Origin: a virus
DNA length: 64,000 nt
IMG/VR virus record: IMGVR_UViG_3300025151_000023
Location: 21,743-85,742 of that record
Strand: one strand, 5' to 3'
Shown here: one piece after another, positions 1 through 64,000 of the stretch
Layout of the letters: each line of letters opens with the position of its first letter
How positions within the stretch are numbered: the first letter of the stretch is position 1
The notes under the pieces: model-generated
What the model was told of the DNA's origin: nothing
What the model saw: the letters and a program-made list of their open reading frames with translations, nothing else
The model's database searches: none
Translations under genes and position numbers: made by a program

Positions 1-1019
1 AAACGCCCAATGTATTTTATTCTAGACGGTTTTGTAACCAAATGTGTTTGCTCTTCTCTGTAATTTTTGTATTCTACCCAATCAACCATTTGCATAATTT
101 CAATTTGTAACTGTGCTAACAATCCTTTTTCTTGCAGTTCAACAGCAGATACTTTGTTAATAACATCACCTAACGAAACGTGTAATGATTTGAATTCATA
201 ATCTTTTTTAGGCACAGTGCCAGTTAGTCCCCAGCGTATTGGCACAAACCCATATACATTTGTCAGCAGTCGTTTCAATACATCTGCCTTTGCCATGTGT
301 ACTTCATCTACAATTACACATATAACGTCACGTTTGAATTCTTCTATTAGATCATCCTCGCCATTTTGTCTTTTCTTCTCCAGTATGTTTAAAGATTGCC
401 ATGTTGCAATAGTATGTGTATGCCCTACTTCTTTTTTATCACCAAAGTATACACCAACATCTAAACCCATGTTTACATAATCTTCTAAAGTTTGTGTGAC
501 CAATGACTTGTTTGGTACAATAATAATACTTCTTCCATATGGTTCAATGAGTTTGCTCAACGCCGCAGTAATAATTGTTTTACCTGCCGCAGTGGCTACT
601 TCCTGTAAGCACTGTGGATTATCTAAAAAATTATTAATTACTTCAACTTGATGTTCACGTAATTGTATTGGTTCGCCTGCATTATTATGACCTTCTGGCC
701 ACTTTACATGTGCAAAGCTATCTGTTGTTACTTTGTCAAAATGTAATTCATAATGTTTTCTTTGATCAGCTAGATCAAATGTGTAGTTGTATTGTTCAAG
801 TAATGGTATTATTTCATCTAGTAAATTCACATAAGTCAATCCACCTTGTGAAAAGAAAGATACAGTGCCATCCCATCTGCCTAGTCTAACTGCTGGCATA
901 AAGCGTGCGCCTGGAATTTCATATTTGAATTTGTTTGTAAGTTTTCTTCTTGTGACTAGATCAAGTCCTTCTAGTTTTACGTTAACTTCGTCTTTGATTA
1001 TTATATTACAGTGTGGCAC
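1..1019 (-). CDS. uvsW: UvsW-like SF2 DNA helicase (3' part runs off the window start)
   Basis: Manual translation from GTG at 1019: MPHCNIIIKDEVNVKLEG...PAVRLGRWDG...QLREHQ...EVATAAGKT (Walker A)...VIVDEVH (DExH)...GLTGT. Missing from the ORF track because its stop lies outside the window. Confidence 0.9.
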   Translation of the reverse strand, partial: MPHCNIIIKDEVNVKLEGLDLVTRRKLTNKFKYEIPGARFMPAVRLGRWDGTVSFFSQGGLTYVNLLDEIIPLLEQYNYTFDLADQRKHYELHFDKVTTDSFAHVKWPEGHNNAGEPIQLREHQVEVINNFLDNPQCLQEVATAAGKTIITAALSKLIEPYGRSIIIVPNKSLVTQTLEDYVNMGLDVGVYFGDKKEVGHTHTIATWQSLNILEKKRQNGEDDLIEEFKRDVICVIVDEVHMAKADVLKRLLTNVYGFVPIRWGLTGTVPKKDYEFKSLHVSLGDVINKVSAVELQEKGLLAQLQIEIMQMVDWVEYKNYREEQTHLVTKPSRIKYIGR

Positions 1020-1080
1020 AGTAGTAATATAGCATCATTTATTTTTAGTTGCGACAAGTTTTTCTTTTACAGATTGCCAA

Positions 1081-1110
1081 AACTGCTGAGCCCATTTTGT
1101 CTCAGCAGTT
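1081..1110 (-). terminator. Probable intrinsic terminator downstream of the 118-aa early gene
   Basis: Perfect 10-bp inverted repeat AACTGCTGAG-N10-CTCAGCAGTT running into a short T tract on the minus strand. Confidence 0.6.
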
Positions 1111-1158
1111 AAGATTATTTTTTCTACGTTTGATAAACGCAATTTATATAAAAAATTA

Positions 1159-1515
1159 TTATACAGCGATTGCTTCTTCGTTTTCATTCATAGATTCTTC
1201 TTCATCAGCTTGGCTGGAATCTACAGCATTTAGTGGTTCAGGTTGTGCAGATTGAATCTCACTTGTAATTGCCATGGTTGTTTTTGTAGCAATCCCAGTG
1301 AATCTTGTAACAGTACCATCAGCTAAAATTTTAAATGAGCCTGCTGTTCTACCTTCACCAGTTTCGCTTAGTTTATGCACTACACCGTTAATAGTGCCAT
1401 CCATTGTAGACCTACCTACAATGTACATGTAAGTTCCAGACTTACCTTTGTAAGTTGTACCTTCGTGACATAAAGTTTCTTGTATTTTGTTTAAGACTAA
1501 TTGTGCGTTTGTCAT
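1159..1515 (-). CDS. Hypothetical protein, probably early-expressed, with acidic C-terminal tail
   Basis: 118-aa ORF with AAAGG SD, flanked by a consensus sigma70 promoter and a hairpin terminator. Confidence 0.75.
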   Translation of the reverse strand: MTNAQLVLNKIQETLCHEGTTYKGKSGTYMYIVGRSTMDGTINGVVHKLSETGEGRTAGSFKILADGTVTRFTGIATKTTMAITSEIQSAQPEPLNAVDSSQADEEESMNENEEAIAV

Positions 1516-1548
1516 ATATTATACCTTTGTTTATAGTTTATACATTAC

Positions 1549-1577
1549 ATTATATGGTATAACCGTAATTACGTCAA
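1549..1577 (-). promoter_or_regulatory. sigma70-type promoter
   Basis: TTGACG-N17-TATAAT on the minus strand upstream of ORF 1159-1515. Confidence 0.75.
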
Positions 1578-1619
1578 CCACCAAAAAACCGCAATTTATA
1601 AGGATTTTTTGATATAGTA

Positions 1620-2015
1620 TTAGTTTTTTTTAGCTTTTTCTTCTGAAATACTTTGTTGTATTGTGTCTAAAAACCATGGATTATCTCTCAACACAGTCAT
1701 CATCCAATTGGTCATTGAGTTTACTGCTTGTTCTTCGTTATCATCATCATGTAAAGGACCGCCTTGTGCATTCAATGATGAATGATAAACTATAGCATGG
1801 ATCACTTCATGTAATAAAGTATTAGCTAGATCTAATCCTTTGGCTTCTTCTTGTATTTCAATTTTGTTTTCTCTAGCAACATACTGTCCCCAATAGTCTG
1901 AATTATTTTTAATAAACGATGTTTTTACACGTTCTATTTTTACATCCTTCCAACCTATTTTTATAGAGTTTGGAAGTTGTTCATTAAGTGTTTTTTTAAC
2001 CATTTTCTTTTTCAT
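1620..2015 (-). CDS. Small HEXXH zincin-like (metallopeptidase-like) protein
   Basis: Motif TLLHEVIHAI with a downstream EEQ and an upstream YWGQY. Confidence 0.6.
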   Translation of the reverse strand: MKKKMVKKTLNEQLPNSIKIGWKDVKIERVKTSFIKNNSDYWGQYVARENKIEIQEEAKGLDLANTLLHEVIHAIVYHSSLNAQGGPLHDDDNEEQAVNSMTNWMMTVLRDNPWFLDTIQQSISEEKAKKN

Positions 2016-2679
2016 CTATGATAGTATTCAATTCATTATATGTTATGGACTTGCAGTTGTCAAGTTCGAAAAATGCTTTTGGTAAATTACCGTCTACAAA
2101 TCTAAAACTAATTGATTGATTTTTTTGCATAAAAGTATAGATCTGTTTAGCCCATACTGTTTGGTGCACTATGGTATCGCTTGTTGCGTACCCATTGGTA
2201 TCTTTGTAGATGTTGAAATTAGGACCATCCTCTGCACAATCAAAACCAAAACAGATTAAATCAGTGTGTCCATCTTGAACTGCAATACTCATGCAAGTTG
2301 TGCCTGTGCCTAACATTTGGTTGTTTGGTATCAAATGGCTTGTGCCTCCGTATCGACTCATACACAAATGGTTAGTGTAGACAATATTTTTTTGATCATA
2401 TTCTGCTTCGACAACTTCCTGATACATTTTCCTGTCGACAATCACTAAAAAGTCAGGAGTGTAATCTCTATACAACGCATTGCACCCGTATGTATCTTGT
2501 GGTAGTTTGTATAGATCAAAACCTATGCGTGATGGCCCGTTGCCTATTATAAATGCAGATTTACCTGCAGGATCATTAAACACAGTTCTTGGCATCCATT
2601 GGCGCTCATAATGTTTTTTGCCTTGTTTGATCAAAATGTTTGTAATTATTTCTTCGCCTTTGTACTCACTTAATGCCAT
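1996..2679 (-). CDS. Maf/DUF115-like (sialyltransferase-fold) putative glycosyltransferase
   Basis: AFIIGNGPSR, YGCNALYRDYTPDFLV and ICFGFD motifs; paralog at 54002-54886. Confidence 0.5.
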   Translation of the reverse strand: MALSEYKGEEIITNILIKQGKKHYERQWMPRTVFNDPAGKSAFIIGNGPSRIGFDLYKLPQDTYGCNALYRDYTPDFLVIVDRKMYQEVVEAEYDQKNIVYTNHLCMSRYGGTSHLIPNNQMLGTGTTCMSIAVQDGHTDLICFGFDCAEDGPNFNIYKDTNGYATSDTIVHQTVWAKQIYTFMQKNQSISFRFVDGNLPKAFFELDNCKSITYNELNTIIDEKENG

Positions 2680-2697
2680 ACTATTACTTTACTACTT

Positions 2698-3402
2698 TTA
2701 CTGCCAGTTGTCTATAATCAATGGATCTTTTTCAACTTCGGCTGGATTTGGTTTTCCGTGCATTACAATTACTGCACATTCGTCTGGTAAGCCATGCTTC
2801 ACTTTGTTAAATTTTTTTTCTACAAATTTATCATGTGGAGAACGCTTTTTCTCTCCTGGCTCTAGACCTATTTCCCATTTGTAAGACATTACCCAGTCAC
2901 GTGGCCATATAGGAGATTGGCGATAAATTGAAGTCATGTAGTCTTGATCGCCTCGAAACTGGCTTATTATTTTTTTTGGGTCGTTCACAAATTTTTTCCA
3001 CACATGAACTTCTTGTCCTGCATTAAATTTCATTACAGACGAATTACGCACATGGTAATTTGGAATTCGGCATCTGTTAAAGTCTTGTATTATAACAAAT
3101 GCATCGCCTTCGAAATCCCACAAATGGTCAATGTTTCTAATTACAACAATGTCTAAGTCCATAAACAACACTCTGCCTTTTAGACCTATATCATCTCTAA
3201 ACATATGAATTTTATTCCACCATGTTGGAAAAAGAGGTTCTACAACAATTTGATTGATTTCTGGACGCCAATCTTTTTTAGAATCTGTAATTACATTAAA
3301 CGTGATGTCATTTGAGTGCCTAGTAACCATGTTGTACAGTTTGTCAACATACATTGTACCGTACTTGTTACCTGTGCAAACACAAACGAAAGACTTAATC
3401 AT
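2698..3402 (-). CDS. GT8-like glycosyltransferase
   Basis: WWNKIHMF, FMDLDIV (DxD), NSSVM, GDQDY and HGKPNP motifs. Confidence 0.75.
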   Translation of the reverse strand: MIKSFVCVCTGNKYGTMYVDKLYNMVTRHSNDITFNVITDSKKDWRPEINQIVVEPLFPTWWNKIHMFRDDIGLKGRVLFMDLDIVVIRNIDHLWDFEGDAFVIIQDFNRCRIPNYHVRNSSVMKFNAGQEVHVWKKFVNDPKKIISQFRGDQDYMTSIYRQSPIWPRDWVMSYKWEIGLEPGEKKRSPHDKFVEKKFNKVKHGLPDECAVIVMHGKPNPAEVEKDPLIIDNWQ

Positions 3403-3926
3403 TTAATTTCCATGTATCCAATACTAATTCTGTTTGTGTAACTACCAACACTATGCCAAAATGGATTTTGCTTTGATGTTGAAAATTTTCTGATTGTTAC
3501 TCCTTTTCTTTCTGGCTCAGTAATTATATTTTTATTTTCAGCATCGTAATATCTAAAAAAACTTTTTCCGTCTTCGGGAGACCAAACAAAATATGTTCTT
3601 TCACCTTCTAAGTCAGCGTTTGTGTGCCAGCCGCAATAACTTCCTGGCGGATACCAAAAAAATCCAGTACATCTATAATTTGGGCCAAGCTCTTCGTCAA
3701 ATTTAGTTAATGCTTTATTATTAGATTTGTTTAAAAATATTCTGTTGTCGTTGTTAGGCAGTTCTACTGCTACATTCACGTTACTTTTCATTGCTAAGGC
3801 TAAACTAGACTGTGACAGTTTTTCCTCTATCGAAGTGTCTGTAAAATTAAAAGTGCTTTTGGTCATTGCTGGTTTTACTTCTTCTAGAATTGCTTGTATG
3901 TGTTTGTGTATTAAATCTTCATTCAT
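3399..3926 (-). CDS. Hypothetical protein, cupin/2OG-Fe(II) oxygenase-like
   Basis: YPPGSYCGWHTN...FWHSV...RISIGY resembles a double-stranded beta-helix metal site. Confidence 0.45.
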   Translation of the reverse strand: MNEDLIHKHIQAILEEVKPAMTKSTFNFTDTSIEEKLSQSSLALAMKSNVNVAVELPNNDNRIFLNKSNNKALTKFDEELGPNYRCTGFFWYPPGSYCGWHTNADLEGERTYFVWSPEDGKSFFRYYDAENKNIITEPERKGVTIRKFSTSKQNPFWHSVGSYTNRISIGYMEIK

Positions 3927-4768
3927 ATTGCCTCTTTTAATCTACGCCATGGAAGGCCTTGTTCTATTTCGTCAACGAACCATTCACAATAACTTATCTT
4001 TTTAAGCCATTCAGTTCTATCAGGTGTGACTGGATTTTCTATGTCACCTCCTATCGTATTGCCAACATATCTACATAACGAACTGTTGTCAACAAATACA
4101 GGCACACCTTCTAGCACCGATTCTATTGCTGGATTTGAATTATAATTTACAACTGCATGTGCATCTTGCAAAAGTTTTTTAAAGTCAACTTCGTCAACAT
4201 TACCTGTAGGTTTTGGCGTTGATATATGCACGTCTTTATATTTTTTAGTTAATGGTTGTGCATTAATTTTATGCCTGGGGTGTATTCTTATAAAAACTTT
4301 TCTATTGCTTTGAGATCGTATCCATTGTAGTTGTTTATCTACCCATTCAATCATGTTGCCACCATGCCATGCCGCTGAGTTTGTATTTTGTGTGCAAATT
4401 ATAATGTGGGTGCCAGACCTCCATGGTTTAGGATTTAAATTAAATTTTTTTATTCTGGCATCATCAACATCATCATTTGCAAAGTTGGCTTCTGCATTGA
4501 TACCACCCAATCCAATACGCCAAGATTGATTTCTCAATAGTCCACCTACTTCTATAATTAATAGTTTTGTTTTAGGTTTGTAATATTGATATATTGGTTT
4601 CCGTCCATACATGTTCAACAGCACAGACCACATAACAACAACATCAGCATTTGGTCTGTCTGTGTTAAGACAGATATCATAATCTTCACCTTGGAGAGAT
4701 TTGATAAATGCTTTCATTACAGGTTTGCCTGCTATAGCACATGTGTCTGGAAATAATGCAATCTTCAT
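3923..4768 (-). CDS. Capsule-polysaccharide (KpsS/KpsC-like) glycosyltransferase-like protein
   Basis: IRIHPR and VVNYNSNPAIESVLEGVPVF motifs; one of four paralogs. Confidence 0.6.
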   Translation of the reverse strand: MKIALFPDTCAIAGKPVMKAFIKSLQGEDYDICLNTDRPNADVVVMWSVLLNMYGRKPIYQYYKPKTKLLIIEVGGLLRNQSWRIGLGGINAEANFANDDVDDARIKKFNLNPKPWRSGTHIIICTQNTNSAAWHGGNMIEWVDKQLQWIRSQSNRKVFIRIHPRHKINAQPLTKKYKDVHISTPKPTGNVDEVDFKKLLQDAHAVVNYNSNPAIESVLEGVPVFVDNSSLCRYVGNTIGGDIENPVTPDRTEWLKKISYCEWFVDEIEQGLPWRRLKEAI

Positions 4769-5394
4769 TTAATAAAATTATACAGTCTTTCTGCAATGAT
4801 TTCATGACCTTTTTTATTAGGATGGTATTTGTTTGGATAAATGTATTGATTGTTTTGAAATTTTTGTAGTTCGGCTGTTTGATCATTTACATTACCACCT
4901 AACATTTCTATTGCATTAGAGTCAACAAATTTTGTATGATCAATACCAGAGTAACTAAATTTTATTTTAGTCCATCCTTCTAAATAGACATCTGTCAGAT
5001 TATGTTTCTGACACATTCTCTGCAGAGCAAGTATAGTCATGTTTGCTTTGTGGTGATCCATCTCGTCTGATTGTAATTCTGCAAAATATAATTTTTTTAG
5101 ATAGTCATTTTTAGAGCCTGTTGGACGTATCACTTTGAATTCATTATTTTTATAGTACAATTGACGTGTTGGATTGGTTATAAAAAATACACAAACACAG
5201 TCATTATATTTTTTAGTTTTAATAAACTTGTCTAATTGTATTACTAAAGAGTCTATTGCTGTGCCTTCATGACTCATATTGTAATAATCCTCTGTACCTA
5301 ACATAGCGTGTAAAATATCGCCAAAAGGCTTTTCGCCTTTGTTGAGTTCAGCACCGTACGGCCAACTGTCACCAAATACTGCTAACGTTTTCAT
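4765..5394 (-). CDS. SGNH/GDSL hydrolase-like protein
   Basis: N-terminal VFGDSW and C-terminal HPNKKGHEIIA. Confidence 0.7.
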   Translation of the reverse strand: MKTLAVFGDSWPYGAELNKGEKPFGDILHAMLGTEDYYNMSHEGTAIDSLVIQLDKFIKTKKYNDCVCVFFITNPTRQLYYKNNEFKVIRPTGSKNDYLKKLYFAELQSDEMDHHKANMTILALQRMCQKHNLTDVYLEGWTKIKFSYSGIDHTKFVDSNAIEMLGGNVNDQTAELQKFQNNQYIYPNKYHPNKKGHEIIAERLYNFIK

Positions 5395-5744
5395 TTTGTA
5401 CTCTTCACGTGGACCACAGACTTGCCACTGATATTAAAATACTTAAAACGTAAATTTGGTTTGACTAATAATTGTTTTTTATTTTCTCTAGACAGTTCTA
5501 TGGTGTTGTTTAAAACTGTAAATTCACACACTCCGAACATACACGTTACAAGTCTCCAGCTTGCATCTGAATTTTCTCTTCTAACTTTGTGTGGCTTGTT
5601 GTAATCATAATATTCATTAATGAACGTAAGTGGTTGGACTTTTTTATCAAACTCTTCTTTATTATATGTGAAGGTAACGTCATTTTTGACATGCTCAATG
5701 ACGTATAAATTATTTTTTAATACTTCAACAACGTTAGTGATCAT
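5391..5744 (-). CDS. Hypothetical protein
   Basis: 117-aa ORF overlapping both neighbours in an operon-like run. Confidence 0.6.
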   Translation of the reverse strand: MITNVVEVLKNNLYVIEHVKNDVTFTYNKEEFDKKVQPLTFINEYYDYNKPHKVRRENSDASWRLVTCMFGVCEFTVLNNTIELSRENKKQLLVKPNLRFKYFNISGKSVVHVKSTK

Positions 5745-6378
5745 CTCTTACGTATATACAATCTCTTGTAATTTTAAACTTTCTTGTGTATCCAACGTTT
5801 TTCAACCATTGGTCAGTCGCTTGTTTTCCTTGTGCGCCTTGATTAAAAACACAGCGTTCTATAACAATTATAGGTGAACAATTATCGATTGTATTTTTAG
5901 CACCATTCATCACATTTAGTTCTGCACCTTCTACATCAATTTTAAGAACGTCTATGTCTTTGTAGTTGAATTCGTCTAGTGTTTTTAGTGTTACAGATCC
6001 ATTATTGTTAGGCACTACTCGAGTCGACCCTAAGTGTTCTGGAACGACAACTTCTAATTTGCCTTTAGTATTGCTGTCGTACAAGCCGAATTCGTGCAGT
6101 TCAATATTGTCTAGGTCAGCACAATTTTTTTTGAAACACTCTATGTTGTAACTAGCAGGTTCAAAAGCAGTGATAGTTTTAAAATATTGTGCAAAAACTT
6201 TTGACCAACGACCAACATTGCCGCCAACATCAACCATTCTTCTATATTTTGAATTGCGGTCTGCCAACAATTTAATAGTGTAATCTACTAAAGCAGTGTC
6301 ATGATTAACAACAGATGGTGCATTATGATGCAATGGTTTATCCCCATCTGGTATGTAAAATCCATCTACTAATTGCAT
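5734..6378 (-). CDS. FkbM-family SAM-dependent methyltransferase
   Basis: VDVGGNVG, AFEP and LKIDVEGAE motifs. Confidence 0.85.
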   Translation of the reverse strand: MQLVDGFYIPDGDKPLHHNAPSVVNHDTALVDYTIKLLADRNSKYRRMVDVGGNVGRWSKVFAQYFKTITAFEPASYNIECFKKNCADLDNIELHEFGLYDSNTKGKLEVVVPEHLGSTRVVPNNNGSVTLKTLDEFNYKDIDVLKIDVEGAELNVMNGAKNTIDNCSPIIVIERCVFNQGAQGKQATDQWLKNVGYTRKFKITRDCIYVRDDH

Positions 6379-6382
6379 AATT

Positions 6383-7015
6383 TTATATATAAAACTCTTT
6401 TTCTACAGTAAGGGAATCTCTATTAGTAACCATTACTGCTCTTGGTGTAACTACCTCTATTTTTACATACTTGTCTTTCACAAACATATCAGAAGCTGTA
6501 ATGCCGTCTTCATATGCTCCTTGTATCAAACGTTTTGCGGCGTGGGGCTTTATAACATATCCGTAAGTTCCTTTCAACTGGCGTTCTCCTTTGCGGAACC
6601 AATTGAAGTCTTGCACAATTGGTGCTGTACCTAGATCTGGATCTGGTTCAATCCATCGATGATTATCTAAGTGCAATACATCTGTGAACGGTTGTAAAAA
6701 TGTATTTGATACAACTTTAGAATCATGTTCTAAAACTAATATGTTTTCGTTCAGTTCAACACATTTTTTCCAAACATTAAGATGTGAAATCATACAACCT
6801 CTCACGCCACCTTTTTTATTTTTAATTCTAAACAATTTAGGGCCTGGGTCATACATTTTTAATTTTTCTTTAGCAATGTATTCATCTGCTCTTTTAGGTG
6901 TATATCCTACAAATAGTTCTACATCTAGTCCAAAATCTTTTGCACTACTTACAGCTAATTTGCTTGCTGTTACAGTGCTTTCTATTTCGGGTAGATATAT
7001 TACAAACGATTTCAT
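6383..7015 (-). CDS. GT25-family glycosyltransferase
   Basis: FVIYL, GCMISHLNVW, LVLEHD and GYVIKP motifs. Confidence 0.8.
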   Translation of the reverse strand: MKSFVIYLPEIESTVTASKLAVSSAKDFGLDVELFVGYTPKRADEYIAKEKLKMYDPGPKLFRIKNKKGGVRGCMISHLNVWKKCVELNENILVLEHDSKVVSNTFLQPFTDVLHLDNHRWIEPDPDLGTAPIVQDFNWFRKGERQLKGTYGYVIKPHAAKRLIQGAYEDGITASDMFVKDKYVKIEVVTPRAVMVTNRDSLTVEKEFYI

Positions 7016-7998
7016 TACTTTAACATTTGCTCAACGTGTGGACGAAAACGTTTCCAAACCATTCCTGATTTTACTTCGTCTATAGTCCAATTGGCATATG
7101 CTAAATCGTTCAACCATTGTGTACGATCCGGAGTTGTTGGGCTTTCGATTTTGCTGAAATCTGCATTTCCTACATCCCAAGCTAGGCATAGATCTGATGT
7201 CAAAAACACAGGAATGCCATATGTTGCGGCATCAACGGCCGCTGTTGAATTATGAGTGACTACTGCCCAACAGTTTTGTAATTCTTCCAGAAACGTGAAT
7301 CTGTAATCAGCTGTAGGCCCGCCACCTTTAGTAACACTTGTTACTTCAATTTGTGGATGTTTCTTTGCCATGTCGTTAGCACATTTTATTGCGTGATTTG
7401 GATGTGGTCGCAATTTAATTTTTCGATCTGTGTGTGGTTTAAGTTTTTCAATTACTTCGTCAACCCATACATATGGGTCAGTTTTAGTTCTTGACATGGA
7501 CCAGTTGTCTATTGGTTGTGTGCATAATAAAATATGCTCACCTTTTTCTCTCCATGGCCTAGATTTTGTTTCTAAAAATTTTTCTATTTGTGCCCATCTG
7601 TCTCCTGGAGAATTTTGATTTAAAAAATTACCGTCATTCATTGGTGACCACAATCCACATCTAAAATAATGTTTTGCCCAATCAGTGGCACGATTACCCA
7701 TGCTGGTCCATATGCCACCATCAAACGAAATACACACTCCGCCGTGTTTTTCGTGGTGCTGTCTAATTTTTCTTCTGTTGCCTTTTAAAAAATCGCCTGC
7801 TGAATCTGGACCATAACCAAAATGTACAGCAACTTTTTCATGTGGCTCGCCAGCGTATTTTTCTGGGTCTCCTTTTCCTTCGATCCATATGGCTTCGTCG
7901 CCTACTGCTTTAATACCTTCAGCCCATGCTTTGATCATCTCGAATGAGGCACCTTTGCCTCTGCGTTTAACTGTGTTGCGAAAAACTTCTACTTTCAT
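7015..7998 (-). CDS. Capsule-polysaccharide (KpsS-like) glycosyltransferase-like protein
   Basis: LRPHPN and VVTHNSTAAVDAATYGIPVF motifs. Confidence 0.6.
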   Translation of the reverse strand: MKVEVFRNTVKRRGKGASFEMIKAWAEGIKAVGDEAIWIEGKGDPEKYAGEPHEKVAVHFGYGPDSAGDFLKGNRRKIRQHHEKHGGVCISFDGGIWTSMGNRATDWAKHYFRCGLWSPMNDGNFLNQNSPGDRWAQIEKFLETKSRPWREKGEHILLCTQPIDNWSMSRTKTDPYVWVDEVIEKLKPHTDRKIKLRPHPNHAIKCANDMAKKHPQIEVTSVTKGGGPTADYRFTFLEELQNCWAVVTHNSTAAVDAATYGIPVFLTSDLCLAWDVGNADFSKIESPTTPDRTQWLNDLAYANWTIDEVKSGMVWKRFRPHVEQMLK

Positions 7999-8873
7999 TA
8001 TTGTCCTTGATAATATTTGATAATGTTTTCTATGTCTAATGGTCTGTCAGTTTTAATGTATTGCTCTTGTTTACTGTAGTCAACATAATAATCGCGTTTG
8101 TCTTTGTCTTCGTCTTCAACAATTTTAACATCAATATCAATATATTTTTGTATCTCTTCGACAATGCCACGTTTAGTTACATTCAGCTGTGTTGCTCCTA
8201 CATTGAAAATTTCTTTATTAAATTTGTCAAAATTATCTACCACATAGCCTAGTACATTTGCAATGTCATTAACATGATAAAATGTTCTTTCTGCATTTGG
8301 TTGATATAATTCTATTTTGCCATGTTTTACAGCATCATGACACAGTGTGTGTATTAACAAGTCATGTCGCATTTTGAAAGACAAACCGTAAGCAGTTGCA
8401 GGACGTAAAATTGTCCAGTTGTCAATTTGTTTTACTATTTGCTCACCTTCAAGTTTTGTTTTAGCATATAGTGTTGCAGGATTACATTCTAAAGTTTCGA
8501 CACATGGTTCACTTAGTGCACCATACACACTACCAGTTGATAAGAAAATAGTTGGCTTGTTCATTGCACAAATTGCCTTTACGCCTTCTATGTTAGTTCG
8601 ATGTGTTTCTTCAGGGTGTTTATCACAGTCAATATAACCAACCTTTGCCGCCAAATGTAATATCATGTCAACATCATTAAAAATGCTTAGATCATCGCAT
8701 ACATCATATTTTTTGAACACAACATTTTTATTGTATTCTAGTGCAATGCCTAATCGTTGCTCCAATGCTGTTTGTGACGAATCTATGCACATCAACGTGT
8801 GATTTGTGTTACGCATATTATAGATAAACTGTGTGCCAATATATCCAAGTGCGCCTGTAACTAATATTTTCAT
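7998..8873 (-). CDS. NAD-dependent NDP-sugar epimerase/dehydratase/reductase (extended SDR)
   Basis: ILVTGALGYIG, HLAA, STGSVYG and YAKTK motifs. Start moved to the ATG at 8873 (MKILVTG). Confidence 0.88.
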   Translation of the reverse strand: MKILVTGALGYIGTQFIYNMRNTNHTLMCIDSSQTALEQRLGIALEYNKNVVFKKYDVCDDLSIFNDVDMILHLAAKVGYIDCDKHPEETHRTNIEGVKAICAMNKPTIFLSTGSVYGALSEPCVETLECNPATLYAKTKLEGEQIVKQIDNWTILRPATAYGLSFKMRHDLLIHTLCHDAVKHGKIELYQPNAERTFYHVNDIANVLGYVVDNFDKFNKEIFNVGATQLNVTKRGIVEEIQKYIDIDVKIVEDEDKDKRDYYVDYSKQEQYIKTDRPLDIENIIKYYQGQ

Positions 8874-9730
8874 TTTAAATCCTTCCAATATGCGTGTGTT
8901 TGATTAGTTGTAAGATCTGATTTTTTGCTTTTCATTTGATCCTTGCGTTCAAATCCTTTGAGATGATCCATGTATTGTCCTAGTTCAGAATTTATAAAAG
9001 GATGTCGTGCCTTTCTTGCACCGCCAAATCTTCCATCATTCAGATCTTCATTTTTAATTTTTCCAGCTTGTTCCATTTCTATTCTCACAGCATCAAAGGT
9101 GAATGAATCAGTATAACCTGCCCTTGGGAAACTATTTAAAAATCCTTTTTGTATGTTAAAAAATAGATCATCATCATAATACTGTTGCCAACGTTTGAAA
9201 AATTCTTCTGCAAATTCGTGTGCAGTGTTAAAAGCATAATAACCAGTTTCGGAAAATCCTTTTTTGGGCCTGCCAAGATATGATGTGAACGCATGGTCTG
9301 GAATTATATGTTCCAACCAAGACATAGGCACTGGTTCAAATGTAATGATATCCGCATCTAGGTACCACATCATGTCTGGTTTTGTTTTTTGATATGCGTC
9401 AATACAAGCAAAAACTTTGTACGAAAATCTTATAGCATCATATTCAAATTCATAATCTTTCATACCTAGTGTTTGTAACTTTGGGTTATTAGTATGTCGA
9501 TCAATAAAGTTTTGTAAAGATGGTTGTTCTTTACATAAGTTGTAGTATTCAAATCTATCACCAGCTTGATTTATTTCTTTATCAGCGGGCAATGTTTGTG
9601 ACATGTTGTCAGGATACACTAAAATTTTTGCATGGCTTGGCCAATTTTTTGCCGTAGTTTCTAAAGACTTTGTAACTGGCAATGGAAAATATCTTGGACT
9701 ATATGTTGATACTATGGTTAATGATTTCAT
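8870..9730 (-). CDS. GT-A fold glycosyltransferase-like protein
   Basis: DAIRFSYKVFA, YLDAD, SETGY and YMDHLKG motifs; paralog of 10880-11614 and 11871-12683. Confidence 0.6.
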   Translation of the reverse strand: MKSLTIVSTYSPRYFPLPVTKSLETTAKNWPSHAKILVYPDNMSQTLPADKEINQAGDRFEYYNLCKEQPSLQNFIDRHTNNPKLQTLGMKDYEFEYDAIRFSYKVFACIDAYQKTKPDMMWYLDADIITFEPVPMSWLEHIIPDHAFTSYLGRPKKGFSETGYYAFNTAHEFAEEFFKRWQQYYDDDLFFNIQKGFLNSFPRAGYTDSFTFDAVRIEMEQAGKIKNEDLNDGRFGGARKARHPFINSELGQYMDHLKGFERKDQMKSKKSDLTTNQTHAYWKDLK

Positions 9731-10887
9731 GCTAATTTTACTATTGTGTCATACATTGCATCGATGCCTTCTTTTATGTCTTGAACACCGTTACCTACAA
9801 AGAATCCTTCTGACTCTATTTCTTCAGCACCTTCGTACGTTCCTTTAGCGTCATACTGTTGCATTTGTAAAACAGGTTGTTTAAGCCAGTTGCCAGATGC
9901 AAGTGGTCTTGATTGTACACCTGCTTTTGATAAAGCAGTGACAACTTCGTCTCTTCTACCTTGAAGCGGACCAGTCATTATACAACCAAAGCTAAACCAA
10001 CTAGACTCTTGTGTTTCTTTTTGTAAACGTATCCATGGTTTGTCGGCAAACTTTTTAAAAAAATATTCTTTATTTTTCATTCTTGCTTCAACCATTGAAG
10101 GCCATTTTTTAAGTTGCTCGGAACCAATGGCTCCACTGAATTCTAATGGACGTATAGCATAGCCTGGGGTAACAAATGTAAAGTTGTCCTTCCATGCGCC
10201 TGTCTTTGGAAACAATGGATTGTTATCACTTAAATCTCGTACCCATCCGTGAGCTCTCAAAGATTTCAACCAATCAGCATCTTCTTGGCTGTCAACAACA
10301 ACCATGCCACCTTCCATTGTTTGCATGTGATGTGAAAAGAAAAAAGAATGTGTGCCAATTAATCCGTGACTACCAGTATATCTGTTGTTATATTTTGCAC
10401 CCATTGATTCGCAATTATCTTCAATTACAAACAAATTGTGTTTGTCTGCTATTTTATAAATTGCGTCAAAATCACATGGATTGCCTAGCAAATTTATACA
10501 CAGTATTGCTGAAGTTTCAGGTGTTATTTGCTGTTCTATTTTTTCTGGATCAATGTTAAATGTGTTTGGATCAACATCTACAAAGTTTAATTTAAAACCA
10601 CATTGGTTTACTGGAAAGTAACTTGTTGACCAACCTACTGCTGGAACAATTACGTTACCAGTGAGATTATACTTTAATTTTAACAAAGACATCATCAATA
10701 AATTTGCAGATGATCCTGAGTTGCACATTACAGCATGACCGTGACCAAAATATTGTGCATATTCTTCTTCAAACTTTTTAACATGTGAACCCATAGTGTA
10801 CATGTCAGTTGCAATAACTTTTTGTATGGCATCAATTTCTTCTTGTCCCCAAGTGCTAGACGCTAATGGGTATACTATATTAGGCAT
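9727..10887 (-). CDS. colD: DegT/DnrJ-family PLP enzyme, ColD-type (GDP-4-keto-6-deoxymannose 3-dehydratase-like)
   Basis: YPLASSTW, NSGSSANLL, EDNCESMGA and SFFFSHHMQTMEGG (His in place of the Schiff-base Lys), LRAHGW; about 386 aa from ATG 10887. Confidence 0.75.
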   Translation of the reverse strand: MPNIVYPLASSTWGQEEIDAIQKVIATDMYTMGSHVKKFEEEYAQYFGHGHAVMCNSGSSANLLMMSLLKLKYNLTGNVIVPAVGWSTSYFPVNQCGFKLNFVDVDPNTFNIDPEKIEQQITPETSAILCINLLGNPCDFDAIYKIADKHNLFVIEDNCESMGAKYNNRYTGSHGLIGTHSFFFSHHMQTMEGGMVVVDSQEDADWLKSLRAHGWVRDLSDNNPLFPKTGAWKDNFTFVTPGYAIRPLEFSGAIGSEQLKKWPSMVEARMKNKEYFFKKFADKPWIRLQKETQESSWFSFGCIMTGPLQGRRDEVVTALSKAGVQSRPLASGNWLKQPVLQMQQYDAKGTYEGAEEIESEGFFVGNGVQDIKEGIDAMYDTIVKLA

Positions 10888-11614
10888 GTTTTTTGTCACC
10901 TTTCATATGAACTAAAAACTGCGCCAGTGGCGATTTTGGAACTGGGTCACTGTTTTTAAGTCCTGGATGATATTTCATCAAATCCATTTGTTTACAGTCT
11001 TTGAAAGAGTCTCTACCAATAGCCATGGTATATTGGTCAGCCTGCATGTTATCATAGCCCCATAGCTCGTCTGTTAGATATATTTCTTCCATTCTGTTTG
11101 CCCAATCTTTGGCTTTTGGATGTTTAGGATTGTGCATGTAAAATCCAGTTTCGTCTCTTAGTTTTTTTCTATCAAAAAATGTGCAAAGCGAATCAGGTGG
11201 ACATATTTCCCTTAGATAGTCTAAGTTTGGTTCTGCTGTGTACACAGTATCAGCATCAGAATATAATATTATGTCTGCTGTTGAATTTTTTATCCTGTGT
11301 GTTTGTGCAAAAACTTTGTGTGAAAATTTTACACCATCATTTTTCCAAACAAACTTACCACGGTCTTCTCGCCATCCACACTTGACTGGATCTTTTCTAG
11401 CTTCAGTAACCCATGCTTCTAGTTTTGGTTGTTCTGTATATAAATCGTGATATGAAATATTTGGCTCTAACAATTCTGGTTCTTGTTCTTGGTAATAAAC
11501 ATGAAGTGTGCAGTCTTTTGGCCAATATTTGATGAATGATTCTATCATGCGTTTTCCACAAATATCATAATATTCTTTATTATATGTTGTGCAAACTTCT
11601 ACTGTTCTACTCAT
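10880..11614 (-). CDS. GT-A fold glycosyltransferase-like protein
   Basis: DGVKFSHKVFA, YSDAD, ETGF and HMKG motifs. Confidence 0.6.
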   Translation of the reverse strand: MSRTVEVCTTYNKEYYDICGKRMIESFIKYWPKDCTLHVYYQEQEPELLEPNISYHDLYTEQPKLEAWVTEARKDPVKCGWREDRGKFVWKNDGVKFSHKVFAQTHRIKNSTADIILYSDADTVYTAEPNLDYLREICPPDSLCTFFDRKKLRDETGFYMHNPKHPKAKDWANRMEEIYLTDELWGYDNMQADQYTMAIGRDSFKDCKQMDLMKYHPGLKNSDPVPKSPLAQFLVHMKGDKKHA

Positions 11615-11795
11615 TGTTAGCCCCTTCTAATCCTTTTTCCATAAATCTATTAAATCTTTCCAACTTTTTATCTTTAATTCTATGTAGTCCTAACTTTACA
11701 AACCTCTTCCACCAAAATTCTTCTTGCAAATAAACACGCCAACTTTCTTTTGTATAATCTTCTTCGCCAGCTGGTTTGTTTCTGTGTTCTTGCAT
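11607..11795 (-). CDS. Hypothetical protein
   Basis: 62-aa ORF heading the minus-strand run and overlapping the next start. Confidence 0.5.
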   Translation of the reverse strand: MQEHRNKPAGEEDYTKESWRVYLQEEFWWKRFVKLGLHRIKDKKLERFNRFMEKGLEGANNE

Positions 11796-11870
11796 AATTT
11801 AGTTTTAAATAATTGCATTATGTGTTACTATAATTATGATTAGTAATAATGTACATTGGAGCAAAGTGAT

Positions 11871-12683
11871 ATGCGATCTATATCAGTAATTACAACGTTT
11901 TCTGCCTTAGGCTGGCACTCTTATGGCAAGAGAATGATTGACTCTTTTGTAAAGTATTGGCCAAAAGAAATAAAATTGATAGTGTATTACGAAGAAAAGC
12001 CAAAAGATGTTGATTATGGTGATCAAGTACAATGGGTCAACTTTGAACAAGCAAGTCCAGAGCTAGTAGCATATAAGAAGAAACATAAAACAAATCCATT
12101 TGCAACTGGTTGGAAAATAGGTACTGATCCAAAATCAAAATATTCATATTTGTGGGATGCTGTAAAATTTGCACATAAATCGTTTTGTGTATCACATGCG
12201 GCTCTCAATAGTTCCACAGATATTATCATCTGGTTAGATGCAGATGTCGTTACCCACAATTTTGTATCGCGGGAACATATTGAGAGCCTGTTACCTCAAA
12301 ACAGTTATTGTGCATATTTAGGTAGAAAGAAAATTTATCCTGAATGCGGATTTGTTATGTATGATTGTACTAGTGAATACAACGAACCATTTATGAAAGA
12401 ATGGCAAGAATTGTACACAAAAGACAAACTATTCAAACTAGCAGAATATCACGATTCTTATTTGTTTCAGCATTTAGTAGAACACTTTGAATTTGTGTTT
12501 CCAGATTTTAAACACACTAGCATTTCTGGTAGTCATCCTAATCGCCCAGGTGTGCATGTTTTTATTAATTCTCCATTAGGGCAATATATGGATCACCTAA
12601 AAGGAGCAAGGAAAATTAAAGGCAAATCAAAAAAAGAAGATTTGTATGTTAATAGGCAAGAAGATTATTGGAAAAAAGTATGA
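11871..12683 (+). CDS. GT-A fold glycosyltransferase-like protein
   Basis: DAVKFAHKSF, WLDAD, ECGF and YMDHLKG motifs. ATG 11871 preferred (GGAG upstream). Confidence 0.6.
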   Translation: MRSISVITTFSALGWHSYGKRMIDSFVKYWPKEIKLIVYYEEKPKDVDYGDQVQWVNFEQASPELVAYKKKHKTNPFATGWKIGTDPKSKYSYLWDAVKFAHKSFCVSHAALNSSTDIIIWLDADVVTHNFVSREHIESLLPQNSYCAYLGRKKIYPECGFVMYDCTSEYNEPFMKEWQELYTKDKLFKLAEYHDSYLFQHLVEHFEFVFPDFKHTSISGSHPNRPGVHVFINSPLGQYMDHLKGARKIKGKSKKEDLYVNRQEDYWKKV

Positions 12684-13507
12684 AAATATTAGTTACCGGT
12701 TGTTCACATATTTTTGGTACTGATCTTAAAGATTGTGACGGTATTACGTCAAGTAAATTGACTTGGCCAATGTTACTGTTTCCGAACGCAACAAATATTT
12801 CAAAACCTGGTGCAAGTCCAAACACAATAGCAAGGCGTGTATTAATGTACCTATCTTATAATTCACCAAAACCTATTGACGGAGTTATAGTCCAATGGCC
12901 GAACCTTAACAGATGGGAATCAGTATCGCCTGATTTTGATATGACTGGAGAAGATTGGCCATATCAAACTATTGGGCAACATGAAAGCCATCAATATAAT
13001 GATAAAGCTACGTTGGCTTGGAAAATGCACATAGCAGGCACTGACTTGTATAATGTGCATATTCAAAATGTACAAACAATTATCATGCTTAATTCTATAC
13101 TACGTTTAAAAAAAATAAAATGTGTAAATTTACTTTCAAATCCTATTTCTACTGATAAAAGGTTACAACCAAATCAACAAAACACTATATCTAAGCCAAA
13201 ACGTTTTTCTATTGGGGACTTGAAACGTTGGGGCTTTTGGAATGCTATACATTCAGGTTTGTGTCATAGCTTTGGAATCAATACTAGTACAGATGCTGAT
13301 ATCAAAGTTGCTGATGATGATGTGTTTGAACGTGTGTTGATGAATGAATTGTCTTTGTACAAATGGTTAGATTTAGATGGAATGTCATGGACGGAATGGG
13401 CATCACACAACAATTATCAAACAACCAATTGGCACTACAGCGAACAGGCTCATGTAGATGCATCTAAATTATTAGAAAACAAAATAGGAAATATTTTTGA
13501 AACTTAA
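12680..13507 (+). CDS. SGNH-like hypothetical protein
   Basis: VTGCSH, NISKPGAS and C-terminal HYSEQAH motifs. Confidence 0.5.
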   Translation: MKILVTGCSHIFGTDLKDCDGITSSKLTWPMLLFPNATNISKPGASPNTIARRVLMYLSYNSPKPIDGVIVQWPNLNRWESVSPDFDMTGEDWPYQTIGQHESHQYNDKATLAWKMHIAGTDLYNVHIQNVQTIIMLNSILRLKKIKCVNLLSNPISTDKRLQPNQQNTISKPKRFSIGDLKRWGFWNAIHSGLCHSFGINTSTDADIKVADDDVFERVLMNELSLYKWLDLDGMSWTEWASHNNYQTTNWHYSEQAHVDASKLLENKIGNIFET

Positions 13508-14285
13508 CATTATTAATAATAATCATGGTGATGACAGTAAAGCATGGTACAGCTTAAAGCCCTTACATCAATATATTGATAAAAATGGCATACCTACTAT
13601 GTGGGGATTAGCAAGTACAAATTACACAAAGGCAGTGTCATATGTTGAAAATAAAAAACCATGGTTGTTTTGTGATATGCCATACTGGGGAAGATGGAAT
13701 CCATTGAAAATGGCAGTCAATCCTCATGGTGAATATTTTTGGCGCACTTGTTTGAATGGTATACACGTTAATAAAATTATAAATGACTTGCCGCATGATA
13801 GAATAAAAAATATTACAATCAAAGACTGGAGAACAAAAGGAGAGTACATATTGATTGCTCCTTCGTCACCAACAGTGAATAGATTCATAGGACAGCCAAA
13901 CTGGGAACACGATACAATAAAGTTTTTAAAGACTATGACAGATATGCCAATAAAAGTTAGGCACAAACCTCGTAAAAGTGGCAAAAGTGGACCAGCTTAT
14001 GCTTTAACACCATTAGCAGACGATTTGCAAAATGCATCATGTGTAATAACAAGTTGTTCTATGGTAGCTGTTGACGCCATTATTGAAGGGATTCCTGTGT
14101 ATTGTCACTCTCTTGCTTGTACGCATCCAGTGGCACAAGATATCAAAAAATACGGACAGCCGGTATATGCAGAAAATAGAAAAGATTGGTTAGCAACCTT
14201 AAGTTATCATCAATATACAAGTGAAGAAATACAATCAGGGTTGTTTGCAAAAATGTTTAAGGAGATGTATCATGTTATGCGTTAG
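13497..14285 (+). CDS. KpsS-like glycosyltransferase-like protein
   Basis: VRHKPR and ITSCSMVAVDAIIEGIPVY motifs. Confidence 0.55.
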   Translation: MKLNIINNNHGDDSKAWYSLKPLHQYIDKNGIPTMWGLASTNYTKAVSYVENKKPWLFCDMPYWGRWNPLKMAVNPHGEYFWRTCLNGIHVNKIINDLPHDRIKNITIKDWRTKGEYILIAPSSPTVNRFIGQPNWEHDTIKFLKTMTDMPIKVRHKPRKSGKSGPAYALTPLADDLQNASCVITSCSMVAVDAIIEGIPVYCHSLACTHPVAQDIKKYGQPVYAENRKDWLATLSYHQYTSEEIQSGLFAKMFKEMYHVMR

Positions 14286-15075
14286 AACAATGAGGCCTTT
14301 TACTGAAAAAATTATTTCAGCATGGGCAAAAGGATGTGATGGGGATATTATTCCTCCCATTAAAGATTATCAAGGCATGCGAAAAAGCACGTATGCGTTT
14401 TTAGGAGTACTGAGGGGATCTGGCGATATGTTGAAAAGATGTATGGCCAAAGGTTATGATTATTATTTTATTGACCATGCATATTTTTTAGGTGGACATG
14501 ATCGAAATCCAGCATGGTATAGAGCAACTAAAAATGGACATGTTGCACATATTTTGAAAGATAGACCTAGTGATAGATATGAAAAATATTTTAAACAAGA
14601 CATAAAACCATATCGATCAGGCAGTAAAATAATCGTCTGTCCGCCCACTGGAGCCATTGAGTGGATGTTTGACACACAAGATTGGCTTAACACCACTGTA
14701 GGCGCTTTAAAACAGCATACAGACCGTGAAATAGTGGTGAGGGATAAGCCTATGAATCCTCAAGTGAAAAAAGAAAATGGTGTAACCACTATTGATGGTT
14801 TTATCAAAACACAAGATGACAAACCATTGCAACAAGACTTAGATGACGCCCATTGTGTAGTGACTTTTAATTCAGGGGTTGGAGTAAAAGCATTGTGTGA
14901 AGGCATACCTGTCATTTGTGGAACAGAATGTGCGGCATATCCTATTGCAAACAAAATAGAGGACATTGAAAATCTACAACAGCATGAAAGGCAACCGTGG
15001 CTTAATCACCTTGCATATTCTCAGTTTACTTTAGCAGAAATGGAATCTGGGTATGCCTTAGAACAATGTACTTAG
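14272..15075 (+). CDS. KpsS-like glycosyltransferase-like protein
   Basis: IDHAYF, VRDKP and VVTFNSGVGVKALCEGIPV motifs. ATG 14272 follows AAGGAG. Confidence 0.55.
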   Translation: MLCVRTMRPFTEKIISAWAKGCDGDIIPPIKDYQGMRKSTYAFLGVLRGSGDMLKRCMAKGYDYYFIDHAYFLGGHDRNPAWYRATKNGHVAHILKDRPSDRYEKYFKQDIKPYRSGSKIIVCPPTGAIEWMFDTQDWLNTTVGALKQHTDREIVVRDKPMNPQVKKENGVTTIDGFIKTQDDKPLQQDLDDAHCVVTFNSGVGVKALCEGIPVICGTECAAYPIANKIEDIENLQQHERQPWLNHLAYSQFTLAEMESGYALEQCT

Positions 15076-15680
15076 ACACTAAGCATAAAATATTATTCAT
15101 ACACATACCACGCACTGGTGGATCATGGCTAGGCTACAAAATGATGGACTTTTGTTATCCAATGTACAGGGGAGTTGGCCAAGAAATATTTACAAAGTCA
15201 GGGGAAAAGTACCCTGTTGGCAGGCACACAACTTTAGAAAAAATTTATAGTTTACAATATCTAATACAAGACGACATAAACACTTACTATAAAATTGCTG
15301 TATCAAGGCATCCATACACAAGATTTATATCAGCATTTGATTATTTTAAAAATATTACAGATACCGCTGAAAGACATAATTTAAAAACTTTAGAAGATAT
15401 GATGTCTTGGATAGAAGATGGAGCAGACAAACAACACATTTTGCCTCAGTCATATTGGTACGATGAGAGATTTAACAACTTTTACAAATTTGAAAATATA
15501 GAAGATTTAAATTTACAATTATGGATACCAAAATGGCACAATAGCGATACAATAATTCAAAAAGGTAAACGTAGAGGTATTCAAAAGTCAAAACATAAAG
15601 CTAAATTGAGTGAAAAACTAAAAGAACGAATATTTAAATTTTATAACAAAGATTTTTATTTGTTTGACTATGTTAGATAG
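15066..15680 (+). CDS. Sulfotransferase-family protein
   Basis: LFIHIPRTGGS (5'-PSB loop), RHPYTRFISAF (3'-PB) and HILPQ motifs. Confidence 0.75.
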   Translation: MYLDTKHKILFIHIPRTGGSWLGYKMMDFCYPMYRGVGQEIFTKSGEKYPVGRHTTLEKIYSLQYLIQDDINTYYKIAVSRHPYTRFISAFDYFKNITDTAERHNLKTLEDMMSWIEDGADKQHILPQSYWYDERFNNFYKFENIEDLNLQLWIPKWHNSDTIIQKGKRRGIQKSKHKAKLSEKLKERIFKFYNKDFYLFDYVR

Positions 15681-17403
15681 TCATATTATAAGTTTGTGCC
15701 CATGAACGCATCATCCACGATATAAGCCTAGGCTTTTTATTCATTTGATTTGCTTTTGAAATCACATTTTTTAAACAATCATTTTTGTTCATGTAGCTAG
15801 CCATAAAATTTTGCAATTCTTTTTGATCGTTCAACCAATACACTAAAGGCACAGTCCATCCTGTTTTTTGTTTATTGATAATGTAATCAGGTAGGTAATT
15901 TTTATATGCTATTTTCGTTGGCAATTTAGTATCGCCTTTTTGTGCACCAATTTTGTGTTTGGAAGTTATGCCTAAACAATACTTCATAAATCTTTGCGTA
16001 GCTAATGGGAACCTACCCTCCATACCAAACGCCATTCCAAATTTATCATTCCTGCCAAAAAAGTCTTCTGGTACTTGTGTAACACAATCTAAAGCCATGT
16101 AAGAATTTACATGATCATTTGGGTTCCATATACCTTGCGGAAATTGTTTACACAATATTTCATGCAATTCTTTTTTTGATATTTTTGTAGTCATTTCAAC
16201 AGGTCTTTTTATTCTGTGCATCCATTTCCACACCAAACCCTCCCATGACTTGATATGTTCTTCAGGCTTTTTTAGTTTCCAATATTTTGGATATCCGCCT
16301 AGTAATTCGTCACCCATATCACCAGCCATTGTAACCACTACACCGGCTTCAGCAAGACGCCTGTTAGTTTCGTAATACATTGGCATATTCCAGTTATAAA
16401 CCGGTTGTTCCATGAAGTGCATTGTTTTGTCCCAACAATCCATTGTAATTTTTGGTGTGATAGTAATTTCAGTATGGTTCATTCCAAAGTCTTTGGCAAA
16501 TCTCGCCGCATGAATGGCATCGTCATTGTGGTCCTCATCTGTAATCACATTTGGAGACATTTTGTTTGTAAAAGTGTCCAAATGTCCTAGTACTTTTTTG
16601 AGTTCATATGCAACTAATGTAGAGTCCAACCCACCTGATAAAAACATGCCAAATTTTCTTAGACCTAGTGTAGACATTTTCACTGTTTCGTGTGCTTCAT
16701 GCCTAAATTCTTCAAAGTCTAATGGCTTATTACTTTCTGGATATATTGTGTGTACGTTGCGTTCTTTGAATTTTTTATTTCCTACATCATACACCAACGT
16801 TTCCCCAGGCATTAATTTTTTGATACCTGTAAACATAGAATTGCTAGTTGCGTTCAACCCAGTAATGCTCATACATGCAGAAGCTAGTTCGTCAATTTTT
16901 TTAGCACCTGGTACGTGCTCTATCATACCTTTTATTTCAGAACCAAAGATTAATCCATCTGATATTTCGGCATAATACAATGGTTTTATCCCTGCATGAT
17001 CACGTGATAGTGTTATAGTTTTGTCCTCTTTATTGTAATATGCGTAAGCGTGCATTGAATCTAATGTGCTTGATATTGTTGTGTTACTGTTTGATCTGTC
17101 TAGTAAAAATGCTAATAATTCAGTATCGCACGTAGTTTTTGGTTGCCATGTATCTTTATATGTTTCTTTCAATTCGTTGTAATTAAAAATTTCTCCATTG
17201 TAAACTAACACATTTCCTCTGTCAGTAATCCATGGCTGTTTGCCATCTACCGGTGTTGAAGTTATTGATAACAAGTTATGACCTAACGTAACATTATCGT
17301 CATGCCATACATCAGATCCATCTGGTCCTCTATGGGAACATGCTGAAATATAAGATTTTATTAATTCAGGTTTTCTAGCAGTGATACCGTATATGCCACA
17401 CAT
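15673..17403 (-). CDS. asnB: Asparagine synthetase B-like glutamine amidotransferase
   Basis: MCGIYG (Ntn Cys), HRGPD, YNGEIFN, RDHAGIKPLYY, LSGGLDS and GDMGDELLGGY motifs. Confidence 0.9.
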   Translation of the reverse strand: MCGIYGITARKPELIKSYISACSHRGPDGSDVWHDDNVTLGHNLLSITSTPVDGKQPWITDRGNVLVYNGEIFNYNELKETYKDTWQPKTTCDTELLAFLLDRSNSNTTISSTLDSMHAYAYYNKEDKTITLSRDHAGIKPLYYAEISDGLIFGSEIKGMIEHVPGAKKIDELASACMSITGLNATSNSMFTGIKKLMPGETLVYDVGNKKFKERNVHTIYPESNKPLDFEEFRHEAHETVKMSTLGLRKFGMFLSGGLDSTLVAYELKKVLGHLDTFTNKMSPNVITDEDHNDDAIHAARFAKDFGMNHTEITITPKITMDCWDKTMHFMEQPVYNWNMPMYYETNRRLAEAGVVVTMAGDMGDELLGGYPKYWKLKKPEEHIKSWEGLVWKWMHRIKRPVEMTTKISKKELHEILCKQFPQGIWNPNDHVNSYMALDCVTQVPEDFFGRNDKFGMAFGMEGRFPLATQRFMKYCLGITSKHKIGAQKGDTKLPTKIAYKNYLPDYIINKQKTGWTVPLVYWLNDQKELQNFMASYMNKNDCLKNVISKANQMNKKPRLISWMMRSWAQTYNMTI

Positions 17404-17411
17404 ACTTTAAT

Positions 17412-18020
17412 TTAGTTACGTTTATTCTTAATGAACAAATTTACGGTTATTCTATGGGCATCAATAATACCTCCGTAATCATGCCATGTTTTGGATTGTA
17501 TTCCTGCAAATACAAATGCCCGATTTGGTTTCCATGGTGCCGAGCCCCATAAATTTGCAAGTGTAATAGTTTCAGGATTTTGCACATTATTGCCTTTAAC
17601 ACCAGTGTACATATTAGTACCAGTACCTTCGTTCGGAGCCACATAAATCACACCGGACCAACATTTGTCATAGCTTTCGTCATGCACTGGAAATCTATAA
17701 GGTGCAGGTGCCTGCCTTGTAATTTGCACTTCTCCTTTATATTTTGCAAAAGCTCTAGCATGTGGCCAATGCTTCAGCAGTTGTGGTATGTTATCATTAA
17801 GCCAAGCATCAGCTTTATTAAGCCAACTTGTTAACTTGGTGTCTAGTATTGTGTTATTTTTTAAAAATGCCTTGTTGTCTTTAAAATTACTATTCTCATC
17901 TATTGTAGATAATTTGTCAAACAATGGTTTAAGTTCTTCGTATTGTTGGATAACATTGTCTGTTTGCATCCACGGCCATGGAACAGTATGTGTAGGTCCT
18001 TGAAATAAACCATTAAACAT
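17412..18020 (-). CDS. 2OG-Fe(II) oxygenase-like protein
   Basis: HDE...GVIYV...GT...WKPNRAFVF...TWHDY...RITVN. Confidence 0.65.
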   Translation of the reverse strand: MFNGLFQGPTHTVPWPWMQTDNVIQQYEELKPLFDKLSTIDENSNFKDNKAFLKNNTILDTKLTSWLNKADAWLNDNIPQLLKHWPHARAFAKYKGEVQITRQAPAPYRFPVHDESYDKCWSGVIYVAPNEGTGTNMYTGVKGNNVQNPETITLANLWGSAPWKPNRAFVFAGIQSKTWHDYGGIIDAHRITVNLFIKNKRN

Positions 18021-18705
18021 TTAGTGTGGCTTCGTATTCATCTTTTGCGTCACGCCATTCTTGTGCGTAAGGAACATCTTGCATGTGTGCAAACCAAGGT
18101 CCACCTTCTGTATAATGTAACATTTTAGGTGAACCATCTTCTGGTGCTGTATACCAATCAGTAAGCCAGTTCCATTCATGCGATATTTCGCCTATTTCAT
18201 GATCAGCTAACCACATAAATCTATGGTGCCATAAACCTGTATTTGTGTTAACTGCATTTAGATCAATTAATTTATTAGATGGATGTTCACAATTCCATAA
18301 CACACAAGATGACCAGTTTTTTCTTGGATATTGCAGTTGTGCTTGACCATCCATTTTAGTTCCTTCCTTAGGAGTATAATCATGTTTAGCTACCATAACT
18401 GCATAATTGTCATTTGCCTGATTAAACAAATCCTTTAGATCTGCACGACACAAAAAGTCGCAATCGATGAACAACGCCCAACCTTTGTAACCAGTTAGTA
18501 TAGGCACCATAAATCTACTGAATGTAAATTCTGTTGATGCTTTTTTGTCCACATCTCTAGTGTACATTCCTAGTTCCTTGAGAGTGTTTAATTTAAGTGG
18601 ATATACTTGAACGTCTGGATTGTGTTTCTTTATGGTGTACTTGGCCACTTGATAGGCAATGTCTTCTCTTGAATCCCATCCTACAAATACTTTCATTTCT
18701 GTCAT
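18013..18705 (-). CDS. GT8-like glycosyltransferase
   Basis: VFVGWDSRE, STEFTFSRF, FIDCDF, YPRKNWSS and HYTEGGPW motifs. Start 18705 overlaps the upstream stop (ATGA). Confidence 0.8.
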   Translation of the reverse strand: MTEMKVFVGWDSREDIAYQVAKYTIKKHNPDVQVYPLKLNTLKELGMYTRDVDKKASTEFTFSRFMVPILTGYKGWALFIDCDFLCRADLKDLFNQANDNYAVMVAKHDYTPKEGTKMDGQAQLQYPRKNWSSCVLWNCEHPSNKLIDLNAVNTNTGLWHHRFMWLADHEIGEISHEWNWLTDWYTAPEDGSPKMLHYTEGGPWFAHMQDVPYAQEWRDAKDEYEATLNV

Positions 18706-19280
18706 AGCTTGTTTATATAGTGATAAATTTGTTGCCAATTGTCTACTTTGGTGATTCTGCTGTCGTCTTTGTACGCATTGTATGGATGTTTAATTAAAAT
18801 AGTATCTAATCCCATATCTGCTCCCAGTACTGCATTGCGCCATTTGTCTTCAATCCACAAGTATCCTGAGTCTTTGTAAGGTTTCAAGCTGTCGTCTTTA
18901 GAGTAACCTGTGCCTATACATATTACCTCGGAAAAAGCATCACCAAATAGTGTTTGTAAATTTTCTTCTCTCAGTTTGTGTGCATATGTATCTTCATGCA
19001 TTGATGTTATTGCTATAAATTTCCAACCTTCTTGACTAAGTTGTGGAATCACTGTTTGTGCATCACGGAACGGTTCTAAATGTTTTATCCATGCAGACAT
19101 ATTAAAATGCCAAATCAAGTCATCGATATCTTTGCCCATTTCAACCCATCGCTGTCGTGCATGACTTTGTGTTGAGTCCTTAATCTCCATGTTAAAATAT
19201 TTTTTAGCAAATTTTGTAAATCCGCGATCCCAATCAACACAAACTCCATCAATGTCAGTGAGTATTATTTTTTCTTTCAT
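18702..19280 (-). CDS. HAD-superfamily phosphatase / 5'(3')-deoxyribonucleotidase-like
   Basis: LTDIDGV (DxD), AITS and WIEDK motifs. Confidence 0.75.
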   Translation of the reverse strand: MKEKIILTDIDGVCVDWDRGFTKFAKKYFNMEIKDSTQSHARQRWVEMGKDIDDLIWHFNMSAWIKHLEPFRDAQTVIPQLSQEGWKFIAITSMHEDTYAHKLREENLQTLFGDAFSEVICIGTGYSKDDSLKPYKDSGYLWIEDKWRNAVLGADMGLDTILIKHPYNAYKDDSRITKVDNWQQIYHYINKL

Positions 19281-19371
19281 CTTTTCCTTTCACATAATAT
19301 CCAATCATAACACCAGATATAAAAACTGTAATAATGGCCAACAAGTGCCACAGTAATCCAAAACTTATCAT
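19255..19371 (-). CDS. 38-aa single-TM small protein
   Basis: Manual translation MISFGLLWHLLAIITVFISGVMIGYYVKGKDERKNNTH; GAGG SD. Confidence 0.55.
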   Translation of the reverse strand: MISFGLLWHLLAIITVFISGVMIGYYVKGKDERKNNTH

Positions 19372-19384
19372 ATTCCTCTTCCTT

Positions 19385-19434
19385 TGTGGGGGCGGGGGCC
19401 TGGTAAGAGGCCCCGTACTTACCTAACTCACCCC
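19385..19434 (-). ncRNA. Small GC-rich structured RNA element immediately 3' of the tRNA-Leu-like gene
   Basis: GGGGTG/CGCCCC outer stem, GGGGCCT/AGGCCCC hairpin, and loop CTTACC complementary to upstream GGTAAG. Confidence 0.5.
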
Positions 19435-19437
19435 TAA

Positions 19438-19527
19438 TGGTACGGTCTACAGGACTTGAACCTGTATGCTTTGTGGCTATACCCGCTCTAGACGGCTATA
19501 CGTGTCTACCAATTCCACCAAGACCGC
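19438..19527 (-). tRNA. tRNA-Leu-like (TAG) with abnormally long anticodon arm
   Basis: GCGGTCT/AGACCGT acceptor, A73, encoded CCA, D-loop GG, T arm ACAGG-TTCAAGT-CCTGT, class II variable arm. Anticodon arm is TATAGCCG-TCTAGAG-CGGGTATA. Confidence 0.7.
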
Positions 19528-19551
19528 ATATTCATTATATATGGAAAACTT

Positions 19552-19875
19552 TTACTTGTCATTAAAATATTTTTCCAATTTTCCAGATTCGTCTCTATGT
19601 TTATTATCAGGATCAAGCGAATCTTTTTGTTCTGTAATTACTGGCCATTTCTCTGACCAAATTCTATTGAATTCTATCCATTTAGCACCTTCTTCATCAA
19701 CATCGGATCTAATTGCATCTTCTGGGCATTCAGGTTCACATACTCCGCAGTCAATACATTCATCAGGATTGATTACTAACATATTTTCACCTTCGTAAAA
19801 GCAGTCGACAGGACACACATTTACACAATCGGTATGTTTACACATAATACATTTGTCGTTTACAGTATATGTCAT
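19552..19875 (-). CDS. fdxA: 7Fe ferredoxin (FdxA type)
   Basis: [21 protein letters not shown]...[12 protein letters not shown]. Confidence 0.92.
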
Positions 19876-19888
19876 TTTATAATATATA

Positions 19889-19964
<76 letters not shown>

Positions 19965-19965
19965 T

Positions 19966-20041
19966 TGGTGGAGGATACAAGAGTCGAACTTGCGACCTCC
20001 TGAATGCAAATCAGGCGCTCTCCCAACTGAGCTAATCCCCC
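19966..20041 (-). tRNA. tRNA-Ala(TGC)
   Basis: 76-nt cloverleaf with G3:U70, anticodon TGC and encoded CCA. Confidence 0.95.
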
Positions 20042-20051
20042 GAGTGTTTTA

Positions 20052-20079
20052 ATTATACATTCAGTAAAATATATGTCAA
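20052..20079 (-). promoter_or_regulatory. sigma70-type promoter for the tRNA/ferredoxin cluster
   Basis: TTGACA-N16-TATAAT. Confidence 0.7.
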
Positions 20080-20225
20080 ATGTAAGAAATTCACTAAAAT
20101 CCATGGGTACAAACACCAGCCCTGGTGTAAAAGATTGCAAATTTGACGCCATTATGCAAGTCTTTTTTTGTGCAAAAAATCTATTCTGTGTTTGGGATGC
20201 ACGAATCTGCCATAAATATGCTGTA

Positions 20226-21092
20226 ATGGATAACATAGCCGATTTAGCTCACGCAATGCAACAAGTGACACAGTGGGCACCAGACAGTGAAGGCCCAACT
20301 GAAGATCATTTAGACCAAATTATTAGAGCGTCACTATCAGTTCAAAAAACTTGTGTGTCAAGCAAAGGGTTTAATATTTGGTTGCCACACAGACAGGGAC
20401 TTCATAAAGAATGGATCAAAGAAGTAGTAGAGCCACATTTAACTTGTTTGTTAGATCTTGGATTCGAAGGATGCCACAAATCTCTAGTGTATTTGTTCAC
20501 TCCAGACGTAATCGATCCAGAAGTGGTTTGGGATGATAACGAAAAAGCAGACGTTCAATCTAGATTACCATGGTGGAAAAATATGCCAAACAGGTATAAC
20601 ACGCCAGGCCACACTGCTTTAGGCAAAAATATACCAAATTGGACTAAAAACTATTTTGTTAATAGTGGATTTATGTTATTAGCCGCAGGACTAGAAGCAA
20701 GAAGATTGGGTTATCATGTGCAATATGTTACACTGGAACAGATTTCTCAATTTATGTATAATCATCCCAAATTTGGGAAAAATGTACAAGCAGAACCTTA
20801 CATTATGACAACTGCTCTTAACATAGGTACTAAGCCTTTGCATGCTAAAATGTCAACAAAACGTAACAGAGCGTATAATATGGTAACTAAAGAAAGAAGG
20901 TCACACATTTACAAACCGGACGCTGTAACTGACGATGTGCCAATGCACTATGAGTGGACCGATACTTTACACAATATTCTTGATACTAGAATTTACCTAG
21001 GCGGTAAAGTTGATACACGTTTTAGGCCAAAAGGCTGGACCAAAAGAGATCAAGATATTCACAATAAACGACTCAAACATAAAGTCACGTAA
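20226..21092 (+). CDS. Hypothetical protein, possibly nitroreductase-fold
   Basis: Weak resemblance (LDQIIRAS; GFMLLAAGLEARRLGY). Start reassigned to ATG 20226, 7 nt after a TAAATA late box. Confidence 0.45.
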   Translation: MDNIADLAHAMQQVTQWAPDSEGPTEDHLDQIIRASLSVQKTCVSSKGFNIWLPHRQGLHKEWIKEVVEPHLTCLLDLGFEGCHKSLVYLFTPDVIDPEVVWDDNEKADVQSRLPWWKNMPNRYNTPGHTALGKNIPNWTKNYFVNSGFMLLAAGLEARRLGYHVQYVTLEQISQFMYNHPKFGKNVQAEPYIMTTALNIGTKPLHAKMSTKRNRAYNMVTKERRSHIYKPDAVTDDVPMHYEWTDTLHNILDTRIYLGGKVDTRFRPKGWTKRDQDIHNKRLKHKVT

Positions 21093-21103
21093 GGTTTAAA
21101 AAA

Positions 21104-21268
21104 TTATAGATAATATCTATTTTTAAATTTACTAGAATAATCTAATTCACGTAGTCTTCGATCTAGATCATATAAGTCTTCTGATTGAGCAAGATAATTG
21201 TTAACTTTTTTTGCTCTTAAGTCTTCGGTTGGAAATAAGCCTAGTACCCAAGTAAGTATTTTTTTCAT
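21104..21268 (-). CDS. DUF3563-like small protein
   Basis: Manual translation, 54 aa: ...NYLAQSEDLYDLDRRLRELD... Confidence 0.55.
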   Translation of the reverse strand: MKKILTWVLGLFPTEDLRAKKVNNYLAQSEDLYDLDRRLRELDYSSKFKNRYYL

Positions 21269-21351
21269 AGTTTAGCCTTTAGTGTCATGTAAGCATATTC
21301 ACATGCTGTTTTAATTTTTTTGTGGTGTACAATGATATAGTAGGATAGCAT
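21265..21351 (-). CDS. 28-aa small protein
   Basis: MLSYYIIVHHKKIKTACEYAYMTLKAKL; start overlaps the upstream TAA and stop overlaps the downstream ATG. Confidence 0.45.
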   Translation of the reverse strand: MLSYYIIVHHKKIKTACEYAYMTLKAKL

Positions 21352-21542
21352 TACCAATTGTTTCCTTTTGGTACGTTACCGGTTGTCTTGTAATAATAGT
21401 AAGCATTACGCCAGTTGTTTTTAAATTCAGTTTTAAAATAGTTTACCATCACGTGATCTTCTGTTACTACATTGAATGAGTTATCAGTGTTCATAAAATT
21501 TGAATTTGTGATAGATTTGATTGCATTAATAATCGTTTGCAT
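21351..21542 (-). CDS. Hypothetical small protein
   Basis: 63-aa ORF with AAGG SD. Confidence 0.6.
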   Translation of the reverse strand: MQTIINAIKSITNSNFMNTDNSFNVVTEDHVMVNYFKTEFKNNWRNAYYYYKTTGNVPKGNNW

Positions 21543-21687
21543 TAGTCGTTTAACCTTTCATAATTTGTTGTTCACTATAATTTATAGCAGAAATCAAAAA
21601 AAACCTACTGTATATTTGCTATAGACGGTATGCAAAAAAGTTATACTGTAAAGTTCTTTGATATGTTGTATTGTTATACTAAAAAAA

Positions 21688-22143
21688 TTATAGATTAGCG
21701 TCTTCCATTCCTGCTACTCTAAGTTTTACTATATTTGTAAGATGCCATTGTTTTTGATCTAGTGCTTTGATTACACCTAACCATTTGTTCCTTAGTAGAG
21801 CCCACTCGTTAACGATTGCTTCATAATTACAAACTTCATCTTCACCTTCTGCATACTTTTCTGCGTCACGTGATGTAAGAGCTCTTTGATAATTTTCTAA
21901 ATATTTTTTGTAGTGTTTAGTGCGTAATCGTCTGTGTTGTATTTCTAAATGTTTTAATATGCCTTCAACTTCTTGTAGTTGTCTAAAACGTTCTTCCACA
22001 ACACCTGGCATTGATGCTGATTGTTTTTCAATGTTGCCTTGTAATTTAACTTCTTTTGATGCGTGTTCTAGTTCAGATTCATAGTGTGTAATTGCATCAG
22101 GAATCTTAGAAACGTCTTGTGAAACTATTGAGAACCAATTCAT
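21688..22143 (-). CDS. uvsY: UvsY-like recombination mediator
   Basis: Helical 151-aa protein (...SRDAEKYAEGE...LRVAGMED) downstream of uvsX. Confidence 0.7.
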   Translation of the reverse strand: MNWFSIVSQDVSKIPDAITHYESELEHASKEVKLQGNIEKQSASMPGVVEERFRQLQEVEGILKHLEIQHRRLRTKHYKKYLENYQRALTSRDAEKYAEGEDEVCNYEAIVNEWALLRNKWLGVIKALDQKQWHLTNIVKLRVAGMEDANL

Positions 22144-22397
22144 TAGTAATCTTCATAACGTTCTTCACCATAACCATCACCATAATCCTCATATTCATCT
22201 TTGTCGTACTCTTTTAGTTCTTGAATAGCTTCATCTAGTTCCTCGTCATGGCCTAGTAATTCATCTAGATCTTCTTCTATAAGCCCAGTGTTAGCAATTA
22301 TATCAACAAACTTGTTTGCAACTATAGATTTATCTTTGGCAGGGACGTATGACTTAATTAAGTTCCAAACATCAATTAACATTTGCGTCTCCGTCAT
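22143..22397 (-). CDS. Hypothetical acidic protein between uvsX and uvsY
   Basis: 84-aa ORF overlapping both neighbours. Confidence 0.7.
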   Translation of the reverse strand: MTETQMLIDVWNLIKSYVPAKDKSIVANKFVDIIANTGLIEEDLDELLGHDEELDEAIQELKEYDKDEYEDYGDGYGEERYEDY

Positions 22398-23457
22398 TTT
22401 CTTTTGTCTCTTCTAGTCCTTCTGGTTGTGTAACAACTTGGTTACTTACCTCTTGCATTACAATTTTTAAATTTTCTGCTCCCCAGGCTTTTCTGTAATC
22501 AAGCAGTTCTTTACCATCTGCTGTTATATATTTCAAACGATTGCCTTGTTGTGTAATAAGGCCTTTTTTCTCAAATAAATCTAATAAGCCACTGTATGGA
22601 TTCATGCCAGTTTCATAAGGAATTTTTACTTGCACACCTTCAAAAGGCTTTGCAAATCTTGTCTTCATAACCTTACACGCGGCTCTTATACCACGTACTT
22701 CACTTACTTTGTTGCCTGCTTCGTCCTCTTTAAGTTTAAGTTTTTTCATTGCAACAACGATACTGGATGCATATATAAATCCTTGTCCACCTGATATCTT
22801 ATCATCAGGATCAAACATGTCCTGTGATGCATAAGTGTGATTAGTTGCAACCATGCCTACGTTAAATGAACCAAACATGTTTACACAGTTTCTAACAAGA
22901 GCTGTTAGTGCCTTAGGTTTTCTGCCTAAGTCGCCCTTCATATCACCCTTTTCGAATTGATCTACATCAGTAGGAGTCATCATCATGCCTAGCGAATCTA
23001 ATACAAACAATACTTTTGGTCGATCTTGTGGATCTTTGTCGGTATAGTCTGCTTTATATTCTTTCATAAAGTTTGATATTGTTTTAGCAACATCATCGAT
23101 CATGCTCATACCTAGTCGTAAAAGTTTTTCTTCTGATGTATCAACACCAATGGCTTTTAACCATGCTTCATCTAATGCATTTTCAGAGTCAACTAGGATT
23201 ACAAATATGCCTTGTTTTTGTGCTTCTCTTATAATGTTGCCCGAACAAATATAAGACTTGCCAGAACCAGACTCGCCTGCAAAGACTGTTACTTTGCCTA
23301 GCGGAATACCTTTATAAAAATCTCCCGAAATAAGATAGTTTAAGGCGTAGTTGCCAGTTGATATCCAGTCAGTTGGATCATTGAATCCTACTCCTAGCCC
23401 ATCAATAGACTTTGTAATACTTTTTCTAAATTTTGTTACATCAAAAGGTTTAACCAT
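22372..23457 (-). CDS. uvsX: UvsX/RecA-like recombinase
   Basis: ISTGNYALN, AGESGSGKS (P-loop), DSENALD, VLDSLG, TNHTY and SGGQG motifs. Confidence 0.93.
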   Translation of the reverse strand: MVKPFDVTKFRKSITKSIDGLGVGFNDPTDWISTGNYALNYLISGDFYKGIPLGKVTVFAGESGSGKSYICSGNIIREAQKQGIFVILVDSENALDEAWLKAIGVDTSEEKLLRLGMSMIDDVAKTISNFMKEYKADYTDKDPQDRPKVLFVLDSLGMMMTPTDVDQFEKGDMKGDLGRKPKALTALVRNCVNMFGSFNVGMVATNHTYASQDMFDPDDKISGGQGFIYASSIVVAMKKLKLKEDEAGNKVSEVRGIRAACKVMKTRFAKPFEGVQVKIPYETGMNPYSGLLDLFEKKGLITQQGNRLKYITADGKELLDYRKAWGAENLKIVMQEVSNQVVTQPEGLEETKENDGDANVN

Positions 23458-23478
23458 GTTTGTGACTCCTATATTTGT

Positions 23479-23506
23479 ATTATATTTTGTTGTGTTAAAA
23501 TGTCAA
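23479..23506 (-). promoter_or_regulatory. sigma70-type promoter for uvsX
   Basis: TTGACA-N16-TATAAT followed by an AGGAG SD. Confidence 0.7.
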
Positions 23507-24312
23507 TCATAAATTTCTATATTTGTAAATTTGCTTTGGTATGACAAATCTGCATCATTAAATGTCTGTGTCCAAGTACCAACTGGTAATACACCTAATC
23601 CAGCTTTTTTGTCATATGGATCAATACCACTAGCTTTACACCAATCAACAAAGCCATCTTTGAACCATGGACCACTTTCTCTCTCAAACCATAAGTCTGG
23701 TCCTATATGATGCCAGTTTTTGGTGTTTTCATAATCAGCTGGCAAATTATCATGATACAATTCTTTGTGTGTTTTGCCTACTTCATTGTACCCTACATAA
23801 ACGTGCCCTGCTGTTCTTTCATATTGCATTGTTTCATATTCGTCAGCTGATAAATCTTCCCGCCAAATATGATCTTTATCCCAACGCAAGTGATACTGAT
23901 TTCTGTACTGGTTTCCAGGCTCTAATTCATGCAACAAAGAATTCAAATTGCGTATAGAATTTTTTATTAATTTTGGTGCCATTCGTATTAGTCGTGTTGG
24001 CTTATTCCATTCACCGTTCAAATGTTCAAATATTTCATGTAATTCGTTATAAAAATTATGGTTGTTCCAATCAATTTTTAAATTGATAACTCTGCGGTTA
24101 AAAAATTTATTGATATTATCGATAGATTCCAGCAACATGTCTTGAGTTTGTTTATCGTTTCTATACTTTCCAAAACTTTCTGTATTGTCGATGTGCATTC
24201 CTTTATCAATGTGTTGTTGCAAAATTTTGGTGTATTTTTTTGCAATATGATTATCAAAGCATTGCACAGTCGACGTGTGTAAATTATCGATGGTAAAAAT
24301 AATTTTTGACAT
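23503..24312 (-). CDS. Hypothetical protein
   Basis: 269-aa ORF between gp32 and uvsX. Confidence 0.7.
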   Translation of the reverse strand: MSKIIFTIDNLHTSTVQCFDNHIAKKYTKILQQHIDKGMHIDNTESFGKYRNDKQTQDMLLESIDNINKFFNRRVINLKIDWNNHNFYNELHEIFEHLNGEWNKPTRLIRMAPKLIKNSIRNLNSLLHELEPGNQYRNQYHLRWDKDHIWREDLSADEYETMQYERTAGHVYVGYNEVGKTHKELYHDNLPADYENTKNWHHIGPDLWFERESGPWFKDGFVDWCKASGIDPYDKKAGLGVLPVGTWTQTFNDADLSYQSKFTNIEIYD

Positions 24313-24319
24313 GTGTAGT

Positions 24320-24363
24320 AAAGGGGCAGAGCAATACTACTTTGTGATATCTATTGATGCCCC
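24320..24363 (-). terminator. Hairpin/terminator after gp32
   Basis: GGGGCA...TGCCCC-TTT stem with an inner CAATA/TATTG pairing. Confidence 0.5.
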
Positions 24364-24370
24364 AAACTTA

Positions 24371-25363
24371 TTATTTTTGTCTTGCTCTAATCATTGCAAG
24401 TATGTCTTCTGCTTTACTACCACTAGTCTGCGTTTGTGCCGCAGGTTCTGGGGCTGGTTGAGCCGCAGGTTGTGGTTGAGGCGCAGGCTCTGGTGTAACT
24501 TGTGGAGTTACTGGGGCTGTTGTTGCCTCCATTGCTGGTGCCGGTGCCGGTGTTGCAGTGGTGCCACTTCCGGTTGCAGGAGCCTTAAATCCTCCTGGAC
24601 GGAAATACTGACTGAATTTATCTGCATCATATGGTTCCCCATCAACTGACGCTTTAAACATTTCTTCCATTACTTTAATTTCTACTTCAGTTGGTTTCTT
24701 TGGTAGATAATCACCTAAGTTATGTAAGCCATATGTCTCTATTGCACTTTGTTGTTCTGCACTTAGCGGAGAAGTTTTTCTTGACCATTTAGAAGTTGAA
24801 TAGTCTGCATAACCACCTTTGGTAGTTTTGTTTACTCTAAAATCAACACCTCTAGTATAGTCAGTTGGTAAATCTTCCATTTCTGAATCCATCAATGCAG
24901 ATTTAATAATGTTGAAGATTTGCGGACCAATTATAAAACGTCTGATTGGATTCTCCGGTGTAGCATCTTCCTGCAATGGTGATGCTGTTACAAAGCCTTG
25001 AAATATGTAAGAACGTTTCTTCCAATATTTCCTACCTAAGTCTTCTAATGATTTGTCTTTGAACCATTGTCTTACTTCTGCAAGAATTGGACAAGCTTCG
25101 TTATACATTTCCATACAAGGAATTTGCACCTGTACAGGTCCAGATGAAGCATCACCTTTTACTGAATTGAAAGGCAATTTGATCATTGCTCTTTCAGTCC
25201 AAAAGAAAGTATTGTTTGGATCTTTGTCGGGTAAAAATCTTAAAACTGCTTCTGAGTTTTCTGGAATATTCCAGTGCGGATATATTGCATTGTCGCCACC
25301 TTCACCTGAAGGTTTTGAGTTTTGAGCCTGCAATTTAGCTCTTATATCAGCCAATGTTGCCAT
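24371..25363 (-). CDS. gp32: gp32-like single-stranded DNA-binding protein
   Basis: LRFLPD, CPIL, YWKKRSY, DYSTSKW motifs; P/A-rich linker and DILAMIRARQ tail. Confidence 0.88.
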   Translation of the reverse strand: MATLADIRAKLQAQNSKPSGEGGDNAIYPHWNIPENSEAVLRFLPDKDPNNTFFWTERAMIKLPFNSVKGDASSGPVQVQIPCMEMYNEACPILAEVRQWFKDKSLEDLGRKYWKKRSYIFQGFVTASPLQEDATPENPIRRFIIGPQIFNIIKSALMDSEMEDLPTDYTRGVDFRVNKTTKGGYADYSTSKWSRKTSPLSAEQQSAIETYGLHNLGDYLPKKPTEVEIKVMEEMFKASVDGEPYDADKFSQYFRPGGFKAPATGSGTTATPAPAPAMEATTAPVTPQVTPEPAPQPQPAAQPAPEPAAQTQTSGSKAEDILAMIRARQK

Positions 25364-25408
25364 AATGATAGCCTCCTTTATTTGCCTAGTTTTATTACTA
25401 TAATTTGT

Positions 25409-25437
25409 ATAATATAGATATAAGTTTGTAAAGTCAA
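25409..25437 (-). promoter_or_regulatory. sigma70-type promoter for gp32
   Basis: TTGACT-N17-TATTAT with an AAGGAGG SD. Confidence 0.65.
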
Positions 25438-25438
25438 T

Positions 25439-26980
25439 CTATTTTTTGAAAGGATCTTGATACTCAGATTTGGTAAAGTCTTCGTCTTCTAATACCACGT
25501 TTAATGCTTCTGTTTGTGCCAATGCCCATGCTTCAAATTGTTTTGATTCGTCTTTATATTTTCTTTTGTATTGTTTAGAAAGTTTGCCTTTTGCGATATC
25601 TTGACCTTTGATATTTTTGAATGCTTTCATATCTTCTGGTGCTTTTCTAACTTCATCTTTGTAATCATCATCTTGTGCAATACGTTTCATATCTTGTAGA
25701 TATTTGTTTGCAAGTTTTATTGCTGTGCCTTTCAGTTGTTTAATTTCAGGATCTGGTTTGTAAAACAATTCTCCTTGACTTACTAATTGTGTATCCATGT
25801 CTGCCGCAAAGTTTGCCACTGCATCATCATCTGGATTTGTTGATAAAAATCTTGTAGCAATATCTCTCATAATAGTTGCTAATTTTAGATTAGTTTCTTT
25901 TTGTTGCCTTCTTAAATTGTTTTGAAAAGTGTCATATGAATCATCTTTTTTCAAAATTAGTTTGGATTTTGGATCATTCAAAAATTGATTTACTGCTGGT
26001 GCAAATCTTGCCGCTGTGCTAGATGTTGAAACATCGTCGTCATCCTTTTCGTCATCATCTTTATATTCAGTAATAGGTAACAGTTTAAATGCATCAACTA
26101 ATGCATCGTCGAAAGTTTCTTTAGTAAACATTTTTACCATTGCATTAATATTATCTTCCGATACTTCCTCAATTGGAGTGTTTAAAGATTCTACAGCAGT
26201 GTCATAACTTCTAACACCAGCTAGTTTATGCAGTGTTTTTTTAGCATCTAAGATTTTTGTATTTGCCGCTGTCAAATATGGTTGTGTATTTTCATCTACC
26301 ATATTGTGTTTGATTGCATATTTTGTAAATGTTCTAAGTTTAGCCATTTCCTCAACTTTATTAATAATAGCTTCACCTATTTGATCGTATGGATTGCCAC
26401 CTTTTGCTACGTGCATTTGCATGGCTCTTGCACCTGCTAGGTAGTTGTAAGGAAAACGGAATCGTTCACCATGTGCATTTTCGATAAAAATACAGTGTAT
26501 GTTCCTAGAACGTGCTCCACTTACTGTTTCATCTACTGCTTTTGAATGACGTACAATCATTCTAGTTTTGTCTAGTTTGTTATATGATGTTTTACTTGTT
26601 CCGTGCATGTTACTTTCCTGTACTGTATTTACTTGTGACATGAATTCAAAGTCTCCTTGCTCTAGATCTAATTTTTCCATGTCTTGTGGTTTAAATGTTA
26701 GGTTATGGGACACTGCAAATTCCTTCATTGCTCTAGCAAAATTGTACCATTCTTGCTCTTCGCTAGGATCAACACTGTCTGTTAAGTTTTTGTTGTATAT
26801 TAATCTAAGTGTTTGTTCATCTAGTGCAATTGATACAGGATTACCCAGAAAATTAAATTTAAAAAATCTAGCATCTTCGGGTGATGTAGTTACTGATGCT
26901 TCGTTATTCCCTAGTGTAATGTTTGAATACCGAGCTCGGATTTCATCAAATAAGTCTTTTGCTACTGCTTCTATGTCCAT
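25439..26980 (-). CDS. Hypothetical late (probably virion-associated) protein
   Basis: 513-aa ORF with a TAAATA late box 6 nt upstream of its ATG. Confidence 0.7.
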   Translation of the reverse strand: MDIEAVAKDLFDEIRARYSNITLGNNEASVTTSPEDARFFKFNFLGNPVSIALDEQTLRLIYNKNLTDSVDPSEEQEWYNFARAMKEFAVSHNLTFKPQDMEKLDLEQGDFEFMSQVNTVQESNMHGTSKTSYNKLDKTRMIVRHSKAVDETVSGARSRNIHCIFIENAHGERFRFPYNYLAGARAMQMHVAKGGNPYDQIGEAIINKVEEMAKLRTFTKYAIKHNMVDENTQPYLTAANTKILDAKKTLHKLAGVRSYDTAVESLNTPIEEVSEDNINAMVKMFTKETFDDALVDAFKLLPITEYKDDDEKDDDDVSTSSTAARFAPAVNQFLNDPKSKLILKKDDSYDTFQNNLRRQQKETNLKLATIMRDIATRFLSTNPDDDAVANFAADMDTQLVSQGELFYKPDPEIKQLKGTAIKLANKYLQDMKRIAQDDDYKDEVRKAPEDMKAFKNIKGQDIAKGKLSKQYKRKYKDESKQFEAWALAQTEALNVVLEDEDFTKSEYQDPFKK

Positions 26981-26989
26981 CTTGTGTAT

Positions 26990-27967
26990 TTATTCTATGC
27001 TGTGTTTTGATTTTTTACATATTGATAGTATCTTATTAGCTAAATTTTGTTCAAAATCATCGTACAGTGTTCTCAGATGCCTTAATTTTGCTTGATTGTG
27101 TGCCAGTATTGTTTGTATGGCACTGTTATCAGCTGACTGGCTTAAAAAGTAATTTTTGAAGCTATTACAAGCTAATTGTATGCGTTTATTTGTGTTGGGT
27201 TCACTGTCGTATGACTCGTCAATATGTGGATGAAATGTTTTGAAGCCTAGCTGTCTTAATTTTTTCAAATAATTTTGGCAACCGACCATTACAAATGGTA
27301 TTCCTGCTCTTATAGGTTTAATTGTTTTTTCAGTGATAAAAAAGAAATCAGTTTCGGTTTCGGTTACTAATTCTATTTTACTACGTGAATATGCCGGAAT
27401 CAAATCTGCATCTGCCCAATCGGTATTTGCACCTGTCTTTGTAAATTCCGCATGTTGATGTTTGAAATAAGAATGTGGCACACTTTTCCTAAACATGTAT
27501 TTGCTTAACTTATTGTAATTTGTGGATTCATCATACACAAAGTCGTTTGGATAATTGAACATTTGCAAGTTTTCTAAAAGCCATTGCTCAACAACTTGCC
27601 TGTGAGGTCTGCTTTTTGACATCAAACAAGTCCAGTGTGTACCTTGTGCATTTGGTTGCAAAAAATCATCACCTAACCAAATAAATCTACTCCATGGTGA
27701 AGGAATGTGCCTGTTGTAGTTTAGATTTGTACCGTCGCCAATAATATAACAATCAGGGCTTTTTAGTAAGTGACTGACTCTACTGTTGTCTGTAGGTTGA
27801 TGGACAATGTAAGTTACACCCTCGGTTTCATTGTTACGCATGTGCCAAAATATATTGGGCCAGCTGGCAACTATTACGTTGTATGGATTGGTTTCTGTGT
27901 TAAAATTTTTTATAAGGTCAGCGTCAATAAATCTACTGTTGAATTTATCACAACCAACACGAAACAT
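26990..27967 (-). CDS. Hypothetical protein with GT10-like C-terminus
   Basis: ELVTET...ITEKTIKPI...PFVMVG...LGFKTF...DESYD. Confidence 0.5.
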   Translation of the reverse strand: MFRVGCDKFNSRFIDADLIKNFNTETNPYNVIVASWPNIFWHMRNNETEGVTYIVHQPTDNSRVSHLLKSPDCYIIGDGTNLNYNRHIPSPWSRFIWLGDDFLQPNAQGTHWTCLMSKSRPHRQVVEQWLLENLQMFNYPNDFVYDESTNYNKLSKYMFRKSVPHSYFKHQHAEFTKTGANTDWADADLIPAYSRSKIELVTETETDFFFITEKTIKPIRAGIPFVMVGCQNYLKKLRQLGFKTFHPHIDESYDSEPNTNKRIQLACNSFKNYFLSQSADNSAIQTILAHNQAKLRHLRTLYDDFEQNLANKILSICKKSKHSIE

Positions 27968-29541
27968 TATGTGCTTGATATGAATATAGGCATAGGCATT
28001 GTCATTTCTGTATCAGAATCTCTTAGCCTTTCAAAGATTTTATCATCCCAAGTTGCTACTGATACTGCCATTCTTACTACTAATAGTGTTGCCATCACAA
28101 GGTCATCATGTTCTCCTATTTTTGCACTAAAAGAATTGCCTGTTGCAACAAAATTTTTCAGTTCTGTAATTAAATTTTTAGATTTAACAGATAGACTGCC
28201 GCTCTCTAGCATCTGCTTAAATTTAGCACATGCGGCCATTTTTGAATTGTGTGTTGTGTTATAACCTTTGCGGAATCTACGCACATGTCCTTTTCTTACA
28301 GTTTCGCTCAATAAAACTCCAGGAATGTTTTCTTCGCCTATGTCAGCTATAGCTACTAAGCCAGCTTCACCTAGTGTGTTATTTTCAATTGAATAGTATA
28401 TTTCATTTTGAACGCCAACTGTGTTAGCAATTTGTTCTAGTATTTGCTTTAGTATCCTAACTTGACCTTGTATAGGTGTTGCATTGTGTTGCCATTCGGC
28501 TACTTGTGTCATCTCTGGCATTTGATACACTTGTATCGCGGCATAGTCGCCACCAGTACCCAGTGATGGATCTAATCCTACTAGATATGCTTTTCCTTTT
28601 TTAACAGTATCATACCATCGAACGTGACCATGTCTTTGCACCGGTTCAATACCTTCAAGTTCTGCCAGTTTGATTGGCTTAATTAAAGTTTCGTCGTAGA
28701 TTAGAAATTCACAATCATGCTCACGTCTAAAACGTTCTTCGCCAATTCTTGCACGTTCTTCTTTTGCCCATTCTTCAGTTCTATCAGGATGTTCTCTCCA
28801 CGAAGCATGAAAGGCCGCGAATCCATTTTTTCCTACTGGTAGTTCATTGCCATAGGCATCTTGCTTTTTGTTTGCTTCTTTCCATATTAGTGCAAATTGG
28901 TCTTCGTCTGAGTTTGGTGTTGACGTAATTATACACTTACCGCCTGTTGCTAGTGTGGGTGCTAGTGAAGTCCAGAATTCTCTGGCTTTGGAAGGTGGAT
29001 TTACAAATGCAAACTCGTCACAATATATTACAGAAAGTGACATACCTCTTCCTGTGTTTTCGGTAGTTGTAGTTGCTTTTATTCTTGAGCCATTGTCAAA
29101 TTCTAATGTGTTTCTGTTGTATGAGTAGGCACCAGCACGTAAAAAATCTGGTAAGTTCTCATAAACAAATCTCACTCTGTTCATGATGTCTTGTGCACCA
29201 GTAAATTTATGAGCCGCAATTAGTATTTGTGAATCAGGCACAAACATAGCATACCAAATCAAGTAAGCTGATGCACATGTAGTTTTACCTGTTTGCCTTG
29301 GCAACATTGCGATTGAGAAACGATTGCGATGATAAGTTTCTACCAAACCTTTTTGGTATTTGAACATTTCAAATTTCATTGAGCCTTTAGTAGGATGTTG
29401 TATCATGCAATAGTTTTGCATGAAGTACAATGGTCCAGTTTTAGGATTGATACACTTGTTTAGCTCAATAATTTGCTGTTCAGTATATTTTACTTTTGTG
29501 TGAGCTTTTTTGGTGAGATTGCCTTGTAAACTTTGTGCCAT
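27967..29541 (-). CDS. gp17: Terminase large subunit
   Basis: LPRQTGKTT (Walker A), YCDEFAFV (Walker B), ITSTPN, LDPSLG and HDDLVMA motifs. Confidence 0.95.
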   Translation of the reverse strand: MAQSLQGNLTKKAHTKVKYTEQQIIELNKCINPKTGPLYFMQNYCMIQHPTKGSMKFEMFKYQKGLVETYHRNRFSIAMLPRQTGKTTCASAYLIWYAMFVPDSQILIAAHKFTGAQDIMNRVRFVYENLPDFLRAGAYSYNRNTLEFDNGSRIKATTTTENTGRGMSLSVIYCDEFAFVNPPSKAREFWTSLAPTLATGGKCIITSTPNSDEDQFALIWKEANKKQDAYGNELPVGKNGFAAFHASWREHPDRTEEWAKEERARIGEERFRREHDCEFLIYDETLIKPIKLAELEGIEPVQRHGHVRWYDTVKKGKAYLVGLDPSLGTGGDYAAIQVYQMPEMTQVAEWQHNATPIQGQVRILKQILEQIANTVGVQNEIYYSIENNTLGEAGLVAIADIGEENIPGVLLSETVRKGHVRRFRKGYNTTHNSKMAACAKFKQMLESGSLSVKSKNLITELKNFVATGNSFSAKIGEHDDLVMATLLVVRMAVSVATWDDKIFERLRDSDTEMTMPMPIFISST

Positions 29542-29564
29542 GCTAATATTTACAGTTTGTAATT

Positions 29565-30167
29565 TTAGTTTTTAGCTAATTGAGAACCAGCAGAACCTGA
29601 CCAAGTTTCTGTACCTGTGCCTTTGCTGTGAATACCAATTTTATTTTTTTCATCTACTGGCATTTCGTATGGTTTGCCTGTTGCTTTCTCAGGAACTGGT
29701 CTTCCAGAATTTTTTCTATCAGTCATTAGTTCTTTAAACATAGTCATATTGTACTTGTCGCCAAATTTAACTTCTGGTTCGCCAGCATCTTTAAATTCTA
29801 AATCATTAAGTCTTGCTTCTTCAGGCATTTCAACTGGATCTTCAGTTTGATCCGTTGGCAGTTTTACCTTTAGATGATCTTGAGGTATACCAAATGTTTC
29901 TTGTAGCACTTGTTCTAATACTGCAAACTGCATAGGATAAGCCGCTTCAACATCATATATTGTAACTTCCTTGTTTTTCAGTCTTGGAAATTCATGTGGA
30001 TGTTCTTGTATTGGTGTAGCGCCTACTTTTTTAACACTTAAAGTTTCATATTTGCCCATTAAATCTTTAAGTTTTGCTTCAAATCCTTCTGGTAATTCGC
30101 CAGCTACTTTTATACGTGCCGCGTAGACTTTAGTTGCTTCTGCTAAAAATTCTTTGAATGTTTTCAT
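29565..30167 (-). CDS. Hypothetical late protein
   Basis: 200-aa ORF beginning MKTFKEFL, with a late box. Confidence 0.7.
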   Translation of the reverse strand: MKTFKEFLAEATKVYAARIKVAGELPEGFEAKLKDLMGKYETLSVKKVGATPIQEHPHEFPRLKNKEVTIYDVEAAYPMQFAVLEQVLQETFGIPQDHLKVKLPTDQTEDPVEMPEEARLNDLEFKDAGEPEVKFGDKYNMTMFKELMTDRKNSGRPVPEKATGKPYEMPVDEKNKIGIHSKGTGTETWSGSAGSQLAKN

Positions 30168-30172
30168 ACTTT

Positions 30173-30667
30173 TTATTTATCGTCTTTCGAATTAGCAAGT
30201 ATCTGTTGTATCAGCTCGTTCCTGTCTGCTATCACTGATCCAGTACCTGTGACTACATCTTCGTCTGGTTTATTGTTGTCTAATTTCATCTTTTTCAGCT
30301 GTAATTCTATCATTTTCAGCTTTTTATCAACTTTAGTATTTTTTGCACTTATGGCATTTTGCATCATAGACGACGCTACTTCTAGTATTCTACCTGCTAA
30401 TCTAGGTTCTATGTTCATGCCCAAATCAATAAGATCTTTGTATGTTTGAAATGATTCAGTTGCATATTTGTCTATATCTGCATCGTCTTCTAAACCTTCA
30501 ACTTGTGGCAAAGCAGAGTCTATTTTGTCTAAGCCTATTTTGGTTTTTATCAACGCATCAGCTTCTTTGTCGTCTTTTACTTGTTGTTCGTCATTTAAGC
30601 TGTCCACCATTTGTTCTGGTGTGTTGTCAGAATCTAGCTCAAACATTTCTTCTAATTTTTTCGTCAT
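30173..30667 (-). CDS. gp16: Probable terminase small subunit
   Basis: Helical/coiled-coil protein (RILEVASSMM...KKLKMIELQLKK...DRNELI) located near the large subunit. Confidence 0.6.
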   Translation of the reverse strand: MTKKLEEMFELDSDNTPEQMVDSLNDEQQVKDDKEADALIKTKIGLDKIDSALPQVEGLEDDADIDKYATESFQTYKDLIDLGMNIEPRLAGRILEVASSMMQNAISAKNTKVDKKLKMIELQLKKMKLDNNKPDEDVVTGTGSVIADRNELIQQILANSKDDK

Positions 30668-30673
30668 CTACTT

Positions 30674-31093
30674 TTATTTAAAGATATCTGACTCTGTTAT
30701 CACACGAAAGCGAATGCCTTTGCCTTTTGCCCATTTGTTTGCGGCTTCCCATTTTGCTCTGTTCACCACATAGGCCGCTTGGTTTTGTATATTCTTACCT
30801 ACAGATTCTAACTTGGCTTGGTTGTTTGGCTTTACTTCAATTAGTTCACCTCTGCGTTTTCCTTTGCTTTGATACACAATAAAAAAGTCTGGCACATAGA
30901 TTGTATTTTTACCAGTAAGCGGATGCCTATAAGGTATTTTAATAGACTCTGATGACCAACCTATTATTGCTGGATTGTTATCACAAAAACGCATAAACGC
31001 CCACTCCCATGAAGAACGGTACTTTGGTGTTTTTTTGCCTATGTACTTGTCTACATTTTTTGGCTGGAACAGTCCTTGCGACCACCTGTTCAT
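30674..31093 (-). CDS. gp4: Head completion nuclease (T4 gp4-like, TnsA fold)
   Basis: YRSSWE, WSSE, YVPDF, IEVKP and KWEAA motifs. Confidence 0.88.
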   Translation of the reverse strand: MNRWSQGLFQPKNVDKYIGKKTPKYRSSWEWAFMRFCDNNPAIIGWSSESIKIPYRHPLTGKNTIYVPDFFIVYQSKGKRRGELIEVKPNNQAKLESVGKNIQNQAAYVVNRAKWEAANKWAKGKGIRFRVITESDIFK

Positions 31094-31094
31094 G

Positions 31095-31502
31095 TTATGC
31101 CTTAATATTTCTATTGATATGATCTGCTGTATCTCTTGCCTGCTTGTAACCTAGCACAGATGTTTTGTATCGGTTTGCATTCAATATTTCAGCTACTAAT
31201 TGAGAAAGCACTACTGGTGTTGCTTTGCCTAGTGTGTCTAGTACTTGGAAGATCGGAACGTTGTCTGTCTTTGCCTGTTTGAGCAAAATGTATCCAATCG
31301 ATTGAGCTGATTCTCTGGTGTATTCTTTGCCTTCAAAAAAGCCTACCACAGCATCATATTCAGATGCACTAAATTCAACTCGCTCTTCCGATAGCCCTTC
31401 TAAAAATTGTACAATAGCTTTACTGTCAGTAGTCTTGCCTACTGCTAAATTGCTGAATAAAGTTTTTCCTTCAGCTGATGATCCACTTGTTCCGTATGCC
31501 AT
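31095..31502 (-). CDS. Hypothetical protein
   Basis: 135-aa ORF in the tail/head operon. Confidence 0.7.
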   Translation of the reverse strand: MAYGTSGSSAEGKTLFSNLAVGKTTDSKAIVQFLEGLSEERVEFSASEYDAVVGFFEGKEYTRESAQSIGYILLKQAKTDNVPIFQVLDTLGKATPVVLSQLVAEILNANRYKTSVLGYKQARDTADHINRNIKA

Positions 31503-32818
31503 TATTGTACCTCTAGTATTTTATTATATGTATCTTTGTCTACTGTGTAGTTTAAAATTCCCTGTTGTGAAAGTGTTTGTGCTTTTGTTGGCGCATCTGT
31601 AAGGTATGCATTTTTTTCATTAGTTGTAAGTTTTGCCCATTCTGTTTCTACATTGTTTACATCTAAATTTCTGTCTGTTTTAAATGAAATATATTTTGCG
31701 ATTTTTGTTTTGGCAACTGTATTTGCAGTAATGTATTTTTTGGCCTGTGCTGGAGTAAGCACAACTTCATTGCCAACTGCTTTGAATTTTGTTCCTGTGC
31801 TTGCAGTAACTCTTGTAGCTTTGCTTTCTTTTACTTTATTAATGGTATTTTTCTTTCTAATGTTTTGAGGAAATATTACACCAGGTTTTGAAGTTGCACC
31901 TAAATTGTTGTAACCGCCTTTGATTGCATCTTTAGCCAATCCAATAATTTCTTCTTCTGCACCTCTTATACCACTTCCATTTTTAATTTTTTCATAGGCG
32001 CCTGCCGCTGTCAATGCCGCACCAAGCAAGTTGCCTTCTTGTAATAAACCAACTGATTGTGCCGCACCAGTAAGTATACCAAATACAGAATCGCCACCAC
32101 TTCTATTTGGTGATGGGCTTTTGTCATAGTGGAATGTTGCAAAGCCTTCTGGGTCGGCACCAACAGCTCCATTTTTAATTTTAACCCCAGAATAACTTAC
32201 TGAAAATGTGTGAGAGTTTAGACCAGTGCCTGCGTCTTGTGCCATTGATCCGTTACTCCAATCATTAACTACAGGATTCATCATTTGATATTCTGTGAAT
32301 CTTTTTCTGCCCATTTGGAAAATTGATATGCTATTAAAAAATTTATTGTGTTTGGCAACATCTCTGCCCCATCTGCCAGCTTTACTAAAACCGTAACCTT
32401 GTCTGCTGTATCCTCCTTCTCCTATGTTTGGATCAACAATATAGTGTTGATAATATGATTTAAACAATGATGTTGCAACGTCTCCCATATCATCGTGTAG
32501 TTCTATTCTTACTGGTTGATATGTGATACCTGTTTGTGAATAATTTTTATAGTTGTATTGATTTTTAAGTTCAACGTTGAATTGGTATGCTGGTAAATCA
32601 GTGCTTTTTACGATCATGCCTAATTCAATTTTCTCACTGCCACCTAAAGCACTGCCTGATGCAAATCCATTAACATTAAAGTTCACGTGATATAAAAACT
32701 GATTTTTTGGTTGTAGCCTGTGTAGATCATCAGTGTACAAACGAGCGGCATGTTGATAATCTTTGAGGATATCGCCACCAACAAGTTGTTTAAGAAAATT
32801 AGAACGCCAGTTAGCCAT
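31502..32818 (-). CDS. Tail-tube-like baseplate/tube initiator protein (gp48/gp54-like)
   Basis: N-terminal tube-fold features (VKSTDLP...ITYQPVRIELHDD); lies directly downstream of the tube gene. Confidence 0.55.
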   Translation of the reverse strand: MANWRSNFLKQLVGGDILKDYQHAARLYTDDLHRLQPKNQFLYHVNFNVNGFASGSALGGSEKIELGMIVKSTDLPAYQFNVELKNQYNYKNYSQTGITYQPVRIELHDDMGDVATSLFKSYYQHYIVDPNIGEGGYSRQGYGFSKAGRWGRDVAKHNKFFNSISIFQMGRKRFTEYQMMNPVVNDWSNGSMAQDAGTGLNSHTFSVSYSGVKIKNGAVGADPEGFATFHYDKSPSPNRSGGDSVFGILTGAAQSVGLLQEGNLLGAALTAAGAYEKIKNGSGIRGAEEEIIGLAKDAIKGGYNNLGATSKPGVIFPQNIRKKNTINKVKESKATRVTASTGTKFKAVGNEVVLTPAQAKKYITANTVAKTKIAKYISFKTDRNLDVNNVETEWAKLTTNEKNAYLTDAPTKAQTLSQQGILNYTVDKDTYNKILEVQ

Positions 32819-32837
32819 TTGTAATATTTATTGTCAT

Positions 32838-32862
32838 AAAAAAAGCGCCTATTAAGACGCTT
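32838..32862 (-). terminator. Intrinsic terminator after tail tube gene
   Basis: AAGCGTCT-TAAT-AGGCGCTT followed by a T run. Confidence 0.8.
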
Positions 32863-32887
32863 CTTTTAAAATTGGGAGGAATTAAAC

Positions 32888-33514
32888 TTAAATACCGCCG
32901 CCTGTAACTGCTGTATTAATTGTTCTAGCTACTGCTGAACCGATGCCTGTACCTCTTGGAGTTTGTATTGCATTGTCATATCTAATAGACATTGTAATTT
33001 GTACAGGATCTGATGTTGCGTAAGCTAATGTTCCATATTGAACGTTGTCTAAGTAACAACCATATAGTTCATATGTTTCAAGTGTAGTTGGTGTATTAGC
33101 ACCGTTACCACCATCAAGTATTTCAATTCTTGATGTAAATTTGTAATCACTGCCTGAAGCCGCACTTGATTGTTCAAAGAAATCAAATTGTTTCTGTAGT
33201 TGTTCGCCAGTAAGTTTAGTTACTTCGTTGTTAACATCATCTCTAACGTTCAGCGTGATTGGTTCCCATGTGTGTTTACCAGCCATGTATACTCTTGAGT
33301 TGTATGCTTCAAGTGTAATTTGATCGAAAGTAATGTTTGGACGACTAACGTCTACTACTTGTTTTGTTATTTCTGATCTAGGAGTAGATACACCAAAGTT
33401 TTCCAGAATCACTCTAAAGCGATACTGTAATTTTGGCATCAACAAACCTTGAGAGCCTGATGACTGATCACTCGCTAGTGGGACTGTAAATTTTGATAAA
33501 GTTGATACTGCCAT
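32888..33514 (-). CDS. gp19: Tail tube protein
   Basis: PKLQYRFRV, AGKHTWEPITLNVRDD and IRYDNA motifs; follows the sheath gene; AGGAG SD. Confidence 0.85.
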   Translation of the reverse strand: MAVSTLSKFTVPLASDQSSGSQGLLMPKLQYRFRVILENFGVSTPRSEITKQVVDVSRPNITFDQITLEAYNSRVYMAGKHTWEPITLNVRDDVNNEVTKLTGEQLQKQFDFFEQSSAASGSDYKFTSRIEILDGGNGANTPTTLETYELYGCYLDNVQYGTLAYATSDPVQITMSIRYDNAIQTPRGTGIGSAVARTINTAVTGGGI

Positions 33515-33586
33515 TTTATTCTCCTACTATGAATATTTACTATCCATAATTTTTTTGTTGTTTCAAAACCTTTAAAGGCTAAGCCC

Positions 33587-36500
33587 TTAAATGCCTTGTT
33601 GTGCTATCTCTCCTGTATTTTTAAGTCTCACTGGTATAAAGATAAATTCAACTGCCTTAGTAGGTTCAATTGCTATATCAACATACAGTTCGTTTCTATC
33701 AATCCTAGCCGCTGTGTTGTTAGTTTCATCACATACAACAGCAAAGTCTGTTAAGGCTCTTTGTGCTGTAAGTTCTAGCATGAATGATTCAACTGCTTGT
33801 TTGATTTCATTTCTTGTTAATGAATCATTTGGTTCAAATATGAACGGTCTAGCAATCTTATCAAGATTTAATCTAACAAATGCTACTAGTCTTGCAACAT
33901 TCACTCTATCAAGTGCAGAAGCTGTAAGTTGTCTTGTTTTTTGTCCAAAACATACTAAGCCTGAACCTGTTACAAATGAAATTGGGTTTATATTAACTGA
34001 ATACAACGAATCTCTAATGCCTTCTGCAATAGCTTGAGTTTCAAATTCGCCTTCGCTGTTAATGAATCCTACGTTTGATGCGTTGTCAATTGCTCCACGT
34101 CTTATACCTGCTGGTGCAAACCATGGAAACGCCACTTGATCGTTAAACGCAATAGTTCTCATCATCATGTGTGATGGTGGAACAGCAATAGACTCACCAG
34201 CTAAACTAGTTGAAAGTCCTGATGGATAGTAAACCCCAGTAAATGAATTTGTTGTTAATAAGCCATCTTCGCCATTATCTGCCGCGCCTGCTGTGTTGTT
34301 AGCATAGTTTGTGATTGCAGTTGATGTAGGCTCTAATCTAAATGGAGTGTCCCCTAATACAAAAGCAGTTTCTTTTCTATCGCCGTTAAGTTCTTCCAAG
34401 TTAGTGATCAACTCTGGATAACCTGGAGCCGCTAACACATTAAATTCACGTTGCTCTTCTCTAAGTTCCGCAGTTGAAGTTACAGTTGATTTCATTGCTT
34501 CAACTATTACAGCTCTTTGTGCCTTTCTACCCATGAACGGAGTTCCGTCATTTTTTAAACCTGACTTGGTTACCCAAGCATCAGTTTCAGTTGGTAGTGT
34601 AGGATAAGTTGTTGTGCTTGGGAAGTTCGTTCTAGTAAAGTATTTTTTCTTGAACTCCTTAACATTGTAACCTGAACGTCTTAGGTTGAATCCTAACATT
34701 CCTTTTGGATATAGTGCTGGATCTGGCTTGTCAATATCAAGATAAGTTGAAGTTAACAAGTCTGTGATCAATGTTTCTTTTTGTATAACATCAAGTGTAC
34801 CACTTGAGTGATATCTAAAGTCAGCAAATAAAATACCATCCTGCGAAGTTTGGTCAGTGTTATCAATTAACACCCACTCTTGTCCATCGTTTTGTGAAGA
34901 ATCGTATCTGTAAATTTTTGGATAATTTTCTAAGTCACTAGTGTCTACCCAAAGATCACCATCAACAAGTGCTGTGCCATCATCTTGTAATGTTGGCTCA
35001 GTAGCTGAAAGAATTGGACCATCTGGATTTGCTAGGCTTAGGTTGAATCCTCTTGCATCTGAAGTTACATTTTGATAACCAGTCCATGCACTGCCGTCAT
35101 GTATTAGGATATCAACTTCATCAACCTGAGTTGCATACCAAAGTTGTCCGTCTTTAGGATCTTTAGTTGGTTCTGTTGTGCTTTGGAATGCAGTGAATGA
35201 AGTTACACCGGCATCGGGAGCATTTTCAACAGTCTTCCAGCTTGATGCAACAAAGGCAAATGTTCTTGATGCCTCGTCTGCTGTGCTTGAGCCATCGTTT
35301 AAGAAAGTGGATGAATAGTCATCTTTGTCACCTGCAGGTGCAACATACAAGTTCTCAATTTTCTCAGTAGTAAGATCTGAGTTACCACCGTATGTGTTTG
35401 CTTTTGCAGTGCCAAAACCAATGTCAGCCATTGCTGTACCACTTACATCTGAGAAGTAAATGTTTCCACCACGTGTGTGTCTTAGTTTAATTCTTTTTGA
35501 AGTTGAATCATATTCTGCTTCGACGTTTTCAAATCCTGCCGCCGCAATCGCTGTTACAAAATCATCTGCATCTTCGCCACCTATTGAAACAGTTTTTTGG
35601 TTCAATAAGTTTGCCGCAGTGTTTGAAGTTGCTCCAGTGTTAAGAACAGTCTCTGCCATTCTTATTGTGTCACCATCGGAGAAACCAGCCGCTGTTTTTG
35701 TAGTAATTTTGTTTGAAATAATTTCAGTAAATCCACCTACGCCAACATTTCTTTTGAACACGTTGTAATCAATTAATTCACCAGAGTCTCTAGTAGAATC
35801 GTTCCATTCATGTTCTGCTGTATTCACCTGCACAAATAAATCAGTTGTTGCTAAGTTAATACCACCACCTGCTTTATCTAATTGTTGTAATGCTTGCTCC
35901 TGTGTTTTGAACATAGGACAATCTTGTGTTTCAAATATACCATTTGTTTCTGAATATTTTTTCACAACAACGTCTGCACCACCGTTTGGTGTAGTAGTTT
36001 GGATAAACACCGAACCTGTTGGTTTTGGAGCATCGTCACTTGTTCTAAATCCATGGTCTTCTGTGTGCTGACCAATGAATACATTTGGTGCCGCATATCT
36101 GTTTGCTGTGCCTACACTGATGCCACAATCTGCAAACGGAGTGCCTGACGTGTCTGCAAGTTCAATAGCCGCTAATGCCAATGTTGATGAATCGTTTCCT
36201 GATGCAACTGGAATAGCGTAAAGCTCAAGTTTGCCATCTACTGCTTCTGCACTTACACCTTCAATACCAGCATTTTTAATATCTGTAGCAAATTCTGCCG
36301 CAGTTGTGCCTGATAGTGTAATTGAGTTGCCATTGACAGTGCAAGTTTCACTAGCTGTCAGCGTTGGATTGGACACAGTGCCAGTTACTGCCGGATGAGC
36401 TGAGGCCCAAGAAGCATCTTTAACTGCACTTCCAGCCGAACCAACTTGTACCCATGTGTTTGATCTTGTTTTGTAGTACAATCTGTTGTAAGGGGTAGTT

Positions 36501-37066
36501 GCCACAATCGCGTAATCACCAATTGATCCAAAATCAGTTGTTGGCGCAGTGCCTGTAACAAAGTCAGTGCTTGTAACATATTTTGGTGTTTTGATTGTGA
36601 AAGTTTGTGATGTTTTGTTCCACTCTTTGATGCCAAAAGCAGAACTTGAAAGATCTAACCAATAAAATCCATCATTAGGTGTGCCACCAGGTGCACCAGC
36701 TGTTCCGGATAATTCTGCTGTATCTATGTTTGCTCTGATTACAAACGCACGATTGGCAATACCGAGGAAGGAGTAAGCCGCCTGCAAGCCATATTCATTA
36801 AGTTCATAACCTTGTATAGGTGTTCCTGATGCATCCGAATAGAACGTCGGATTACCAAATGTTTGTGTTAATTCTCTTTGTGATGATATTAAAAATATTT
36901 CGTTAGCATTGGTGCTCAACGTTCCTGACGCTGTACCTGTGCCTGTGCCGGATGTTTTGTTTTGGGAAGTAGCCACTACAACTAGTGGTACTGCTCCTGG
37001 GATACCTGGCACGTAGAATGATTCGTCTACTACGGTAACCTCTACTCCTGGTGATATTAAAGCCAT
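33587..37066 (-). CDS. gp18: Tail sheath protein (1159 aa, large insertions)
   Basis: MALISPGVEV start; PWFAPAGIRRG, INPI, GQKT, DRVNVARL, VCDETNNT and EFIFIP motifs. Confidence 0.95.
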   Translation of the reverse strand: MALISPGVEVTVVDESFYVPGIPGAVPLVVVATSQNKTSGTGTGTASGTLSTNANEIFLISSQRELTQTFGNPTFYSDASGTPIQGYELNEYGLQAAYSFLGIANRAFVIRANIDTAELSGTAGAPGGTPNDGFYWLDLSSSAFGIKEWNKTSQTFTIKTPKYVTSTDFVTGTAPTTDFGSIGDYAIVATTPYNRLYYKTRSNTWVQVGSAGSAVKDASWASAHPAVTGTVSNPTLTASETCTVNGNSITLSGTTAAEFATDIKNAGIEGVSAEAVDGKLELYAIPVASGNDSSTLALAAIELADTSGTPFADCGISVGTANRYAAPNVFIGQHTEDHGFRTSDDAPKPTGSVFIQTTTPNGGADVVVKKYSETNGIFETQDCPMFKTQEQALQQLDKAGGGINLATTDLFVQVNTAEHEWNDSTRDSGELIDYNVFKRNVGVGGFTEIISNKITTKTAAGFSDGDTIRMAETVLNTGATSNTAANLLNQKTVSIGGEDADDFVTAIAAAGFENVEAEYDSTSKRIKLRHTRGGNIYFSDVSGTAMADIGFGTAKANTYGGNSDLTTEKIENLYVAPAGDKDDYSSTFLNDGSSTADEASRTFAFVASSWKTVENAPDAGVTSFTAFQSTTEPTKDPKDGQLWYATQVDEVDILIHDGSAWTGYQNVTSDARGFNLSLANPDGPILSATEPTLQDDGTALVDGDLWVDTSDLENYPKIYRYDSSQNDGQEWVLIDNTDQTSQDGILFADFRYHSSGTLDVIQKETLITDLLTSTYLDIDKPDPALYPKGMLGFNLRRSGYNVKEFKKKYFTRTNFPSTTTYPTLPTETDAWVTKSGLKNDGTPFMGRKAQRAVIVEAMKSTVTSTAELREEQREFNVLAAPGYPELITNLEELNGDRKETAFVLGDTPFRLEPTSTAITNYANNTAGAADNGEDGLLTTNSFTGVYYPSGLSTSLAGESIAVPPSHMMMRTIAFNDQVAFPWFAPAGIRRGAIDNASNVGFINSEGEFETQAIAEGIRDSLYSVNINPISFVTGSGLVCFGQKTRQLTASALDRVNVARLVAFVRLNLDKIARPFIFEPNDSLTRNEIKQAVESFMLELTAQRALTDFAVVCDETNNTAARIDRNELYVDIAIEPTKAVEFIFIPVRLKNTGEIAQQGI

Positions 37067-37163
37067 TTTGTTTACTCCTTTGTAAGTTGTTAATATTTAC
37101 CTGTCTACTGATAAATTATCCATATTTTTTAAAGGGGTCGGAAAGGCACGTATAAATATATGC

Positions 37164-37529
37164 GTGTTTAATGGAACAAATCATACAAGACCATTGTGTC
37201 AAGAGTGCAATAGTAAGCCTGCCGCCTACAATTATCGCCGTGGCGACAAAATATATTATAGAAAGAAGTGTGACTCCTGCATTAGAAAAACACATTCGTC
37301 AACTATTACTACACCAGCATGGCAACGAGCTGGATATGTCAAAGGTAAGTCATGTGAAATGTGTGGGTTCACTGCACAACATCCATATCAATTAGATGTG
37401 TATTATGTTGATGCTAACATGAACAACAATGTGCCTAGCAATTTAAAGACGGTTTGTGCAAATTGTAACAGATTGCTACATGTAAAGAAACGTGGATGGC
37501 GTCAAGGTGGTCTTACAGCAGATCGTTAA
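37164..37529 (+). CDS. Zn-finger / degenerate HNH protein
   Basis: Four CxxC motifs; LDVYYVDANMNNNVPSNLKTVCANC resembles an HNH core without the catalytic His; TATAAATA at 37151. Confidence 0.65.
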   Translation: MFNGTNHTRPLCQECNSKPAAYNYRRGDKIYYRKKCDSCIRKTHSSTITTPAWQRAGYVKGKSCEMCGFTAQHPYQLDVYYVDANMNNNVPSNLKTVCANCNRLLHVKKRGWRQGGLTADR

Positions 37530-38100
37530 TTTGTTTGTGTAGGTCTGCAATAGTACCATCATTTTTAATTGTGTTATTAAAATCGATGTTTGCCCATTTC
37601 CATTCAGAAGGATGTACATTTGTTGGTTCAGTGCCATTTCGCCTGTATCCTGTGAACCAGTCGGGATCTGGGCCACGTGCAACTCTCCACATGCGGCCGC
37701 CAAGCTCTTTAATTAGTTTGTCTTCATGTGTAAATCTAACATCTGCAATTACATAGTTTGTATTGGGATTATCAATTATTGTTTTCTTTAACAATATAGT
37801 CCAGGTGTGTATGTGAAATCCATCTCTCACCTCTGTGCCAAACTTTTGTAGCACATATCTTGGTGTGACATCGAAACCTAGTTCTTTTGACCAAAATTTA
37901 TCTGGTATTTCTCTCCATTTTCTGCTTTCGTCAGTGTCCCCCTCCAGCAGGTCACGTGGCCATTCAAATATTGCGGCTACACCGTCTTTAAGTTTATCTG
38001 CAAATTTAACACTTCTGAAGTTGTGATTGTTTATTAAATGATTTGCTACAGTGTCTTTGCCAGACCCTATCAGGCCAGCTATTCCTATAATTTTACGCAT
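37513..38100 (-). CDS. Deoxynucleoside monophosphate kinase (T4 gp1-like)
   Basis: IIGIAGLIGSGKDT, FADKLK, PRYVLQKFGTE, DVRF and HPSE motifs. Start at ATG 38100 after GGAGG. Confidence 0.88.
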   Translation of the reverse strand: MRKIIGIAGLIGSGKDTVANHLINNHNFRSVKFADKLKDGVAAIFEWPRDLLEGDTDESRKWREIPDKFWSKELGFDVTPRYVLQKFGTEVRDGFHIHTWTILLKKTIIDNPNTNYVIADVRFTHEDKLIKELGGRMWRVARGPDPDWFTGYRRNGTEPTNVHPSEWKWANIDFNNTIKNDGTIADLHKQINDLL

Positions 38101-38234
38101 CCGCCTCCGATTTGTCCGGTGCATTCTAGCCCATGCACGAAAAATCTTCTAGGTATATCGTGTTCAAACATTGCATAAGCAACAATGCCACAACAGACAA
38201 CTGCTATTATAATCGCCATTACATGTGTTCTCAT
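38085..38234 (-). CDS. 49-aa small membrane protein
   Basis: Manual translation MRTHVMAIIIAVVCCGIVAYAMFEHDIPRRFFVHGLECTGQIGGGCVKL; ATGA overlap with the upstream ORF. Confidence 0.55.
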   Translation of the reverse strand: MRTHVMAIIIAVVCCGIVAYAMFEHDIPRRFFVHGLECTGQIGGGCVKL

Positions 38235-38578
38235 TCATGCTCTCCACCTGGATCACCTGCAGGCAATTCGGTCTTTTTGCCATTTATCCACACAGCGCCT
38301 CTGGCTCTGTTGACAGAGTGATAGCCCCATGAGTATGAACTTTTAGTGAGCGTAAATGTTATCACAGTGGTAAAGATAGCAAGTAAAAGTATGAAGTGTC
38401 CAATTACTGTGATTCCAAACACAAACCAAGAACCAAAATATAACGAAAATGTAATACACCACATCCATGCAAGTATTTGCAGTATGAGATGTCTAACGTT
38501 TTGATCAGGTATGTGTTTGAGTGGATTTCTATCGGCATTCATTATGCCATTCCAGGCATCATGTATAAATTCTCGCAT
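38231..38578 (-). CDS. Hypothetical membrane protein
   Basis: Two hydrophobic segments; TTGACA-N17-TATAGT ends 6 nt before ATG 38578. Confidence 0.7.
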   Translation of the reverse strand: MREFIHDAWNGIMNADRNPLKHIPDQNVRHLILQILAWMWCITFSLYFGSWFVFGITVIGHFILLLAIFTTVITFTLTKSSYSWGYHSVNRARGAVWINGKKTELPAGDPGGEHE

Positions 38579-38604
38579 ACACACACTATATTATATTAAT
38601 ATTG

Positions 38605-39651
38605 TTATGTCAAATCTTTATATAAATTATTATCCAGATTGTATTTCCAATTGGCGCCACTATCTAATAACTGATTTGTAATTTTACTGTACTGCTCGAC
38701 TATTCTGTTAATATTTTGCTCATCTGGAAAAACAAAACTATCTTGCTCATCTTCATCTTGTAAAATTTTTCTCATGCTGGTTAACCTTTTGATAGCATGA
38801 ATGTGTTCAGCAGTTTGCTCACCAACTTCAAGTATTGTCTTTCTAAGCTCTGTAAGTGTATTAGCTGACTTTTCAAAAATAACTTTGCTTTCAAACCCGG
38901 TCTTGCCGTCCAGCCCAATCTCCCAACTATTGATAATGTCTGCGTATTTTGGATTCAGTTTGTTCAAACATTTACATAGCTTCTTTCTTTGTAACATAAG
39001 CTCGGTGTACCTGCGTGCTGAATGTTGCTGTTTGTCTTGTTTACTCCATGGCCTGCCCAAATATGACAAAGTTATTTCTAAGGCTTTTTTAATTTCATCT
39101 CTAGTATGCATGTTGGATCTAACAACAACATGTGGCAAATTCTCTATTAGTTTTTCCATTTTGTCATCATAATATTTGCTTTTCATTTTTTGCAACCACG
39201 GGTAGTACCAATAGTACACTTTCTCGAGATCATTGTCTTTGTATGCTGTTACAATCTTTTTATCAATAAAAGAGTTGCCTGTGAAAGCATCAGACCATTT
39301 GGCTTGCTCTTTTCTGTTGAATTTGCTATTAGTAAACATCCAATTTTTGGATTTGCCAAGATTAAGTCTTAGTTTAAGTAATCTCTTTTTTGCCCATATG
39401 GTTGTGTCAGGATTTGTTAGCCAAATTATCTTCCTGTTTTTTGCATTTGTAAATGCATCTTCTTCCCATGGCACATGTACTTTGATGCATCTACTTCCGT
39501 TCCTGGCAAATTTCCAAGTAAAATCATTTGATTCTATTGCAGTGCCATTTGAATTAATAGTAGGTTCTACTCCGTTCAACATGTAGTTGATCATAGACAT
39601 GAGAAAGTCACCGCCTTCGCCACCTTGCCATGCAAAAAAATAATGGATCAA
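38605..39651 (-). CDS. Hypothetical protein
   Basis: 348-aa ORF; N-terminal GGEGGDF resembles a divergent P-loop/sulfotransferase start. Confidence 0.6.
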   Translation of the reverse strand: MIHYFFAWQGGEGGDFLMSMINYMLNGVEPTINSNGTAIESNDFTWKFARNGSRCIKVHVPWEEDAFTNAKNRKIIWLTNPDTTIWAKKRLLKLRLNLGKSKNWMFTNSKFNRKEQAKWSDAFTGNSFIDKKIVTAYKDNDLEKVYYWYYPWLQKMKSKYYDDKMEKLIENLPHVVVRSNMHTRDEIKKALEITLSYLGRPWSKQDKQQHSARRYTELMLQRKKLCKCLNKLNPKYADIINSWEIGLDGKTGFESKVIFEKSANTLTELRKTILEVGEQTAEHIHAIKRLTSMRKILQDEDEQDSFVFPDEQNINRIVEQYSKITNQLLDSGANWKYNLDNNLYKDLT

Positions 39652-39655
39652 AAAT

Positions 39656-40441
39656 TTATCCTATATGGAATGATAAAGGAGTGCCGCCTTCAGCGTAGTT
39701 GCCAATTTCTTGTTCTAGTTTGGTCATTTCATTGATGCCTTCGTTTTTCAAAGTATCACCATTTAGACTTGCTCCACCTTGTGGTCCAGCAATAGTTTGA
39801 AATTTTGATCTAGCTTCACCAAGTGTCATTTTAGATACAGCAAGAGTGTATTCTCTAATCCACGGTTTTGCGTAAATGTCACTTAGCAATATAAAGTCTG
39901 GACGATAATTATATTGTTCTATAAGCACAGTTTCGAGAGACCTTTGTCTTCTAAAAATGCTTAATCTTCTAGTTGGTTGATCATATTTAAAATTAATAAA
40001 CCCGCCAAACATTCTTGCAACTAATTCTTGATATCCAGCAAACATGTTATATGTTGCTAAGCCACCTATTCTACCTGTTTGTAGTAGATACACATTAGTA
40101 TATGCAAGTTCAAAGGGATCAAACACTGTGCCACCTTCTGAAGAAGAAGCGCCGCCTACTGTTCTTCTGTAAATTTTGCTTACATGTGTGACTTCTGCAG
40201 GCATTGTATATTCTGTTTGATCTTCTTGTAATTCTAAAAATCCATAAGATTCTTCTACTGAATTAGATGATCTTTGCCTAAATTTGTCAACAGCAGAAGT
40301 AAAAGCCATTTGTAAATGCTTTGGATCTAATTCGACCTCGATCATGCCGTCGCCTAATCTGGTTTTTACATAATCAAATATTTCCTGCTTTGCCGCATTT
40401 ACTTGTGCGTCTGTAGTAGCTGAGAGTCCTGTGTCTGGCAT
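39656..40441 (-). CDS. gp13: Neck protein (head-tail adaptor)
   Basis: RLGDGMIEVEL, LGEARSKF and GPQGG.SLNG motifs. True start ATG 40441, 5 nt after TATAAATA. Confidence 0.85.
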   Translation of the reverse strand: MPDTGLSATTDAQVNAAKQEIFDYVKTRLGDGMIEVELDPKHLQMAFTSAVDKFRQRSSNSVEESYGFLELQEDQTEYTMPAEVTHVSKIYRRTVGGASSSEGGTVFDPFELAYTNVYLLQTGRIGGLATYNMFAGYQELVARMFGGFINFKYDQPTRRLSIFRRQRSLETVLIEQYNYRPDFILLSDIYAKPWIREYTLAVSKMTLGEARSKFQTIAGPQGGASLNGDTLKNEGINEMTKLEQEIGNYAEGGTPLSFHIG

Positions 40442-40446
40442 ATGTG

Positions 40447-40466
40447 TATTTATAGAACCATAAATA
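40447..40466. promoter_or_regulatory. Back-to-back T4-type late promoter boxes
   Basis: TATAAATA (minus, 40447-40454) and TAAATA (plus, 40461-40466) driving divergent gp13 and gp14. Confidence 0.7.
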
Positions 40467-40472
40467 TGTAAA

Positions 40473-41624
40473 ATGCCAAGACTGTCTTTATATAAACCAG
40501 AAAAAGGTAATGATTTCGCCTTCCAAGATCGTAACATTTCTGAAGCGTTTCAAGTGGGCGGCACAGATGCGTATATCCACAAGTACATGGGTCCTGTTGA
40601 TCAAGGTGGTGATGATAAAACACAGCCACAAAGATCAGGTGATTCATTAAACGAACTGGCTATACAAGATATGCTGTTTCTTGAAAACAGAGACCGCAGG
40701 TATGATCCAGATGTATATCACACAAGAACAATTTATAATGTAAGTGATATAGATTTTGATCTTACACAGTTTGGTATGTTTTTACAAAATGATCAAGTAT
40801 TTTTTACATTCCATATTAAAGATATAGTTGATATTTTAGGTAGAAAAATTATGTCAGGTGATGTAATTGAACTGCCACATTTAAAAGATGAATATTCACT
40901 AGATGAAACTGACACAGAAGTATTAAAAAGATATTATGTAGTAGAAGATGTATCACGTGCGGCAGAAGGGTTTTCAAAAACATGGTGGCCACATTTATAC
41001 AGAGTAAGGTGTAAGGGCATAACAGACGCACAAGAATACAGAGATATATTAGGCGATAAAACAGAAAATACTGCACAAAAAACACGTGATAAAGAACTTG
41101 AGATCAATGATGCAGTTGTTGATCAAGCAGAAGTAGAAGCACCTGAATCAGGCTACAACACAAAACAATATCATGTAATGCCTACAGACGAAGAAGGCAA
41201 AGTTGCATTGGTGACTGTTGACGATGAAGATTTAAAGGTTGACACAGGACATCTCAACGTTGATGCTGTGTATCAAACTCCAGGAGCAAATGGTTGGATA
41301 GAAGGATATTTGACTGCTGATGGACTGCCAGCAAATGGCGAAACATATTCGTTTGGTACATCATGGCCAACTAAACCGATTGAAGGCATGTTCTTTTTGC
41401 GTACAGATTACACACCGAACAGATTATTTAGATATGATGGTAGACGTTTTGTTAAGATCGAAGATGATGTGAGAGTAACCATGACACAAACTGACACTCG
41501 TAACACAAGTAAAACTTCATTTATTAACAACAGTAACACAACAACAAGTGCCTCAGATGGGTCAACTACTACACCAGAACGTGTTGCACTTAGTAAATTA
41601 CTTAAACCACAGGCGGACAACTAA
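40473..41624 (+). CDS. gp14: Neck/head-closure protein
   Basis: IQDMLFLENRDR.Y, FDLTQFG and GDVIELPH motifs; synteny gp13-gp14-gp15. Confidence 0.7.
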   Translation: MPRLSLYKPEKGNDFAFQDRNISEAFQVGGTDAYIHKYMGPVDQGGDDKTQPQRSGDSLNELAIQDMLFLENRDRRYDPDVYHTRTIYNVSDIDFDLTQFGMFLQNDQVFFTFHIKDIVDILGRKIMSGDVIELPHLKDEYSLDETDTEVLKRYYVVEDVSRAAEGFSKTWWPHLYRVRCKGITDAQEYRDILGDKTENTAQKTRDKELEINDAVVDQAEVEAPESGYNTKQYHVMPTDEEGKVALVTVDDEDLKVDTGHLNVDAVYQTPGANGWIEGYLTADGLPANGETYSFGTSWPTKPIEGMFFLRTDYTPNRLFRYDGRRFVKIEDDVRVTMTQTDTRNTSKTSFINNSNTTTSASDGSTTTPERVALSKLLKPQADN

Positions 41625-43135
41625 TGCAACATTTTTATGACGCACAGATAAGAAGATATATTTTGCAGTTTATTAGAATGATGTCTAACTTTACATACGT
41701 AACAGGACAGAATTCAAAAGGTGTATCAGAAACGTTGCAAGTGCCTGTCAAATACGGAGACATGAGTAGACAGGTTGCACACATTATTAAAAAAGGTTCG
41801 GAAAACACACTAATACCTGCTCCGCAAGTTTCTGTGTACATCACTGGATTAGGCTATGACAGACCGAGAATGCAAAATCCATATCACATAGATAAAAAAC
41901 ATATTCGTGAAAGAGAATTTGATACTTCAACATCAGAATATACAGGTGCGCCAGGACAAGCACACACTATTGAAAGAATCATGCCTACGCCTTTTCAGAT
42001 TACTTGGAAAGCTGATATATTTTGCACAAACACAGATCAAAAATTACAAATACTTGAACAAATACTTGTGTTGTTCAATCCTGCTTTGGAATTACAAACT
42101 ACTGATAATTTTTTAGACTGGACATCATTAAGCTACGTAGAACTGACTGATGTTAATTTTACTTCACGTGTGATACCACAAGGCATTGCAGATGAACTCG
42201 ACGTTGCATCGTTGACGTTTACAACACCAATTTGGTTATCGCCTCCAGCCAAACTTAAAAAACTTGGTGTTATTGAAAAAATTGTAATGAGCATCTACGA
42301 CGAAGAAGCAGGCACAGTAGATGTTGATGGTATTCTTGGAGAAAGTTTAATATCAAGACAAAATGTAACACCAGGACAGTATGGATTGTTAGTTTTAGGT
42401 AACAGACTCACGTTGTTAGGCGCTTCAAGCACTACAGATCATTCACATGCAGATAACAGATCCAATAAAGCATTTGAATCACAGTCACAGTACGGCACAA
42501 AAATAAATTGGACTAAGTTAGAAGCATTGTATTCTAAACAATTCACAGGCGGGATATCTGTAATAAAATTACAGCAAAGTGTGACTACAATCAGTAATGA
42601 GAATACTTTTATCAATGTTGAAGGCACAGTTGCTATTGATCCACAAGATGCAATGACCATGTTGTTCACAGTTGACTCTGACACAGTTCCGACTAATACG
42701 TTAGATGCTGTAGATGCCGTAATTAATCCATTAACGTTCAATCCAAGCAATGCCGCAGTTGGCACTAGATACTTGCTGACTGAGTCAATTGGTAGCCCAG
42801 TGAATTCAGAAAGTAAAACAGCTTCTGACACCGACAACAGAGCATCAGACGATACGCCTCCTCCATCAGCTGATGAAGAACCAAACACGTCTTCTGCTTG
42901 GGGTAATACTATAGCAAATGTAAATGATATTATACAATTAAATGCAGATGGTTTTTGGGATAGGAAGTTTGATGCTGATGCTAATACAGATTTGTCAGAT
43001 TCAACTTTTGCTACACAACAATACGTTACCAATCTTACTAGTGGTATACAATATAAATGGGTGCCAGCTAACAGCATGTGGGTCAAATCATATGAAGGCT
43101 TTTACGAGCCAGGTACTTGGTCTATTACTTTTTAA
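41624..43135 (+). CDS. gp15: Tail sheath stabilizer/terminator
   Basis: FYDAQIRRY, VPVKYG, QILEQILVLFNP and PIWLSPP motifs. Confidence 0.8.
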   Translation: MQHFYDAQIRRYILQFIRMMSNFTYVTGQNSKGVSETLQVPVKYGDMSRQVAHIIKKGSENTLIPAPQVSVYITGLGYDRPRMQNPYHIDKKHIREREFDTSTSEYTGAPGQAHTIERIMPTPFQITWKADIFCTNTDQKLQILEQILVLFNPALELQTTDNFLDWTSLSYVELTDVNFTSRVIPQGIADELDVASLTFTTPIWLSPPAKLKKLGVIEKIVMSIYDEEAGTVDVDGILGESLISRQNVTPGQYGLLVLGNRLTLLGASSTTDHSHADNRSNKAFESQSQYGTKINWTKLEALYSKQFTGGISVIKLQQSVTTISNENTFINVEGTVAIDPQDAMTMLFTVDSDTVPTNTLDAVDAVINPLTFNPSNAAVGTRYLLTESIGSPVNSESKTASDTDNRASDDTPPPSADEEPNTSSAWGNTIANVNDIIQLNADGFWDRKFDADANTDLSDSTFATQQYVTNLTSGIQYKWVPANSMWVKSYEGFYEPGTWSITF

Positions 43136-43151
43136 AGCATAAAATACATGT

Positions 43152-43574
43152 ATGAGTGAAATAATTTGTTCTGGATGCCTATTCTATTCTAAGGCAACCA
43201 AACGTTTTTTGTTTTTGCATAGAAATATTAAGCAAAAAGGCACTTGGGGCATTGTCGGTGGCAAATCATCTGACAAAGAATCACCGTGGCAGGGATTGCA
43301 AAGAGAAATTGTAGAAGAAGTTGGCTTTGCTCCTACAATTACCAAAAAGATTCCTTTGGAATTGTTTGTTTCAAAAGATACACGATTTAAATTTCACACG
43401 TTTGTTTGTGCAGTTGAACAAGAATTTATTCCAAAACTTAATGCAGAACATTCTGGCTATGCATGGGTAAGTGTCAACAGTTGGCCTATGCCATTGCACG
43501 ATGGTGTGAAAAAAACTTTACGGAATAAGTCAATAAAAACTAAATTGCAAACTATTTTAGACTTGATAGTCTAA
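43152..43574 (+). CDS. NUDIX hydrolase
   Basis: GGK...ESPWQGLQREIVEEVG Nudix box. Confidence 0.85.
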   Translation: MSEIICSGCLFYSKATKRFLFLHRNIKQKGTWGIVGGKSSDKESPWQGLQREIVEEVGFAPTITKKIPLELFVSKDTRFKFHTFVCAVEQEFIPKLNAEHSGYAWVSVNSWPMPLHDGVKKTLRNKSIKTKLQTILDLIV

Positions 43575-46500
43575 TTACATCATTGTTACGAAAATATCAA
43601 TAACACCTTCGCCTGAGCTTGATTCAACTGCTTTGCCTATTACAGTGCCTATTGAAGGGTTAGCTTCTGCTCTTGCTCGGCCGTTGCCTGCTGATACAAG
43701 CAAATCACCTGGTTCAATGTTTCCAGTAACTTTGCATGGAACACGTCCAGTCATTGCTAATTTTACACCTTGTGCACCTTCATTTAATAAAAATCCTGGT
43801 TCAGTTGAAACAACGCCAGCTACAGATTTATGTCCATCTTCATTACATTTTGCAACTTTCTTTTGACCTGCAAAATGCACTACATCTCCTGGCTCAAGGT
43901 CAGTGTCGTCTGTTGGAAAAATCTCCGCCAAATCCGCATACTGTGCCGCTGTAACTGTACCTGTAATGGTGCCAGTTACTCGCAACGCATCACGTATTGT
44001 TATTTGAGTTGAGTCGTGTGCAACCAGTGTGTCAGTTCTAATGTTCAGTATCTCTACCTCAGATGATGATTGTGATTCTATTGAATCTACAGTAATATTG
44101 GCATCTAGGGCAACCGTGAGTACCTGTGTACTGGATGTGTCAGTTGTGATACTATTACCACCGGATACTTGCAGTGGTTGTGTACCTAGGTCAACTTCCA
44201 TTTTGGTTGAATCATCACCTACAATTTCCAGTACTGAAGATAAATTTCCTACTTCTGTGTCAACATATGCTTTAACTGATTGTTGTGTTGGAATAAGTGA
44301 AGCCGAGTTAGAAGACATGTCGTCTTCGTCAACAAATGCTGTTGCTGTGATAGTACCATCTGATAATGAGCCAAATGTGACTGTGCCTTCAACGTCTAAT
44401 GCATCATCTATATTAATTGAACCTGATGCATCAGCTTTAATTGGACCACTGATAGTAATACCATCATTGAAAAATACGCTGGTAGAATCAGCTGATGAAA
44501 TAGTTTCAACTACTAGCGCCGCACCAGTAATAGTTCCAAATGTTCCAATATCTTTTGATGCATCTACAACTACTGCTTTATTTGCCGCCACAGTACCGTT
44601 GGTAATGCCATCTAATTTTTCTAGATCAGTTTCATTCATATCAGCTGAGCCAATAACAAATGAGCCCGATGTTGTTACATCGCCAGTTGCTGTTATAGTT
44701 GATGCTGTTGTGATTGCTCCTTCAACGTCCAGTGCGTCATCAATATTGATACTCGCAGATGCATCTGATTTGATTGGGCCACTTAACGTTATACCATCGT
44801 TGAAAAACACACTGGTAGAATCAGCTGATGAAATAGTTTCTACAACCAAGGCCGCCCCAGTAATTGTTCCAAAAGTTCCTATGTCTTTTGATGCATCTAC
44901 AACTACTGCTTTGTTTGCCGCCACAGTACCGTTGGTTATGCCATCAAGTTTTGTTAAGTCAGTTTCGTTAATATCAGCTGACCCAATAACAAATGATGTA
45001 CCGGCAGTGATTGCTCCAGTCGTTGTTACAGTTGCTCCTTCAATGTTTGCAACTAATGTTGCTGTTGATGAATCTGTAATTGCTGTTGCATCATGTCCTG
45101 AAGTTGATAGCACAGCTTTAAATTTGTCATCTCCTTCATTCCAATACAGCACAGCATTATTGCCAGCTGAACCACGTTCAATCATTATACCAGCGTCGAC
45201 ATCACTGCCGCCTGAATTTGTTTTTGACAGAATCATTAATGGATCAGCAACTGTCACGTTTGTTGTATCTACATAAGTTGTTGTTCCTGAAACTGTTAGA
45301 TCGCCTGCTATGTTCGCCGCACCACCTATAGTTAAATTACCGCTAATGTTAGCAGTGCTGGCTCCAACTATTGCACCACTGATGTTTACACCTTCATTAA
45401 TTTGTATAGCTGTAGAGTCACTGGTTTGAAAAACTTGTGCATCAATTATGTCTGCGTTAAGTGTGCCTGTTGCAGTGATAGTAGCGCCTTGAATTGTTCC
45501 TGTTGCAGTTACATTTCTTAATGAATCAATATCGATGTTAGAGTCAGCGACTAGTGCCTTATTAGCGGCCGCAGTACCATCAGTAATGCCATCTAATTTT
45601 TCTAGATCAGTTTCACTCATATCAGCTGACCCAATAACAAATGAACCTACTGCTGTAACATTGCCACCGGCTGTAATAGCGCCACCTGATGTAATTGCAC
45701 CTTCAACGTCCAGTGCATCATCTATGTTAATTGAAGCTGATGCGTCTGATTTGATTGGGCCACTTAGTGTAATACCATCATTGAAAAACACACTTGTTGA
45801 ATCAGCAGAACTAATAGTTTCAACTACTAGAGCCGCGCCTGTGATAGTGCCAAAAGTCCCTATGTCTTTTGATGCATCAACAACTACGGCCTTGCTTGCC
45901 GCTACTGTTCCGTTTGTGATGCCATCTAATTTTTCTAGATCAGTTTCACTCATATCAGCTGAGCCAATAACAAATGAACCACTTGTTGTAATATTTCCTG
46001 TTGCTGTTACAGTAGATGCTGTTGTAATTGCGCCTTCAACATCTAGAGCATCGTCTATGTTTATGGTTGCAGAATCGTCAGCTTTAATTGGTCCTGCTAC
46101 AGTTATACCATCATTGAAAAACACACTGGTGGAATCAGCTGATGATATTGTTTCTACAACTAATGCACTACCTGTGATAGTGCCAAATGTGCCTATGTCT
46201 TTTGATGCATCAACAACAACTGCTTTGTTTGCCGCCACAGTACCATTTGTAATTCCGTCTAATTTTTCTAGATCAGTTTCATTCATATCAGCTGAGCCAA
46301 TAATAAATGATCCTGTTGCAGTTACATTATTAAATGAACCTATATCTAAATTTGAATCAACAACAACTGCTTTGTTTGCCGCCACTGTACCATTTGTAAT
46401 TCCGTCTAATTTTTCTAGATCAGTTTCATTCATATCAGCTGAGCCAATTATGAAAGAACTACCAGATGTTATACTGCCAGATGATGCAACACTACCATCA

Positions 46501-46886
46501 ATGCTTATGATTGATGAATCTTCTGCTCTTAATGTTCCTTGAAGTAGTAAATCGTCTTTTATTGTTATGCCAGTTGAATCTTGTGAAGATATTTCATTTA
46601 CATCAAGGACATTCACACTCAACGTGCCTGATACATTAAGATCATCTTGTACTTGTACACCTGTTGAATCTGATGAAGCAATTACATCTACATCGCCTTG
46701 ATCTGCAAACTCTAAGCCATCACCCGCGGCATTTACTCTTAATACTTGCCCTACTGTGCCTATTGTAAGAGCCGATCCTGTACCGCCGTTTGCTAAAGGT
46801 ACAGTTTCACCTGACTGAAACTCCCCAAGCCCTGTGGCAACATTGTCACTGTTGAATACTACTCTTACTGGTGTTTTATCTGGCAT
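43575..46886 (-). CDS. Repeat-rich tail fibre / virion fibre with C-terminal chaperone-like domain
   Basis: Six IGSADxxETDLxKLDGITxGT repeats; C-terminal AQYADLAE...PGDVV...GVVSTEPG...GRVPCKV...GDLLVS domain; TATAAATA upstream. Confidence 0.8.
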   Translation of the reverse strand: MPDKTPVRVVFNSDNVATGLGEFQSGETVPLANGGTGSALTIGTVGQVLRVNAAGDGLEFADQGDVDVIASSDSTGVQVQDDLNVSGTLSVNVLDVNEISSQDSTGITIKDDLLLQGTLRAEDSSIISIDGSVASSGSITSGSSFIIGSADMNETDLEKLDGITNGTVAANKAVVVDSNLDIGSFNNVTATGSFIIGSADMNETDLEKLDGITNGTVAANKAVVVDASKDIGTFGTITGSALVVETISSADSTSVFFNDGITVAGPIKADDSATINIDDALDVEGAITTASTVTATGNITTSGSFVIGSADMSETDLEKLDGITNGTVAASKAVVVDASKDIGTFGTITGAALVVETISSADSTSVFFNDGITLSGPIKSDASASINIDDALDVEGAITSGGAITAGGNVTAVGSFVIGSADMSETDLEKLDGITDGTAAANKALVADSNIDIDSLRNVTATGTIQGATITATGTLNADIIDAQVFQTSDSTAIQINEGVNISGAIVGASTANISGNLTIGGAANIAGDLTVSGTTTYVDTTNVTVADPLMILSKTNSGGSDVDAGIMIERGSAGNNAVLYWNEGDDKFKAVLSTSGHDATAITDSSTATLVANIEGATVTTTGAITAGTSFVIGSADINETDLTKLDGITNGTVAANKAVVVDASKDIGTFGTITGAALVVETISSADSTSVFFNDGITLSGPIKSDASASINIDDALDVEGAITTASTITATGDVTTSGSFVIGSADMNETDLEKLDGITNGTVAANKAVVVDASKDIGTFGTITGAALVVETISSADSTSVFFNDGITISGPIKADASGSINIDDALDVEGTVTFGSLSDGTITATAFVDEDDMSSNSASLIPTQQSVKAYVDTEVGNLSSVLEIVGDDSTKMEVDLGTQPLQVSGGNSITTDTSSTQVLTVALDANITVDSIESQSSSEVEILNIRTDTLVAHDSTQITIRDALRVTGTITGTVTAAQYADLAEIFPTDDTDLEPGDVVHFAGQKKVAKCNEDGHKSVAGVVSTEPGFLLNEGAQGVKLAMTGRVPCKVTGNIEPGDLLVSAGNGRARAEANPSIGTVIGKAVESSSGEGVIDIFVTMM

Positions 46887-46905
46887 GTACGATATTTATA
46901 ATACG

Positions 46906-47925
46906 TTAAAACTGAAATAGTGTAATGGCATCGGCTGCCGCAAAATCAGTGCCGTCAGATAGGGTAAATGTTTGTCCAGCTTCTGTGTAAATGGGCACAG
47001 TGTCCACTGTACCGTTGAATTCTAATGTTGTAGCGGCTGTTCCTGCAAGTAGTTGTGCATCAGTGAGCGATGTGCTACCATCAGATGTAAAAATTTTTAC
47101 TAATTGCACTGGTCTTGCAGTTGTGGCAGCCGTGGCTCCGCCAACTATGATTGTGCTTGTGCCTACTTTGGAATTAGTAGGTAAAGTAATACCCGAAGAT
47201 GAAACTTCTAACGTACCTGTCCCATCCGACTTAATTGTAGCACCGCCTATATCTAAAGTTTCTGCGGCTAAAAATGCTGTCTTCCATCTTTTGCCTGCCT
47301 TGCCTAAATCAAAAACTCCATTTTGACTAGGTACTAAATGACCTGCAAATTCAAAGCCTGTGTCAGTGGAATCATCTATAGTAAAACTGCTACCTGCTAT
47401 TCTTATATTTTCAATGCCAACGCCTACTGTACTACTATCCTGCACAGAAAGTTTTGATCCAGCTATTTGCAAGTCGCCAAGATCAGCACTTACCGATGAT
47501 CCGTCGATGGTTAATGTATCTCCAGAAACTGTAGCAGTGATACCACCTGCCCCTACTAAATTTAATGTCGATCCATCAGCAATAGAAATAGTTGCAGATG
47601 TTGTATCACCAAAACTTATTCCTTGTGCTTGTGATGATCCGGTTATTGTTAATGTGCCATCTGAATTAGCAGACGTTGTGATTCCAGTGCCACCTCTAAG
47701 ATATAAAGAACCTCCACTTGCTATTTCGATTGTTGCTGAATCATCTGCTACAAATAAAGTAGTACCACCACCGCCACCAGTTGAGACCTCAGTACCACCT
47801 GGGGTAACACCGTCACCTATTCTCAATGCACCAGTTACAGTATCATGTGCTAGGTATGTTGCCTCAATTACGTGTGTTGATATATCTTCATTTTTAAAGG
47901 AGCCTTTTATTTTTCTAAAAGCCAT
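46906..47925 (-). CDS. Virion fibre/structural protein
   Basis: LRIGDGVTPGG N-terminal motif, G/S/T-rich body and FDLG...RWKT motif. Confidence 0.65.
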   Translation of the reverse strand: MAFRKIKGSFKNEDISTHVIEATYLAHDTVTGALRIGDGVTPGGTEVSTGGGGGTTLFVADDSATIEIASGGSLYLRGGTGITTSANSDGTLTITGSSQAQGISFGDTTSATISIADGSTLNLVGAGGITATVSGDTLTIDGSSVSADLGDLQIAGSKLSVQDSSTVGVGIENIRIAGSSFTIDDSTDTGFEFAGHLVPSQNGVFDLGKAGKRWKTAFLAAETLDIGGATIKSDGTGTLEVSSSGITLPTNSKVGTSTIIVGGATAATTARPVQLVKIFTSDGSTSLTDAQLLAGTAATTLEFNGTVDTVPIYTEAGQTFTLSDGTDFAAADAITLFQF

Positions 47926-47928
47926 GTG

Positions 47929-48300
47929 TTACTCCTTTTTGTCTTCGTCTTCTTCTTCTTTTTCTGTTGGCTGACCTTGATCATCCACTGTATAATTTTT
48001 ATCTCCGCCTAGCAGTGTTGGTAACGGAATACTGTCTTGTTCAGCTTCTATGTCTTCTTTGTCTGTCATGTCATCAATGGTTTCAGATGATTTGCCTTGA
48101 TCTGCTTTTTTAAGTTCTATTTCTTGCTGTAATGGAAACACTGTGTTTGATTTTTCTGGATCAGAACCATCATCTGGTTTGTCTGTAGGCTGGTCTTTTT
48201 CGACTTTTACTGATTTGCCAAAGATTTGTTTTATTGCTTCAGCATCTTCGTCATTGTCTAACGTACCATCTATTATTATTTTAAAGTCTCTAAATTTCAC
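47929..48300 (-). CDS. Hypothetical acidic late protein
   Basis: Likely GTG start at 48300, 8 nt after TAAATA; contains PLQQEIELKK. Confidence 0.6.
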   Translation of the reverse strand: MKFRDFKIIIDGTLDNDEDAEAIKQIFGKSVKVEKDQPTDKPDDGSDPEKSNTVFPLQQEIELKKADQGKSSETIDDMTDKEDIEAEQDSIPLPTLLGGDKNYTVDDQGQPTEKEEEDEDKKE

Positions 48301-48357
48301 AGCAAAATTATTTATCGAATGCTCCATGTCGCTGTCTAAAATGCATTAACTACAAAT

Positions 48358-49056
48358 ATGAGTCTAAAATATGCTTTGCATCATATACCAAAATGTGCAG
48401 GTTCTACTATACAAATGCGTATGATACAAGCTGAATACAACAAAGAATTACCAGCTGGATCAACGTTAATTAGGTATGAAGCAGTTGGGCGAGAATGGGA
48501 ATATAGATTAGCTGATGACCCGGATTATAATCCAGATGAATCATTACATCAACACACATTGCCAAGGCATAGAGGTAAACAACAAACAGGCAATCATGAC
48601 GTTATTATTGCCATGGGACATCTTATTGATCATACGTGGCCTGGTGAACATTTAACATGGATTAGGAATCCTTTAGAGAGGGATATATCTCATTTTAATT
48701 ACGATTTAAATCTTGGAAGACATACTAAATCATGGAGTAATTGGAATGGCGTTACGCCTCCTAATTGGATATGTATGTGGCTGTATACTCAATATTTAAA
48801 ACAACCTTATACTGATGACGAACAAATGTTTGAAGCTGTAACAAACTGTAAATTAAACATAAGAACTTTAGAGAATTTAGAAAAAGATTATGCTGGTATG
48901 TGTGCAAATCTTAACATCAATGTTAGCAAAGCAAACGACAATTCAAGTATGAAAAAAGGCAAAATGATTAGTATAGATGATATGTCATATGATGATATTG
49001 AAAACCACAAAGTTGAAAATTATTATGATTGGAAACTGTACGAGTTGTATAAATGA
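48358..49056 (+). CDS. Sulfotransferase-like protein
   Basis: HHIPKCAGST and WIRNPLERDISHF motifs. Confidence 0.65.
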   Translation: MSLKYALHHIPKCAGSTIQMRMIQAEYNKELPAGSTLIRYEAVGREWEYRLADDPDYNPDESLHQHTLPRHRGKQQTGNHDVIIAMGHLIDHTWPGEHLTWIRNPLERDISHFNYDLNLGRHTKSWSNWNGVTPPNWICMWLYTQYLKQPYTDDEQMFEAVTNCKLNIRTLENLEKDYAGMCANLNINVSKANDNSSMKKGKMISIDDMSYDDIENHKVENYYDWKLYELYK

Positions 49057-49772
49057 ACCTAGATATAGTAACGTGCATTGATTGGGAGTATAGACAGTGG
49101 GCTATAACGTTGTTTAGATCTTTGAGCTCTGAATGGCGCAATCGTTATATCATTGCAGTAGGTCCAGGTGACTGGTATCAACTATCAATACAGTTGAACG
49201 CAACAATTATAGAGCAAGAACTAAATCCAAACTTTGACAAAGTAATTTGGTGTCAAAATGTAAGAATGAAACATCTTCACACGTTGTTATCGTCCATGAA
49301 TGATGGAGATTATTTGCTGTCGATTGATGCTGATTTTAAACAAAACAGACCATTCAATTGGGAAACTTTGAAAAAAGATCAATCAAATAAAACTTTTTGG
49401 TGCCAACGCAAAAAAGGCAAAATCAAAAGCAGATATCATCCAATGCCAAGGTATGTGCTGTGGCAACCAGAAGATCCCAGATTTCATATCAATGCTGGAT
49501 GGTGTTTGTACAAAAATGATGTACACAATAGAAAACGTTTGTCAGACATTGCCAAAGAATGGACCAACTACACACATGACATCAAAAACTGGGATCAGTT
49601 AATGTTGTTCAAGTATTTTAAAGACGTAGGAGGCACTGTTCCATTCAAATATATCGATGAAGGTACCAAAGCAAAATGGAATGATAACAATGGTGGGTAC
49701 AGTGATTATGCTACTTGGTGGCACTGCAAAGCTGGAAAAAAACTAAAAGAAAAGTTTTGGAATAATGTTTAG
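49053..49772 (+). CDS. GT-A fold (nucleotide-diphospho-sugar transferase-like) protein
   Basis: SIDAD, INAG, WDQ and WH motifs. Confidence 0.5.
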   Translation: MNLDIVTCIDWEYRQWAITLFRSLSSEWRNRYIIAVGPGDWYQLSIQLNATIIEQELNPNFDKVIWCQNVRMKHLHTLLSSMNDGDYLLSIDADFKQNRPFNWETLKKDQSNKTFWCQRKKGKIKSRYHPMPRYVLWQPEDPRFHINAGWCLYKNDVHNRKRLSDIAKEWTNYTHDIKNWDQLMLFKYFKDVGGTVPFKYIDEGTKAKWNDNNGGYSDYATWWHCKAGKKLKEKFWNNV

Positions 49773-50134
49773 TGACCGCCTGATAAATCTGCACTAACAT
49801 CCATAAAGTTAATCAAGTACCAATTGGTTCCATCATATACCCAGTTAGTGACATCACCCGATGCTGTGGTAATATCAGATGACCCACCTTTTAGTGTTGT
49901 GCCTGTAACATCAAACACTACTGCGGCAGTTGAAATTACAGTTATTATTTGTCCTGCAACGCCATCATCGAATGTAGTAAGTGTTTGTCCTGATGCATGT
50001 GTCTTCCAAAGATTGCCGCCACTAACGCTTGGTGTTGTGTCGGTTGCACTAAATGTACCAAACGTACCTGTGACATTAGCCGCAAAACTACTTTGCACTT
50101 GTACGTCGCTGTCGTCTCTAATTATTTTTGGCAT
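49769..50134 (-). CDS. Small beta-rich virion protein (possible capsid decoration)
   Basis: T/S/G-rich, VYDGTNW motif, own TAAATA box, immediately downstream of MCP. Confidence 0.55.
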   Translation of the reverse strand: MPKIIRDDSDVQVQSSFAANVTGTFGTFSATDTTPSVSGGNLWKTHASGQTLTTFDDGVAGQIITVISTAAVVFDVTGTTLKGGSSDITTASGDVTNWVYDGTNWYLINFMDVSADLSGGH

Positions 50135-50154
50135 TGTGTGTTATTTATTGTCAT

Positions 50155-50185
50155 AAAAAAAGGGGGACGTAAAATCCCCCCTTTT
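50155..50185 (-). terminator. Intrinsic terminator after MCP
   Basis: GGGGGA-TTTTACG-TCCCCC followed by T7. Confidence 0.85.
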
Positions 50186-50199
50186 GAATTGCGTAATTC

Positions 50200-51375
50200 T
50201 TACTTGAATGATACGTTAGATACACTAATTCTAGCCAAGTAGTCAGCCGCATTACCAAGTGATGATGCTGTGTTTGATAACTCAACATAACCATATCTTG
50301 TTAAGAAACTTACTACTGGTTCGAATGTAGATGGATCCAGTACCACACCAGAACTCATTAGCGGAATGTACGGACAGTAGAACGCTGGAGCATCAGCTTC
50401 TGATGAACCTTTGTAACCTACTAGTACGTCAGTACCTGTAGCCGCATAACCGTCAACATAAACTCTCATAGAGTTGTTTAAAGTACCTACAAACTTAGTG
50501 TTTGTTGGAGCTTCAAATACACCTTCAGTTGAACGTGCAAATGCTGATGTTGTTGCTGATTGTAAGATAGTTAAAGCTTCAGATGAAACAACAGCATAGT
50601 TACCCGCACCACGTCTTGTTCTTTGTGCGATTAAGTTAGCTTGTTGGTTGATCAGTACAGCCAGAGCCGCATGTTCGTCACCAACGAATGTTGCAGTACC
50701 TGATACAGCTGATTGGTCAAAAGCACCCGCAGCCGATCCAGCCAATGATCTTAAGCTAGTTAAGATTTCTTGGTCGATCTCTGCAGTAATTTCTTGAGCC
50801 AATGCCGCCATAATTTCTGCTTCAATGTCAATACCTTGTTGTGCTTGAGCGTCTTGTGCCGCTTCAAACGTCCATCTAGCTGAAAGTTTTCTAGATTTTG
50901 CTTCAACAACTTGTTTTAAGATCTGTACGTTTAATTTCTTACCCGCACTTCCCTCTAGCGTTGCAGTAGCCGAGCCTTTTGCCGGACTTGCATCGTTACC
51001 TGAGTAACTAGCCGCTATTTTGAAAGGTGATAACGCTTCATCACCACCAGCGATGTTTGTAGCACCGTTAGTAGTAGTATCTGCATATCTTACTCTCAAT
51101 GTGTGAATCTGACCAACTGGACCTGTCATTGGTTGTACACCAATCAGTTCGTTAGCGATTACAGTAGGCATGACCCTTCTGATAACTGGCAAAATAACTC
51201 TGTTCAGAGTTGCAACGTTACCCGCCATTGTAGCGCCTGAAGTTGCTTGCTCTGACAGGTATTTGCGTGTGTTTTCAAGGACCACATCCAAGTTTTTGGC
51301 TTTTGAACCAGTAACACCTTCCATAAGTGCTGTTTTGGTTTCTTGCCATTTATGTTCTAGCAATTGGGATGTCAT
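50200..51375 (-). CDS. gp23: Major capsid protein
   Basis: IRRVMP...GVQPMTGPVG, SRKLSARWT.EAAQD, EITAEIDQE, FYCPYIPL and TRYG motifs. Confidence 0.97.
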   Translation of the reverse strand: MTSQLLEHKWQETKTALMEGVTGSKAKNLDVVLENTRKYLSEQATSGATMAGNVATLNRVILPVIRRVMPTVIANELIGVQPMTGPVGQIHTLRVRYADTTTNGATNIAGGDEALSPFKIAASYSGNDASPAKGSATATLEGSAGKKLNVQILKQVVEAKSRKLSARWTFEAAQDAQAQQGIDIEAEIMAALAQEITAEIDQEILTSLRSLAGSAAGAFDQSAVSGTATFVGDEHAALAVLINQQANLIAQRTRRGAGNYAVVSSEALTILQSATTSAFARSTEGVFEAPTNTKFVGTLNNSMRVYVDGYAATGTDVLVGYKGSSEADAPAFYCPYIPLMSSGVVLDPSTFEPVVSFLTRYGYVELSNTASSLGNAADYLARISVSNVSFK

Positions 51376-51388
51376 TTTTCTATTCTCC

Positions 51389-52453
51389 TTAGTTAATACC
51401 TGCTAATTTGCGGATGCTTATCACATCCTCATCTTGTTCTTTTGCCTGTGGTTTTGCCTTTTTGTCGCCTGTTGATTCTGTTCTTGATTCTGAGATTATT
51501 GAAGCCTTCTTAGCATCCTTCATTACATGTGGAAGATACTTGTTGAAAGCAGTCTTTAAGTTGTCTGTCTGCACTGTTTCTAACAGATTTGACATTACAT
51601 CTTTTTTATCGCCGGAAAGAGGTTGTAACATTTCGTTTAACACTCTATCTCTCTTATGTCTGTTTTCAATTTTTGACTTTTGAATTTTTTCAGACTCAAG
51701 AAGTTTAGATGTTTCACTAATTTTACTTTCAGCTTCAGCAAGTTTGCTTTGTAACTTACGAATTTCCGAAGTCTCATGTAGGTATGAAGTCAAATACTCT
51801 GAAGTATAAGCTTCAAATATTTTTCTTCCGAAGTTGTTTTCTCTAGCAACTTTAATGTCATCTTTGAACTGAGTCATTTCTTTAGTGATGTTCTCACTAA
51901 CAACCTGCTCAACAATTTTACTTGCTTTCTTGATGAATGCGTTTCTAATTTCAGCAAATTTTTCTTTTGCTTCTTTAACTAGTTTCACACGAGTTTCAAC
52001 AACTGATTTTTTATCTGATTCGAACTCATTAAGTTCTTTAGCAAGCGATTTTGTAACAAATGCTTCTAAAGTTTTAATTTGTTGTGCGGCAGATTTTCTA
52101 TCGTTTTGTAACTCTGTCATTTCTTTTGCTAGTTGCTTTGTAATGAACTTCTGTAGCATTTCCATGTGTGGTTTAACGCCTCTTTTGTACATTACTCTTT
52201 GGGCCGCCAGTTGTTTTCTGTCTTCAACAAACTCTGCAATCTCTTTTTTGAGTGCTTCATTTGTCAATCGGTCCATAGCTTCTACCATAACGGACTTGTC
52301 ATGTTCGTAACGCTTTGCAAACTCTTCTCTGACCTCAGTCTTAGCTTCTTCTTTGACTTCTGCTAATTTAGATTCCCATGCTTCTTCAATAGATGCACGA
52401 GTTTCTTCGTTTACCAGGTCTTTGTCAAGGAGTTGTTTGATTACGTCTAGCAT
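51389..52453 (-). CDS. gp22: Prohead scaffolding/core protein
   Basis: Coiled-coil E/K-rich protein with GRKIFEAY, located between protease and MCP. Confidence 0.85.
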   Translation of the reverse strand: MLDVIKQLLDKDLVNEETRASIEEAWESKLAEVKEEAKTEVREEFAKRYEHDKSVMVEAMDRLTNEALKKEIAEFVEDRKQLAAQRVMYKRGVKPHMEMLQKFITKQLAKEMTELQNDRKSAAQQIKTLEAFVTKSLAKELNEFESDKKSVVETRVKLVKEAKEKFAEIRNAFIKKASKIVEQVVSENITKEMTQFKDDIKVARENNFGRKIFEAYTSEYLTSYLHETSEIRKLQSKLAEAESKISETSKLLESEKIQKSKIENRHKRDRVLNEMLQPLSGDKKDVMSNLLETVQTDNLKTAFNKYLPHVMKDAKKASIISESRTESTGDKKAKPQAKEQDEDVISIRKLAGIN

Positions 52454-52463
52454 GATTTTCTCC

Positions 52464-53090
52464 TTATTTCAATTTGAGATCTCTAATTAAAGAGATCACT
52501 CCTTCTTTTAAATGTTTTTGTGCCTTTGTGTCGTGCCTTACTGCCTTTGCTACGCCTAATAGTTGATGGCCGCCTCTCATATTGAGTAAACCTTCATATA
52601 TCGGTGTTGGATAGGCATTTGGGGCACTTGGTTGTGCAACAATGTCCACTGTAATAATATCAAATTCAGATACATTACCGCTTCCTTCGTCAACATTTCC
52701 TGAGCCTCTACTTGATACGCCTAATTTTACGCCTGATTGTAACATAGTTTCTACTAATTTACCCATCGGAGTGGGTAAAATCTTTAATTTTCCAAATCCA
52801 TTGTGTCCTTCCATCCACATGCTTGACACCATGTGTGAAACGCGATCTAAATTAATCTTTAAATCTTCTGGGTGGTCAACTTCGCCGAGGACACTTTGGC
52901 CCCCAGCGATTTGATCGGATAGTTTGGATACTGCTCTGTTGATCTCGTAAGTAGGATACACCCTTTGGTTAGCGTTTTTAACGTTACCTTGAATACAAAT
53001 ACCCTTCATGTATAGATCTTTACCTTCTTTGCTTGACTCAATCACCATTTGTGCTTGGTCAAATGTAAGATGTTCACTGAGAGTTTGCAT
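52464..53090 (-). CDS. gp21: Prohead protease
   Basis: NANQRVYP, GEVDHP, GVSSRGSG and DIVAQPSAPNAY motifs. Confidence 0.95.
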   Translation of the reverse strand: MQTLSEHLTFDQAQMVIESSKEGKDLYMKGICIQGNVKNANQRVYPTYEINRAVSKLSDQIAGGQSVLGEVDHPEDLKINLDRVSHMVSSMWMEGHNGFGKLKILPTPMGKLVETMLQSGVKLGVSSRGSGNVDEGSGNVSEFDIITVDIVAQPSAPNAYPTPIYEGLLNMRGGHQLLGVAKAVRHDTKAQKHLKEGVISLIRDLKLK

Positions 53091-53101
53091 ATCCTAGTTC
53101 C

Positions 53102-53947
53102 TTACTTGCTTGCTACCGGTGAAGCTGATTTAGTTGTATCAACTGTCATTGGTTTTGGAGACGCTTCGCCTTTTACATTCTTGTGTCCGCCTGAGTTAGC
53201 AAATTTTGTACCCATTGGCTTTGCACTTGCTGGTGTTACGTTTCCTTGATCTCCACCTTCGTCAAATTTAACAGCTTTACCATTGTTAATAGGCTTGTTT
53301 TTGTTAGCCACAACAGCTTTTTTGCTGTCTACAGCTTTTTCACTGCCCATTTTTTCTGCTCCATGGCCGTCTTTAACCATTTCTGCGTACTCTTTAACAA
53401 TTTTGTCTGCTGATTCTAACGTTGCAGATTCTTCAGCTGGTTCTTCAACTGTGTCTTCAACTGATTCATCCGCTTCTTCAGGTTTGTCATCCATCATTTT
53501 TGAAAATTCAGCTTTTAGAGCGTCTAGTTCTTTTTCTAATGGTTCAAAAACTTCTTCAGTTTCAGCATCAGCTTCTGCTTCTGGCTCGTCGTCCATGTGA
53601 TCCATGTCGTCACCTTCAGCTTCTGCTTCGATGTCTGCTAGTAAATCGTCAGTTGCGTCACCGCCGATTTCTTCAACAGTTTCTTCTGTAGCTTCTGCAG
53701 GCTCTTCAGTTTCTTCAACTGCGTCTGCATCAGTGTCTTCGTCGTTTTTTGCTTCTTCAACTTCGTCAGCTTCAACTTTGTCAGCTGATTCATCAGTTGC
53801 TTCTGCCTCTTCTTTGCTGTCTTCTTCAGCAAGGATACCTTCATAAATTTGTCTTGATTTCTCTACAACAATTTCATGAAAGACTTTTTCAGCCTCATCC
53901 TTGTTCTCGTTGACTAGCAAGTCGAGTAGTTTTTCAAATTTTGACAT
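53102..53947 (-). CDS. Highly acidic prohead core protein
   Basis: FHEIVVEKSRQIYE followed by an E/D-rich tract; late box plus AAGGAG SD; upstream of gp21. Confidence 0.7.
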   Translation of the reverse strand: MSKFEKLLDLLVNENKDEAEKVFHEIVVEKSRQIYEGILAEEDSKEEAEATDESADKVEADEVEEAKNDEDTDADAVEETEEPAEATEETVEEIGGDATDDLLADIEAEAEGDDMDHMDDEPEAEADAETEEVFEPLEKELDALKAEFSKMMDDKPEEADESVEDTVEEPAEESATLESADKIVKEYAEMVKDGHGAEKMGSEKAVDSKKAVVANKNKPINNGKAVKFDEGGDQGNVTPASAKPMGTKFANSGGHKNVKGEASPKPMTVDTTKSASPVASK

Positions 53948-54001
53948 GATTTTAGTCTCCTTTTGTAGCTTTATTTAACAATGTAAAGGGATAAGAACCT
54001 T

Positions 54002-54886
54002 TTAAGGGGTCTTTTTGGCTATTTTAGGCATTTTACTCAAATGTTCTTCGAATTTTTCGTAAGTGATATCAATCCAATTCTTTTTTTGAGCTAATTTATT
54101 GGGAGATTGCTGTCCATCTAATACTACATGGTAAAATTTTGCGTTGCTGTGCGTAGATGTGTTCATCAGCATCTGATTTAACCAGTTGCCAAAGTACGTT
54201 CTGTCTGAATTTGCTTTGCGATAGCGGTCTTGGCCTTTGTACATATTATTAAGTCGGCGTCCTTTAGACTCACTTATCTTGCCTTCTACAGTAATACCAA
54301 AGAAATCCATGCCTAGAATGTACAGTGTTTGAAACTTTTTGTATTCTAGTGCTATTCTAGTGGACGTTGGACCTGATGACCACCCCCAATCTTTGGCTAT
54401 TCTTTTGGGTCTTGTGTCTTTGATACTGCCACGTGGGTATGTCCACATTTCTAGTTTGTCAGGTACATCACGATCACAGATATATTTTACTGTTGCAATG
54501 TCAACAGCCACTAGTGCGTCTGGCCAAAAGTCTTCTACAATTGGCAATACATTCATACCCATCACATATCCTTTGTCCTTCAGTTTGTGTAGATCAAAAT
54601 CACGTCTTGATTCTCCATTTGCAATAATAAAGCACACATCACCCACAGGTTTGTATTCTATATCTTTACTTGGAATAGGTTCTGTAGGTACACGCTGTGG
54701 ACGTATTTTGCTTTTCTTGTAAATTTCTTCTAATTTTTGTAAATTTTCTTTGGCATTGGCCTTCATGTCTGCATCAAGATATGCATCAACGTTAATATTG
54801 TTTTTATTGAGGGCGGCAAACTTAGTATGTCCGTTAAGATATGCTTTGTAAGCCTCAATCCTCATGATTGTACGTCTTCCAGCCAT
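54002..54886 (-). CDS. Maf/DUF115-like putative glycosyltransferase inside the head cluster
   Basis: CFIIANGESR, PDALVAVD, WSSGPT and YILGMDF motifs; paralog of 1996-2679. Confidence 0.55.
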   Translation of the reverse strand: MAGRRTIMRIEAYKAYLNGHTKFAALNKNNINVDAYLDADMKANAKENLQKLEEIYKKSKIRPQRVPTEPIPSKDIEYKPVGDVCFIIANGESRRDFDLHKLKDKGYVMGMNVLPIVEDFWPDALVAVDIATVKYICDRDVPDKLEMWTYPRGSIKDTRPKRIAKDWGWSSGPTSTRIALEYKKFQTLYILGMDFFGITVEGKISESKGRRLNNMYKGQDRYRKANSDRTYFGNWLNQMLMNTSTHSNAKFYHVVLDGQQSPNKLAQKKNWIDITYEKFEEHLSKMPKIAKKTP

Positions 54887-54901
54887 TTCAGTTAATAGTT
54901 A

Positions 54902-55135
54902 TTAAAGGGTAGGTTCAGCCACATCAGCAATTGATCCGCCATACATTTTTTTGTACAGTTCCATTGCTGTTCTTTTTTCATTGCGTCTTGCTTGCACAGA
55001 TAATCGCAACTGGTTGATCATTTCAAGTGTCAGTTTTGATTTGCGAGTATCATTCTCCATATCATAACGAGTTTTGTCTTTCAGTGTTTGATATCTGTCT
55101 TCATCGACAGCGGAAAAAAATTCTAACAGTTGCAT
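54902..55135 (-). CDS. Small conserved-looking head-cluster protein
   Basis: DTRKSKLTLEMINQLR...MYG; ATG 55135 lies 5 nt after TAAATA. Confidence 0.65.
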   Translation of the reverse strand: MQLLEFFSAVDEDRYQTLKDKTRYDMENDTRKSKLTLEMINQLRLSVQARRNEKRTAMELYKKMYGGSIADVAEPTL

Positions 55136-55148
55136 GTGTGTATTTACT

Positions 55149-56873
55149 TTATTCGTCGCCTTCATCTGCCGCAACTAGATCGCCTTCTTCGCCTGTATCT
55201 AGTTCGTCACCTGGAACATCATCTGGTGTTGGTTGTGTTTCTCCTGCGATGTCAGTGTCAATACCGCCACCTGTCACACCTACATCACGTAGATCTGCTC
55301 CTTTAGCCGCATCATCACGCGATTCTCCTTTTTCTTCAGACCACATAACTTGGTTCTGGGCCATTTCTTCTTCTGAAAGTCCTAAGAAACGCTTCAGTGC
55401 AAAACGTTTGCTCAAATAAGGCACTTGCTCAATCTGTGTGAACGCATTTACACGTTGATTGTCCAGCTCGATTTGTCTGTAAGCGGCAAAATTCTGTGGT
55501 GTAGTAAATTTAATATCAAACAGTGATGTATCAATGTTGATGCCTCTGTTTTTAAGGAACAATTTGAACTCAGTGTTCAACGGAGGAACTACAATTTCTT
55601 GTAATCTTTCACAATACTTGTTGAATCTTAATTCTTGAATGTATGCAGTGCCAACTCTGCCGTCTGAATATTGTGGATTTGCTCCATCATCTGGTCCTGT
55701 TGGCAAATAGCTTGATGGAATACGCAAAGCACGATACAACTTATTAGTAAAGTATCTTAAATCATCAATTTCACCAAGGTTTGTACCACCTGGCAATGTT
55801 TCAACTTTTGATCCTCTACCTTCTGCTGTGGTTGGGAAGAAATAATCTTCATTAATTGACAACGGATTGTAAGATGCATCTATGTGATTCTGTCCACCTG
55901 ATATACTTGGAATACGTCTTTGGTGTATTTCGTTTTTAACACGTTCAACAAATCCCATCGCCATGTGTGTTGGCATGTTTCCAACATCGATATAAAACAC
56001 TCTACGTTCTGGTGCTCTATGTACTCTGTAAATTATAATTGCATCTTCAAGTAATTCTTTTTGCTTAAATGTTTTAAACACAGTTTCAAGTATTGATGTA
56101 CCAAAAGGAAAGTTAGTGTCTAGTCCTTCTGACAGTGAAACATGTGCAACATGATTGGCATCAACGGCCGATTGATTCACTGATGTTTGGAATCTACCTG
56201 CTGAGCCTGAGCCATATGATCCAGGTCCAGTGTATTGGCCACCTTTGGTTTGACCATATCCTTGATCAGATACTGCTGATGAGCCTGGAGATGAATAAGT
56301 TACATTGGCAGTCAGTTGTGACGCTGACAATGATTCTAAATTTAAATTTAGATCTCTAAACACATACTGTTCTGGCTCTTTGCCTTTGCTTTCGTTAACA
56401 ATTATTTTGTCACACTTCTGTGCATGCACATGAATAAGTTCTTGTGTTTCAGGATCTCGTATAAAAAACGAATCTCCATATTTTAATGTGTTACGGAACA
56501 GTCTAAAAACTCTTCTGTTCCAATCATTCAATGCTGTGAATTGTTGAATTGCATCTTTTAAAATTAATGCTTCTGACTCTGTTGGATTGTCATGAAAGTG
56601 TATGTCAAAAGGTGTTTCTGTTTTTTTATTTTTTTGTGTACAAAATTCTGCAATGATATCCAATGCCGCATTCACTTCTGAATCTTGATCCATTTGATCA
56701 TATTGATAATAGCGTTCCATTCTGTTGGAGTGTCCTGTGTACACTTCAGGCAGATATGATGTGTAGTTTCTACGGCCCACTGTTGCACCAGGGCTTGACG
56801 CTGTGTTTGATCCAGACACTGGCGATAAACTACCGTCTGGTTTGACTAGATTAAAATATTTTTTCCAACTCAT
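55149..56873 (-). CDS. gp20: Portal protein
   Basis: EDAIIIYRVHRAPERRVFYIDVGNMP, EDYFFP, VETLPGG.NLGEIDD and ELRF motifs. Confidence 0.96.
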   Translation of the reverse strand: MSWKKYFNLVKPDGSLSPVSGSNTASSPGATVGRRNYTSYLPEVYTGHSNRMERYYQYDQMDQDSEVNAALDIIAEFCTQKNKKTETPFDIHFHDNPTESEALILKDAIQQFTALNDWNRRVFRLFRNTLKYGDSFFIRDPETQELIHVHAQKCDKIIVNESKGKEPEQYVFRDLNLNLESLSASQLTANVTYSSPGSSAVSDQGYGQTKGGQYTGPGSYGSGSAGRFQTSVNQSAVDANHVAHVSLSEGLDTNFPFGTSILETVFKTFKQKELLEDAIIIYRVHRAPERRVFYIDVGNMPTHMAMGFVERVKNEIHQRRIPSISGGQNHIDASYNPLSINEDYFFPTTAEGRGSKVETLPGGTNLGEIDDLRYFTNKLYRALRIPSSYLPTGPDDGANPQYSDGRVGTAYIQELRFNKYCERLQEIVVPPLNTEFKLFLKNRGINIDTSLFDIKFTTPQNFAAYRQIELDNQRVNAFTQIEQVPYLSKRFALKRFLGLSEEEMAQNQVMWSEEKGESRDDAAKGADLRDVGVTGGGIDTDIAGETQPTPDDVPGDELDTGEEGDLVAADEGDE

Positions 56874-56919
56874 GACTTATATTATACGTTCCTTTTGATA
56901 TGATTGCAAGTATTTAAAG

Positions 56920-59136
56920 TTAAAAGTGACCATTTGCTGTCAAAACCTTTGTCATTAAGTTCTTAATGTCTCTTCTCATAGCTTTCATTTCTGCTTCTAC
57001 ATTTGCAATCGGCATCAAACCATTCTTCAATTCGTTTGCAAAACTGGTTGTTCCTGTGTATGCACCTCTCTGCATGCTTGGTAATGCTGAACTTTCTTGT
57101 GTTTCTGCTGTGGCTGTGCTTGCTGTTGATCCAATGTCTAGATCACCCATCACTGGGCCGCCTGCATATCTTGGTGTTGCCATAGCAGTGGTAACTGCGT
57201 TGCTGTACACATGACCAGATGATCCAGGATCCATTCTCAACAGTTCAGGACCACGTTCTCCTACCATATACAATCCACCGCCTACACGTCCGCCAGAAGC
57301 TTTTCCATTGCCTCCGAAGGCCAAGCTGTATAGATCTTTAAGTAGTCTTTCGCCAAAACCAGTAGCACCGCCAACATCTTCGGTGGTGATCCCTGGAACG
57401 TAATCTAGTAGTCCTACATCCATACCTGCATAGTTTGTACCGCCTACTCCAAATAATGGACTCAGCAAAAAGTTTAATACATCATCATATATAAGTCCGC
57501 CTGAAAAATCCATTGTAGAAGCTGAACCTGGCGCTAAATTTTCAAAAGACTTTTTGAAGCTTTCTTCAAGTAGTGATTTAGTGTCATTAATAACATCTAC
57601 TAGTCCTTGTGCCGCCGATAGCTGAAGCACTGTTAAAGGCTCCATATTTTCTAATATTGCTTTTTGGATGTCTGGACCAACACTTTCTAAAGCAGTTGCT
57701 AAGGTTATAAGTTTATCGTTAAAATCGCTAATGTTTACTCCAGCAATTTGATCATTAGTATCTTTTGTTATTGTACCAAGTGAGTCTACTGCGTCTCTCA
57801 CACTTCCGCCTCTGTCTAAGATTGCGTTGATATTGCTTGCCTGCACCACAGTGTTTGCAATTATATCGGACAATGCATTTGATTGGCCCAACATTGCAAA
57901 AGTACCTACTTCTAAATTACCAGCATTAGTTGAAATGTCTGCAATGGCTTTTACTGTTGAAGCATACGCTTCGTTATCATCTATTACAAATTGCCCTTTT
58001 GCTAATGTGTCAGCAAACAGTTGCTCAACACTTGCTTGGAATTCTGGAGCAATCTGATTGAACAGTGCTGATTGTTCTGTTACTGAACCACCAAATGTGA
58101 ACAATTCGATTGCCGCCTGTTTGGCCGCATCTGTTGGTAATGACGCTACCAATTCTTCTATTGCCGCGGCTTCTTTGCTCATGTTATTGAGACGCATTTG
58201 TTGTAGTTTAGATTGGAATGCACCATCCGCCGCTATCTGAGCCCTGGCGGCTCTCATGTCATCCACTTCTTGTCCTGTAAACTCTGATATGATCCTTAAA
58301 TTTTTTGCATACTGGAACGACCGTTGTGCAAGTTCGTCTTCGCTCATGTTTCTAATTGCTAATGATGATCTTTGGTCTTGTAGAAATTGTGCTAAGAAGT
58401 CAGCAGTTTCTTCAGCACCATAACCAAAGCCTTTCAATGCTCGTGCAAAATCACCTTCTTCATCTCTCAGCATGGCTTGTATTGATGTAAAACGTTTCAC
58501 GCCTGCATCAAAACTACCACCTAGCACTAGCACCCCTTGTTGTGCGTTCATTATATTTTCTGTCAAAGATGATAAACTTAAATTGCCTGCTCTAGCAGAA
58601 GCGGCCAGCTCCAACAAATCATTTTGTAAACCAAATCCTGCCCCAGACAGAGTGTAAAAACTTTCTATAGTATCATCCATTACTTGATTGTTAAACTCAA
58701 ACAGCACCTTGGCTACATCCCCAAATGCAGTTAGTGCCGTTCCAGCCAAAGGAATAGCAGACGTTAGTGAAGTGAATGAATCTATCATAATGGCAGTCAC
58801 TGTATTCAAATCAGAAAATTTACCTGTGGATTGAGCCAATCCACCTATGATTCCACCAGCGCCTGATATTACACCAGACATTCCTTGCAAGGCTTTTTCA
58901 GTAGTGCTTGTTGTAGCCCTTAGCTTGTCTGTTTCTACAGTGGTTTTTTTGATAGTACCGGTGAATCCTGGACCTCGAGGTTGACCTAAAGCTGTTTTTG
59001 CCTCTTTTATAGTTTTTCCAAGGCCGGTTGACCCTGATTCTATCGAATTTGCTAGTTTTACCAGTGTTTCTTCACTAGCCCACCTAGGGACCGTGATAGT
59101 TTCACCCATTAATTGTATATCAATTGTATCTGCCAT
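56920..59136 (-). CDS. Tape measure-like protein
   Basis: 738-aa A/G/S-rich helical protein with C-terminal ASGG...YMVGERGPEL motif; divergent from the gp26-like gene. Confidence 0.7.
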   Translation of the reverse strand: MADTIDIQLMGETITVPRWASEETLVKLANSIESGSTGLGKTIKEAKTALGQPRGPGFTGTIKKTTVETDKLRATTSTTEKALQGMSGVISGAGGIIGGLAQSTGKFSDLNTVTAIMIDSFTSLTSAIPLAGTALTAFGDVAKVLFEFNNQVMDDTIESFYTLSGAGFGLQNDLLELAASARAGNLSLSSLTENIMNAQQGVLVLGGSFDAGVKRFTSIQAMLRDEEGDFARALKGFGYGAEETADFLAQFLQDQRSSLAIRNMSEDELAQRSFQYAKNLRIISEFTGQEVDDMRAARAQIAADGAFQSKLQQMRLNNMSKEAAAIEELVASLPTDAAKQAAIELFTFGGSVTEQSALFNQIAPEFQASVEQLFADTLAKGQFVIDDNEAYASTVKAIADISTNAGNLEVGTFAMLGQSNALSDIIANTVVQASNINAILDRGGSVRDAVDSLGTITKDTNDQIAGVNISDFNDKLITLATALESVGPDIQKAILENMEPLTVLQLSAAQGLVDVINDTKSLLEESFKKSFENLAPGSASTMDFSGGLIYDDVLNFLLSPLFGVGGTNYAGMDVGLLDYVPGITTEDVGGATGFGERLLKDLYSLAFGGNGKASGGRVGGGLYMVGERGPELLRMDPGSSGHVYSNAVTTAMATPRYAGGPVMGDLDIGSTASTATAETQESSALPSMQRGAYTGTTSFANELKNGLMPIANVEAEMKAMRRDIKNLMTKVLTANGHF

Positions 59137-59177
59137 AATATGCGTACATAAATATTCGTACTATAAATATTTATTGC

Positions 59178-60044
59178 ATGACAAACCCACTACAAAATTA
59201 TTTTCGTAAGCCGGAAATTTATATCAAACTACCTTCACAAGGCAGATGGTATCCACCTGGCACAGTTACACTCAACGAAGCAGGTGAAGTTGGCGTAATG
59301 CCGATGACTGCACGTGATGAAATGATTGTGCGTACTCCTGATGCCCTGTTAAACGGACAAGCAACTGTTGAACTTATCAAATCCTGTGTGCCGGACATCA
59401 CAGAACCTTGGTCTATGCCCCAAATGGATATAGACACAGTTTTAGTAGGCATTAGAATTGCTACCTATGGCAATGCCATGGCGCTTACTACAATGCCTCC
59501 AGGGTCTAATGTTTCGCAAGAAATGAATTTGGATTTGAACCAATTGGTTGCAATGATTAAAATTGGTGACTACAATGATACATGTGTGTTATCAAATGGT
59601 TTGCAAATTAAAACCAAACCAGGCGATTATAGGGCATTTACTCAATCTGCATTGAAGACATATGAAGAACAACGCATGTTGAGAACTATCAACAGCAGTG
59701 ACATTTCCGAATCGGACAAAGTAAACAAATTTACTAAAATTTTTACTGATTTAAGCAACATGACTGTGGATGTTATGGCCAGAGGCATTATGCAAATTGT
59801 AACACCGGAAGGTGAAACAGTTACTGATGTTAAACACATTCATGATTTTGTGTACAACATGGATACAAAAATAGCAGATGAATTGAAAGCTCACATCAGT
59901 GCTAACGCAGAAATTGGCAAGATTCCGCCAATACAAGTTCAATCCACAGAAGAGCAAATCAAGGCAGGAGCACCTAGCACATACGAAACTGCTGTGTCGT
60001 TCGACAACAGCAATTTTTTCGCATACAGATCCTCTCGCTCTTAG
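59178..60044 (+). CDS. gp26: gp26-like baseplate hub / tail assembly protein
   Basis: YIKLPSQG, PMTARDE, TPDALLNG and DIDTVLVGIRIATYG motifs. Confidence 0.75.
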   Translation: MTNPLQNYFRKPEIYIKLPSQGRWYPPGTVTLNEAGEVGVMPMTARDEMIVRTPDALLNGQATVELIKSCVPDITEPWSMPQMDIDTVLVGIRIATYGNAMALTTMPPGSNVSQEMNLDLNQLVAMIKIGDYNDTCVLSNGLQIKTKPGDYRAFTQSALKTYEEQRMLRTINSSDISESDKVNKFTKIFTDLSNMTVDVMARGIMQIVTPEGETVTDVKHIHDFVYNMDTKIADELKAHISANAEIGKIPPIQVQSTEEQIKAGAPSTYETAVSFDNSNFFAYRSSRS

Positions 60045-60073
60045 AATCTGACCTCACTGCAAAATTCACAGAG

Positions 60074-60250
60074 ATGGAGAATGAAAACAAAAAACTAACA
60101 CACGATTTGTTGAAAATGTGTTGGTACATGCGTGGCTCTATCAGCATTGATCAAGCATATGCACTGGGTCCACAAGAACGCAAAATCATAGCCGACATTG
60201 TGAAAGACAACATGGAAACTGTGAAAAAAACTAAAATGCCACTATTATAA
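60074..60250 (+). CDS. gp51-like small ORF, probably translated as a -1 frameshift extension of gp26-like
   Basis: Manual translation MENENKKLTHDLLKMCWYMRGSISIDQAY...ER...; the -1 frame is open from 59978. Confidence 0.65.
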   Translation: MENENKKLTHDLLKMCWYMRGSISIDQAYALGPQERKIIADIVKDNMETVKKTKMPLL

Positions 60251-60258
60251 ATATTGTT

Positions 60259-60780
60259 ATGCGTTATAAAGAAGTGTTTGAACAAGATCCAGTAGGCACA
60301 GCAATAGCTCGTGCGGCAGGTCAATTGGCAAGCACAGTTGCTGACATTGATTTTACCAGTGACAGAACCACAGCAAAACAAGAACTGGCACAAGACTGGA
60401 ATCAACACTTTTCTGCACTGCTGAGAAAAGATCCTAGTGCAAGGGAACGATATGGTGTTGAATTTCAAAAATGGGCAAAGGAGTATGATCCTGCTGTGGC
60501 AACCAGAATATCGCCAACTCAAGTTGTAGCAGGTGGCAAGCCTGATCAAAAATATATGAACAAGGCATTGGATTTGATCTACAAATCTGCTAAACAGTAC
60601 CAAAAAAAGAAACAGAAATATGGAGCTGGCAACGTGGCCACTAAAAAAGATGATCCAGCAATGCCACGTGGCACCAAAGGAACAGGATCTGATGGTAAAG
60701 AATACACATGGCAAGGTCAACAATGGACTGACGCAAAAGGATCCATCAAACGCAAAAACATCGCAGTTTCTGTAACCTAG
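60259..60780 (+). CDS. Hypothetical late protein
   Basis: 173-aa ORF with TAAATA 5 nt upstream; C-terminal YTWQGQQW motif. Confidence 0.7.
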   Translation: MRYKEVFEQDPVGTAIARAAGQLASTVADIDFTSDRTTAKQELAQDWNQHFSALLRKDPSARERYGVEFQKWAKEYDPAVATRISPTQVVAGGKPDQKYMNKALDLIYKSAKQYQKKKQKYGAGNVATKKDDPAMPRGTKGTGSDGKEYTWQGQQWTDAKGSIKRKNIAVSVT

Positions 60781-60782
60781 AT

Positions 60783-61165
60783 CAGATTGGCTGACGCCAA
60801 TCGCTTTTCGCTTACGCTCAAGCCTTTTGTTTAACAAGCAGTTTTGCATCATGTAGATAGAGCAGTCATAATTCTGCTGTTACCAGCAGAACCATGGATA
60901 CATCATGTGAGTATCGCAGTCTTTAATCTCGCTACCGTAGTCGGGCGGTTGTGCTGTACCCGTTTGCTCATTCTAAACAACGCGACCTGCACACACCTAG
61001 ATTAAATTATTTGTGTGCAAGTTGAGGTTGCATCTTTTTCTTTGCAGTGCCTCATCATTGGAAATTGTTGCATCAAGGGATTCGCCTGTGTTGTTACACC
61101 GTAGTTCCCTGTTGAGTGAAGATGCTATATAGCCTGAAATGTTATGAAGTGCCTGAATGCCTAGC
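60783..61165 (-). ncRNA. Candidate large structured non-coding RNA (unassigned family)
   Basis: Only long intergenic gap in the window (~410 bp). Contains several hairpins whose GNRA loops and G-U pairs work only on the minus strand, plus an internal GACTGC-N7-ACATGATG direct repeat. Ends are approximate. Confidence 0.65.
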
Positions 61166-61191
61166 GTCAATATATACACATATAATCTGTT

Positions 61192-62127
61192 ATGGTCAAT
61201 CAAAATGAATTCAACGTGTGGAATCACTGGGATCCACTGAAAACTGTCATGCTGGCAACTCTGCCTAGTGCAGACTATTTTGCAAACATCAGGCTGTTCA
61301 GAAATCAACAACCATTGGTTGATATGTTGCAACAAACAGCAGATGATCTTGATAATCTACACAACACATTGGAAGAACATGGTGTGCATGTAAAAAGACA
61401 ACAACCTAACACAGACAAACGATTTGACCCTAGTTCTATTCCATACATTGACAAGCATTTGCAACCAAGGCCCAATCACAATTTTATGGTGTTGGGTAAT
61501 AATATGTGTAGCAACCATGATGGATATAGACTGATGGCACAATGGGACGAACACTTTCCTGACGCAGACAAATTGAGTACACAACCTTTGGCATGGTTTG
61601 AGCTGACAAAAATATTAGCAAGTATTCAACACAAAGTTAAATTTACCCAATGGATGATGTTGGGTAAACACTTGATTGCAAATTATACCACTAACGATAA
61701 ACAATACAAACACTGGATATTTGATCTAAGGCAATGGGTAAGCAAATGGATACCGAATGTGCGACTGCAACTGTTCAACATTGATAACATGTGGTTAACT
61801 ATTTGTAGACCTGGATACATTATTACTAATGTTAGTGATGACAAATTAAAAAAAGCATTTCCAGGATGGAAAATTTGGACTATGAAAGAACATGTGGACA
61901 TATTAATGATAGACAACAATACAGCATGTGTGACATCCAAATATGATAAAGAACTGTTTAAGTATCTGCATCAATTGGACATATTGCCCATACACACTCC
62001 TTTGCGACACACTGAAAGGTGGCACACAAACTTGCATTGGATGTACACAGAATTAGAACGTGTAGGCACCACTGTTGTTGATTACATTTATGGTCGCAAT
62101 GGTATTCCAAGGTTCACACTAGTATGA
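61192..62127 (+). CDS. Amidinotransferase-family (pentein) protein, degenerate active site
   Basis: WNHWDPLKTVM, GVHVKR, QPR..FMVLG motifs; C-terminal NLHW in place of GGxHC. Confidence 0.55.
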   Translation: MVNQNEFNVWNHWDPLKTVMLATLPSADYFANIRLFRNQQPLVDMLQQTADDLDNLHNTLEEHGVHVKRQQPNTDKRFDPSSIPYIDKHLQPRPNHNFMVLGNNMCSNHDGYRLMAQWDEHFPDADKLSTQPLAWFELTKILASIQHKVKFTQWMMLGKHLIANYTTNDKQYKHWIFDLRQWVSKWIPNVRLQLFNIDNMWLTICRPGYIITNVSDDKLKKAFPGWKIWTMKEHVDILMIDNNTACVTSKYDKELFKYLHQLDILPIHTPLRHTERWHTNLHWMYTELERVGTTVVDYIYGRNGIPRFTLV

Positions 62128-62876
62128 AGATATATTTTGATCACCTGTTTGGCAACACCACTGAATATGATGTGTTCAATAGCTTTGCTGTGGCAGAGGT
62201 TGATGTGGGCGAAGAAGATCAAGCACTTGCACAAGGATGGACGCCCATGGACGCCTATTTTTACACATTGAACAAGTTGCTATGGATCAATGTGCGAACC
62301 ACTAGATTGTGTTTACAAGATTGGACTTGGCGTAAAAAACACAGAAGGTTAAAACGCAATGGTGTAACACATAAGTTTATTCCAATCGGTGATCCCAATC
62401 CATACGACAGCGACTGTGATCGAGTGTACCATGCTTATTGCAAAGCTAAAGGATTCACAGACCACACCGGACACGTGATTGAAACTGATTTTAGTAACAA
62501 AGATTATTTTGTATACTTTGACGACAATCGTGTGATAGGGTATTCAGCAATCACTAGGTTTAAAGAAAGTGTCATTGCTGGAGAATTTGCATGGGACTAT
62601 GCCAATCCAAATCTACAAATAGGCAACTACAGTGTAAACATTGAAGCTGAACACTATCAAGGCATGGGCATCAAACATTACTACAATTCATATGCGTATC
62701 AATCAATTTGTCAGTACAAATGCAATTTCAACAACTTTGAATGGTGGACTGGCAGAGAATGGAGCACTGACAAAGATCTTTACAAAACACTACTAGCAAA
62801 AGATGATGAAGTTAAAACTTTTGCAGATCTACACAAGCACACAAAAGACTATTTCAAACTGTTGGGATATAATTAA
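62124..62876 (+). CDS. ATE/Bpt-like aminoacyl-tRNA--protein transferase
   Basis: ALAQGW, RTTRL, YHAYC..KGF, FAWDY..P.LQIG.YS...E, YYNSYAY...CQYK and FEWWTG motifs. Confidence 0.6.
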   Translation: MKIYFDHLFGNTTEYDVFNSFAVAEVDVGEEDQALAQGWTPMDAYFYTLNKLLWINVRTTRLCLQDWTWRKKHRRLKRNGVTHKFIPIGDPNPYDSDCDRVYHAYCKAKGFTDHTGHVIETDFSNKDYFVYFDDNRVIGYSAITRFKESVIAGEFAWDYANPNLQIGNYSVNIEAEHYQGMGIKHYYNSYAYQSICQYKCNFNNFEWWTGREWSTDKDLYKTLLAKDDEVKTFADLHKHTKDYFKLLGYN

Positions 62877-63376
62877 TCGTCAAAACGCCAATTTACTACA
62901 TCGTCTAAATTTTCTTTGGACCACTTGTTGTAGTATTTGCCTTGTTTTAAAATTTTTGAGAAACGGTTCAATCTTTCCAGCCTTTGAATTACTATCAACA
63001 CCAATTCACCATGATTCATTTGTACGCCGTCGATTGTTTCTATGTCCGCAGGATGGTCCTCCAATAACACCAAATCATGTCTTTTCATTTTGCGATTGAG
63101 TTCAGCTACTCTGGCATTCAAAATGCTGGGTGGAACAGCAGTAAATGATGACGCCACAATCACAGCTTCAAAACTATCATCCCATGCATTGCACTGTTTT
63201 TGGGCTGTGTTCCAAATTGCAACTTTTGATTCAACAATTTTGATTTTGTTTTGCATTCTAAATTGTCTTGCATAAGGACAGGGTGGTAGGTCACCAAAGG
63301 AAGGATGTGGTTTTTCTACGAATTTCTCCATCCAATTTACAATAGAATCGATTATTGGCTTTGAAGCTTCGTGCAT
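62873..63376 (-). CDS. Hypothetical protein (DUF1415-like PCPYA motif)
   Basis: WMEKFVE...PCPYA...DHP; start reassigned to ATG 63376 to avoid overlap with the GIY-YIG gene. Confidence 0.55.
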   Translation of the reverse strand: MHEASKPIIDSIVNWMEKFVEKPHPSFGDLPPCPYARQFRMQNKIKIVESKVAIWNTAQKQCNAWDDSFEAVIVASSFTAVPPSILNARVAELNRKMKRHDLVLLEDHPADIETIDGVQMNHGELVLIVIQRLERLNRFSKILKQGKYYNKWSKENLDDVVNWRFDD

Positions 63377-63398
63377 ACAGTATATACTAATATAAGAG

Positions 63399-63821
63399 AT
63401 GAAATTAGTCAATTGGACATATAAAAATAAAGTTGTGGATGAACTGCCTGAAGATTGTGTAGGCTTTGTGTATGAAATCACCAACACAGTGAATGGTCGC
63501 AAATATATTGGCAAAAAATTAGCCAAATTCAAACGATCGCGTAAACCTCTCAAAGGCAGAGTCAATAAACGCAGATACACAGTGGAAAGTGATTGGAAGG
63601 ATTATTTTGGCAGTAGTGATCAACTGTTGGCTGATGTAGAACAGCTAGGCAAAGACAAATTCAAACGTGAAATATTGTTCTATTGCAAATCCAAAGGAGA
63701 ATGCAATTACATCGAAGCCAGAGAACAATTTGCAAGAAAAGTGCTGGAATCAGATGACTATTACAATGGACACATTAGAGTGCGTGTGCATGGGTCAATA
63801 ATACAAAAGTCCAAAATTTAA
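63399..63821 (+). CDS. GIY-YIG family endonuclease
   Basis: GFVYEIT...KYIGKK, YFGSS, REIL, E and YYN motifs. Confidence 0.85.
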   Translation: MKLVNWTYKNKVVDELPEDCVGFVYEITNTVNGRKYIGKKLAKFKRSRKPLKGRVNKRRYTVESDWKDYFGSSDQLLADVEQLGKDKFKREILFYCKSKGECNYIEAREQFARKVLESDDYYNGHIRVRVHGSIIQKSKI

Positions 63822-63844
63822 AATATAAGTACAGTTGTAACCCA

Positions 63845-63879
63845 GTGTCATTGACACAGTTCACAATATCAGCTACAAT
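63845..63879 (+). promoter_or_regulatory. sigma70 promoter with palindromic operator over the -35
   Basis: TTGACA(63851)-N17-TACAAT(63874); GTGTCA-T-TGACAC palindrome at 63845-63857. Confidence 0.7.
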
Positions 63880-63939
63880 CTAACAACATTAAAGGAGATT
63901 TATGGATTTCGTTTTGAAATTTCCATGGGTCACACACCT

Positions 63940-64000
63940 ATGGAAATAATAGTTTTACTTGCAGGCATAGTCTACGGACTAATCATAGGCCTTATTCCAG
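63940..64000 (+). CDS. N-terminus of a TctA-like tripartite tricarboxylate transporter membrane subunit (partial)
   Basis: MEIIVLLAGIVYGLIIGLIP resembles the TctA GxxxGxxPG start; only 20 codons are visible. Confidence 0.45.
   Translation, partial: MEIIVLLAGIVYGLIIGLIP

Follow-up and report, generated by a model that had tools for sequence, protein, structure and literature searches.

A phage tRNA-Leu-type RNA with an extended anticodon arm and its family of homologues

Described tRNA-like RNAs and the gene of the window

Stable tRNA-like RNAs have been annotated in phages for decades without a function, known examples being RNA1 and RNA2 of phage T5 and the species 1 and species 2 RNAs of phage T4. 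The nev-tRNAs of nematodes are leucine-bodied tRNAs with non-leucine anticodons. In tmRNA, the tRNA-like domain provides a chargeable top half without a decoding anticodon. Finally, a minimalist tRNA-Leu of E. coli has been engineered in the laboratory. According to PMC9976931, leucylation requires no more than the top half, A73 and the D/T-loop contacts (Larkin et al. 2002, cited therein), an E. coli tRNA-Leu deprived of its anticodon and variable arms remains a substrate for leucylation, and editing by LeuRS requires the anticodon arm.

The window (the whole stretch of DNA that was analysed, 64,000 nt) contains at 19438-19527 a tRNA-Leu-type gene, to which we refer as a 'chassis' RNA gene. 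Its carrier is a large marine phage. Among annotated RNAs, its nearest relative is RNA1 of phage T5. RNA1 and RNA2 (AY543070) are annotated as misc_RNA, 'tRNA-like stable RNA with unknown functions', and like the window gene they are phage-encoded and lie inside a tRNA cluster. RNA1 shares the leucine-type D-loop string with the window gene and also has a T arm, the two enclosing a non-tRNA centre. As in RNA1-type RNAs, a class without formal definition, the leucine-type acceptor, D and T elements are kept in the window gene while the centre is not normal and differs between relatives. RNA1 is, however, 144 nt long, a large insert replaces its anticodon and variable arms, no CCA is encoded in its annotated span, and it reaches only 16.8 bits with the family model R1, whereas the window RNA keeps an anticodon-like 7-nt loop. 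The T4 species 1 and 2 RNAs (rnaC and rnaD) are small stable RNAs that end the T4 tRNA cluster, and the 3' end of rnaC consists of a T-arm-like hairpin and an acceptor-like strand. They differ from the window RNA in their much larger bodies (139 and 119 nt), in which no leucine-type D arm is seen. Compared with tmRNA, the window RNA has a full D stem, G3-C70 instead of the alanine G3.U70, and no tag reading frame; its identity as a tmRNA was rejected on the D stem and G3-C70, and no tmRNA is called in the window or the record.

Anatomy of the gene and its flanks

The gene and its associated elements are the following.

19438-19527, minus strand: tRNA-Leu-type chassis RNA gene, 90 nt, CCA encoded (ARAGORN, Rfam tRNA model, family model R1)
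19521-19527, minus strand: 5' strand of the acceptor stem, pairing with 19442-19448; 7 bp, with a G1.U72 wobble
19502-19518, minus strand: D arm with a leucine-type D loop (A14, A15, GG, TAGA)
19478-19500, minus strand: extended anticodon arm, 23 nt; 8-bp stem of 19493-19500 with 19478-19485, loop 19486-19492
19466-19477, minus strand: variable region, 12 nt (2-bp stem, 6-nt loop), last base T48; homologue of the variable hairpin found in each family member
19449-19465, minus strand: T arm, ACAGG-TTCAAGT-CCTGT (ARAGORN; family pair counts)
19438-19448, minus strand: 3' strand of the acceptor stem (19442-19448), A73 (19441) and CCA (19438-19440), read from the sequence and by ARAGORN
19534-19562, minus strand: sigma-70-like promoter, ATGACA-17 nt-TATAAT (consensus scan, 11/12 matches; a consensus match only)
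19389-19434, minus strand: nested pseudoknot, 3 nt after CCA; P1 19429-19434/19389-19394, P2 hairpin 19409-19414/19395-19400
19255-19383, minus strand: purine-rich ribosome-binding stretch and 38-aa hydrophobic ORF (ATG at 19371), overlapping the start of the HAD-like gene 18702-19280

ARAGORN, suggested as a check in a preliminary description made from the sequence alone, calls a tRNA-Leu(tag) at 19438-19527 and places the anticodon at position 38, about 35 being usual. With the Rfam tRNA model RF00005 the gene scores 38.0 bits (gathering score 29, E 2.8e-6) in a 901-nt search of 19300-20200, in an alignment that leaves the anticodon arm unaligned; it is absent from the list of the whole-window (64-kb) Rfam gathering run. 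The family model R1 gives 86.5 bits. The preliminary description had the acceptor stem, D arm and T arm intact and A73 and CCA present, which ARAGORN and reading of the sequence bear out. Like a canonical tRNA-Leu, the gene has A73, a 3' CCA and a 7-bp acceptor stem, and its elbow bases match those of canonical tRNA-Leu (U8, A14, A15-U48, G18G19, A20a and, in the T loop, U54, U55, C56 and A58). The D stem comprises 3 bp and G13.A22, and the D-arm string is also present in more than 100 phage tRNA-Leu genes. All E. coli LeuRS determinants named in PMC9976931 (A73, A15-U48, G18G19, A20a and the D/T-loop pairs) are present. A class II variable arm had been described as well; the 12-nt region is there, but it is a weak class II arm because its stem has only 2 bp, and the ARAGORN drawing shows it unpaired.

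All four departures from a canonical tRNA (8 bp, G:G, C33 and a closable U.G) are located in the anticodon arm, with none elsewhere in the gene. The arm, TATAGCCG-TCTAGAG-CGGGTATA, forms seven of its eight stem pairs, pair 5 being G:G. Its loop has TAG at the anticodon positions, A37, and C at position 33 in place of U33; in RNAfold the first and last loop bases also pair (U.G), leaving a 5-nt loop. A canonical arm has a 5-bp stem and a 7-nt loop with U33 and a purine at position 37; to our knowledge 5-bp stems and U33 are near-universal in tRNAs, with 6 bp in tRNA-Sec. The extra pairs of the window arm are the outer three A-T pairs, which the Rfam alignment of a homologue with an ACG anticodon scores as insertions. 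Seven of eight pairs in the same register are reached by 1772 of 200,000 mononucleotide shuffles of the 23-nt arm. The octamer GTATAGCC is present twice, at 19494-19501 and 19475-19482, and four of its eight letters follow from a TATA palindrome in the arm stem. The 23-nt arm with its 8-bp stem and single G:G mismatch, the C replacing U33 and the repeated octamer had all been pointed out before and are confirmed in the sequence.

No tRNA stem-loop within two mismatches of the window's inner arm is present in any fetched locus. Allowing one mismatch, the inner arm occurs in 3 of 401 sampled genomes of one phylum, in no case within ~1.5 kb of a tRNA gene called by ARAGORN; a reversed control pattern gives ~18 matches in the same scan. 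A resemblance of the inner arm to tRNA D arms (4/17 mismatches) was treated as chance, as 36 such matches occur per ~3 Mb. An intron-containing tRNA, with a group I intron or bulge-helix-bulge insert in its anticodon loop, was rejected on the grounds that the only extra letters are 3 + 3 nt, which are paired at the top of the stem, and that the loop has 7 nt. The 7/5 acceptor/T helices, the 8-bp anticodon stem and the TAG triplet led to rejection of a tRNA-Sec, which would have 8/5 or 9/4 helices, a 6-bp anticodon stem and UCA. An amber suppressor, with the loop read as CTA, would presuppose a genome in which TAG is a sense codon and was likewise dismissed: with code 11, 95% of the record lies within ORFs, and TAG ends 12 of 100 genes in a rough set.

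The -10 box of the promoter ends 7 nt before tRNA position 1, and the promoter overlaps the 3' end of a ferredoxin ORF. TATAAT-like boxes lie ~7 nt upstream in homologues without a linked tmRNA as well. In the pseudoknot, the loop CTTACC (19402-19407) pairs with GGTAAG (19418-19423); no Rfam family matches it, the sole one listed, HOTAIR_2 at 15 bits, being noise. Between CCA and the 38-aa ORF no terminator-like site is found on the minus strand.

A family with variable anticodon arms

The gene is not unique; by homology it is one of a family, of which 33 copies, corresponding to 15 distinct sequences, were found in marine viral and metagenome contigs. What all 33 have in common are the acceptor, D and T arms and, downstream of CCA, a covarying pseudoknot; the differences are confined to the anticodon arm. 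This may be a 5-bp Leu(UAA/CAA) arm of the canonical kind, one of 8 bp, as in the window and in a type with the anticodon ACG, or a mini-hairpin of 2-4 bp capped by UUCG, GAGA, a triloop or similar. The last is the only form of the arm in 15 of the copies (8 distinct sequences).

The acceptor, D and T helices are paired in 225 of 225 cells (100%) across the 15 distinct sequences. In these helices 23 cells have changed on both sides, compared with a shuffled mean of 7.0 (reached by 0 of 500 shuffles), and both-sided changes are seen at three of the five T-stem pairs. The acceptor stem has 7/7 pairs in all 15 sequences, an invariance partly produced by the search patterns used. U8, A14, A15, GG, A20a, U48, the T loop, A73 and CCA recur in 15/15 sequences, with a single G in the D loop of one as the only exception.

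The canonical members, of the L312 type with Leu(CAA) and the L202 type with Leu(UAA), are identical to the window gene over their first 27 nt. They have A73, CCA, U48 and a homologous variable hairpin in common with it, the T arm of L312 is the same, and L317-L319 and the window have a glycosyltransferase-like gene downstream in common. In contrast to the window's 8-bp stem with G:G, C33 and an Rfam score of 38 bits, these members have a 5-bp stem, U33 and scores of 54-57 bits. The shortened members follow the same logic as the engineered minimalist tRNA-Leu, from which they differ in that the latter is a laboratory construct. Because orthologous copies without an anticodon loop keep the rest of the tRNA intact, the locus has a function for which decoding is dispensable. 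The series shows that such RNAs derive in place from the phage's own tRNA-Leu genes, and that the top half, A73-CCA and the trailing pseudoknot are kept throughout.

Eight loci, among which three sequences can be distinguished, carry the ACG type. In 42 of 47 genome matches, nearly all of them in uncultured Alphaproteobacteria, the inner 17 nt of its arm are letter for letter the anticodon stem-loop of a tRNA-Arg(ACG) gene; three A-U pairs form the pedestal that joins this stem-loop to the leucine body. As this exact copy indicates, the anticodon arm can carry selected content. The window and ACG arms differ on both sides at 8/8 pairs and yet keep 7/8 and 8/8 pairs, respectively; this comparison was made with a fixed-register script, MAFFT having failed to align the 8-bp arms in structural register. 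The preliminary description had called for relatives to be searched for conservation and covariation of the extended stem, and the 8-bp stem indeed recurs, with a wholly different sequence, in these 8 related contigs. The extended arm is thus real, and its structure is conserved. No third 8-bp type was found with a search pattern for long centres. Like the nev-tRNAs, the ACG type (Arg anticodon) and L341, a leucine-type body with a CGA anticodon, combine leucine bodies with foreign anticodons; the window triplet, in contrast, is a leucine anticodon, and the phage forms add the 3-bp pedestal. Synteny of the HAD-like gene is seen at only 2 loci, one with the CGA leucine-type body directly upstream and the other with a canonical tRNA-Leu(TAG) 2 kb away.

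The sequence of the gene recurs in other assemblies. A 5126-nt contig from DNA run X1 has no differences over 19300-19753, and a 5290-nt contig from DNA run X5, of a different study, has no listed difference within the gene; one of these runs may be the source sample. Being unchanged in DNA contigs of two studies, the gene is not an assembly error. The earlier description had envisaged relatives with a normal 5-bp arm, beside which the window copy would be a unique duplication or assembly error; some such relatives do exist, and the identity of the X1 and X5 contigs excludes the second part. A 224-nt contig from an RNA library, derived from a variant strain, has three differences (at G26, the first loop base and one pseudoknot-linker base), none of which touches the arm stem. 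This contig, longer than the gene and with a depth of 2.3, is the single piece of RNA evidence for the gene and comes from a library that may contain DNA. Window-specific cover in RNA run X19 is confined to 19376-19599, and RNA run X18 reaches no further than the tRNA-Thr/Ala region, with flanks unlike those of the window; contig depth in the RNA runs is unsuited to ranking expression.

These data bear on whether the gene is a recently inactivated tRNA-Leu heading for loss, its long arm having arisen by local duplication, as the repeated octamer might suggest. The direct repeat, C33, the G:G mismatch and the loop base that differs in the variant strain agree with such a history, as does the restricted occurrence of the gene: among 80 ferredoxin-linked loci of other phages none carries a tRNA-like gene at this place, since no tRNA adjoins the ferredoxin gene according to ARAGORN and none is detected with family model R1 under default filters (a tRNA-Ser lies several hundred nt upstream in 2 of the 80). 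However, the gene has no defects outside the arm, is identical in the contigs of two studies and retains its stem in a third strain. In addition, the second 8-bp type has all 8 pairs changed on both sides, and the shortened homologues keep every other helix and are capped by stable tetraloops. Inactivation is therefore very improbable, and among the three options of the preliminary description the decaying gene fits worst.

The flanks of the family members are relevant to another alternative. The pseudoknot follows all 15 distinct sequences, with five different fully complementary loop pairings among them; in an 11-row alignment 5/6 pairs of P2 have changed on both sides with 100% of the cells paired, and 92.7% of the P1 cells are paired. 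In most cases an AGGAG-like stretch and an ATG come next, none being evident within 80 nt for five (L180, L202, L312, L322 and L326/L337). In 8 of the 15, all of them non-canonical forms, the gene is preceded by a two-piece tmRNA gene whose end lies 3-4 or 26 nt upstream. RNase P requires only the top half and CCA, and tRNA punctuation has analogues in mascRNA, from the 3' end of MALAT1, and in the E. coli tufB operon. Such an arrangement could mean that the gene is a processing or stabilising element acting in cis only: RNase P and 3' trimming enzymes would cut its ends, freeing the upstream RNA and letting the downstream mRNA begin with a protective pseudoknot, and the excised piece would be functionless. 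Several observations make this unlikely. The near-consensus promoter of the window would initiate transcripts at about position 1, so that no 5' cut is needed there. The exact copy of a tRNA-Arg stem-loop and an 8-bp arm with paired substitutions are unnecessary for processing, and HTVC008M has the tmRNA but lacks the tRNA-like gene.

Outside this set, no family member was found among cultured phages (INPHARED, August 2025), where the matches were limited to tRNA-Leu fragments of 30-35 nt and the HTVC008M tmRNA, and a 26-nt 5' string gave 0 matches in GTDB genomes. A viral search with the protein encoded upstream of the tmRNA returned 3 loci, 2 of which were already in the set. Within the available parts of the literature on extended-stem phage tRNAs and pelagiphage tRNA-like RNAs (PMC9004378, PMC9976931, PMC10690425, PMC11441406 and PMC4105747) no account of the family was found; members may be catalogued among the tRNAs and tmRNAs listed with PMC9004378 or the csRNAs listed with PMC10690425.

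Possible roles of the RNA

A decoding role of the RNA, present or recent, is plausible, because the Leu anticodon TAG fits the Leu body, CTA and CTG make up 26% of the Leu codons (rough gene set of the record), the neighbouring tRNA-Thr and tRNA-Ala genes of the cluster are ordinary, and the related contig L342 has a canonical tRNA-Leu(TAG) followed by a pseudoknot similar to that of the window. The gene could then be a working tRNA-Leu(UAG) that reads CUA and CUG for the phage, its long altered arm being tolerated or giving shelter from arm-cutting host nucleases; its acceptance by ARAGORN and the Rfam tRNA model agrees with this. Yet the 8-bp stem, C33, the G:G mismatch and the loop closable to 5 nt occur in combination, the anticodon loop is missing from homologues at this locus, and the other 8-bp type presents an Arg anticodon on a Leu body. 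For these reasons we consider a working tRNA improbable.

The arm is 3 bp too long, and the relatives range from a normal arm to a bare hairpin; therefore the ability to read codons has most likely been lost and the RNA may have another job. The reading that we prefer, tentatively and with a probability of roughly 0.45, is that the product of 19438-19527 is a tRNA-Leu 'chassis' RNA which undergoes processing, can probably be leucylated and does not decode. What the data show directly is the anatomy, the structural conservation, the family series and the identity across independent assemblies; that the RNA is processed, leucylated, kept off the ribosome and active in trans is our inference. Transcription would start at its own sigma-70-like promoter and run through the pseudoknot into the downstream genes. 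With its intact acceptor stem, elbow, A73 and CCA, the RNA is expected to adopt an L-shaped fold, to be handled by tRNA-processing enzymes and probably to be charged by the host LeuRS, which ignores the anticodon arm. The helix longer by 3 bp, the missing U33 and the loop shrinkable to 5 nt would misplace and turn the TAG triplet, making codon pairing impossible as long as the acceptor end is held by EF-Tu or the peptidyl-transferase centre. The idea of a decoding block by three additional base pairs comes from considering tRNA geometry on the ribosome; such a block is not shown in the available parts of the literature on extended anticodon stems. The selected part of the molecule would be the top half with a stable helical arm, and the RNA may act in trans on host factors that handle tRNA, as ligand, sponge or bait, resembling the stable tRNA-like RNAs of phage T5.

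No match to L/F-transferase, FemAB, the CCA-adding enzyme or T4 Rnl1 (PF03588, PF02388, PF01743 and PF09511) occurs in the 85.7-kb record, which is 23% complete; the PF09511 profile is matchless in control genomes as well, and the partner-protein result is uninformative on absence.

A more specific form of action in trans, which we regard as quite unlikely, is that the chassis RNAs are a modular bait platform, in which a stem-loop copied from the host and placed on a 3-bp pedestal is kept off the ribosome and sequesters or diverts a host factor that reads anticodon loops. The leucine body would suit this purpose in being processable, stable and chargeable without an anticodon, and the target might be a modification enzyme or an anticodon nuclease belonging to a defence system. 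With its exact tRNA-Arg(ACG) stem-loop, the ACG type would be the clean case, and the window copy might be a bait derived from Leu(UAG), possibly drifting. Since the loop drifts in the natural variant, a bait role of the window copy is without direct support. A decoy had also been proposed in the preliminary description; indirect support for it comes from the ACG-type relatives only, and none from the arm of the window gene.

The family forms a natural series at one homologous locus, from a working tRNA-Leu through a loop on a 3-bp pedestal to a bare tetraloop hairpin. The tRNA-Arg stem-loop on a leucine body in the ACG type suggests a concrete hypothesis, either a bait or deliberate Arg-to-Leu mistranslation; if this RNA decodes, Leu would be inserted at Arg codons. 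Should the chassis RNAs prove to be charged without decoding, they would represent natural carriers of leucyl groups outside translation.

Architecture of the tRNA-like gene

ARAGORN calls the gene as a 90-nt tRNA-Leu(tag) with the anticodon placed at position 38, and the sequence reading agrees with the preliminary description that acceptor stem, A73, CCA, D arm and T arm are intact. Its parts are as follows.

Parts of the tRNA-like gene, window 19438-19527 (- strand)
Acceptor stem: 7 pairs, pair 1 being G.U
D arm: leucine-type loop, as usual
Anticodon arm: 23 nt, TATAGCCG-TCTAGAG-CGGGTATA, immediately 3' of G26
Variable region: 12 nt
T arm: ACAGG-TTCAAGT-CCTGT
3' end: discriminator A, CCA encoded

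The 8-bp anticodon stem forms seven of its eight pairs, with G:G at pair 5, and the loop has C in place of U33, both as first described. RNAfold closes a U.G pair between the first and last loop bases, leaving a 5-base loop. Upon shuffling of the 23-nt arm, 7/8 pairs in the same register were obtained in 1772 of 200000 shuffles. The repeat of GTATAGCC is genuine, half of it being explained by the TATA palindrome in the stem. The preliminary observation is thus confirmed except for its class II variable arm: the region is present but weak, with a stem of 2 bp. A local search with the Rfam tRNA model gives 38.0 bits (threshold 29), with the arm not alignable, while a gathering run over the whole window lists only the adjoining tRNA-Thr and tRNA-Ala and not this gene.

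Public DNA runs from 14 studies contain the stretch. The contig from run X1 (5126 nt) shows no differences over 19300-19753. The contig from X5, a run of a different study (5290 nt), shows 24 differences, and those listed are all within the ferredoxin gene, none in the tRNA-like gene. The two contigs exclude the assembly error considered at first; X1 or X5 may be the source sample. In an X5 contig 91 nt are missing inside the ferredoxin gene (window 19575-19667), which may reflect a variant or another organism's gene. A contig from the RNA library X19 (224 nt, depth 2.3) spans 19376-19599 with three differences, which affect G26, the opening base of the loop and the linker within the pseudoknot that follows; the stems are free of them. 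Both structural constraint and transcription are weakly hinted at by this contig. RNA libraries may contain DNA, and contigs do not reveal transcript ends.

Conservation and arm forms of the family

A search pattern of D arm and T loop retrieved at least 118 phage tRNA-Leu-type genes; nearly all centres of the listed matches measure 34-38 nt, and that of the window 39 nt. One fetched locus, L180, combines the window's acceptor stem with a 29-nt centre. The 26-nt 5' end as search string gave 4 viral and 9 metagenome stretches, and a 3'-end pattern 23 viral stretches. Including the window, the family comprises 33 copies and 15 distinct sequences, among which the same environmental genome may be filed twice. 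All 15 share the acceptor stem, D arm, U48, T loop, A73 and CCA, the invariance of the acceptor stem being partly due to the search patterns used. In their alignment, pairing in the acceptor, D and T helices is complete (225/225 cells); both sides have changed at three of five T-stem pairs and one of three D-stem pairs, and the number of such cells (23) compares with a shuffled mean of 7.0, none of 500 shuffles being as high. The centre invariably forms two hairpins, of which the second is the variable arm, homologous throughout, and the first occupies the anticodon-arm position.

Forms of the first hairpin
Canonical 5-bp stem, 7-nt loop, UAA or CAA, U33, A37: 2 sequences, 8 copies
5-bp stem, UAA, C at position 37 (L322): 1 sequence, 1 copy
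Window form, 8-bp stem and 7-nt loop: 1 sequence, 1 copy
ACG type, 8-bp stem and 7-nt loop: 3 sequences, 8 copies
2-4-bp stem capped by UUCG, GAGA, tetraloop, triloop or 6-nt loop: 8 sequences, 15 copies

The window copy is therefore not unique, since its 8-bp layout recurs in the ACG type (3 sequences, 8 copies); relatives with a normal arm do exist, as two sequences with the canonical 5-bp stem, but others have 8-bp or 2-4-bp stems. Among 193 distinct leucine-type sequences from a first set of fetched loci, the 8-7-8 layout occurs only in the window and two ACG-type sequences, and an additional long-centre pattern found no third type. Between the window and the ACG type both sides have changed at 8/8 pairs, with 7 and 8 pairs retained. 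That the gene is decaying, one of the options in the preliminary description, is very improbable: decay would not retain all the other helices, replace the arm by stable tetraloops or preserve a helix of 8 bp while both partners of all eight pairs are exchanged. Selection therefore acts on the top half and on the presence of a closed helix in the anticodon-arm position, and decoding is not required.

Several other leucine-type genes were encountered. L109 (~926-976, - strand) has a leucine-type body with a 22-nt centre, without anticodon arm and CCA; L111:1712-1803, L129, L137 and L159 have 41-nt centres and are called tRNA-??? with a 2-letter anticodon by ARAGORN. The unrelated viral contigs L217, L303 and L306 carry leucine-type tRNA-like genes in which a stem of 7 or 9 bp takes the place of the anticodon arm and the loop is unlike an anticodon loop.

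ACG-type genes (L200:488-581, L201:3160-3252, L313, L316, L321, L323, L325, L333) are labelled tRNA-Arg(acg), position 38, by ARAGORN. The inner 17 nt of their arm match exactly a genuine tRNA-Arg(ACG) anticodon stem-loop in 42 of 47 matches in a species-representative genome set, nearly all from uncultured Alphaproteobacteria; four of the others are unrelated and one lies within a partial tRNA. This stem-loop is raised on three extra A-U pairs in a leucine body and, judged from these matches, the family arm is not always arbitrary in sequence. For the window's inner arm, the fetched loci contain no counterpart at ≤2 mismatches, and 401 sampled genomes of one phylum gave three 1-mismatch matches versus ~18 for the reversed control; no tRNA gene called by ARAGORN lies within ~1.5 kb of any of the three. 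A locus syntenic with the window, L341, has a tRNA-like gene, pseudoknot and HAD-like gene (61% identity); in its gene (L341:2366-2452) the body is of leucine type, as seen in A73, G1.U72 and the D loop, the anticodon is CGA and base 37 is U. L342 holds a canonical tRNA-Leu(TAG). The alphaproteobacterial MAG contigs L378 and L394 contain half tRNA-Arg(ACG) genes, broken at or after the anticodon arm in a pattern like that of integration sites of mobile elements.

Promoter, trailing pseudoknot and upstream tmRNA

The viral record (85.7 kb, rated 23% complete) encodes a UvsX with 60-67% identity to those of cultured jumbo phages, Atu_ph07, Phosso, XaC1, GAP32 and CBB among others. The order on the - strand is tRNA-Ala, tRNA-Thr, ferredoxin, tRNA-like gene, pseudoknot, 38-aa ORF, HAD-like gene and glycan genes. 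A sigma-70-like promoter, ATGACA-17-TATAAT (11/12 matches), ends 7 nt 5' of tRNA-like position 1, and no terminator-like site was found 3' of the gene on the - strand; the RNA is therefore probably the start of a transcript extending into the downstream genes. Two further features were noted.

Other features of the neighbourhood
19255-19371 (- strand): hydrophobic 38-aa ORF directly 3' of the pseudoknot, overlapping the HAD-like gene start
20052-20079 (- strand): TTGACA-16-TATAAT, perfect sigma-70 consensus (12/12), 11 nt 5' of tRNA-Ala

All family members carry a nested pseudoknot 3 nt 3' of CCA, in which an outer helix encloses a hairpin whose loop pairs with the strand preceding it. The loop pairing takes five forms, each with full complementarity (GGTAAG/CTTACC, TATAGG/CCTATA, TTTAGG/CCTAAA, GTTACG/CGTAAC, AGTAAG/CTTACT); in the inner hairpin both partners have changed at 5/6 pairs, and 100% of its cells are paired. 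No Rfam family fits it. In most members a ribosome-binding stretch and then a start codon follow.

In 8/15 distinct sequences, all eight of non-canonical form, an alpha-type two-piece tmRNA gene lies upstream, ending 3-4 or 26 nt away. Rfam alpha_tmRNA scores are 79-103 bits (66 bits for L316), and ARAGORN gives the tag ANFNQYALAA (L200, L201, L313).

Pseudoknots and tmRNA genes
Window 19389-19434 (- strand): pseudoknot
L180, L200, L201, L202, L321, L322, L324, L327, L328, L331, L332: pseudoknot 3' of CCA
L200:608-882, L201:3279-3554, L327:6188-6463, L328:5563-5856: tmRNA genes
L331:2938-3254, L332:5261-5533, L316:231-505: tmRNA genes

Two-piece tmRNAs of such type are reported from pelagimyophage-like phages (PMC9004378). 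HTVC008M has a tmRNA and lacks the tRNA-like gene. The tmRNA-bearing contigs also contain manA RNA motifs (RF01745) at L332:7575-7781 (61 bits) and L327:2606-2811 (56 bits).

The arrangement of pseudoknot and tmRNA supports a putative role in transcript processing, and it would also suit an element acting purely in cis as punctuation. Since the window's gene has its own promoter and the content of the ACG arm appears selected, processing would not be the whole story, and a purely cis-acting element is unlikely.

Possible role away from the ribosome

All elements of the E. coli LeuRS recognition list in PMC9976931 are present: A73, A15-U48, G18G19, A20a and the D/T-loop pairs. Leucylation has been reported to persist in tRNA-Leu lacking the anticodon and variable arms, and LeuRS editing to require the anticodon arm (PMC9976931). 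From these determinants and the charging of armless tRNA-Leu, leucylation of the RNA by LeuRS is plausible. Continued decoding as tRNA-Leu(UAG) would find use, CTA and CTG making up 26% of Leu codons, but it is improbable: with the fixed geometry of tRNA on the ribosome, three extra pairs together with the loss of U33 would probably preclude decoding. No paper testing the effect of extra anticodon-stem pairs or U33 loss on decoding was found in the literature searched.

The interpretation first proposed is partly supported. The best reading, tentative at a probability of about 0.45, is a tRNA-Leu body with a non-decoding arm: the RNA would be processed in the manner of a tRNA and probably charged with leucine, its overlong and altered arm would exclude it from the ribosome, and its top half and displayed helix would act upon host tRNA-handling factors.

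Among annotated RNAs, T5 RNA1 and RNA2, labelled 'tRNA-like stable RNA with unknown functions', come closest, as judged by annotation and sequence inspection. RNA1 has the D-loop string of the family and a T arm, with a large insert between them, but reaches only 16.8 bits with the family model. T4 rnaC and rnaD, compared likewise, also close a tRNA cluster. The article texts searched do not describe the family. New are the intermediate form, in which a 3-bp pedestal carries a loop resembling that of an anticodon arm, the full series of arm forms at a single homologous locus, the ACG sister type with its exact tRNA-Arg graft and the covarying pseudoknot trailing the gene. The pedestal looks like a means of displaying a loop without decoding; if the ACG-type RNA did decode, leucine would be inserted at arginine codons.

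Follow-up and report, generated by a model that had tools for sequence, protein, structure and literature searches.

A candidate gene for a large, pseudoknotted RNA conserved in uncultured marine T4-like jumbo phages

Our comparative analysis points to a gene for a large, intricately folded RNA of ~380-385 nt on the minus strand of a 64,000-nucleotide stretch of viral DNA (from IMG/VR record IMGVR_UViG_3300025151_000023; hereafter the window), and, judged by its homologues, this predicted RNA is conserved in more than 100 contigs of uncultured marine T4-like jumbo phages. Eleven or more helices of the fold are conserved, among them a pseudoknot between a loop and a strand, and its end is marked by a conserved hairpin. 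We tentatively favor, at rather less than even confidence, a model in which the gene is free-standing and its product is a stable, trans-acting, highly structured phage RNA that would act as a scaffold or partner RNA. A first-pass annotation had proposed a large structured RNA of ~380 nt on this strand, and folding and covariation agree in placing it at 60785-61164. The elements of the locus, in window coordinates, are as follows.

60785-61164, minus strand: structured RNA body, defined by folding energy, nhmmer and covariation
61194-61199, minus strand: -35-like hexamer TTGACC, overlapping the ATG of the plus-strand gene 61192-62127
61171-61176, minus strand: -10-like hexamer TATATA, conserved in the family rows
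61070-61125, minus strand: 5' domain, in which helix H1 encloses H2 and a variable hairpin (61081-61105)
61023-61054, minus strand: hairpin H3 (UGAGG/CCUCA), whose A-rich loop is conserved, as is the AAUGAUG motif before it
60985-61022, minus strand: hairpin H4, 11 bp with a 16-nt loop, from covariation
61000-61006, minus strand: 5' strand of pseudoknot PK1 (UUUAAUC), in the H4 loop, from covariation
60931-60984, minus strand: invariant core, with CGCGUUGU, a three-way junction (helix of 2-3 bp), a CGGGU/GCCCG hairpin and a tetraloop mini-hairpin
60922-60928, minus strand: 3' strand of PK1 (GAUUAAA), just upstream of repeat 1, from covariation
60897-60921, minus strand: repeat 1, GACUGC followed by a hairpin GAUAC/GUAUC (recognized by eye) with box 1 (ACAUGAUG) in its loop
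60869-60894, minus strand: H8, a long GNRA-looped hairpin that separates the two repeats, from covariation
60845-60868, minus strand: repeat 2, GACUGC, 7 nt and then box 2 (ACAUGAUG), from sequence comparison
60803-60824, minus strand: H9, GCUU/AAGC around GAGCGUAAGCG, from covariation
60785-60802, minus strand: terminal hairpin GAUUGGC-GUCA-GCCAAUC, likely the 3' end or a weak terminator
62124-62876, plus strand: F4, a 250-aa protein with a transferase-like fold (Pfam ATE_C below cut-off; AF2 and Foldseek)

The RNA occupies a gap (60781-61191) between two plus-strand genes (60259-60780 and 61192-62127). The description of this gap as the only long one in the window is roughly right; a second, at 21093-21687, is filled with small minus-strand ORFs. 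No ORF is conserved in the RNA region, the longest ORFs of relatives differing in frame, strand and ends, and we rejected coding of a small protein on account of this inconsistency; a minus-strand ORF of 233 aa (60151-60852) was likewise rejected as a gene, its translation being Cys/Phe/Leu-rich junk. The minus strand of the gap folds at -121.7 kcal/mol (z -4.97, with none of 100 shuffles as good) and the plus strand is unexceptional (z -0.66, 25 of 100 shuffles as good), an asymmetry that was clear in four of six further members tested and absent in two (L008 and L012). Conserved G-U pairs are numerous, found for example in 58, 58, 61, 79 and 61 of 80 rows, and because such pairs become A-C mismatches on the opposite strand, they point to the minus strand, as do the z-scores and as had been argued from the wobbles of the single sequence.

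The TTGACC/TATATA promoter proposed from the window alone recurs as a sequence signal throughout the family. All 80 rows carry a -10-like hexamer, and 60 of them also a -35-like hexamer at a spacing of 15-17 (TTGACC in 45); in these 60 the -10 is mostly TATATA (33 rows) or TATAAA (25 rows), and the first conserved RGGC lies 8-10 nt downstream of its end. We infer a host-type promoter, resembling those of sigma-70, with a predicted transcript start at ~61162-61165. The terminal hairpin, also anticipated from the single sequence, is perfect over 6 bp or more in all 81 copies and its arms co-vary between clades, while the U tail that follows is weak (at least four T within 8 nt in 24 of 81 copies). 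A promoter of its own, a 3' end and no conserved reading frame are, as sequence signals, what an RNA gene would have. In read data, RNA run X20 contains 24% of the sampled words, and its contigs cover 61067-61238 (the RNA 5' end and promoter) and 61313-61549 (the neighboring gene), a coverage that is not selective for the gap and in which the strand is unreadable from the contigs. Two further RNA runs gave just 35-nt fragments from elsewhere. In DNA run X19, summed contig depth rises to 175 in the bin 60876-61009 compared with 21-55 in other bins, and this peak is read only as relatives that share the RNA core.

The strongest support for the fold comes from 81 distinct full-length copies, in which 97.4% of 4876 cells in 61 proposed pairs are paired as opposed to 84.3% in shuffles. 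Both sides have changed in 35 of the 61 pairs, none of 500 shuffles reaches any of five measures, and slid controls are 32-38% paired; compensatory changes thus go well beyond the controls, and the comparison with homologues comes out clearly in favor of a structured non-coding RNA gene. Most stems in the first-pass annotation stand. In the 5' domain, GCAUC/GAUGC does enclose AGGGA/UCCCU: H1 (61121-61125/61070-61074) is 99.3% paired and H2 (61106-61110/61076-61080) is 97.8% paired, each with three of five pairs changed on both sides, and the GUGU-AACA-ACAC hairpin is replaced by CCAU/AUGG in relatives, a compensatory change. The GAGG/CCUC stem holds as H3 (99.0% paired, three of five pairs changed on both sides, two inner pairs covarying too), the 11-bp stem as H4 (both sides changed in nine of 11 pairs, and as many as six pair types per position) and the 13-bp hairpin as H8, of which 11 pairs are conserved and 98.6% paired, five of them changed on both sides. 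The CAAUG/CGUUG helix found no support, and CGCGUUGU is invariant.

Three further elements belong to the fold. The 7-bp pseudoknot PK1 is 99.8% paired with six of seven pairs changed on both sides; H9 takes the form GAAAC/GUUUC in most relatives, with three of five pairs changed on both sides; and a covarying 5-bp helix encloses the GC-GUAA-GC mini-hairpin, which is itself invariant. The CGGGU/GCCCG hairpin of the core, with its invariant loop of 11 nt, never varies and is therefore uninformative for covariation, and it also lies inside the search pattern. Since the copies were found through a core 17-mer, the invariance of that 17-mer is partly an artefact of the search; it is also seen in loci reached by other routes. 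Several candidate helices were set aside. A 5'-3' closing helix that RNAalifold suggested for the clade of the window was dropped because it conflicts with the covarying H9, and little or no covariation was found for GCGUU with the GACUGC of either repeat, GAUGA with UCAUC, CAUCU with AGAUG, or the invariant loop ACAAC with GUUGU.

Purifying selection is much stronger on the putative RNA than on the neighboring protein genes. The DNA of the gap is 84-85% identical to that of two relatives (L004 and L005) in which the flanking protein is just 42-44% identical, and mean column identity over four gap sequences is 92%. The 311-aa neighbor has only three homologues in a set of 5.8 billion proteins and, by a single-protein scan and an alignment scan, no relatives in viral contigs; a metagenome scan with the neighbor protein gave four loci. 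A search with a 17-mer gave six loci, one of them (L007) a chance match, and a core 22-mer had no match in viral contigs; the core 17-mer matches at least 119 IMG/VR contigs, and nhmmer detects the element in 121 of 124 fetched loci.

Comparison with described RNAs supports the proposal that this is an undescribed phage ncRNA. At gathering score, the 4227 models of Rfam 15 find only two tRNAs in the whole window, both far away; at E<=10, the 1-kb region yields two plus-strand noise matches (16 and 11 bits, where the gathering scores are 38 and 70), and four diverse homologues yield nothing at E<=1. We take Rfam 15 to include GOLLD, ROOL, OLE, HEARO, raiA, IMES, T-box and riboswitches as well as RNase P, 6S, group I/II introns and self-cleaving ribozymes. 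ARAGORN finds no tmRNA or tRNA at 60.8-61.2 kb, and the earlier failure to match tmRNA, RNase P, 6S or group I/II cores holds against these models too. A blastn search of 50,697 deposited phage genome records gave no match to the RNA, and we found no prior description in the literature, the core 17-mer occurring in no paper searched. Phages are outside the scope of a 2026 preprint on non-coding families of prokaryotes, in which the word "phage" does not occur. Like 6S RNA, RNase P RNA and tmRNA, the RNA would be stable, structured and trans-acting, and RNase P RNA is of similar size; it differs in lacking a match to their Rfam models or, for tmRNA, to ARAGORN, and its helix layout is unlike that of all three.

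The nearest cultured clade is that of Pseudomonas phage PA5oct, with a major capsid protein 65% identical and a gp46-like protein 48% identical. In PA5oct, a covariance model of the core (R1) has two weak matches, at 13117-13288 (E 0.011) and at the syntenic 76337-76464 (E 0.63), which we do not count as homologues, and nhmmer is borderline at the syntenic place (~76.3 kb, E 9e-4); the R1 model has no match in Phosso, Vibrio phage 2.275.O or XaC1. Four orphan RNAs, ncRNA001-004, were identified in PA5oct by RNA-seq (8263-8498, 21951-22401, 103065-103368 and 246116-246734; PMC7318152), none of them at the syntenic place near 76.3 kb. That part of the PA5oct genome, 75.7-77.2 kb, contains the tiny ORFs gp338-341 and a gap of 660 nt.

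What the RNA might do is suggested by its two boxes. Both repeats begin with GACUGC, the GACU of which is invariant at both, and box 1 equals box 2 at five variable columns in 81 of 81 copies, with two to four different letters per column (column pairs CC 64, AA 7, UU 6, GG 4; AA 64, GG 17; and CC 72, GG 9), the lockstep changes representing few independent events on the tree. We found no consistent complementary partner of the boxes inside the RNA, and none in up to 4 kb of flank per side, where counts were near chance. Lockstep change combined with the lack of an internal complement most simply suggests two docking sites for the same outside ligand. In our preferred model of a free-standing, trans-acting RNA, a rigid scaffold would present the two identical boxes as single strands flanking the long GNRA hairpin, the first within a hairpin loop and the second at a junction, and a protein that is dimeric or binds twice, or else a short segment of another RNA, would dock on them. 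In agreement with independence from cis context, only convergent genes follow the RNA in the clade of the window, yet the RNA is fully conserved there.

More speculatively, the partner could come from the pathway of the neighboring F4. Pfam ATE_C matches F4 with E 2e-4 and 22.4 bits, below the cut-off of 25 and thus short of family membership at the sequence level, and a profile search of PDB sequences gave nothing relevant. The AF2 model of F4 (pLDDT 81) has as top Foldseek matches ATE1 (E 3e-9, TM 0.59 by query length), MprF, FemX and Sbb17, and so F4 is predicted to have the tandem GNAT-like fold of aminoacyl-tRNA-dependent transferases (ATE1, Bpt, Fem, MprF). Of 54 loci that extend 1.2 kb or more to each side of the RNA, 39 have F4 no further than two genes away; it follows the RNA on the same strand in 33 of these and lies upstream and divergently oriented in six, so that the linkage is kept through inversion. 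The other 15 loci have no F4 within two genes, and five of these have none on the rest of the contig either, these contigs being 2-7% complete. Neither the RNA nor F4 is present in four cultured relatives or in the collection of deposited phage genomes. The linkage, although weak as evidence of binding, makes F4 a possible partner of the RNA. F4 would be co-transcribed behind the RNA (23-25 nt after the hairpin) or transcribed divergently from beside the RNA promoter, and the RNA could be a cofactor, scaffold or regulator of the F4 enzyme or of its tRNA substrate early in infection. The pseudoknot, the size of the family, the lockstep of the boxes and the link to a transferase-like gene were absent from the first-pass annotation.

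In its boldest form, which we regard as a long shot, this idea would have the RNA bind tRNA and serve in trans as cofactor to an aminoacyl-tRNA-dependent transferase of the phage. It would then be a free-standing "T-box-like" platform on which each box offers a codon-like triplet to a tRNA anticodon and which, in early infection, hands the charged tRNA to the enzyme or gates the tRNA's access to it. The box triplet is ACA without variation in the main clade and ACA or ACG in the clade of the window, both Thr codons, and the window encodes a tRNA-Thr(UGU); by eye, the anticodon arm of this tRNA does not pair with the box past the three-base triplet. ARAGORN places three tRNAs in the window, at 19.4-20.0 kb, ~40 kb from the RNA.

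Among other explanations, the one that fares best, unlikely but still a serious contender, is an origin primer RNA, an early transcript that would form an RNA-DNA hybrid and prime the leading strand as proposed for T4 oriE, its fold controlling the hybrid as in ColE1 RNA II, where a folded RNA decides whether priming occurs. At T4 oriE, an early RNA is followed by the early genes repEB and repEA, an order that an early RNA followed by early genes would resemble here. The surrounding genes form a late structural block (the baseplate region), and within it an early-type promoter sits exactly at a transcription strand switch, with minus-strand genes extending to 59136 and plus-strand genes starting at 59178, as in the oriE layout (PMC3016281), where an early-type promoter is set among late genes at a switch of strand. 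The cumulative GC skew of the window also has its minimum at the locus (-3.26 at 60001-61000); this skew follows gene orientation and is therefore not independent evidence for an origin, so that an early- or host-type promoter at a strand switch or skew inflection is found here in a weak sense. Neither a pseudoknot nor two boxes in lockstep nor an invariant loop of 11 nt would be needed for priming, selection acts on RNA pairs, G-U included, and by eye no iterons or AT-rich unwinding stretch lie beside the RNA. We know of no evidence that the oriE or ColE1 RNAs keep a pseudoknotted fold across distant relatives.

Distinctly unlikely, in our estimate, is a very large cis-acting leader, an attenuator or a riboswitch- or T-box-like element that controls read-through of the terminal hairpin into F4. 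In 27 of 41 rows the ATG of F4 lies 23 or 25 nt past the hairpin, too close for a separate F4 promoter to fit between them. As with T-boxes, the RNA lies directly upstream of a fold-inferred aminoacyl-tRNA enzyme gene in most loci with a hairpin between, short exposed boxes are displayed, and tRNA-based regulation would suit an enzyme that uses aminoacyl-tRNA; the frequent lack of a strong U tail would fit a hairpin that is read through. A same-strand downstream F4 is, however, found in only 33 of the 54 loci, and in the clade of the window and in F4-less loci nothing follows the RNA on its own strand, whereas RNA and hairpin are equally conserved there, unlike what is expected of a T-box. An anti-terminator could form between CAUCU of repeat 2 and AGAUG in the 5' arm of the hairpin, with 86-100% of rows paired per pair, but this pairing has almost no covariation and is, by eye, absent from the clade of the window. 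No T-box or riboswitch model matches, no T-box sequence was recognizable by eye, and the RNA is about twice the size of a T-box; to our knowledge, ~385 nt exceeds any leader of the riboswitch or T-box kind.

There is a small chance that the RNA is a decoy or sponge, soaking up a host factor or defense early in infection through boxes that resemble what an RNA-binding protein, nuclease or small RNA of the host would bind. This would account for a pair of identical, exposed boxes whose sequence varies from one phage lineage to another, as different hosts would lead one to expect, for an early-type promoter and for boxes whose complement is found neither in the RNA nor in flanks of up to 4 kb. 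Yet no particular host factor is indicated, and, compared by eye with the consensus motifs, the boxes misfit CsrA or C/D-box outside one clade.

Self-assembly into homo-oligomers, as for ROOL, GOLLD and OLE, is very doubtful. GOLLD and ROOL form cages. The RNA described here resembles them in being phage-borne, several hundred nucleotides long, rich in covarying helices, pseudoknotted, encoded by a free-standing gene and obscure in function. Covariation cannot separate pairing of PK1 within one molecule from pairing between molecules, and it could be either, so that PK1 might be an intermolecular contact. The RNA is nevertheless smaller than ROOL, GOLLD or OLE, has no sequence or covariance-model similarity to them, and, unlike GOLLD and ROOL, is not beside tRNA genes in the window, occurs in marine T4-like jumbo phages and carries two lockstep boxes. 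Contacts between subunits would not be expected to make these boxes covary by identity, and we found no palindromic kissing loop. Finally, a ribozyme or processed precursor, with the GACUGC repeats as cleavage sites that release the central hairpin, is highly improbable, for although GACU is invariant at both repeats and the invariant core is partly single-stranded, no self-cleaving ribozyme model matches and no sign of processing was found.

Large, intricately folded RNAs are rare, and the classes that have been solved (ribosomal RNA, RNase P, tmRNA, group I/II introns and riboswitches) have nearly all revealed basic biochemistry; orphan classes such as GOLLD, ROOL, OLE and raiA are few and under active study. 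The RNA described here looks like a further orphan class, ~385 nt in length, pseudoknotted and more conserved than the proteins around it, and it appears to be widespread in uncultured marine jumbo phages while being found neither in Rfam nor in deposited phage genomes. The two lockstep boxes, together with a linked enzyme predicted to have an aminoacyl-tRNA-dependent transferase fold, provide testable handles on its function. If the origin reading were true, the RNA would give this phage group its first defined, conserved origin element, and if it were a tRNA-binding cofactor, it would represent a new kind of RNA-guided amino-acid transfer.

Taken together, our analyses make it very probable that the gap RNA, a structured RNA of ~385 nt on the minus strand (60785-61164), is a real, independent RNA gene representing a new family. 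The first-pass annotation had proposed a folded RNA on this strand, and folding energies bear this out: the minus strand of 60783-61165 folds at -121.7 kcal/mol compared with -93.3 ± 5.7 kcal/mol for shuffled sequences (z -4.97; 0 of 100 shuffles equal), against z -0.66 for the plus strand. Numerous conserved G-U pairs settle which strand carries the RNA, and no reading frame in the gap RNA is conserved across its homologues.

Features at the gap and beside it
60781-61191, 411 nt: gap with the gap RNA, between two plus-strand genes
60259-60780, plus strand: gene left of the gap, 173 aa
61192-62127, plus strand: gene right of the gap (P0002), 311 aa, Trp-rich
62124-62876, plus strand: F4 gene, 250 aa, homologues in 62 loci

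Gene orientation flips at the gap, with minus-strand genes extending to 59136 and plus-strand genes starting from 59178. A 233-aa minus-strand ORF over the left-hand gene was rejected as coding, its translation being junk. The window encodes structural and replication proteins of the T4 type (terminase, portal, major head protein, sheath, UvsX, and baseplate hub), and its major head protein shares 65-70% identity with its counterparts in the jumbo phages (285-470 kb) PA5oct, Phosso, Vibrio phage 2.275.O, and XaC1. The window spans positions 21743-85742 of an 85.7-kb IMG/VR record with an estimated completeness of 23% (CheckV). The second-longest stretch without a large ORF, 21093-21687, contains small minus-strand ORFs (54 and 63 aa) and is probably coding rather than another RNA. 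ARAGORN called a 90-nt tRNA-Leu with anticodon UAG at position 38 (19438-19527, minus strand), which adjoins tRNA-Thr(UGU) and tRNA-Ala(UGC), and made no call at the gap RNA.

P0002 matches no Pfam or PHROG family and has only 3 homologues among 5.8 billion proteins. A metagenome scan with this protein gave four loci, all of which have a 410-418-nt gap at the equivalent place; in L004 and L005 the gap DNA shares 84-85% identity with that of the window while P0002 is just 42-44% identical, and the differences in the gap DNA of these relatives are few and mostly compensatory. P0002 lies between the gap RNA and F4 in some clades and is absent in others (L006, L009). The core 17-mer of the gap RNA matches at least 119 IMG/VR contigs, and a profile from the first nine copies detects the gap RNA in 121 of 124 fetched loci, mostly at full length; the 98 copies uncut by contig ends comprise 81 distinct sequences, 55-96% identical to the window. 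Metagenomes of marine, seawater, and estuary samples from 11 studies contain near-identical DNA. All homologues after the first nine were found via the exact 17-mer, a route that partly predetermines the lack of variation in the 17-mer itself, and the family probably extends beyond the members collected.

Eleven helices with 61 pairs were proposed by searching alignment A5 (81 rows) for consecutive column pairs that are compatible and vary; in these helices, 97.4% of cells are standard pairs compared with 84.3% after shuffling of partners (0 of 500 shuffles equal), a control that ignores phylogeny. Two-sided changes affect 35 of these pairs across the 81 distinct copies (644 cells observed versus 155 expected), and pairing falls to 32-38% when partners are moved by 1-3 columns. 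Both this drop and the variety of pair types at individual positions speak for a real covariation signal. The best helix is an 11-bp hairpin (60985-61022) with up to six pair types per position. Comparison with relatives upholds all stems listed at first pass except CAAUG/CGUUG, which lacks such support, and adds a pseudoknot that is new relative to that list, in which seven loop bases of the 11-bp hairpin (61000-61006) pair with 60922-60928 (99.8% of cells paired; six of seven pairs altered on both sides). The invariant core, consisting of CGCGUUGU, a small junction, and a hairpin with an invariant 11-nt loop, is without covariation. In the hairpin region 61081-61105, the kept alignment columns 128 and 147 are solely G-U (54 copies) or A-C (27 copies); because these are isosteric wobble pairs, the switch hints that wobble geometry is needed there. 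At the 5' end of the gap RNA (61125-61164) and of its homologues, AGGC(A) recurs two to four times, with variable A/U-rich spacers and, in some clades, a hairpin inserted between copies; this motif could be a further repeated binding site.

Neither the window copy nor four diverse members match Rfam 15, in line with the novelty supposed at first pass, and the 50,697 deposited phage records contain no blastn match to the window copy, to a main-clade copy, or to the 96-nt core (E ≤ 10). The core 17-mer was not found in the papers searched, nor was a description of such an RNA found there by topic. Table 1 of the PA5oct transcriptome paper names four ncRNAs, of which none lies at the place syntenic to the gap RNA (PMC7318152). 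Of four cultured relatives scanned with a 144-position core covariance model, only PA5oct gave matches, all borderline. The syntenic place in PA5oct (L126 10055-11530, record 75704-77179) has four short annotated ORFs (38-50 aa) plus a 660-nt gap; its match to the gap-RNA models is borderline (nhmmer E 9e-4, covariance model E 0.63), and an ncRNA, distantly related or unrelated, may lie there.

The promoter suggested at first pass (TTGACC/TATATA) is kept throughout the family: a -10-like hexamer (TATATA/TATAAA) ends 8-10 nt 5' of the first conserved RGGC in 80 of 80 rows, and a -35-like hexamer at a spacing of 15-17 nt is present in 60 of 80 (TTGACC in 45), often preceded by an A-rich stretch. 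A perfect terminal hairpin of at least 6 bp, with arms that co-vary between clades, is present in 81 of 81 copies, a clear U tail following it in only 24. The gap RNA is thus predicted to form a transcription unit of early type read by the host polymerase; the RNA run examined does not show this unit. An origin primer RNA would have such an early-type promoter where the strand switches and the cumulative skew reaches its minimum, in agreement with what a review describes for T4 oriE (PMC3016281); however, priming leaves the fold unexplained, and this unlikely function ranks next after that of a scaffold or partner RNA.

In the main clade the gene order is gp47-like, gp46-like, Hc1-like, GIY-YIG-domain protein, gap RNA, and usually F4 and F6, followed by small genes, the baseplate hub, and a ~740-aa protein. 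The Hc1-type histone H1-like protein (63 aa; PF07432, E 1e-12), two genes upstream of the gap RNA (e.g., L060 7702-7893), is kept beside the gp46/gp47-like genes in main-clade loci. F4 and F6 (~175 aa, weak DUF6875 match) form a convergent gene pair that moves as a block. F4 lies at most two genes from the gap RNA in 39 of the 54 loci whose flanks are long enough, same-strand downstream in 33 and upstream divergent in 6 (including the window clade), and its start faces the gap RNA in every case; five contigs with the gap RNA but without F4 nearby are too fragmentary to be informative. Four cultured relatives lack both, and tblastn with F4 found no match in the 50,697 phage records. F4 has no Pfam match above cut-off, being weakly ATE_C-like under it; its model, a confident one (pLDDT 81), matches ATE1, MprF, FemX, and Sbb17, all of them users of aminoacyl-tRNA, and thus resembles the fold of aminoacyl-tRNA-dependent transferases.

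Where F4 is downstream, its ATG lies 23 or 25 nt after the terminal hairpin in 27 of 41 rows, and F4 would therefore be read from the gap-RNA promoter. This spacer has no Shine-Dalgarno sequence in main-clade loci; TTAAGTA, conserved there 10-14 nt 5' of the ATG (e.g., L109, L050), is a candidate translation signal or phage-specific promoter. A cis leader for F4 would suit most loci but not the window clade, and we consider it quite unlikely. A decoy for a host factor appears equally so, an oligomeric RNA is improbable, and a ribozyme or precursor can be largely discounted.

The gap RNA contains a conserved direct repeat, GACUGC followed by 7 nt and a short single-stranded box, box 1 being in the loop of a small hairpin. 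At five variable box positions the two repeats carry the same letter in all 81 copies, with two to four letters used family-wide. The 7-nt spacers of the repeats differ from each other yet are each conserved family-wide, which makes recombination between the repeats improbable as the cause. No complementary partner of the boxes was found within the gap RNA or up to 4 kb of flank per side, and the simplest reading is that the boxes would be two sites for one outside ligand. We tentatively favor, at less than even confidence, a model whereby the gap RNA acts in trans, as a partner RNA or scaffold that offers two sites to its ligand and may be linked to F4, because it is conserved even at loci where no gene comes after it in the same orientation, its boxes change in lockstep, and its linkage to F4 outlasts rearrangement.

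Follow-up and report, generated by a model that had tools for sequence, protein, structure and literature searches.

A large folded RNA of uncultured marine T4-like phages with a twin word that changes in concert

The locus, the neighbouring genes and the spread of the RNA

The stretch of DNA analysed here (the window) covers 64 kb of a viral record from IMG/VR (IMGVR_UViG_3300025151_000023), which is 85.7 kb long and about 23% complete. Judging from its sequence, the record belongs to a T4-like phage, with a PF12322 baseplate gene at 59178-60044. A 411-nt gap between two plus-strand ORFs of the window holds a structured non-coding RNA (Table 1). Compared with shuffles, the minus strand of this gap folds with z = -5.16 and the plus strand with z = -0.88, and RNAalifold predicted 72 pairs from 35 unique homologues, 37 of them with compensatory changes; because of the G-U pairs in this prediction, the RNA is assigned to the minus strand.

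Table 1. Positions in the window of the RNA, its parts and two flanking features
Feature	Position	Strand	Remarks
ATE_C-like gene (Bpt/ATE-type aminoacyl-tRNA-protein transferase)	62124-62876	+	PF04377 22.4 bits, below the cut-off of 25
Putative promoter-like element	61171-61199	-	TTGACC 61199-61194, 17-nt spacer, TATATA 61176-61171
Whole structured non-coding RNA	60782-61165	-	about 370-385 nt; probable ends
5' domain	61070-61125	-	GCAUC/GAUGC (61125-61121 with 61074-61070) enclosing AGGGA/UCCCU and a small hairpin
AGGGA/UCCCU helix of the 5' domain	61110-61106 with 61080-61076	-	
Region of the third AUGAUGA (61058-61052)	61023-61058	-	UGAGG (61054-61050) pairs with CCUCA (61027-61023)
Variable long hairpin	60985-61022	-	RNAalifold columns 202-216 with 225-239, most pairs compensated
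P-core, 5' strand CGCGUUGU	60977-60984	-	long-range helix closing the conserved core
Nearly invariant core	60934-60976	-	CGGG/CCCG (60962-60959 with 60945-60942) and AC-UACG-GU tetraloop hairpin (60941-60934)
Copy 1 box GACUGC	60916-60921	-	with G60915, 3' strand of P-core
Copy 1 N7 GAUACUC	60909-60915	-	GAUAC is the 5' strand of hairpin Pa, pairs with GUAUC 60901-60897
Copy 1 word ACAUGAUG	60901-60908	-	in the Pa loop; final G in the stem
Central hairpin Pc	60867-60896	-	13 bp, GUAA loop in the window
Copy 2 box GACUGC	60862-60867	-	G60867 closes Pc
Copy 2 N7 UCUAUCU	60855-60861	-	conserved ..AUCU element
Copy 2 word ACAUGAUG	60847-60854	-	same as the copy 1 word
3' hairpin GCUU-GA-GC-GUAA-GC-GAA-AAGC	60803-60823	-	columns 480-484 with 499-503
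Terminal hairpin GAUUGGC-GUCA-GCCAAUC	60785-60802	-	followed by CUGA 60785-60782

The RNA is probably transcribed independently. A TTGACC/TATATA element may act as its promoter: a GATTGACC block and an A/T-rich -10-like block likewise lie upstream of the B-type homologues in alignments, and the element is not among the results of a consensus promoter scan of the window. Out of 24 listed sequencing runs, one RNA run (X20) contained 25% of the sequence words. Its two contigs on the window (61067-61238 and 61313-61549) span the putative promoter and are evidence neither for nor against a discrete RNA. Nothing from runs X22-X24 aligned to the window.

Across the loci that carry the RNA, the neighbours are ATE-like, DUF6875-like, baseplate and SegE-like genes (169 loci), and searches of Pfam and PHROGs found no known RNA-binding domain in the neighbour proteins. 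Orthologues of the ATE-like gene score 33.8 and 31.9 bits with PF04377, above the cut-off, and of 131 informative loci with the RNA, 121 carry an ATE-like gene. The arrangement differs between types: in the B-type an ATE_C-like gene on the same strand starts 35-50 nt after the RNA, in the A-type the gene and the RNA diverge with about 81 nt between them, and in the window a 311-aa ORF separates the two. The RNA is not simply a leader, since no same-strand gene follows it in A-type loci. A DUF6875-like gene, tightly linked to the RNA, and then the baseplate gene complete the neighbourhood. Counted from the ATE-like gene, 31 of 80 loci have the RNA within 3 kb and 49 do not. nhmmer gave no match within 3 kb at 50 of these 80 loci, one of which (L181) carries a diverged copy. 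The gene-free gaps of L165, L170, L177, L161 and L163 show no resemblance to the RNA, and blast found no match to it in five whole records (fragments, 14-29% complete) whose ATE-like genes are the closest. No match to the ATE-like protein was found by tblastn among INPHARED isolate phages, and the 311-aa neighbour, used as a query, retrieved no related loci.

Homologues of the RNA were gathered by pattern scans of viral, metagenome and genome collections and by a protein-guided scan, followed by nhmmer, whose match in the window spans 61134-60796. Among 357 sequences nhmmer returned 172 match rows, corresponding to 169 loci if a duplicate of the window is set aside; all are viral, metagenome or MAG sequences, and 124 are full length (103 unique). 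The RNA-bearing MAG contigs (L231, L235, L236, L237) are short, and we take them for mis-binned phage DNA that gives no host information. Diverged clades include the L181-type, clade C (L226, L228, L229) and clade D (L282, L312, L315, L276). Isolate phages in INPHARED gave no blastn match with the window region or with a B-type RNA. The window has no match in Rfam 15 at gathering score, and at E up to 10 only noise was seen for the window region, L122 (B-type) and L282 (D-type). In the full-text literature we found no account of such an RNA; a survey of over ten thousand candidate structured RNAs of viruses and phages (PMC10690425) may include this motif. The RNA represents a large folded family of uncultured marine T4-like phages that is uncatalogued and absent from Rfam 15.

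The twin repeat and the fold around it

The RNA contains two copies of the unit GACUGC-N7-ACAUGAUG, of which we call the last part the word. Copy 1 (60921-60901, minus strand) reads GACTGCGATACTCACATGATG, i.e. GACUGC-GAUACUC-ACAUGAUG, and copy 2 (60867-60847, minus strand) reads GACTGCTCTATCTACATGATG, i.e. GACUGC-UCUAUCU-ACAUGAUG; their starts are 54 nt apart. The two copies, their spacing and a GUAA hairpin between them had been proposed in the sequence-only reading of this DNA and are borne out on the minus strand, the hairpin with 13 bp (arms 60867-60879 and 60884-60896). The AUGAUGA and CUGA letters reported there are present as well.

Allowing up to two mismatches, GACTGC-N7-ACATGATG matches only these two sites in the window. 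Whole-window shuffles contain the GACTGC-N7-ACATGATG pattern 0.61 times on average, and 10 of 100 shuffles contain it at least twice, so the repeat alone is only mildly unusual and is therefore judged by conservation, which is the decisive evidence against chance. The same word (6-10 nt) is found in both units, 47-59 nt apart, in all 107 parsable full-length unique RNAs; the sole sequence without the twin word, L276, ends before copy 2.

The N7 of copy 1 forms the 5' strand of the stem of a hairpin (Pa) and so places the word of copy 1 in a hairpin loop of 6-9 nt (CACAUGA in the window, AACGUGA in the A2-type, ACCACA in the B-type, GCCACAU or AGUACAC in others). Five of the six Pa pairs change on both sides and 97.1% of cells are paired; the stems read GAUAC/GUAUC in the window, GAGGC/GCUUC in L035, GAUACA/UGUAUC in the A2-type and GAACUC/GGGUUC or GAACUC/GAGUUU in the B-type. 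The central hairpin Pc has an 8-bp core that is common to all clades and mostly GNRA-looped, with 99.4% of cells paired and three pairs changed on both sides; in the window it includes two G-U pairs that are possible on the minus strand only, and its 5-bp extension is kept in A-type relatives through G-U, G-C and A-U changes. Using a covariance model built for the twin region (90 matches aligned, 66 distinct rows), we found 98.4% of Pa and Pc cells paired as compared to 85.2% in shuffles (0 of 500 reach the observed value) and at most 46.7% in slid controls, with 8 of 14 pairs changing on both sides. This alignment is fitted to the tested structure and favours Pa and Pc, but the pairs can also be seen in the sequences without any alignment.

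The box of copy 1 takes part in a long-range helix (P-core), in which CGCGUUG (60984-60978) pairs with GACUGC about 60 nt downstream (RNAalifold columns 240-247 with 314-321). Clade D has UCCGUUG opposite UGACUGGA, i.e. two compensated pairs, and L181 has CGCGUAG opposite CUGUGCG, compensated as well. Pair 241-320 is GC in 31 sequences and GU in four, ACUGU variants retaining the G-U. In the L259 class, ACUGG faces an unchanged CGCG and the helix is broken without compensation; minimum free energy folds of the isolated core contain P-core in five of nine representatives. The box of copy 2 varies outside the A and B types (ACUGA, ACUAU, ACUAC, ACUAA, ACCAA), and no pairing partner was found for it. 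The N7 of copy 2 is conserved: it reads UCAUCU in the B-type, UCAUCA in the A2-type and AAUCU, GAUCU or UAUCU in L181 and clades C and D. A mini-hairpin formed by N7 and word of copy 2 has no covariation support. The earlier picture of fixed boxes around a variable N7 is thus reversed, with a conserved copy 2 N7 and a ACAUGAUG box that varies among homologues.

Other helices of the RNA are supported by covariation, too. The 5' domain (RNAalifold columns 93-97 with 149-153 and 111-115 with 143-147) shows compensatory changes at 112-146 (AU/GC/CG) and 113-145 (GC/UA/AU/CG), and ACGUC/GACGU occurs in it in L181 and L035. The helix containing the third AUGAUGA (columns 170-174 with 197-201) has AU in 17, GC in 14 and UA in three sequences at pair 172-199. 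In the nearly invariant core, pair 265-288 is CG in 30 sequences and UA in four, and the tetraloop hairpin, with loops UACG, GAAA, GAGA or GAUA, changes on both sides at pairs 289-297 and 290-296. All five pairs of the 3' hairpin change on both sides (GCUU/AAGC vs. GAAAC/GUUUC), its inner pair 488-494 being CG, UG or UA, and the terminal hairpin (columns 506-510 with 516-520) shows AU/UA and GC/AU changes; on the plus strand, this last hairpin scores as a terminator for the convergent 173-aa ORF.

Concerted variation of the word and the search for its partner

At least nine different words occur among the homologues, including ACCACAG, GCCACAU, AGUACA, ACGUGAU, ACAUCAA and AGAUGAG; the words listed are ACAUGAUG, A(A)CGUGAUG, ACCACAG(G/A/U), GCCACAG, GCCACAU, AGCACAUA, AGUACA, ACAUCAAG, ACAUCAG, AGAUGAG and AGAUGAU. 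The following counts refer to full-length unique RNAs (n = 107 for the shared-word test, n = 106 for the 7-mer and frame tests). Between the two units the word 7-mers agree fully in 99 of 106 RNAs, and the other seven have a single difference, at the last position, as compared to 1-6 differences between word classes. All 106 parsed RNAs fit a common frame [A/G][C/G]-NNN-A(-N), with eight frame classes. Even close relatives change both units together (AGAUGAG twice in L282, AGAUGAU twice in L315). The homologues are related, so that these counts are not of independent events and the relevant number is about 9-18 word states. The N7 cores of the two units differ (GAACUC vs. UCAUCU) in all sequences, which makes gene conversion unlikely. 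The repeat is functional, and consists of two structural strands and two copies of a fast-evolving word that changes in concert.

Column by column, an alignment of 106 sequences offers no antiparallel run that complements the word across classes. Inside the RNA, none of 124 loci has the reverse complement of the word 7-mer; in the flanks this is seen 81 times as compared to about 56 expected (914 kb, not deduplicated), at no recurrent position. Several internal partners were considered for the word or the N7 of copy 2, i.e. the third AUGAUG box, strands of H1, J1/2 (GUGAGCA, B-type) and kissing between the copies, and each fails in at least one clade. The window has nine matches to the word 8-mer (5.1 +/- 2.1 expected; 7 of 100 shuffles reach nine). 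The seven extra sites are all on the minus strand, six of them inside minus-strand ORFs; they look like an effect of composition and codon usage, with no enrichment of the word. As for tRNAs, the window encodes Leu-UAG, Thr-UGU and Ala-UGC and the L181-type record Thr-UGU, and none was found in three other records (21-27% complete). None of the phage tRNAs found matches the word triplets, and the best pairing between the word and a tRNA of the window is 5 bp.

Readings of the twin word and known RNA classes

The reading that we lean towards, with slightly better than even confidence, is that the words form a pair of display sites at which a putative sequence-specific partner from outside the RNA binds in two copies. 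The box of copy 1, paired with CGCGUUG about 60 nt 5' of it, closes the invariant core, and pairing between N7 of copy 1 and the 5 nt that follow the word makes Pa, whose 6-9-nt loop holds the word. The GNRA-capped hairpin comes next, and after it the second unit shows the same word behind the conserved ..AUCU-AC element; this second word has no demonstrable partner inside the RNA. If both words are accessible, they may bind two copies of the partner, or a two-fold symmetric form of it, and the partner would co-evolve with the phage lineage. Because the word turns over fast in an otherwise nearly invariant RNA, base pairing with a nucleic acid is likelier than contact with a protein. Against an outside partner stands the lack of anything complementary at a fixed place in the flanks examined. 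The sequence-only reading had offered sites for a dimeric protein or a two-guide architecture; its symmetric part is retained, as the twin sites are conserved among homologues and a duplicated or dimeric partner is the best reading, and the guide architecture is not.

The main rival, which we regard as unlikely, needs no outside partner: the identical words would compete for UUAUG/UUGUG 3' of the central hairpin (the A-type 5' flank CAUGG being another segment competed for), the RNA would switch between two folds, and the words would stay identical because both must fit one internal partner. Most classes do have 5-6 bp of complementarity between segment and word (AUUAUG/CAUGAU, AUUAUG/CGUGAU, UUGUG/CACAG, UUGUG/UACAG; 6 bp between UUAUG and the word are possible in the window), preceding segments of the AUG or GUG type go with words of the CAU or CAC type, and UUAUG of the window pairs with CAUGG as well, which lengthens the central hairpin. 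However, a segment/word helix in fixed register has no pair that changes on both sides, and complementarity within a class (mean 4.9) is barely above that between classes (4.2). The register is also displaced by one base from A- to B-types, both units of L334 contain an A.C mismatch, clade D (AGAUGAG, preceded by GUAUG) lacks such pairing, and the identity of the words extends to positions outside it. It is quite unlikely that a homodimeric protein, e.g. the neighbouring ATE-like or DUF6875-like one, reads the word in the loop as CsrA does in CsrB. A pair of similar sites at a spacing of 47-59 nt, one in a hairpin loop of 6-9 nt, and the tight linkage of both genes to the RNA would suit such a protein, but at least nine word states among otherwise near-identical RNAs would demand that protein specificity be re-tuned repeatedly, the neighbours have no known RNA-binding domain (Pfam, PHROGs), and ATE-like genes occur without the RNA (49 of 80 loci within 3 kb, and all five whole records, which are fragments of 14-29% completeness). 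The CsrB/RsmZ sponge RNAs have repeated loop motifs that bind a dimeric protein, and the RNA described here resembles them in showing a short motif repeatedly, with one or more copies in a hairpin loop, at a spacing suited to a dimer; it differs in having only two sites, a large conserved fold and a lineage-variable motif instead of the fixed GGA. Self-assembly through the words is unlikely, since only three of nine word classes contain a 4-nt palindrome.

Direct repeats of roughly constant spacing (47-59 bp) could in principle act in the DNA, as operator half-sites for a DNA-binding protein or as repeats kept alike by gene conversion. We find this highly improbable, as selection on this region acts on RNA structure, with G-U pairs specific to one strand, and conversion would homogenise the N7 cores too, which differ in all sequences. 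A box C/D-like or guide-type RNA, with constant boxes framing N7 guides, is scarcely credible. The bipartite boxes and short cores recall box C/D RNAs, bridge RNAs and tigRNAs, as do the AUGAUG and CUGA letters of this one window, but in most homologues AUGAUG is replaced by CACAGG, CACAU, UACAC, AUCAA or other words, the third AUGAUGA, likened earlier to a box C, is a strand of a covarying Watson-Crick helix, and CUGA, likened to a box D, is absent after the last hairpin in L058, L004 and L124. The N7 of copy 1 lies in a normal internal helix with 5 of 6 covarying pairs, an outcome that the sequence-only reading had itself named as refuting it, and the N7 of copy 2 is conserved, leaving neither as the guide that had been proposed. 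Rfam models of C/D-box RNAs gave noise: SNORD102 at 17.9 bits (gathering 47, E = 8.6) for the window, a weak match that counts for the guide type at face value, sR14 at 16.3 bits (38) on the opposite strand, and for L282 only snR41 at 17.4 bits (50). The earlier remark that no Nop-domain or recombinase gene is visible agrees with searches of the whole 85.7-kb record, from which Nop (PF01798), L7Ae (PF01248) and IS110 (PF01548) are absent; this is weak evidence, because the record is about 23% of a genome. Bridge RNAs adjoin an IS110-family DEDD recombinase (there is no PF01548 in this record) and carry programmable guides in two internal loops, whereas the N7s here are paired (copy 1) or conserved (copy 2). 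TIGR tigRNAs come as a tandem array with variable spacers and a Nop-domain Tas protein; here there are two units in one fold, no array of units, and Nop was not found.

A further possibility, which we consider very unlikely, is that two identical (aminoacyl-)tRNAs dock on the RNA as on a scaffold and are passed on to the neighbouring ATE/Bpt-like transferase. Each word would offer a codon-like triplet (CAC in most lineages; UAC, AUG, GUG or AUC in others), the invariant A next to it could face U33 of an anticodon loop, and one triplet would sit in a hairpin loop of the size of an anticodon loop. In T-box RNAs the Specifier loop presents a codon, followed by a conserved purine, that is read by the tRNA anticodon. 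The resemblance lies in the NNN of the word frame followed by an invariant A (106/106), and is a resemblance only, and in a neighbouring gene family that uses aminoacyl-tRNA. Unlike a T-box, this RNA has two identical triplets and no identified NCCA-binding bulge, and the A-type RNA diverges from its neighbours or converges on them and is not an upstream leader; the T-box Rfam model had no match in the window, L122 or L282.

In overall design the RNA resembles ROOL (RF03087) and GOLLD (RF01998), large GNRA-rich structured RNAs of phages and prophages with unknown function: it is likewise stand-alone, phage-borne, several hundred nt long and multi-helix, with GNRA loops and a nearly invariant core. 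It is shorter than both, neither model nor that of the Polynucleobacter-1 motif (RF01718) matched the window, L122 or L282 at E up to 10, and we know of no counterpart to the co-evolving twin words in ROOL or GOLLD. A likeness to cobalamin or FMN riboswitches seen by eye (AGGGAA..GGYGAAUCC..CCGCCCGACUACGG) has no Rfam support, and hammerhead and K-turn readings of AUGAUGAGG were rejected for missing flanking GAAA or GA elements.

For annotation, the AUGAUG and CUGA letters of the window should not be taken for box C/D motifs. Usually, an RNA of several hundred nt whose core hardly varies is a machine, i.e. a ribozyme, a ligand sensor or a scaffold, and although marine T4-like phages carry this one widely, it is missing from Rfam 15 and from INPHARED isolates. 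Its constant neighbour, an aminoacyl-tRNA-dependent transferase, raises a possible tie to tRNA biology; if the RNA were indeed a tRNA scaffold, it would amount to an RNA-templated, ribosome-free use of aminoacyl-tRNA by a phage. Words that change often but always together are a rare and sharply testable signature: the sequence or specificity of the predicted partner should be readable from the word, lineage by lineage, and the partner, if found, would bring to light a new type of RNA recognition, either between phage and host or within the phage.

Repeated boxes and a conserved hairpin at the ends of the RNA

The AGGCA boxes are a second direct repeat in the RNA. In the window RNA, the 5' end reads CUAGGCAUUCAGGCA...CAGGCUA, and in the RNAs of the B-type clade UAGGCAAAC is present two times at the 5' end. 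Near the 3' end lies a hairpin with a 2-bp GNRA-capped stem flanked by tandem GA/GAA bases, whose conservation across all clades is backed by covariation; the hairpin may represent a kink-like motif or a receptor. Two long ORFs on opposite strands overlap immediately 3' of the RNA, and the one on the minus strand, which extends into the 3' part of the RNA, is probably spurious.

Coordinates of features in the window and in related loci (L-numbers)
Feature	Position	Strand	Remarks
tRNA-Leu (UAG)	window 19438-19527	minus	90 nt, anticodon at position 38; ARAGORN
AGGCA boxes, repeated	window 61150-61165 and about 61131-61135	minus	also at B-type 5' ends
3' hairpin	window 60803-60823	minus	GCUU-GA-GC-GUAA-GC-GAA-AAGC
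ORF, 233 aa	window 60151-60852	minus	no Pfam or PHROG match
ORF, 173 aa	window 60259-60780	plus	no Pfam or PHROG match
ATE_C-like/DUF6875-like cassette	window 62124-63580; L122:7700-9002; L138:8148-9388
SegE-like GIY-YIG homing endonuclease gene	L122:6794-7219	minus	PF19835, E = 3e-35
Different gene-free gap, ~347 nt	L165-L169, L174, L175 at 2137-2483; L170 at 1618-1968

Genes in the neighborhood

The cassette pairs an ATE_C-like gene (resembling Bpt/ATE-type aminoacyl-tRNA-protein transferases) with a DUF6875-like gene (phrog_28122) that is convergent with it. A-type and B-type phages carry this cassette on opposite sides of the RNA, in inverted orientation relative to each other, and in every case the start of the ATE-like gene faces the RNA. 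Most B-type loci also carry the SegE-like gene, which is divergent from the RNA and located ~76 nt upstream of its promoter region. Elsewhere in the window, ordinary tRNA-Thr (UGU) and tRNA-Ala (UGC) adjoin the tRNA-Leu; tRNA-Thr (UGU) is also present in the phage with the L181-type RNA.

MAG contigs and ATE-like loci

The RNA is also found on short (2–10 kb) MAG-binned contigs (L231, L235, L236 and L237), and the RNA-bearing MAGs belong to unrelated phyla (Neomarinimicrobiota, Pacearchaeota, Pseudobdellovibrionaceae and Betaproteobacteria TMED41). These contigs are most likely mis-binned phage DNA. In ATE-like loci that lack the RNA, the different gap lies ~500 nt upstream of the ATE-like gene. 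This gap contains several stable hairpins and could represent a further non-coding element.
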